Virus record (IMG/VR): IMGVR_UViG_3300032323_004296
Direction: 5' to 3' (one strand)
DNA: 10,730 bases
DNA from: a virus
Taxonomy: Duplodnaviria > Heunggongvirae > Uroviricota > Caudoviricetes
Shown: positions 1 through 10,730 of the stretch, piece by piece
How positions within the stretch are numbered: position 1 is the stretch's first letter
Layout: each line of letters opens with the position of its first letter
Notes under the pieces: model-generated
Databases searched by the model: none
What the model saw: only the letters and a program-made list of their open reading frames with translations
What the model was told of the DNA's origin: nothing
Translations under genes and position numbers: made by a program

Positions 1-1
1 A

Positions 2-91
2 GGTGCTCAGGGAGGACAAGGTGCTCAGGGAGGACAAGGTGCTCAGGGAGGACAAGGTGCTCAGGGAGGACAAGGTGCTCAGGGAGGACAA
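2..91 (+). repeat. Perfect 18-bp tandem repeat x5 (GGTGCTCAGGGAGGACAA = GAQGGQ); may extend upstream of the window
   Basis: Copies at 2, 20, 38, 56 and 74, with a further copy at 137-154; all in the collagen frame. Confidence 0.95.
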
Positions 92-1378
92 GGTGCTCAA
101 GGAGCAACAGGAAATATAGGGGCAACAGGAACTACAGGTGCTCAGGGAGGACAAGGTGCTCAGGGTGTACAGGGTGCTCAAGGAGCTCAAGGTGTTCAAG
201 GTACGACTGGAGCTCAGGGTGCTCAGGGTGCTCAGGGTGCACAGGGTGCTCAAGGCTCCACAGGAACTACAGGTGCTCAAGGAGCTCAGGGTGCTCAGGG
301 TGCACAGGGTGCTCAAGGCTCAACAGGAACTACAGGTGCTCAAGGAGGACAAGGTTCTCAAGGTTTAATTTTAGGACCACAAGGACCACAAGGACCACAA
401 GGTGCCCAAGGGGCGAGAGGACCACAAGGAGCACAAGGTGCTCAAGGTGGACAAGGTGCTCAAGGCGGACAAGGTGCTCAAGGTGCACAAGGTTTTCAAG
501 GTGCTCAAGGTGGACAGGGAGCTGAAGGGGCCACAGGACAACAAGGTCCACAGGGTGCGCAAGGTGCTCCAGGTGTCACAGGAGCCCAAGGAGTACAAGG
601 AGCGACAGGTTTTCCTGGTGCAAATGGTCAACAGGGGCCACAAGGAGCTCAAGGGGCTCCTGGAGTTGCAGGTGCACAAGGTCCACAAGGAGCAAAAGGA
701 AATATTGGTGCAATAGGACTGAGTCCGACCGTACCAGGAAATACAGGTAATCCAGGTCCACAAGGAAATACGGGACCTCAAGGAGGGCAGGGTGCTCAAG
801 GACCACTTGGTGGACAAGGTTTTCAAGGAGCCCAAGGGGCACAGACCTTTGGTCCTCCTGGTACTCAAGGTGCTCAAGGAAATGTTGGTGACCAAGGTGT
901 TAATCGTGGTGGTCTTCCCCCAGGACCTGAAGGTGCTCAAGGTGCTACGGGTGCTCAAGGTGCTCAAGGACAAAGTGGAGGTCCAGGACCAACGGGTGTC
1001 CAAGGGGCTCAAGGTCATCCTGGTGCCACAGGTAGGACAGGTGCAATCGGACCACCATCTGACTCAAGGATGAAGAAAAACATTAAAGTAATTGAGGATG
1101 CTGTTAGTATAGTCCAAAAATTGAGAGGTGTTAGATTTAAGTGGAAGGACCCACAAAAATATCATATTCACAAGAAAGATGATGATGATATAGGTTTCAT
1201 TGCACAAGAACTTCAAGAGGTTTTACCACAGGTTGTATATGGTGACGAAAAAAATGGATATAAAGTAAAATACTCTGAGATTGTTGCAATTTGCACTGAA
1301 GCAATTAAAGAACAATATGGATTGTTGACTCAGATAGAGGATAAGTTAAAAAAGATAGAAGACAAACTTAACGGTTAG
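2..1378 (+). CDS. Collagen-like (Gly-X-Y) fibre protein with C-terminal peptidase S74 intramolecular chaperone; 5'-truncated by the window
   Basis: Hand translation from base 2 gives no stop to TAG 1376-1378: GAQGGQ...GPQGPQGPQ...GAIGPP, then S-D-S-R-M-K (1058-1075), which fits the S74 S-D-x-R-x-K autocleavage motif. It continues [23 protein letters not shown] and a C-terminal coiled coil (AIKEQ...[12 protein letters not shown]). The track ORF 1070..1378 is only its last 102 aa. Confidence 0.93.
221..346 (+). repeat. 63-bp tandem duplication within the collagen region
   Basis: 221-283 and 284-346 are identical except one synonymous change (TCC vs TCA). Confidence 0.9.
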
Positions 1379-2409
1379 TATATATAATCGTTAAACATTT
1401 CGTTGATGTTTCTATCAACTTTTGAACTATCAGGAAAATCAGGGGGATATACCTTTGAATAATCACGGTTTTCGTCGAGAACCCATGTTAATATTGCTGA
1501 GTAGTTACCATAATACCTAACTGATTCTGGATATGTGGATTCCACATTCCATCTTAGATAATCATTTATTATTTCGGGTAAATTTCTTATTGGTAATTTC
1601 ATTCTTTCTACAGTACTTGCAATCTTTTGTGAACCAGCAGGTCCTGTATACATGGGTACTGAAACCCATTTCTTTTGGTCAGTGACAAAAAACTTATCAA
1701 GCTGATTCCAAACTTCCTCGTAAACTTCTTCTTCATATGCTGAATTGTAAGCCCAATGATGAAGGTTTATTAGGTTTCTCTTCAAATCAGATAATTCATC
1801 ATCAAGAAGTGATTCGAAAGTTTCTCTGTCATCGACAATTCTTTCAACATTGTTTTTGTCTATGATTACAAAATTAGGGTGACCTTGTTCTTCGGCAATC
1901 AATTCTAAAAGTTCTGTACTTGGTTCTATTTGAATGTCTTTCGAAAAATATAAGACGGCCTCATATAAAGATTGTAAATTTACAATATTCAATTCTTCAA
2001 CAACGTCAGAATAAACATTGTTTGTTGTGTCGTCAAAAAATTCAAAGTCTAAACTTTCACCACTCAAAATTTTTCCTACAGTTTTTTTCTGTAAGGTATT
2101 TCTACCTTCATCAAAAAGAGTAGATAAATCTGATGGGTCACCGACAAAATAAAACATCCCATTTTCAAATTCTACATCACTCAAATTCTCTTTTAAAAAT
2201 TCTATATAACTTGGCATGTGATGTTCATAAAAAGCCAATACAACTTTATTCTCAACTTCAGGTTCCATACTTGCATTGACGTTTAAGTATTTAAGTAATC
2301 CTTTCTGAGTTATTAAATCTACGAACAGACCAACATCATCTCCAAAGTTTCCCAAAAAGTCTGTATTTCCTGAATTGAATTCTTCAATATAATCTTTCCA
2401 AGTTGACAT
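1375..2409 (-). CDS. Acidic hypothetical protein, 344 aa; possible virion-internal protein
   Basis: Long ORF with strong Asp/Glu bias. TATTTATA lies 4 nt before the ATG. N-terminus [10 protein letters not shown]. The stop overlaps the stop of the collagen/S74 gene by 4 nt. Confidence 0.85.
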
Positions 2410-2413
2410 ATCT

Positions 2414-2421
2414 TATAAATA
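2414..2421 (-). promoter_or_regulatory. TATTTATA motif upstream of the 344-aa gene (candidate phage late promoter)
   Basis: Minus strand reads GTATTTATA-AGAT-ATG, the same 4-nt spacing as at 10152-10159. It sits just downstream of a terminator, where a new promoter would be needed. Confidence 0.5.
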
Positions 2422-2422
2422 C

Positions 2423-2452
2423 AAAAAAAGGGACGTTTTTTTAACGCCCCTT
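2423..2452 (-). terminator. Intrinsic (rho-independent) terminator after the 55-aa gene
   Basis: Minus strand: AAGGGGCGTT, short A loop, AACGTCCCTT, then TTTTT; 10-bp stem with one G-U pair, 23 nt after the TAG at 2476. Confidence 0.8.
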
Positions 2453-2475
2453 CTAACTAATTGTCCCTCCCCTTT

Positions 2476-2643
2476 CTACTGTGAAGATTTGTTAACGTAA
2501 TAATACTTTTCTACTGTCTTCTTGATAGCTTGTTTAACACTTTCATTTACGACAGTTTTAGTAGTCTGACCCGAAGTAGTTTGGGTAGTTTGAGTAGAAG
2601 GAGCTGGAGCTGGTTGTTGTTTACCTTTACATCCGCAACCCAT
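2476..2643 (-). CDS. Small hypothetical protein, 55 aa, MGCGCK N-terminus (absent from ORF track)
   Basis: Hand translation: MGCGCKGKQQPAPAPSTQTTQTTSGQTTKTVVNESVKQAIKKTVEKYYYVNKSSQ*. It fills the apparent intergenic gap, has ATATTTAT upstream and a terminator downstream. Confidence 0.85.
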   Translation of the reverse strand: MGCGCKGKQQPAPAPSTQTTQTTSGQTTKTVVNESVKQAIKKTVEKYYYVNKSSQ

Positions 2644-2673
2644 AGCATTTATTTTTAAATGTTTATTATACCA

Positions 2674-2701
2674 ATAAATATAAATTGTGCCTAATATTTA
2701 T
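2674..2701. promoter_or_regulatory. Back-to-back ATATTTAT motifs serving the divergent genes (8-bp inverted repeat, 12-bp spacer)
   Basis: ATAAATAT 2674-2681 (ATATTTAT on the minus strand, pointing to 2643) and ATATTTAT 2694-2701 (plus strand, 13 nt before ATG 2715). Confidence 0.55.
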
Positions 2702-2714
2702 CAAATAAAAAAGG

Positions 2715-4466
2715 ATGAAATTTTTGGATATTTTAAAAGAAAGTAGGGAAGATAATTTCAAACAACAATTCACAAGAAAGTTCGGACAAGAAAATGTCCA
2801 AAGGATTGTTGATTTGATAGAACCAAAATTTCTGAATTGGGTTGGTCAGGTGTTAGAAACTATGAACTTTGACCAAAACTTAATGAAAGTCAAACAAAAC
2901 ATAGATTTATTCAAAAAATATTCAACGAATTTACCAAAAACAGATATCTCACAATATAAGAGTATTGATGAATTAGCAACTGCTATCAAAACTTATGTAG
3001 AAAGACCAAGAAGGTCTTATAAACAAGTAGAGGGTGGTAATGTTGTTTATGAAGATGATAGATTTTTTGTTGTAAACCCATTAACACCTACGGCTTCTTG
3101 TTATTATGGTAAGGGGACTAAATGGTGTACGGCGGCTGAGACTAATAATCAGTTTGTAAAATACAACGATGACGGTAAACTTTTTTATATTCTAGACAAA
3201 ACAAAGGCGGCAAATGACCCAATGTATAAAATAGCCTTATTGAAAAAATTTGATGGGGAAGAAATATTCTACGATGCTAAAGATGAAGTTATTTATAAAC
3301 CTAAGGAAATATTCGGTGAAGAAATTGTTAATAAACTTATCAAGGAGATTGTAGATTACATGAACTCTGAATTCTCTGAACAATTGGCTATTTTTGCTGA
3401 CAAGGAAAGGGTAAAGAAGGAAAAAGAAAGAATTGAAGCGTTGAGAAGGAGAAGAGAACAAATGGCTAAAGAGGCTCAAGCTGAAGAAAGGAGGTTGGAT
3501 AACGAATGGGATTTGAATAGTGGTAATTGTGATGAAGAATGTCTAAAGGCGAATGGAGTTTTGAGATATATAGATGATACAAACAACCATAATATAATAA
3601 CCAATGAAGATAGAGAATATATTGCTTCGTTGAAATCGGAAATCGAGAGATTAAATAACGAATACAATCAGAGTGAAGATGTTAGAACTGACTTATTAGA
3701 TAGTATTTCTGAATTGGAGGATGAACTCGAAGGGTATTCGGAATATATTGATTTATATTCGATTATTCCATTGACCTATGACTATTATGGGTTATCGCAA
3801 TTTGAGTTGATTACAGATGGGCATACGTATGCTGCTGGTACACAACAAGAAATGGCAGACGCAGTGGTAGATTATGTAAATCAACTGGTGGATGATGTTG
3901 GTTATGAAGGTTTTAGAGCTTCGTTTGTTGAAGACCACGTCGACGCAGATATGGTTGCAGACCACTTCAGAGATTTTTGGGAGGAGGATATTAATGATAG
4001 TCCTGATTCGTATTTTGATGATGAAAGTAGAATGTTATCAGATAAACAGAATGACCAAATATCTCACCTGAAAAAACAAATTCAATATTATAGAACAGTA
4101 ATCCAAACATTGGAGGCTCGTTTAGATGATGAGGAAGAAGATGAAATTACTTCGAAAATTGAAGAATTCGAATCTAATATTGAAGAACTTGAATCGGAAA
4201 TAGAAGAAATAGAATCAGACCCTGAAGGTGATTTTCCACAAGAATTAATTGATGAGAAGGTTGAAGAAATGATTGAAGACGTGAGAAGTAGTCCATTGTA
4301 TTATATTAGGGAACATGGAATGGAAATGACAGAGTTTATAGACAGACAATCGTTTGTAGACGCGGTGGTTGATGAGGATGGTTGGGGGGTTCTTTGTCCA
4401 TATGACGGGAACTACGAAGAATATAACATCAATGACAAATGGATTTATGTATTCAGACTTGATTAA
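2715..4466 (+). CDS. Hypothetical protein, 583 aa: N-terminal globular domain with ASCYYGKGTKWCTA motif, acidic coiled-coil C-terminal half
   Basis: Long ORF. Motif at 3093-3134; charged helix ERVKKEKERIEALRRRREQMAKE; very D/E-rich C-terminus. The GxxTxWCT motif is one I associate with large-phage proteins of unknown function. Confidence 0.85.
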   Translation: MKFLDILKESREDNFKQQFTRKFGQENVQRIVDLIEPKFLNWVGQVLETMNFDQNLMKVKQNIDLFKKYSTNLPKTDISQYKSIDELATAIKTYVERPRRSYKQVEGGNVVYEDDRFFVVNPLTPTASCYYGKGTKWCTAAETNNQFVKYNDDGKLFYILDKTKAANDPMYKIALLKKFDGEEIFYDAKDEVIYKPKEIFGEEIVNKLIKEIVDYMNSEFSEQLAIFADKERVKKEKERIEALRRRREQMAKEAQAEERRLDNEWDLNSGNCDEECLKANGVLRYIDDTNNHNIITNEDREYIASLKSEIERLNNEYNQSEDVRTDLLDSISELEDELEGYSEYIDLYSIIPLTYDYYGLSQFELITDGHTYAAGTQQEMADAVVDYVNQLVDDVGYEGFRASFVEDHVDADMVADHFRDFWEEDINDSPDSYFDDESRMLSDKQNDQISHLKKQIQYYRTVIQTLEARLDDEEEDEITSKIEEFESNIEELESEIEEIESDPEGDFPQELIDEKVEEMIEDVRSSPLYYIREHGMEMTEFIDRQSFVDAVVDEDGWGVLCPYDGNYEEYNINDKWIYVFRLD

Positions 4467-4468
4467 AG

Positions 4469-4481
4469 TTTTTTATATTTC
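4469..4481 (+). promoter_or_regulatory. TTTTTTATATTT(C) motif, near match to the Bacteroidota -7 element TAnnTTTG
   Basis: The same 12-mer TTTTTTATATTT occurs at 4469-4480 and 8169-8180, both just before an ATG. TATATTTC ends 3 nt before ATG 4485. No clear -33 TTTG here. Confidence 0.4.
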
Positions 4482-4484
4482 AAT

Positions 4485-5261
4485 ATGGCAAGAAAAAAGA
4501 AAATGGCATTCAGACTTAATCCTGAATGGATGTTTAAGGAACCCATAGATTTTGAATATAACAAATACACACTATTGGGTTATTTGCAGAAATGTGAAAA
4601 TAGGTTTGAGAAATTTGAAATCTATCCAGACTTTGTTGAGTTATCATTGCACTTTGCTAATTTACAATCTTTACTGAAAGAAAATACATTATTATTGACT
4701 GAGAAAAAGTTCGAAGACCCTGACGATGAAATATTACTTAAAGAGTTATACCCAAAAGTTCCACCAAAACTTAATGAAGAAGAACAAGCAGAAATAGATA
4801 AGACTATTAAGTATTCAACAACTAAAGTGTTCGATGTTTTTAATATTGGAAAATCAATATGGAACGTTGTTCACGATAGTATGAACCTCAGTATCAAAAA
4901 GAATAAAGAAAATATTGAGTCGACAAGGGGATATTCATTTTATTATTCCAAAGAGGACGAAACTCTACATGTTTGGGAGTATACAATCAAAAATGCAGGA
5001 AAACAGCAAATTTCCAAAACATATCTAACCAAAATATACGAAGGACCAACAGAGGACAAAACCATGAATGATGTCCTTTACTCCAACACAACATGGAAAG
5101 AGACAGAAGAACACAAAAAATTTCCAGTATTTGAAATTAAATGTTCACAGAAATATCCAATGCAAGAAGCCTTCATCCCAATGATGAGAAGAAAAATTAT
5201 GGCTTACGTTTTCCAAATTGTTAATTTTAAAAAGAACCAAGTTATTGATTCTGTCAAATAG
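4485..5261 (+). CDS. Conserved hypothetical protein, 258 aa
   Basis: Long ORF. The N-terminal W...IDFEYNKYTLLGYLQ...YP...L...H segment resembles an uncharacterised family I recall from Bacteroidota and their phages (not verified). Confidence 0.85.
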   Translation: MARKKKMAFRLNPEWMFKEPIDFEYNKYTLLGYLQKCENRFEKFEIYPDFVELSLHFANLQSLLKENTLLLTEKKFEDPDDEILLKELYPKVPPKLNEEEQAEIDKTIKYSTTKVFDVFNIGKSIWNVVHDSMNLSIKKNKENIESTRGYSFYYSKEDETLHVWEYTIKNAGKQQISKTYLTKIYEGPTEDKTMNDVLYSNTTWKETEEHKKFPVFEIKCSQKYPMQEAFIPMMRRKIMAYVFQIVNFKKNQVIDSVK

Positions 5262-5275
5262 ATTCATTAACTTTG
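5245..5275 (+). promoter_or_regulatory. Bacteroidota-type housekeeping promoter TTG-N20-TAACTTTG
   Basis: TTG 5245-5247 and a perfect TAnnTTTG at 5268-5275, 3 nt before ATG 5279. Confidence 0.55.
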
Positions 5276-5278
5276 TTT

Positions 5279-5476
5279 ATGGGCTTTCACAGACGAATAA
5301 TTACTGAACAAGTAACTAAATCCTATCTGAATTCAGATGAACTTCCTGTGCTTTATTCGTCAGAATCACTTATTTTTATGGACGATGTTAGCTCCAAAGT
5401 GTTTGAATTATTCAAAAGCGGTATAACTACGGAAGAAATCAAAAATAGAATATATGAAGACAATCATGGCAATTAA
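5279..5476 (+). CDS. Small hypothetical protein, 65 aa (MGFHRRIITE...)
   Basis: ATG 5279 is preferred over the track's TTG 5273, which lies inside the promoter element. Overlaps the next gene by 23 nt. Confidence 0.7.
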   Translation: MGFHRRIITEQVTKSYLNSDELPVLYSSESLIFMDDVSSKVFELFKSGITTEEIKNRIYEDNHGN

Positions 5477-5708
5477 AGATGGTAAAGAGTTCAAGTCAGG
5501 TGAAATCAGACGTGTTGATGACAAAACGGCATTTAACATGGTAGGACTTTCTTGGAAGTATATTCCAAAAACAGAATGGAAAAAGTCCACAAGGAACCAA
5601 GTTGGAACTAAGTTGGAACCAACTCAGGACCAAGTTGAAAACGACCAAGTTGAGAAAAAACCTTATAAAAAAGGGCAAAGGTCTGAGAAACATAAAAACA
5701 AAGACTGA
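5454..5708 (+). CDS. Small basic hypothetical protein, 84 aa
   Basis: Co-oriented ORF in the coupled chain; Lys-rich; its stop TGA overlaps the next ATG (TGATG). Confidence 0.75.
   Translation: MKTIMAIKDGKEFKSGEIRRVDDKTAFNMVGLSWKYIPKTEWKKSTRNQVGTKLEPTQDQVENDQVEKKPYKKGQRSEKHKNKD
5594..5652 (+). repeat. Degenerate 11-bp-period repeat array (consensus GAACCAAGTTG) inside the 84-aa CDS
   Basis: GAACCAAGTTG 5594, GAACTAAGTTG 5605, GAACCAACTCA 5616, GGACCAAGTTG 5627, then GACCAAGTTG 5643. Contains the quasi-palindrome AGTTGG-AA-CCAACT (5611-5624). Confidence 0.7.
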
Positions 5709-5836
5709 TGAAAAGTTTTATTAGAAAAGTTGAATGGTTCGTAGATTATTATTTCGTTTGGATGTTGTATAACGGCAGTAAGGGTCACAAGTATATCGAA
5801 TATATGGAGAAAAAATGGGGTAAGAATGAAAAATAA
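5708..5836 (+). CDS. Small aromatic-rich hypothetical protein, 42 aa (absent from ORF track)
   Basis: MKSFIRKVEWFVDYYFVWMLYNGSKGHKYIEYMEKKWGKNEK*; starts in a TGATG overlap and overlaps the next gene by 11 nt, exactly filling the gap. Confidence 0.75.
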   Translation: MKSFIRKVEWFVDYYFVWMLYNGSKGHKYIEYMEKKWGKNEK

Positions 5837-6014
5837 AGACTTCTTTTTTGCAATGTTATTTTCTCTCATAATTGGGTTAACAATTGTTGGACTTACTAAC
5901 AAAGGAGAAAAAGAATTACCTACTCCTTCAACTCGGGACACTACCTCTCAAGAGTATTACAAAAAAAGTTTAGATAGTTTCTTTTTCGACCATAGTAAAA
6001 TACCTAATGAATGA
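5826..6014 (+). CDS. Small membrane-anchored hypothetical protein, 62 aa
   Basis: Basic N-terminus then a hydrophobic stretch FFFAMLFSLIIGLTIVGL; overlaps the next gene by 8 nt. Confidence 0.7.
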   Translation: MKNKDFFFAMLFSLIIGLTIVGLTNKGEKELPTPSTRDTTSQEYYKKSLDSFFFDHSKIPNE

Positions 6015-6663
6015 TGTGAAACCATACAAAGACCAAAAGTTAACATATTCATCTGATGGTAGATTGTTAGATGAATATGGTAACGCAGTTATGATGGAGT
6101 GGGAAAGACCCATAATGAAAAAGTCTGCTGAGGTAATTTGTAGAAATGGTGGTAAAGTTTTAAATGTTGGTTTCGGGATGGGAATCATTGATAGTTATAT
6201 CCAAGAACAAAATATTACTGAACATTGGATTATAGAACCACATATAGATGTGTATAGAAAAATGTTTGATGATGGATGGCATTTGAAACCTAAAGTGAAG
6301 ATATTATTTGGTGATTGGCAGTGGTATTTCAAATACCTACCCATGTTCGATGGGATATATTTTGACACTTGGGAAGACGACGGAGGTGACTTTTTGATGA
6401 AAGTTCGTAGTATTCTAAAAGAGAATGGAATCTTTTCATATTTCAATAACCCGAGAGAAGATGAAAAAGGACTCCATATGACGGACGATGATTTCGAAAT
6501 TATAACTAAGTGGGGTGAGGTTGAGTTTCAGCCTATTGATTTAGATTTTATAGATTCAACGGATAGACAAAGGACGGATGGTTTAATATATTGGTACCCT
6601 GAGTGGAAAAAATATTATTGTCCTATAATAAAGAAAAAAAACGTTCCTTATTACACATTTTAA
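6007..6663 (+). CDS. Class I SAM-dependent methyltransferase, Rmt2 / guanidinoacetate methyltransferase (GAMT) family
   Basis: VMMEWE, motif I VLNVGFGMGIID, EHWIIEPH, DGW, G-D-W-Q, FDGIYFDT and GIFSYFN match in order the motifs I recall for yeast Rmt2 and animal GAMT. Confidence 0.85.
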   Translation: MNDVKPYKDQKLTYSSDGRLLDEYGNAVMMEWERPIMKKSAEVICRNGGKVLNVGFGMGIIDSYIQEQNITEHWIIEPHIDVYRKMFDDGWHLKPKVKILFGDWQWYFKYLPMFDGIYFDTWEDDGGDFLMKVRSILKENGIFSYFNNPREDEKGLHMTDDDFEIITKWGEVEFQPIDLDFIDSTDRQRTDGLIYWYPEWKKYYCPIIKKKNVPYYTF

Positions 6664-6672
6664 AAAAATAAT

Positions 6673-7152
6673 ATGCCCAAAGGATTATTAAAATTTAGCA
6701 ACACACTCCTCACTCCACCAAAGTGGTATGTTTACACTGTTTTGTATAACGGAGCATGGTCTGAGGGAATAGAACTTCATGGTGAAGAACAAGAGATTTG
6801 TAATCAACATTTTGATTTCTTTAACAAAGATGGAATAGGAATGGAGGTTGAATACGAAGCTCACATGAATGACATCACTCAAAATTACGTCCTCACAAAT
6901 ATCAGACAATTATTACCAAAATCCTCTGAATCAGTAAACCACCCTAATCACTACGGAGGAGAAAGTAATACCTATGAGGTTATAAAGGTATGTGAGGCTT
7001 GGGATTTGGATAAAGATGCTTATTTGTTCAATGTGGTTAAATATGTTGCAAGAGCTGGTAAGAAAAATCCATCTAAAGAAATAGAGGATTTGGAAAAGGC
7101 AGTATTTTATTTAAACAGAAAAATTCAAAACCTCAAAAATGAAAAAATATAG
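6673..7152 (+). CDS. DUF3310 (T7 gp1.7 nucleotide-kinase-like) domain protein with an extra N-terminal region of about 85 aa
   Basis: C-terminal VNHPNHYGG...YEVIKV.EAW......FNVVKYVARAGKK....EDLEKA..YL is the DUF3310 signature. Confidence 0.8.
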   Translation: MPKGLLKFSNTLLTPPKWYVYTVLYNGAWSEGIELHGEEQEICNQHFDFFNKDGIGMEVEYEAHMNDITQNYVLTNIRQLLPKSSESVNHPNHYGGESNTYEVIKVCEAWDLDKDAYLFNVVKYVARAGKKNPSKEIEDLEKAVFYLNRKIQNLKNEKI

Positions 7153-7321
7153 AATATTCGATAAATTATTTATGTCCTTGGGGTTTATTTCTGCAGGAAT
7201 TAGTTCATTTATTGATTATAAAGAAGGGGAACCTTTCATTTGGCAACTATCATGCATGGTTTGGATAACAGTTGCATACATTAAACAAATGTCTATAGAA
7301 AGTATGGAGGACGAGGAATGA
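7139..7321 (+). CDS. Small two-helix membrane protein, 60 aa
   Basis: Two hydrophobic segments (LFMSLGFISAGISSFI; FIWQLSCMVWITVAYI); overlaps both neighbours, with an ATGA coupling to the kinase. Confidence 0.65.
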   Translation: MKKYRIFDKLFMSLGFISAGISSFIDYKEGEPFIWQLSCMVWITVAYIKQMSIESMEDEE

Positions 7322-7752
7322 TAATTTGGTTAACAGGACAACCAGGTAGTGGAAAATCTACAATTGCTAATGAACTTGTTTCAGATAGTACGGGTACATT
7401 CATTAACATAGATGGAGACGACCTCAGAGAAATATTTCAAAACAAAGATTATAGTGAAGTCGGTAGGAGAAAGAATATTGAACTAGCACAACATATTGCA
7501 GTGTTCCTTCATAGAAAAGGTTTTCATCCGGTAGTATCATTGGTTTCTCCTTACAAAGACCAAAGAGATAAGTTCAAAGATAAGATGGGTAAAGATATTT
7601 TGGAGGTTTACGTTCATACAACACAAATAAGAGGAAGGGAGAATTACTTTGTCAAAGAATATGAAGAACCATCGGAGAACTATTTAAGTTTATGTACGGA
7701 TGATATCACACCTGAAGAATGTGTGTCATATATATTAACTCGAATAATGTAA
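7318..7752 (+). CDS. cysC: Adenylylsulfate (APS) kinase-like P-loop kinase, compact 144-aa form
   Basis: IIWLTGQPGSGKST, IDGDDLR, GRRKNI, VSLVSPY, EVYV and YEEP are all CysC hallmarks. The lid region (CExRDPKGLY...FTGI in canonical CysC) is much shorter. Confidence 0.8.
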   Translation: MIIWLTGQPGSGKSTIANELVSDSTGTFINIDGDDLREIFQNKDYSEVGRRKNIELAQHIAVFLHRKGFHPVVSLVSPYKDQRDKFKDKMGKDILEVYVHTTQIRGRENYFVKEYEEPSENYLSLCTDDITPEECVSYILTRIM

Positions 7753-7758
7753 TAAGTG

Positions 7759-8160
7759 ATGAAAAAAATTCACGTAGAAGGTGACCCAAAACTTAAAAAC
7801 ACAGGAGGTAAACAATACTCCATGGTTGTGGGACGATTCCAACCTTTTCATGATGGTCACAAATGGTTGGTAAATCAATGTATCGAAGAAGGAAAAAACG
7901 TTTTAATTTGTATCAGGGACATCAAACCCGATGAAAAAAACCCATTCACTCCTCAAGAAGTGGAAATGAAAATTAAGCGAGACCTATGGCAACTTTTAGG
8001 TGATGAAAGGGTTAAAGTTATTATTATACCTGACATAGAATCTATTAATTTTGGAAGGGGGGTTGGATATGATATCATAGAACATATTCCACCCGACGAT
8101 ATTAGAGAGATATCAGCAACAAAAATCAGACAAGAACTTCGAGACGAAGGTTTGTTATAG
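7759..8160 (+). CDS. HxGH (cytidylyltransferase-like, NadM-related) nucleotidyltransferase, 133 aa
   Basis: GRFQPFHDGH, KNPFT, IPDIES and ISATKIR. An in-frame GTG at 7756 is an alternative start. Substrate uncertain. Confidence 0.85.
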   Translation: MKKIHVEGDPKLKNTGGKQYSMVVGRFQPFHDGHKWLVNQCIEEGKNVLICIRDIKPDEKNPFTPQEVEMKIKRDLWQLLGDERVKVIIIPDIESINFGRGVGYDIIEHIPPDDIREISATKIRQELRDEGLL

Positions 8161-8182
8161 TCAAAAAATTTTTTATATTTTG
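8151..8182 (+). promoter_or_regulatory. Candidate Bacteroidota-type promoter TTTG-N19-TATATTTT(G) before the DNA methyltransferase
   Basis: TTTG 8151-8154 and TATATTTT 8174-8181 (one mismatch to TAnnTTTG). TTTGTTTATG at 8179-8188 is identical to 5272-5281. Confidence 0.45.
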
Positions 8183-8185
8183 TTT

Positions 8186-9049
8186 ATGGAAAAATACGTT
8201 GGTAAAATACTGAATGGGGATTGTATTGAAGTTATGAAAGACATTCCTGAGAATTCTATTGATTTAATTGTTACCTCTCCACCCTATGGAGTTGGAATTG
8301 ATTACGACACACATGATGATGATGTTGATTTCGAAGAATATAAAAAGTTTTCAAAGAGTTGGTTAACAGAAGCCTACAAAGTATTAAAAAACGATGGGAG
8401 ATTAGCTCTCAATATACCCTATGAGATTAATAGACAATCGAAAGGGGGTCGAATCTTTATGGCGGCAGAACTATGGTCAGTCATGCAGAGTATCGGTTTT
8501 AAATTCTTCGGAATTGTGGACTTAGAAGAAAATTCTCCACACAGAAGCAAGACTACGGCATGGGGGTCGTGGATGTCGCCATCATCTCCTTACATTTATA
8601 ATCCTAAAGAGTGTATAATTTTGGCTTACAAGAACAATCATATTAAGAAGGTTAAGGGTGAACCACAATGGAAAGGAGAAGAAACCTTAATCGAGAACGA
8701 AGATGGTACTTCAAGAAAGAAGATGGTTTATTCTGAAGAAAATAAGAAAGAATTTATGGAGTTGGTCTTCGGTCAGTGGGACTACTTCGCAGACACAAAA
8801 TCACTCACCAAGGCAACATTCTCAATGGATATTCCAACGAAAGCAATCAAAATACTCTCATATAAAAATGATTTAATACTTGACCCGTTTGCTGGTAGTG
8901 GAACTAGTTTGGTTGCTGCGGAAATCTTAGACCGAAGGTGGGTAGGAATTGAACTGAGTGAAAACTATTGTGAAATTGCTAAGAAAAGAGTTCAAGGGTT
9001 CATCGATAAGAAAAAACAATTGGAATTGGATTTGAAAGAGGGGAATTAA
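8186..9049 (+). CDS. Orphan beta-class DNA amino-methyltransferase (N4-cytosine more likely than N6-adenine), 287 aa
   Basis: GDCIEVM, IDLIVTSPPY (motif IV) N-terminal; ILDPFAGSGTS and GIE (motif I/II) C-terminal. ATG 8186 is preferred over TTG 8180. No restriction endonuclease in the window. Confidence 0.92.
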   Translation: MEKYVGKILNGDCIEVMKDIPENSIDLIVTSPPYGVGIDYDTHDDDVDFEEYKKFSKSWLTEAYKVLKNDGRLALNIPYEINRQSKGGRIFMAAELWSVMQSIGFKFFGIVDLEENSPHRSKTTAWGSWMSPSSPYIYNPKECIILAYKNNHIKKVKGEPQWKGEETLIENEDGTSRKKMVYSEENKKEFMELVFGQWDYFADTKSLTKATFSMDIPTKAIKILSYKNDLILDPFAGSGTSLVAAEILDRRWVGIELSENYCEIAKKRVQGFIDKKKQLELDLKEGN

Positions 9050-9060
9050 CCCCTTTTTTT
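9035..9060 (+). terminator. Intrinsic terminator ending the central operon
   Basis: AAAGAGGGG-AATTAA-CCCCTTTTTTT; the stop codon of the methyltransferase lies in the loop. Confidence 0.75.
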
Positions 9061-9068
9061 ATTTCTTG

Positions 9069-9076
9069 ATATTTAT
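9069..9076 (+). promoter_or_regulatory. ATATTTAT motif (candidate late promoter)
   Basis: Lies immediately after the terminator and 13 nt before ATG 9090, the same spacing as at 2694-2701/2715. Confidence 0.5.
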
Positions 9077-9089
9077 TTTAAAAGAAAAA

Positions 9090-10151
9090 ATGGCCGATAT
9101 TTTGATAACTGAGTCACAACTTGAATTAATCAAGAATGAGCTCAATAAGAATGAAAATTCAAAGAAGGGTGAAGTTGTGAATGAAGCTTGGTACAACACC
9201 GTAATGGACGTTGTAGGTTTAGTAGACCCAACACCAATCACAGACACAATCAACGCAGTTTCCTACTTTGCTCAAGGAGATACTCTTTTCGGGGTTTTGA
9301 GTATGGTTTCTGCACTCCCGTTCTATGTGGGGGATTTTGTTGCAAAACCTGTTATGGGTGCAATGAAAATTGGTACAAAGTCAACAAAGGAACTCGAAGC
9401 AGCAATGAAGTTGTTCAAAACCAACCCTGATGAAGCAATCAAAATTATTGAAAGGTTAGCTAAAGACCCAGGTCCGGTAGGTAAATTTTTACAAAAAGGG
9501 GGAGGTCCTAATGGATGGGCATCTAAAGTTTTATCATTTATAGATGAAATACCTGCAGGCCCTTTCAAAGGTTTGAAAAATACCATAATGGATTATTTCA
9601 GATTATTAAGTAAAGCTGGTTATAAAAGTAAAGACTTCACAGGTTTTGCAAAAGGTTTGCAGGCGGATTTAAAGGCGGGTAAGGCCACAGTCCACGATAT
9701 TGAGGCTTTAAAAAACTTGATGAAATCTGAAAAAGTCTTTGATGTTTCCATACTAAGTAAACCTGGATTTATGAATCAAGTATTTTTTGGCGGAATACCA
9801 AGATTATTTAGAAGTCCCGAGGGAAGGAGAGTTAGAATTTTGATGCAGAAGACAAAATGGTGGTTAGGATTCTTAGACTACATTGGAATTGGTAATTGGG
9901 TTGGTGAGTCGGAGGTAATTAAGAAATTGGGCAGTCAAGAAAATATGGCGAAGGCTTTAGAAGATTATCAAAAGACGCCAGAAGCTGCGAAATATTTCAA
10001 TGAGTCATTTACCCAAGGACAACAATCTACTGATAATATGGTCGATGCGATTAAACAACAAGTTTCGGGTGAAAATTTACAAGATAACTCATTAGCAAAA
10101 ATGATAAGAAGTATGTTTATGGGTAGATTGAATCCATTACCAGGAATGTGA
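9090..10151 (+). CDS. Hypothetical protein, 353 aa, with ILITESQ leader and a pre-toxin-like hydrophobic hairpin
   Basis: ATG 9090 follows an A-rich leader (the track's TTG 9066 lies upstream of the promoter motif). Contains DVVGLVDP...DTINAVSYFAQG...GVLSMVSALPFYVG at 9207-9332. Confidence 0.85.
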   Translation: MADILITESQLELIKNELNKNENSKKGEVVNEAWYNTVMDVVGLVDPTPITDTINAVSYFAQGDTLFGVLSMVSALPFYVGDFVAKPVMGAMKIGTKSTKELEAAMKLFKTNPDEAIKIIERLAKDPGPVGKFLQKGGGPNGWASKVLSFIDEIPAGPFKGLKNTIMDYFRLLSKAGYKSKDFTGFAKGLQADLKAGKATVHDIEALKNLMKSEKVFDVSILSKPGFMNQVFFGGIPRLFRSPEGRRVRILMQKTKWWLGFLDYIGIGNWVGESEVIKKLGSQENMAKALEDYQKTPEAAKYFNESFTQGQQSTDNMVDAIKQQVSGENLQDNSLAKMIRSMFMGRLNPLPGM

Positions 10152-10159
10152 TATTTATA
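10151..10159 (+). promoter_or_regulatory. ATATTTATA motif (candidate late promoter)
   Basis: Occupies most of the 12-nt gap; ends 4 nt before ATG 10164. Confidence 0.5.
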
Positions 10160-10163
10160 AAAT

Positions 10164-10535
10164 ATGAAAGAAGAAATTATTTTAAAATTAGTACAAATCC
10201 AAAATCAATTTAGATTTTTACATTGGCAAACATATGGTGATGCAAAACATCGTGCATATGGAAAGACTTACGAAAAATTAGGTGATTTTTTAGACGAATT
10301 TGCGGAAATAACAATGGGTAAGTATGGTAGATATCAATTTGATTCTGAATTTTCAATCATGTTTCAAGACATCTCCAAGCTTACTATCCAAAATTTTTTA
10401 GATGGTATCACTGAATTTTTAGTAGGTTTAAGTGACCATTTAGATTCTCGATATGATACTGACCTACTTAACCTTAGGGATGAAATTTTGGGTATGACAA
10501 ATAAATTGAAATACTTGTTAACTCTCAAGCACTAA
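10164..10535 (+). CDS. Dps/ferritin-like four-helix protein (DUF5856-type), 123 aa
   Basis: HWQTYGDAKHRAYGKTYEKLGDFLDEFAE gives the HW...H......Y.....D...E spacing of Dps-like metal sites; C-terminal DLLNLRDEI...NKLKYLLTL. Confidence 0.75.
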   Translation: MKEEIILKLVQIQNQFRFLHWQTYGDAKHRAYGKTYEKLGDFLDEFAEITMGKYGRYQFDSEFSIMFQDISKLTIQNFLDGITEFLVGLSDHLDSRYDTDLLNLRDEILGMTNKLKYLLTLKH

Positions 10536-10538
10536 TTC

Positions 10539-10730
10539 ATGAAAAAGAATACAAAAGTAATCAGATTAAACGAGGAAGATTTAGCTCGTATTATCAATAA
10601 AGTAATAGAAGAACAGAAACCACCTTTATTAAAACTTCCAATTCGTGATGGAGGTTCTTCTCAAGCTTTTGTGAAAGTAGAAAACGGAAAAAAATATATA
10701 TACTTGGAATCTGAAATGTTTCCTGGTAAA
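10539..10730 (+). CDS. Hypothetical protein, 3'-truncated (first 64 aa), with IRLNEEDL leader
   Basis: Open from ATG 10539 to the window end: MKKNTKVIRLNEEDLARIINKVIEEQKPPLLKLPIRDGGSSQAFVKVENGKKYIYLESEMFPGK. Confidence 0.75.
   Translation, partial: MKKNTKVIRLNEEDLARIINKVIEEQKPPLLKLPIRDGGSSQAFVKVENGKKYIYLESEMFPGK

What the first reader, a model, noticed from the sequence alone, without database searches (positions are those of the whole stretch)
6007..6663. Phage-encoded Rmt2/GAMT-family guanidino methyltransferase
Seen: all family motifs in order, including W-E (residues 32-33) and D-T (120-121), which correspond to the acidic guanidino-binding residues of GAMT. NVGFGMGIID, DGW and SYFN look closer to Rmt2 than to GAMT. 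Established: yeast Rmt2 delta-N-methylates an arginine of ribosomal protein Rpl12 (uL11 family); GAMT methylates guanidinoacetate to creatine; both are best known from eukaryotes. Inference: the phage methylates a guanidino or amidino group. Candidates are an Arg on host uL11 or another translation or defence protein, a phage structural protein, a small metabolite, or an amidine-bearing modified base. Delta-arginine methylation as a phage strategy is not something I know to be described.
Basis: partly seen in the sequence, partly recalled or inferred. Interest (0 to 1): 0.75.

Follow-up and report, generated by a model that had tools for sequence, protein, structure and literature searches.

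The report
Phage Rmt2/GAMT-family guanidino methyltransferase gene
A large freshwater phage carries an intact, strongly conserved enzyme of the family that methylates guanidino groups (as in arginine); it is closer to the eukaryotic ribosomal-protein arginine methyltransferase Rmt2 than to the creatine enzyme GAMT, and its target is still unknown.

Summary
The ORF at 6007-6663 (+) is real: 218 aa, under strong purifying selection (dN/dS 0.04-0.08). It belongs to the GAMT/RMT2 SAM-methyltransferase family (PF27704). It matches solved GAMT at E 1.7e-16 (profile 4.5e-24). The AF2 model (pLDDT 92) hits fungal Rmt2 domains best (31-35% identity), then GAMT (25-28%). E33 and D120-T121 align with GAMT E45 and D134-T135 and are invariant across phage, eukaryotic and bacterial clades.

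In a tree, the stand-alone phage forms make a deep clade of their own. It is separated (98% SH-aLRT) from ankyrin-fused eukaryotic Rmt2 and sits beside TPR-fused bacterial forms.

In this phage lineage the gene is always followed by a DUF3310 (T7 gp1.7/SaV-type) gene, and in some relatives it is fused to it. Other lineages, including one complete genome, lack that partner.

No amidinotransferase or DpdA/TGT enzyme was found in related records.

The most likely function is methylation of the internal nitrogen of a guanidino group, probably a protein arginine. The substrate is unproven.

Phage "GAMT" genes are already reported as auxiliary metabolic genes (PMC11360552). This scan found the same family before on other DNA. 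Verdict: a new member of a known, uncharacterised viral clade.

The parts
6007..6663 (+). Gene for a 218-aa stand-alone GAMT/RMT2-family (PF27704) SAM-dependent N-methyltransferase. SAM motif I is V54-GFGMG-59. E77 is the acidic residue at the end of strand 2. The guanidino-binding/catalytic pair is E33 and D120-T121.
   Evidence: dN/dS 0.04-0.08
6673..7152 (+). Gene for a 159-aa protein with a C-terminal DUF3310 domain (residues 88-148; T7 gp1.7 / SaV type). It starts 9 nt after the methyltransferase stop. It is always the next gene in this phage lineage and is fused to the methyltransferase in several relatives.
5826..6014 (+). Small upstream ORF (62 aa) whose stop overlaps the methyltransferase start by 8 nt (ATGAATGA). 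The genes lie in one tightly packed rightward operon with no Shine-Dalgarno sequence.
   Evidence: conserved in L001-L006

Best explanation
The gene encodes an active, stand-alone class I SAM-dependent methyltransferase of the GAMT/RMT2 family. It belongs to a large, old clade found mainly in viruses.

By analogy with GAMT and Rmt2, E33 and D120 would hold a monosubstituted guanidinium group, and D120 would take the proton as the SAM methyl goes to the internal (delta-type) nitrogen.

The most likely substrate is an arginine side chain of a protein, from the host or the phage. That would make it a viral type IV-like protein arginine methyltransferase.

It works as an independent cargo gene in the early/auxiliary region. 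In this lineage only, it has become coupled to a DUF3310 (gp1.7/SaV-type) module, which may act as an adaptor or co-acting partner.

Shown: family membership, fold, conserved catalytic residues, purifying selection, clade position, the DUF3310 adjacency and fusion.

Inferred: the chemistry, the protein nature of the substrate, and the role of DUF3310.
For: - Family and fold: GAMT E 1.7e-16 and 4.5e-24 with a profile. PF27704 is on 98%-identical relatives. AF2 pLDDT is 92. Foldseek top PDB hits are GAMT at TM 0.75-0.79. Top Swiss-Prot models are fungal Rmt2 at E 1e-18 and 31-35% identity, against GAMT at 25-27%.
- Same profile, different scores: ankyrin-type Rmt2 proteins score 130-190 bits; GAMT scores 85-88 bits.
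- Catalytic residues: MM-WE, GxGxG, D62, H73, E77, H79, W104, D120-T121, F146-N147 and Y195-W196 are invariant or nearly so in the phage, eukaryotic and TPR-bacterial clades. GAMT Asp134 is the proposed catalytic base (PMC12471008).
- Protein substrate: the relatives on both sides of the phage clade carry protein-interaction modules. These are ankyrin repeats in eukaryotic Rmt2 and TPR repeats in bacterial MAG proteins. Yeast Rmt2 makes delta-N-methyl-Arg67 on Rpl12 (PMC10265986, PMC3365026).
- The gene is functional: dN/dS 0.04-0.08. The phage recurs in lake metagenomes of 13 or more studies.
- Independent cargo gene: neighbours differ completely between four phage lineages.
Against: - The protein has no targeting domain. 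It is the size of GAMT, a small-molecule enzyme.
- Residues invariant in eukaryotic Rmt2 (G148, V156, W190) are replaced in the phage clade by N148, L156 and T190, alongside its own conserved P149 and Q188. Substrate recognition therefore differs from Rmt2.
- The tree is unrooted, built by the quick method, and lacks GAMT itself.
- The fusion to a domain known from a nucleotide kinase points away from a protein substrate.
- No target protein is identified, and no biochemical data exist for any viral member.
Confidence: 0.5

Rival explanations
1. It is a small-molecule guanidino N-methyltransferase and acts as an auxiliary metabolic gene. It methylates a free guanidino compound (guanidinoacetate to creatine, free arginine, agmatine, 4-guanidinobutyrate or similar) to change host nitrogen or energy metabolism, or to make an antimetabolite.
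For: - It is a stand-alone ~218-aa protein like GAMT (236 aa), with the N-terminal segment aligned from residue 14.
- Ocean-virome work classes such genes as GAMT (K00542) and finds them 85-fold enriched in viruses (PMC11360552).
- The lack of a targeting domain fits a diffusible substrate.
Against: - It is closer to Rmt2-type proteins than to GAMT in identity, structure score and profile bits.
- The loop whose backbone binds the guanidinoacetate carboxylate in GAMT (C-N-L170-T171-S) reads F-N-N-P-R here.
- No amidinotransferase that could supply guanidinoacetate was found in five related viral records, one of them complete.
- Bacteria are not known (my own knowledge) to keep a creatine/phosphocreatine system.
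Confidence: 0.25
2. It is a nucleotide- or nucleic-acid-directed methyltransferase. Together with the gp1.7-type DUF3310 module, it methylates the guanidine-like N1-C2(N2)-N3 part of a guanine nucleotide, or another amidine/guanidine-bearing base, as part of phage DNA or nucleotide-pool modification.
For: - In 55 of 55 loci of this lineage the next gene is DUF3310. Several sub-lineages encode one fused MT-linker-DUF3310 protein (P0018).
- T7 gp1.7, a nucleotide kinase, carries the same domain (E 4.5e-23; PMC10700055).
- The neighbours are nucleotide-related: a P-loop kinase, an NMNAT-like enzyme and a CcrM-like DNA methyltransferase.
- In another lineage a DUF1599 'nucleotide modification associated' gene lies nearby.
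Against: - The methyltransferase occurs without any DUF3310 in a 100%-complete 164-kb genome, and 48 kb away from it in another record.
- The same DUF3310 module is fused to unrelated N-terminal domains, so it looks like a general module rather than a pathway partner.
- No TGT/DpdA enzyme was found.
- No member of this family is known to act on a base.
- The kinase/NMNAT pair looks like NAD salvage and comes and goes among relatives.
Confidence: 0.08
3. It is a methyltransferase whose substrate is not a guanidino group at all. The family scaffold would have been reused for another amine, for example a polyamine as in the structurally similar aminopropyl/putrescine transferases.
For: - Spermidine/spermine synthases and putrescine N-methyltransferase are the next structural neighbours (E 1e-7, TM 0.6-0.68).
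- One close relative is named 'spermidine synthase' by JGI.
Against: - The E33/D120-T121 pair and about 20 other positions shared with GAMT and Rmt2 are invariant.
- Similarity to the polyamine enzymes is only 14-19% identity and much weaker than to GAMT/Rmt2.
Confidence: 0.07

Closest known systems
Rmt2, type IV protein arginine N-methyltransferase (yeast Rmt2; fungi, plants, stramenopiles)
   Same: - It is the best structural and sequence match to the catalytic domain (E 1e-18, 31-35% identity, TM ~0.8).
- The same profile scores ankyrin-type Rmt2 proteins at 130-190 bits.
- Nearly all Rmt2-invariant catalytic residues are shared.
- The expected chemistry is methylation of the internal guanidino nitrogen.
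   Different: - It has no ankyrin or N-terminal region (218 aa against about 400).
- It lies in a separate clade (98% SH-aLRT).
- The Rmt2-invariant G148, V156 and W190 are replaced. It has phage-specific N148, P149 and Q188.
- It is viral, and its target is unknown.
GAMT, guanidinoacetate N-methyltransferase (PDB 1XCJ, 3ORH)
   Same: - Same family, fold and size.
- E33 pairs with E45, and D120-T121 with D134-T135.
- The EHWIIE and VGFGM motifs are shared.
   Different: - Identity is only 25-28%, and profile bits are lower (85-88).
- The carboxylate-binding loop differs (FNNPR against CNLTS).
- No amidinotransferase partner was found in related phages.
Viral 'GAMT' auxiliary metabolic genes of ocean viromes (Tian et al. 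2024, PMC11360552) and the UniProt/BFVD entry 'putative guanidinoacetate methyltransferase [uncultured marine phage]'
   Same: - Same kind of stand-alone phage gene.
- The BFVD model matches at E 1e-16.
- Marine relatives fall in the same short-form clade.
   Different: - Those reports assume creatine synthesis from the KEGG label, without residue, tree or context analysis.
- This window is from a freshwater lineage that is coupled to DUF3310.
TPR-fused PF27704 proteins of bacterial MAGs (Alphaproteobacteria/Pseudomonadota, about 400 aa)
   Same: - The catalytic core is shared over profile positions 3-147.
- They group on the phage side of the tree.
   Different: - They have an N-terminal TPR array and a shorter, divergent C-terminal lid.
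- G59 is replaced by A, and N147 by Q.
- They are uncharacterised.
T7 gp1.7 nucleotide kinase / lactococcal phage SaV (DUF3310 proteins)
   Same: The downstream partner, which is fused to the methyltransferase in relatives, carries the same 60-aa DUF3310 domain. It is 34% identical to T7 gp1.7 over that domain.
   Different: - Its N-terminal part is unrelated.
- No kinase activity is shown for it.
- The domain is not part of the methyltransferase in this window.

Membership tests
GAMT/RMT2 methyltransferase family (Pfam PF27704) | Significant match to family members or the family model | tested here: met
   GAMT chains score E 1.7e-16 and 4.5e-24 with a profile. Relatives at 98% identity carry PF27704. 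The local Pfam copy lacks the model.
GAMT/RMT2 methyltransferase family (Pfam PF27704) | Class I Rossmann-type SAM methyltransferase fold with glycine-rich motif I and an acidic residue at the end of strand 2 | tested here: met
   AF2 pLDDT is 92. Foldseek to GAMT gives TM 0.75-0.79. VGFGMG 54-59 and E77 are invariant.
GAMT/RMT2 methyltransferase family (Pfam PF27704) | Acidic pair that binds and deprotonates the guanidino group (GAMT E45 and D134) | tested here: met
   E33 and D120 align to them. They are invariant in 38 phage, 49 eukaryotic and 8 bacterial sequences. The role of D134 is from PMC12471008. The role of E45 is from my own recall of the GAMT structure papers.
GAMT/RMT2 methyltransferase family (Pfam PF27704) | SAM-dependent methyl transfer to a guanidino nitrogen | not testable with these tools
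   This needs an enzyme assay.
Rmt2 (type IV PRMT) orthologue | Catalytic domain nearer to Rmt2 than to GAMT | tested here: met
   Identity is 31-35% to Rmt2 against 25-27% to GAMT, and E is 1e-18 against 1e-13. Profile bits are 130-190 against 85-88.
Rmt2 (type IV PRMT) orthologue | N-terminal ankyrin-repeat region before the catalytic domain | tested here: not met
   The whole protein is 218 aa and the domain starts at about residue 7. Ankyrin repeats are present in the long relatives.
Rmt2 (type IV PRMT) orthologue | Falls inside the eukaryotic Rmt2 clade | tested here: not met
   A branch with 98% SH-aLRT separates the phage short forms plus TPR forms from the ankyrin/eukaryotic clade. The tree is quick, unrooted and lacks GAMT.
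Rmt2 (type IV PRMT) orthologue | Clade-invariant substrate-side residues (G148, V156 and W190 in query numbering) | tested here: not met
   The query has N148, L156 and T190. The phage clade has its own N148, P149 and Q188.
Rmt2 (type IV PRMT) orthologue | delta-N-methylation of Arg67 of uL11 (Rpl12) | not testable with these tools
   The yeast fact comes from PMC10265986 and PMC3365026. Whether the arginine is conserved in the unknown host's uL11 was not tested.
GAMT (creatine synthesis enzyme, EC 2.1.1.2) | Substrate-carboxylate loop as in GAMT (backbone of L170-T171 in C-N-L-T-S) | tested here: inconclusive
   It aligns to F146-N-N-P-R150. The contacts are by backbone, so sequence alone cannot decide. 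The role of L170/T171 is from my own recall.
GAMT (creatine synthesis enzyme, EC 2.1.1.2) | A source of guanidinoacetate (amidinotransferase) in the same genome | tested here: not met
   PF02274 is absent from five related viral records, one of them 100% complete. The records of this lineage are only 31-49% complete, and the host was not examined.
Phage 7-deazaguanine / amidine-base DNA modification system | DpdA/TGT-family base-exchange enzyme in the genome | tested here: not met
   PF01702 is absent from the same five records, while the control rang in 14 of 14 genomes.

The most novel reading that the evidence does not exclude
In this phage lineage the methyltransferase and the gp1.7-type DUF3310 module (adjacent here, fused in relatives) would act on a guanine nucleotide. 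They would methylate its guanidine-like edge and feed it on, giving a so far undescribed methylated purine in the phage nucleotide pool or DNA.
Probability: 0.07. Interest if true: 0.85.

Novelty: new member of a known kind. Interest (0 to 1): 0.45.

Why it matters
If the enzyme methylates a protein arginine, it would be the first viral type IV-like arginine methyltransferase, and a new way for phages to modify host or phage proteins. Arginine methylation is barely known in bacteria, from my own knowledge.

The result also bears on virome studies that count these genes as 'creatine synthesis' auxiliary metabolic genes. The sequence evidence here says that label is probably wrong.

The clade is large (thousands of metagenomic sequences) and widespread in lakes and oceans. 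It is under strong selection, so one biochemical characterisation would annotate many genes.

The recurrent fusion to DUF3310 gives a concrete handle on that common but poorly understood phage domain.

Tried and rejected
- Local Pfam, PHROGs and NCBIfam scans of the protein found no hit. The local Pfam copy lacks PF27704, so this is not evidence of novelty.
- Cultured and deposited phages gave one distant tblastn hit, 34% identity in an unannotated 635-kb metagenomic phage, and no DNA match.
- The window's own assembly is not held.
- Complex prediction of the methyltransferase with the DUF3310 domain gave no verdict (score 0.00). This counts neither for nor against binding.
- The AF2 model of the DUF3310 protein was too poor to search (pLDDT 56.5).
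- P0451 and P0449 looked like further divergent MT-DUF3310 fusions in BLAST. hhalign rejects this (probability 4% and 0.1%).
- P0438-P0450 carry DUF3310 on an unrelated N-terminal domain.
- A tree that includes GAMT could not be built. No tool returned a GAMT sequence as a usable record, and I did not type one.
- The Bacteroidota-type TAnnTTTG promoter boxes proposed by another first-stage note are not enriched (15 found, 13.8 expected).
- Metatranscriptome: one 215-nt contig (6594-6808) from an RNA library bridges the methyltransferase stop and the DUF3310 start. DNA carry-over cannot be excluded, so this is no proof of transcription.
- The spermidine-synthase reading was rejected on residue conservation and weak similarity.

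Full report
**Observation.** The window holds an ORF at 6007-6663 on the + strand that encodes 218 aa. Its ATG overlaps the stop of a small upstream ORF by 8 nt. The next gene starts 9 nt after its stop, and there is no Shine-Dalgarno sequence. It therefore sits in a tightly packed rightward operon that runs from about 2715 to the window's end. The window is phage DNA. It encodes a collagen-repeat tail fibre with an S74 chaperone domain, a DUF3310 protein and a DNA methyltransferase. Relatives at 97-98% identity lie on 108-113 kb IMG/VR and JGI viral contigs from freshwater. The stretch recurs in lake metagenomes of at least 13 studies.

**Family.** Local Pfam, PHROG and NCBIfam copies gave nothing. 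However, 364 relatives in the large protein collection carry PF27704, named 'GuanidinoAc_N-MeTrfase'. phmmer against PDB sequences finds only GAMT (E 1.7e-16). A profile of 37 relatives raises this to 4.5e-24 and extends the alignment to residue 150. The AF2 model is confident (pLDDT 92.2, pTM 0.90). Foldseek puts GAMT structures first in the PDB (TM 0.75-0.79, 25-28% identity). In AFDB/Swiss-Prot, thirteen fungal Rmt2 catalytic domains come first (E down to 2.7e-18, 27-35% identity), followed by vertebrate GAMT (25-27%). Spermidine synthases follow far behind (E 1e-7).

The same profile searched against 1.84 billion cluster representatives finds 2163 proteins. The first twenty or so are stand-alone proteins of 200-230 aa. 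After them come 330-570-aa proteins with the domain at the C-terminus (130-190 bits). Those carry ankyrin repeats. Where they are named, they come from Hondaea, diatoms and fungi as 'protein arginine N-methyltransferase 2'. GAMT scores 85-88 bits with that profile.

**Catalytic residues.** E33 aligns with GAMT E45, and D120-T121 with D134-T135. Asp134 is the proposed proton acceptor in GAMT (PMC12471008). Across 38 phage-type, 49 eukaryotic and 8 TPR-type sequences, M29-M30, W32-E33, G55/G57, D62, H73, I75, E77, H79, W104, D120 and Y195 are invariant or nearly so.

The clades differ on the substrate side. The phage forms have F-N-N-P-R and Q188. Eukaryotic Rmt2 has F-N-G-L, V156 and an invariant W at position 190. 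GAMT has C-N-L-T-S in the loop whose backbone, by my recall, binds the carboxylate of guanidinoacetate. The gene is under strong purifying selection (dN/dS 0.04-0.08 against four relatives).

**Phylogeny and distribution.** I built a quick maximum-likelihood tree of 95 domain sequences, reduced to at most 65% identity. It puts 39 short forms and the 8 TPR-fused bacterial proteins on one side of a branch with 98% SH-aLRT. The ankyrin/eukaryotic clade lies on the other side. The six short sequences inside the eukaryotic clade look like partial gene models; for example, the cluster of P0204 has a 414-aa member. The phage clade is deep, with end branches of 0.3-2 changes per site. The tree is unrooted and lacks GAMT, which I could not obtain as a usable record.

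Among one genome per prokaryotic species, only six loci matched the search patterns:
- Three are 48-49% identical copies on short MAG contigs. One of these (Hanamia, Chitinophagaceae) lies beside ordinary bacterial genes.
- Three are distant copies. Two of them are stand-alone ORFs of 209 and 232 aa.

**Context.** I compared 80 IMG/VR loci. In the query's own lineage (at least 57% identity, 55 loci), the next gene is always a DUF3310 gene. A CcrM-like DNA methyltransferase usually follows. The P-loop kinase and NMNAT-like pair present in the window occurs only in a subset. That lineage is syntenic throughout, so adjacency alone says little.

More telling, several sub-lineages encode one protein made of methyltransferase, a variable 15-45-aa linker and DUF3310. 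These are L007/8, L010, L011-14 and L015-18, plus P0018 with 55 member sequences.

DUF3310 is the domain of T7 gp1.7, a nucleotide kinase. I checked this directly (E 4.5e-23; 34% identity to the window's partner). It is also the domain of the lactococcal early protein SaV and of cytotoxic mycobacteriophage proteins (PMC8306868, PMC10700055).

Three results limit the weight of this link:
- The same DUF3310 module (70-75% identical) is also fused to unrelated ~240-aa N-terminal domains.
- A 100%-complete 164-kb phage genome with the methyltransferase has no DUF3310 at all.
- In another record the two genes are 48 kb apart.

The more distant homologues sit in at least three other phage lineages with quite different neighbours:
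- GroEL, clamp loader, MT, then DUF1599 and an FkbM methyltransferase.
- MT, a 4HBT thioesterase, then an Fpg-like glycosylase and an epimerase.
- A 2OG-Fe(II) oxygenase, MT, then a SET-domain protein or a sulfotransferase.

The methyltransferase therefore behaves as an independent cargo gene.

**Tests of specific ideas.** No amidinotransferase (a guanidinoacetate source) and no TGT/DpdA enzyme (7-deazaguanine insertion) occur in five related large records. The records of the query lineage are only 31-49% complete. The kinase and nucleotidyltransferase next door resemble APS-kinase-type P-loop kinases and NMN adenylyltransferases. They look like NAD-salvage cargo rather than partners of the methyltransferase.

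**Interpretation.** Family, fold and catalytic residues make guanidino N-methylation the expected chemistry. On both sides of the phage clade, the relatives carry protein-interaction modules (ankyrin, TPR), while the small-molecule enzyme GAMT is more distant. I therefore favour a protein arginine as substrate (about 0.5), over a free guanidino metabolite (about 0.25), a nucleotide or base (about 0.08) and a non-guanidino substrate (about 0.07). The lack of a targeting domain and the clade-specific substrate-side residues mean it should not be filed as an Rmt2 orthologue. It works like Rmt2/GAMT but forms its own clade.

**Known or new.** Viral 'GAMT' genes are already reported as the most virus-enriched auxiliary metabolic gene in the oceans and read as creatine synthesis (PMC11360552). 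They are mentioned for P2-like viruses (PMC13100340). A marine phage entry is annotated the same way. Earlier agents of this scan reached the same family-level reading on two other genomes. My own searches, tree and residue analysis agree with them.

- the residue-level three-clade comparison;
- the TPR-fused bacterial relatives;
- the recurrent DUF3310 fusion and the limits of that link;
- the selection estimate.

No paper found here reports delta-N-arginine methylation by a phage.

Noticed in passing
window 2-1378 (+): This is the 3' part of a tail-fibre gene with long collagen triple-helix repeats (PF01391, E 2e-38) and a C-terminal S74 intramolecular chaperone domain. Local GC is 56%, against about 33% in the rest of the window.
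   Followed up: partly
window 7318-7752 and 7756-8160 (+): An APS-kinase-like P-loop kinase sits next to an NMN-adenylyltransferase-like protein. PHROG 10255 holds both as one fused 'kinase'. The pair is present in only part of the lineage and looks like NAD-salvage cargo.
   Followed up: partly
window 8180-9049 (+), hairpin 9034-9059: A CcrM-like N6/N4 DNA methyltransferase (PF01555, E 1e-35) is followed by a terminator-like hairpin. This gene usually follows DUF3310 in relatives.
   Followed up: no
P0438-P0450: The same DUF3310 module (70-75% identical to the window's) sits at the C-terminus of 294-426-aa proteins. Their ~240-aa N-terminal domains match no Pfam family and are not methyltransferases. 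DUF3310 therefore behaves as a portable C-terminal module.
   Followed up: partly
L084:6611-8173, L072:7454-9417, L085:6001-7547: In another phage lineage the methyltransferase homologue lies next to a P4H-type 2OG-Fe(II) oxygenase and either a SET-domain protein or a sulfotransferase-like protein. In yeast, uL11 is modified by both Rmt2 and a SET enzyme (Rkm2). The parallel is untested.
   Followed up: no
L055:5206-10322, L079: A marine T4-like lineage (one 164-kb complete genome) places the homologue between a clamp-loader AAA+ gene with GroEL upstream and a DUF1599 'nucleotide modification associated' gene. L055 also encodes a 150-aa CorA C-terminal fragment.
   Followed up: no
P0273-P0387: This is a family of ~400-aa bacterial MAG proteins (Alphaproteobacteria/Pseudomonadota) with an N-terminal TPR array fused to the PF27704 domain. 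They are uncharacterised and could be bacterial protein arginine methyltransferases.
   Followed up: partly
L087:140-2237: A Hanamia (Chitinophagaceae) MAG contig carries a 48%-identical stand-alone copy next to a CoA transferase and a LuxR-type response regulator. This may be a cellular copy or a hint at a Bacteroidota host range.
   Followed up: no
window 6934-7095: In lake metagenomes, summed contig depth over the DUF3310 domain is 5-25 times that of its flanks, with many loose ends. Many different lake phages share this conserved domain.
   Followed up: no
L001:16501-16573, L005/L006:14579-14651: A tRNA-Met (CAT) gene lies about 6 kb downstream of the methyltransferase in close relatives. 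It is beyond the window's end.
   Followed up: no

Follow-up and report, generated by a model that had tools for sequence, protein, structure and literature searches.

The window, that is, the whole stretch of 10,730 nucleotides that was analyzed, is part of the genome of a large tailed phage and contains DNA methyltransferases, a gene for a collagen-like fibre, and many ORFans. A megablast search of the window against the phage collection gave no match. Two genes on the plus strand form the pair under discussion:

Positions 7318 to 7752, plus strand: short-lid APS kinase of the CysC family, 144 aa (PF01583, fold model).
Positions 7759 to 8160, plus strand: HxGH nucleotidyltransferase (NT) of 133 aa, predicted sulfate adenylyltransferase (PF01467, context).

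The two genes are separated by 6 nt, and an alternative GTG start at position 7756 would extend the NT to 134 aa. The order of kinase and NT recurs on metagenome contigs of 81 to 111 kb. A previous sequence-only reading had described a CysC-like kinase of 144 aa with a shortened lid, located 6 nt before a 133-aa HxGH enzyme, a description with which the open reading frames (ORFs), the Pfam matches, and the alignment agree. The same reading had found no genes for Sat, CysD, or CysN in the window, and none is present in the ten largest ORFs scanned, with a 344-aa minus-strand ORF left out. A 60-aa ORF upstream of the kinase (positions 7139 to 7321) was considered as a DUF2061 protein and ruled out by Pfam and by eye. 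A Nudix gene lies ∼4 kb downstream of the pair in the same genome. Complex prediction for the kinase and the NT gives a score of 0.00, which speaks neither for nor against binding.

Judged from its sequence and modeled fold, the window kinase is a member of the APS kinase family, with the conversion of APS to PAPS itself being inferred. The protein scores 64.5 bits against the Pfam APS_kinase profile (PF01583; cutoff, 21.1), does not reach the cutoff of the NCBIfam equivalog (67.7 against 138.7 bits), and gives an E value of 0.018 with PF01121 (CoaE). For the AlphaFold model (pLDDT, 93.3), the top 50 neighbors in the PDB are without exception APS kinases, with TMq values of 0.77 to 0.88. Alignment with the solved APS kinases 7yq0, 8a8h, and 2yvu covers residues 2 to 102 and again the YEEP segment. 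The P-loop GQPGSGKS comprises residues 7 to 14, of which G7, G12, and K13 do not vary in alignment A4. In the alignment, D32-G-D34, R37, Y45 (Phe in canonical forms), R50, and N53 match canonical positions, and S77-P78 and Y115-E-x-P118 are kept as in canonical APS kinases. Across aligned short and canonical kinases, the P-loop, D32/D34, R37, R50, P78, R83, R105, Y115, and P118 are invariant and N53 is nearly so. From the structures of the Penicillium chrysogenum and Arabidopsis enzymes, the DGD..R motif and the downstream Arg and Asn are presumed to contact the phosphosulfate, with an aromatic residue under the adenine.

Compared with the canonical APS kinase CysC (1m7g, 5cb8, and 7yq1), the window kinase has in common the fold, the P-loop, the DGD..R motif, the two Arg residues and the Asn at APS-contacting positions, and the SP and YE.P motifs, whereas 18 residues of the lid (4 + 14 in the alignment) are absent. 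The full mobile lid (K-G-L-Y ... F-T-G-I-D) is not present, and R105-G-R-E-N-Y-F alone precedes Y115-E-E-P. In the canonical enzymes, the missing segment presumably includes the Phe stacking on the adenine of APS, and the specificity of the kinase could therefore differ. The short form is the sole APS kinase in many genomes of Marinimicrobia and marine archaea and is thus unlikely to be a dead copy.

The NT shows only a generic family match, to PF01467 (CTP_transf_like; 30.2 bits). All motifs named in the sequence-only reading are found in place, namely, GRFQPFHDGH at residues 25 to 34, ICIRD at 50 to 54, NPFT at 61 to 64, IPDIES at 90 to 95, and SATKIR at 119 to 124. Models of NadM-type NMNATs match the N-terminal two-thirds of the protein far below their cutoffs, with 37.5 bits for TIGR01527 (cutoff, 181.2). 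The CoaD model TIGR01510 gives 16 bits (cutoff, 103.3), and the Sat profile PF01747 gives 13.9 bits (cutoff, 24.3) and covers only residues 28 to 86. With phmmer, residues 21 to 95 align with residues 6 to 83 of the archaeal NMNAT 1ej2, and residues 111 to 131 align with residues 122 to 143. Residues 95 to 111 stand opposite residues 83 to 122 of 1ej2, which leaves ∼23 residues after DIEC83 missing and no Trp in this stretch, upholding the loss of the segment between IPDIES and the C-terminal loop that had been proposed from the sequence. This segment is taken to bear the nicotinamide-contacting residues Asn84 and Trp87 in 1ej2 (1ej2/1hyb).

Most members of the NT family comprise 112 to 135 aa, and some reach ∼178 aa. 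The pattern scan is based on the narrower alignment A2, the first alignment (A1) being too diverse. Residues G25, R26, Q28, H31, G33, H34, R53, D54, P62, D92, G99, R100, V102, G103, Y104, S119, T121, and R124 are at least 90% conserved. They include the signatures of active HxGH transferases (H31, G33, H34, S119, T121, and R124) and the family's own motifs, R53-D54 and G99-R100-x-V102-G103-Y104. The structural model (pLDDT, 90.6) is nearest to solved NadM NMNATs (TMq of up to 0.66), followed by PPATs (TMq of ∼0.48 over ∼77 columns), and no Sat structure occurs among its top 50 PDB neighbors. NadM (1ej2, 1f9a, and 2qjo), the best match in both sequence and fold, has the same Rossmann-like core as well as the GR.QP.H.GH and IS.T.IR motifs in common with the NT. 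It differs in keeping the ∼23 residues after DIE, whereas the NT adds RD (residues 53 and 54) and GR.VGY (residues 99 to 104). In addition, the NT is tied to APS kinase and sulfur genes instead of NAD genes and is accessory rather than universal.

Sat together with an APS kinase, as separate genes or fused, represents the same pathway and chemistry as proposed for the NT and its kinase. Sat is an enzyme of the HxGH superfamily in which sulfate attacks the α-phosphate of ATP and APS kinase traps the APS formed, and the NT is proposed to act likewise. Both pairs are known as adjacent genes and as fusions; for Sat, the fusions include the Aquifex enzyme (2gks) and the animal PAPS synthase. The catalytic unit of Sat has a length of ∼380 to 400 aa with a PUA-like N-terminal domain and the motifs QxRN and GRDHAG, whereas the NT has no extra domain, forms a separate lineage closest to NadM, and aligns with Sat only around HxGH. 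The motifs QxRN(PxHxxH) and GRDHAG and the PUA-like domain are absent from the NT, with only H..H in common. Comparison of the NT family with nine Sat sequences by hhalign yields a probability of 8% for an alignment limited to the region from the HxGH helix to β3, a match so weak and partial that the NT is not a Sat by descent. No usable hhalign alignment was obtained between the GR.VGY loop and the GRDHAG loop of Sat, and homology of these loops is therefore not claimed. The second known system, CysDN with CysC, occupies the same pathway position, and in most genomes, it and the NT exclude each other. Its fold is unrelated to that of the NT, CysD belonging to the ATP pyrophosphatases (PAPS_reduct family) and CysN being a GTPase; CysDN is driven by GTP hydrolysis, whereas the NT is without a GTPase partner.

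Fusions of the NT with APS kinase occur in both domain orders and contain full-length APS kinase domains. The many kinase-NT fusions (P0190, P0283, P0268, P0216, P0313, and P0133) comprise 250 to 355 aa, with APS_kinase domains of up to ∼230 bits spanning the whole Pfam profile. The likewise numerous NT-kinase fusions (P0183, P0199, P0212, P0232, P0234, P0264, P0269, and P0271) comprise 284 to 319 aa, with full-length APS_kinase domains of up to 202 bits. The first half of PHROG 10255 matches the kinase and the second half matches the NT. Kinase-NT fusions are also encoded by the cultured Xylella phage Salvo (gp32) and Stenotrophomonas phage DLP_6 (gp227). The occurrence of fusions in both orders indicates a functional link and not a chance neighborhood. 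One protein (P0304) shows the NT fused to a DHHA1 domain. Longer forms of ∼320 aa were considered as a third functional fusion and rejected, as their N-terminal part looks by eye like an HNH homing endonuclease.

Among 80 viral loci, 77 have the kinase gene directly upstream of the NT gene. For cellular organisms, one genome was scanned for each prokaryotic species, which gave 108 stretches; 80 loci were kept, and in ∼70 of them, the NT gene is overlapped or directly preceded by a gene for APS kinase. The cellular loci belong to Marinimicrobia, Flavobacteriales, Chitinophagaceae, and archaea of marine groups II/III. Three kinds of upstream kinase occur, namely, the short type, a canonical type of 200 aa, and a fusion of DUF2061 with APS kinase, the last in Chitinophagaceae.

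Genes for a sulfotransferase, CysQ, CysH, or sulfite reductase are found within 10 kb of the NT gene in 48 of the 80 cellular loci, a count made with a limited seed set. The order in Flavobacteriales is APS kinase, NT, an unknown gene, a CysQ-type phosphatase, a membrane protein, and three Sulfotransfer_1 genes, and three loci (L050, L051, and L070) show APS kinase, NT, CysQ, and three or four sulfotransferases. In Marinimicrobia, most loci contain Sulfotransfer_5 within a few kilobases of the pair. Locus L030 combines a sulfotransferase, the kinase, the NT, and DUF2061 in a row. On viral contigs, an NT-kinase fusion is followed by Sulfotransfer_1 (L011) or preceded, at a distance of 2 nt, by a sulfotransferase-DUF2061 fusion (L012 to L014). 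DUF2061 has also been reported from a rhizobial nod locus that contains nodH and nodPQ (bioRxiv 10.1101/2022.04.26.489235). The sulfotransferase-like genes beside the pair in Chitinophagaceae and jumbo phages are divergent and lie at or below the Pfam cutoffs. A different arrangement without a kinase is found in Nitrospiraceae, where the NT gene follows sulfite reductase and CysH in four of four loci; L046 and L047 to L049 show this order of sulfite reductase, CysH, and NT. In this group, the NT is in the position of the sulfate adenylyltransferase in assimilatory reduction through APS, a placement for which no assay is available.

The sequence-only reading had called for an analysis of co-occurrence, fusion, and association with sulfotransferases, and the outcome is positive throughout. 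Pairing of the kinase and the NT is nearly universal across viruses, bacteria, and archaea and is not confined to the lineage of the window phage, fusions exist in both orders, and sulfotransferases, CysQ, DUF2061, and sir-cysH adjoin the pair.

Among 50 NT-positive genomes, 49 contain an APS kinase, 5 contain Sat, and 3 contain CysD. Both Sat and CysD are missing from 42 of the 50, including metagenome-assembled genomes (MAGs) titled as single chromosomes (G002, of 4.7 Mb, and G166, of ∼1.0 Mb); many of the NT-positive genomes are incomplete MAGs or SAGs. The remaining eight carry Sat or CysD; the three Nitrospiraceae that were searched all belong to this group, and the NT is therefore not in every case the sole possible source of APS. 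A control set of 151 genomes was drawn evenly from Chitinophagaceae, the family of G002. Since the NT was found only in the seed genome G002 of this sample (1/151), the profile test was turned to NT-positive genomes. APS kinase is present in 54 of the 151 genomes, 53 of which are NT negative, and 52 of these 53 contain CysD or Sat: 41 have CysD, and 11 of the remaining 12 have Sat adjoining the kinase. No hidden NT was detected in the 12 kinase-positive genomes lacking CysD. In contrast, none of the 12 NT-positive Chitinophagaceae and Saprospiraceae contains Sat, and only 2 contain CysD (Fisher P = 4e-9 for NT versus Sat/CysD within the family). Such P values overstate the significance, as related genomes are not independent samples. 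With this inflation of the statistic in mind, the pattern of the NT against Sat and CysD is one of classic non-orthologous displacement.

Taken as a pair, the kinase and the NT quite likely constitute a minimal two-gene PAPS synthase leading from sulfate via APS to PAPS, although no enzyme assay exists for any member. The two-gene route from ATP and sulfate via APS to PAPS, already put forward in the sequence-only reading, gains support from the fusions, the gene adjacency, the sulfur-related neighbors, and the complementarity with Sat and CysD. Sulfate as the acceptor of the NT is a prediction, inferred without an assay from the fusions, the gene neighborhood, and the complementary distribution.

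HxGH enzymes take many acceptors, and the NT might adenylate another anion or phospho-metabolite (selenate, thiosulfate, phosphonate, or a sugar phosphate), with the kinase phosphorylating the 3' position of the resulting AMP-X to yield a PAPS analogue. The altered lid of the window kinase, its failure to meet the NCBIfam equivalog cutoff, and the divergence of the sulfotransferase-like genes in Chitinophagaceae and jumbo phages would be compatible with such a reaction. It is nevertheless unlikely: many fusions and operons contain canonical full-length APS kinases (up to ∼230 bits), which are accompanied by canonical Sulfotransfer_1 or Sulfotransfer_5, by CysQ, or by CysH and sulfite reductase, and it is Sat and CysD in particular with which the NT is anti-correlated.

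The coexistence of the NT with Sat or CysD in Nitrospiraceae and a few other genomes, together with the lack of catalytic data for the NT, leaves room for an NT that merely assists or regulates APS kinase (binding nucleotides or acting on APS, PAPS, or pAp), with APS supplied by an unidentified enzyme or the host. The NT-DHHA1 fusion would fit a role in pAp or nucleotide turnover. This interpretation is decidedly unlikely, as the catalytic signatures H31, H34, S119, T121, and R124 are at least 90% conserved and 42 of 50 genomes would possess an APS kinase without any supply of APS. In addition, the NT of Nitrospiraceae lies without a kinase beside CysH and sulfite reductase, a setting in which no step other than APS formation would be meaningful.

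A role in NAD salvage, with the NT as a small NMN adenylyltransferase perhaps countering an NAD-depleting defense and the kinase acting on nicotinamide riboside or an unrelated substrate, would agree with the NadM-type NMNATs as best matches in sequence and fold, with the name putative NMNAT carried by the Atlas clusters, and with the Nudix gene downstream. It is highly improbable given the deletion of the ∼23 residues after DIE (the segment taken to contact nicotinamide), the large distance from the NCBIfam NMNAT cutoff, a partner that is an APS kinase and not a nicotinamide riboside kinase by sequence and fold, and a genomic association with sulfur genes and not with NAD genes. The rarity of the NT within a bacterial family (1/151 genomes) and the absence of the segment after DIE also show that it is not a housekeeping NMNAT. 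A pair of the CoA type, in which a PPAT-like NT converts 4'-phosphopantetheine to dephospho-CoA and the kinase phosphorylates the 3'-OH like CoaE, is hardly credible, since the rank of PPATs as second-best fold neighbors and the fact that APS kinase and dephospho-CoA kinase both act on the 3'-OH of adenosine are opposed by the low TIGR01510 score (16 bits against 103), by the assignment of the kinase to APS kinases and not to CoaE, and by the absence of CoA-pathway neighbors in a strong sulfur-pathway context. All four alternatives conflict with some of the evidence, and every one of them leaves the anti-correlation with Sat and CysD unexplained.

For the two-gene PAPS synthase, the following mechanism is proposed. 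The NT would transfer AMP from ATP onto sulfate, yielding APS and pyrophosphate, which corresponds to the chemistry of Sat on a smaller scaffold. This scaffold appears to derive from the NadM/NMNAT branch with loss of the nicotinamide-riboside pocket. ATP would be held through HxGH and ISAT.IR, as in the related enzymes, and with the nicotinamide pocket gone, a small anion could reach the α-phosphate. Arg53 (ICIRD) and Arg100 (GR.VGY) are candidates for holding the sulfate, inferred without a ligand model. In the second step, the short-lid kinase would phosphorylate the 3'-OH of APS to give PAPS, thereby pulling the unfavorable first step. APS formation is strongly unfavorable, and the product must therefore be drained. 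Drainage by the adjoining kinase, or by CysH in Nitrospiraceae, would account for the near-obligate coupling, and the tight linkage (the 6-nt gap here and overlaps and fusions elsewhere) is consistent with such a need.

Complete genomes of relatives in the phage lineage comprise 317 to 321 kb, and the complete jumbo relatives G204 and G206 carry both the kinase and the NT. Neither these two genomes nor the nearest relatives, G001 and G202, show matches to PF01747 or PF01507. G204 and G206 encode several ORFs of 194 to 239 aa with invariant sulfotransferase-like cofactor motifs, which are borderline in Pfam (best score, 22.9 bits). Two of these ORFs are arranged in tandem (205 and 194 aa), and one lies near a DUF2061 gene; in addition, the fragment G208 contains two sulfotransferase-like ORFs in the gene block of the kinase-NT pair. 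In G001 and G202 (∼110 kb, ∼37% complete), no sulfotransferase (PF00685, PF13469, and the phage sulfotransferase-like family A5) and no DUF2061 gene was found, and the ∼110 kb known contain no CysQ-like or CysH genes. Owing to the incompleteness of these records, the negative results are no proof of absence. The closest counterparts of the phage proteins (up to 64% similarity) are encoded on genome contigs of Marinimicrobia and Marinoscillum, and for this reason, a sulfotransferase of the host is possible as the PAPS consumer. By inference, the PAPS made by the phage probably tops up the host pool for sulfotransferases of the host or the phage during infection; sulfation of virion glycans, proteins, or DNA, as put forward in the sequence-only reading, is conjectural.

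Sulfate activation is generally attributed to just two enzyme types. The NT family likely represents a third class of ATP sulfurylase besides Sat and CysDN and would have arisen when an NMNAT-like ancestor lost its nicotinamide pocket. It would serve as the APS source in many marine Marinimicrobia, Bacteroidota, archaea of marine groups II/III, some Nitrospiraceae, and hundreds of phages, including jumbo phages of 320 kb with candidate sulfotransferases, and would explain "orphan" APS kinases in genomes whose annotation shows no sulfate activation. In databases, members of the family are named cytidyltransferase-like or putative NMNAT, and the fusions are named adenylyl-sulfate kinase. No paper on such a type of sulfurylase or on a phage route to PAPS was found in a literature search that did not cover subscription literature. 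The pathway and its chemistry are known; what is new is the lineage of the enzyme, together with its small size and wide distribution.

The fused form in the cultured phages Salvo and DLP_6 makes the claim directly testable. If it is true, the two proteins would offer a very small pair of enzymes for making PAPS enzymatically, and a third sulfurylase type of 112 to 135 residues would change the genome-based reading of sulfur metabolism. Many abundant lineages of the sea (SAR406, archaea of marine groups II/III, and Flavobacteriales), as well as Chitinophagaceae, would no longer count as organisms that "cannot activate sulfate" but as producers of PAPS or APS, with consequences for how sulfated polysaccharides and lipids and oceanic sulfur assimilation are viewed. 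Phages, including jumbo phages, would then carry a self-sufficient PAPS module.

The short-lid APS kinase gene and the gene of the small NadM-like nucleotidyltransferase (NT), a predicted sulfate adenylyltransferase, are accompanied in the window by the following genes.

2-1378, +, long collagen-like protein of G-x-x repeats (GAQ/GGQ units)
6007-6663, +, protein of 218 aa; its motif VLNVGFGMG is SAM-binding-like
6673-7152, +, DUF3310 protein, flanking the kinase/NT pair
7139-7321, +, hydrophobic 60-aa open reading frame (ORF); its stop codon and the start codon of the kinase gene overlap in ATGA
8180-9049, +, N6/N4 DNA methyltransferase (124 bits), flanking the kinase/NT pair
10164-10535, +, DUF5856 protein, flanking the kinase/NT pair

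The gene of the 218-aa product is conserved close to the kinase block, on its upstream side; the counterpart of this product in locus L141 comprises 325 aa. A Pfam search found no family for this protein; annotation of the sister contigs describes it as guanidinoacetate N-methyltransferase-like (PF27704). The hydrophobic ORF, 49 or 60 aa long in the sister contigs according to gene callers, is without any family match, and its assignment as DUF2061 was rejected. Farther downstream in the same genome (by ∼3 to 6 kb), genes for Cob_adeno_trans, DUF192, Nudix, and a Dam-type methylase follow, as can be found in L004. At the start of the window, the collagen-like product is probably a tail fibre; gene tables of the sister contigs place a Peptidase_S74 (intramolecular chaperone) domain in its C-terminal ∼100 residues.

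Homing endonuclease insertions between the kinase and NT genes are suggested by NT forms of ∼320 aa in metagenome proteins (P0131, P0138, P0146, and P0150), whose N-terminal part, ahead of NT, resembles an HNH endonuclease, together with gaps of 220 to 760 nt between the two genes in three viral loci. NT is also fused to a DUF59/SUF-type FeS assembly domain (P0121), to DUF6717 (P0210), and to a DHHA1 domain (P0304). DHHA1 is a phosphoesterase family with pAp phosphatases among its members. A DHH-like gene (471 aa) lies 1.6 kb downstream of NT in L141.

A 41-kb virus-like contig (L012) bears sulfotransferase-DUF2061 and NT-APS-kinase genes as well as a Cas12f1-like TnpB gene (16674-17732, -). 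Among cultured phages, Xylella phage Salvo carries a fused kinase-NT gene; ∼3.5 kb upstream, an annotated cysteine dioxygenase gene (L001:1384-2079) represents a further sulfur-metabolism annotation.

In two Chitinophagaceae genomes, ORFs of 447 to 468 aa located 5 to 12 kb from the operon of NT and the DUF2061-APS-kinase fusion show a weak (∼21 bits) PAPS_reduct-like N-terminal match (G002:C1:936105-936332 and G006:C4:249509-249733). In a marine group III archaeon (L059:6954-11615), ahcY, metK, the short APS kinase, NT, and glyA form a one-direction cluster, and metK is also located near the pair in Marinimicrobia (L021). This cluster and the recurrence of metK indicate a possible link of the pair to the methyl/sulfur cycle. 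Three Nitrospiraceae genomes (G007, G008, and G181) encode a Sat-APS-kinase fusion (580 aa) elsewhere, besides the operon of sulfite reductase, CysH, and NT. These organisms would thus hold two sulfate-activating systems, given the predicted activity of NT, perhaps serving different fates of APS.
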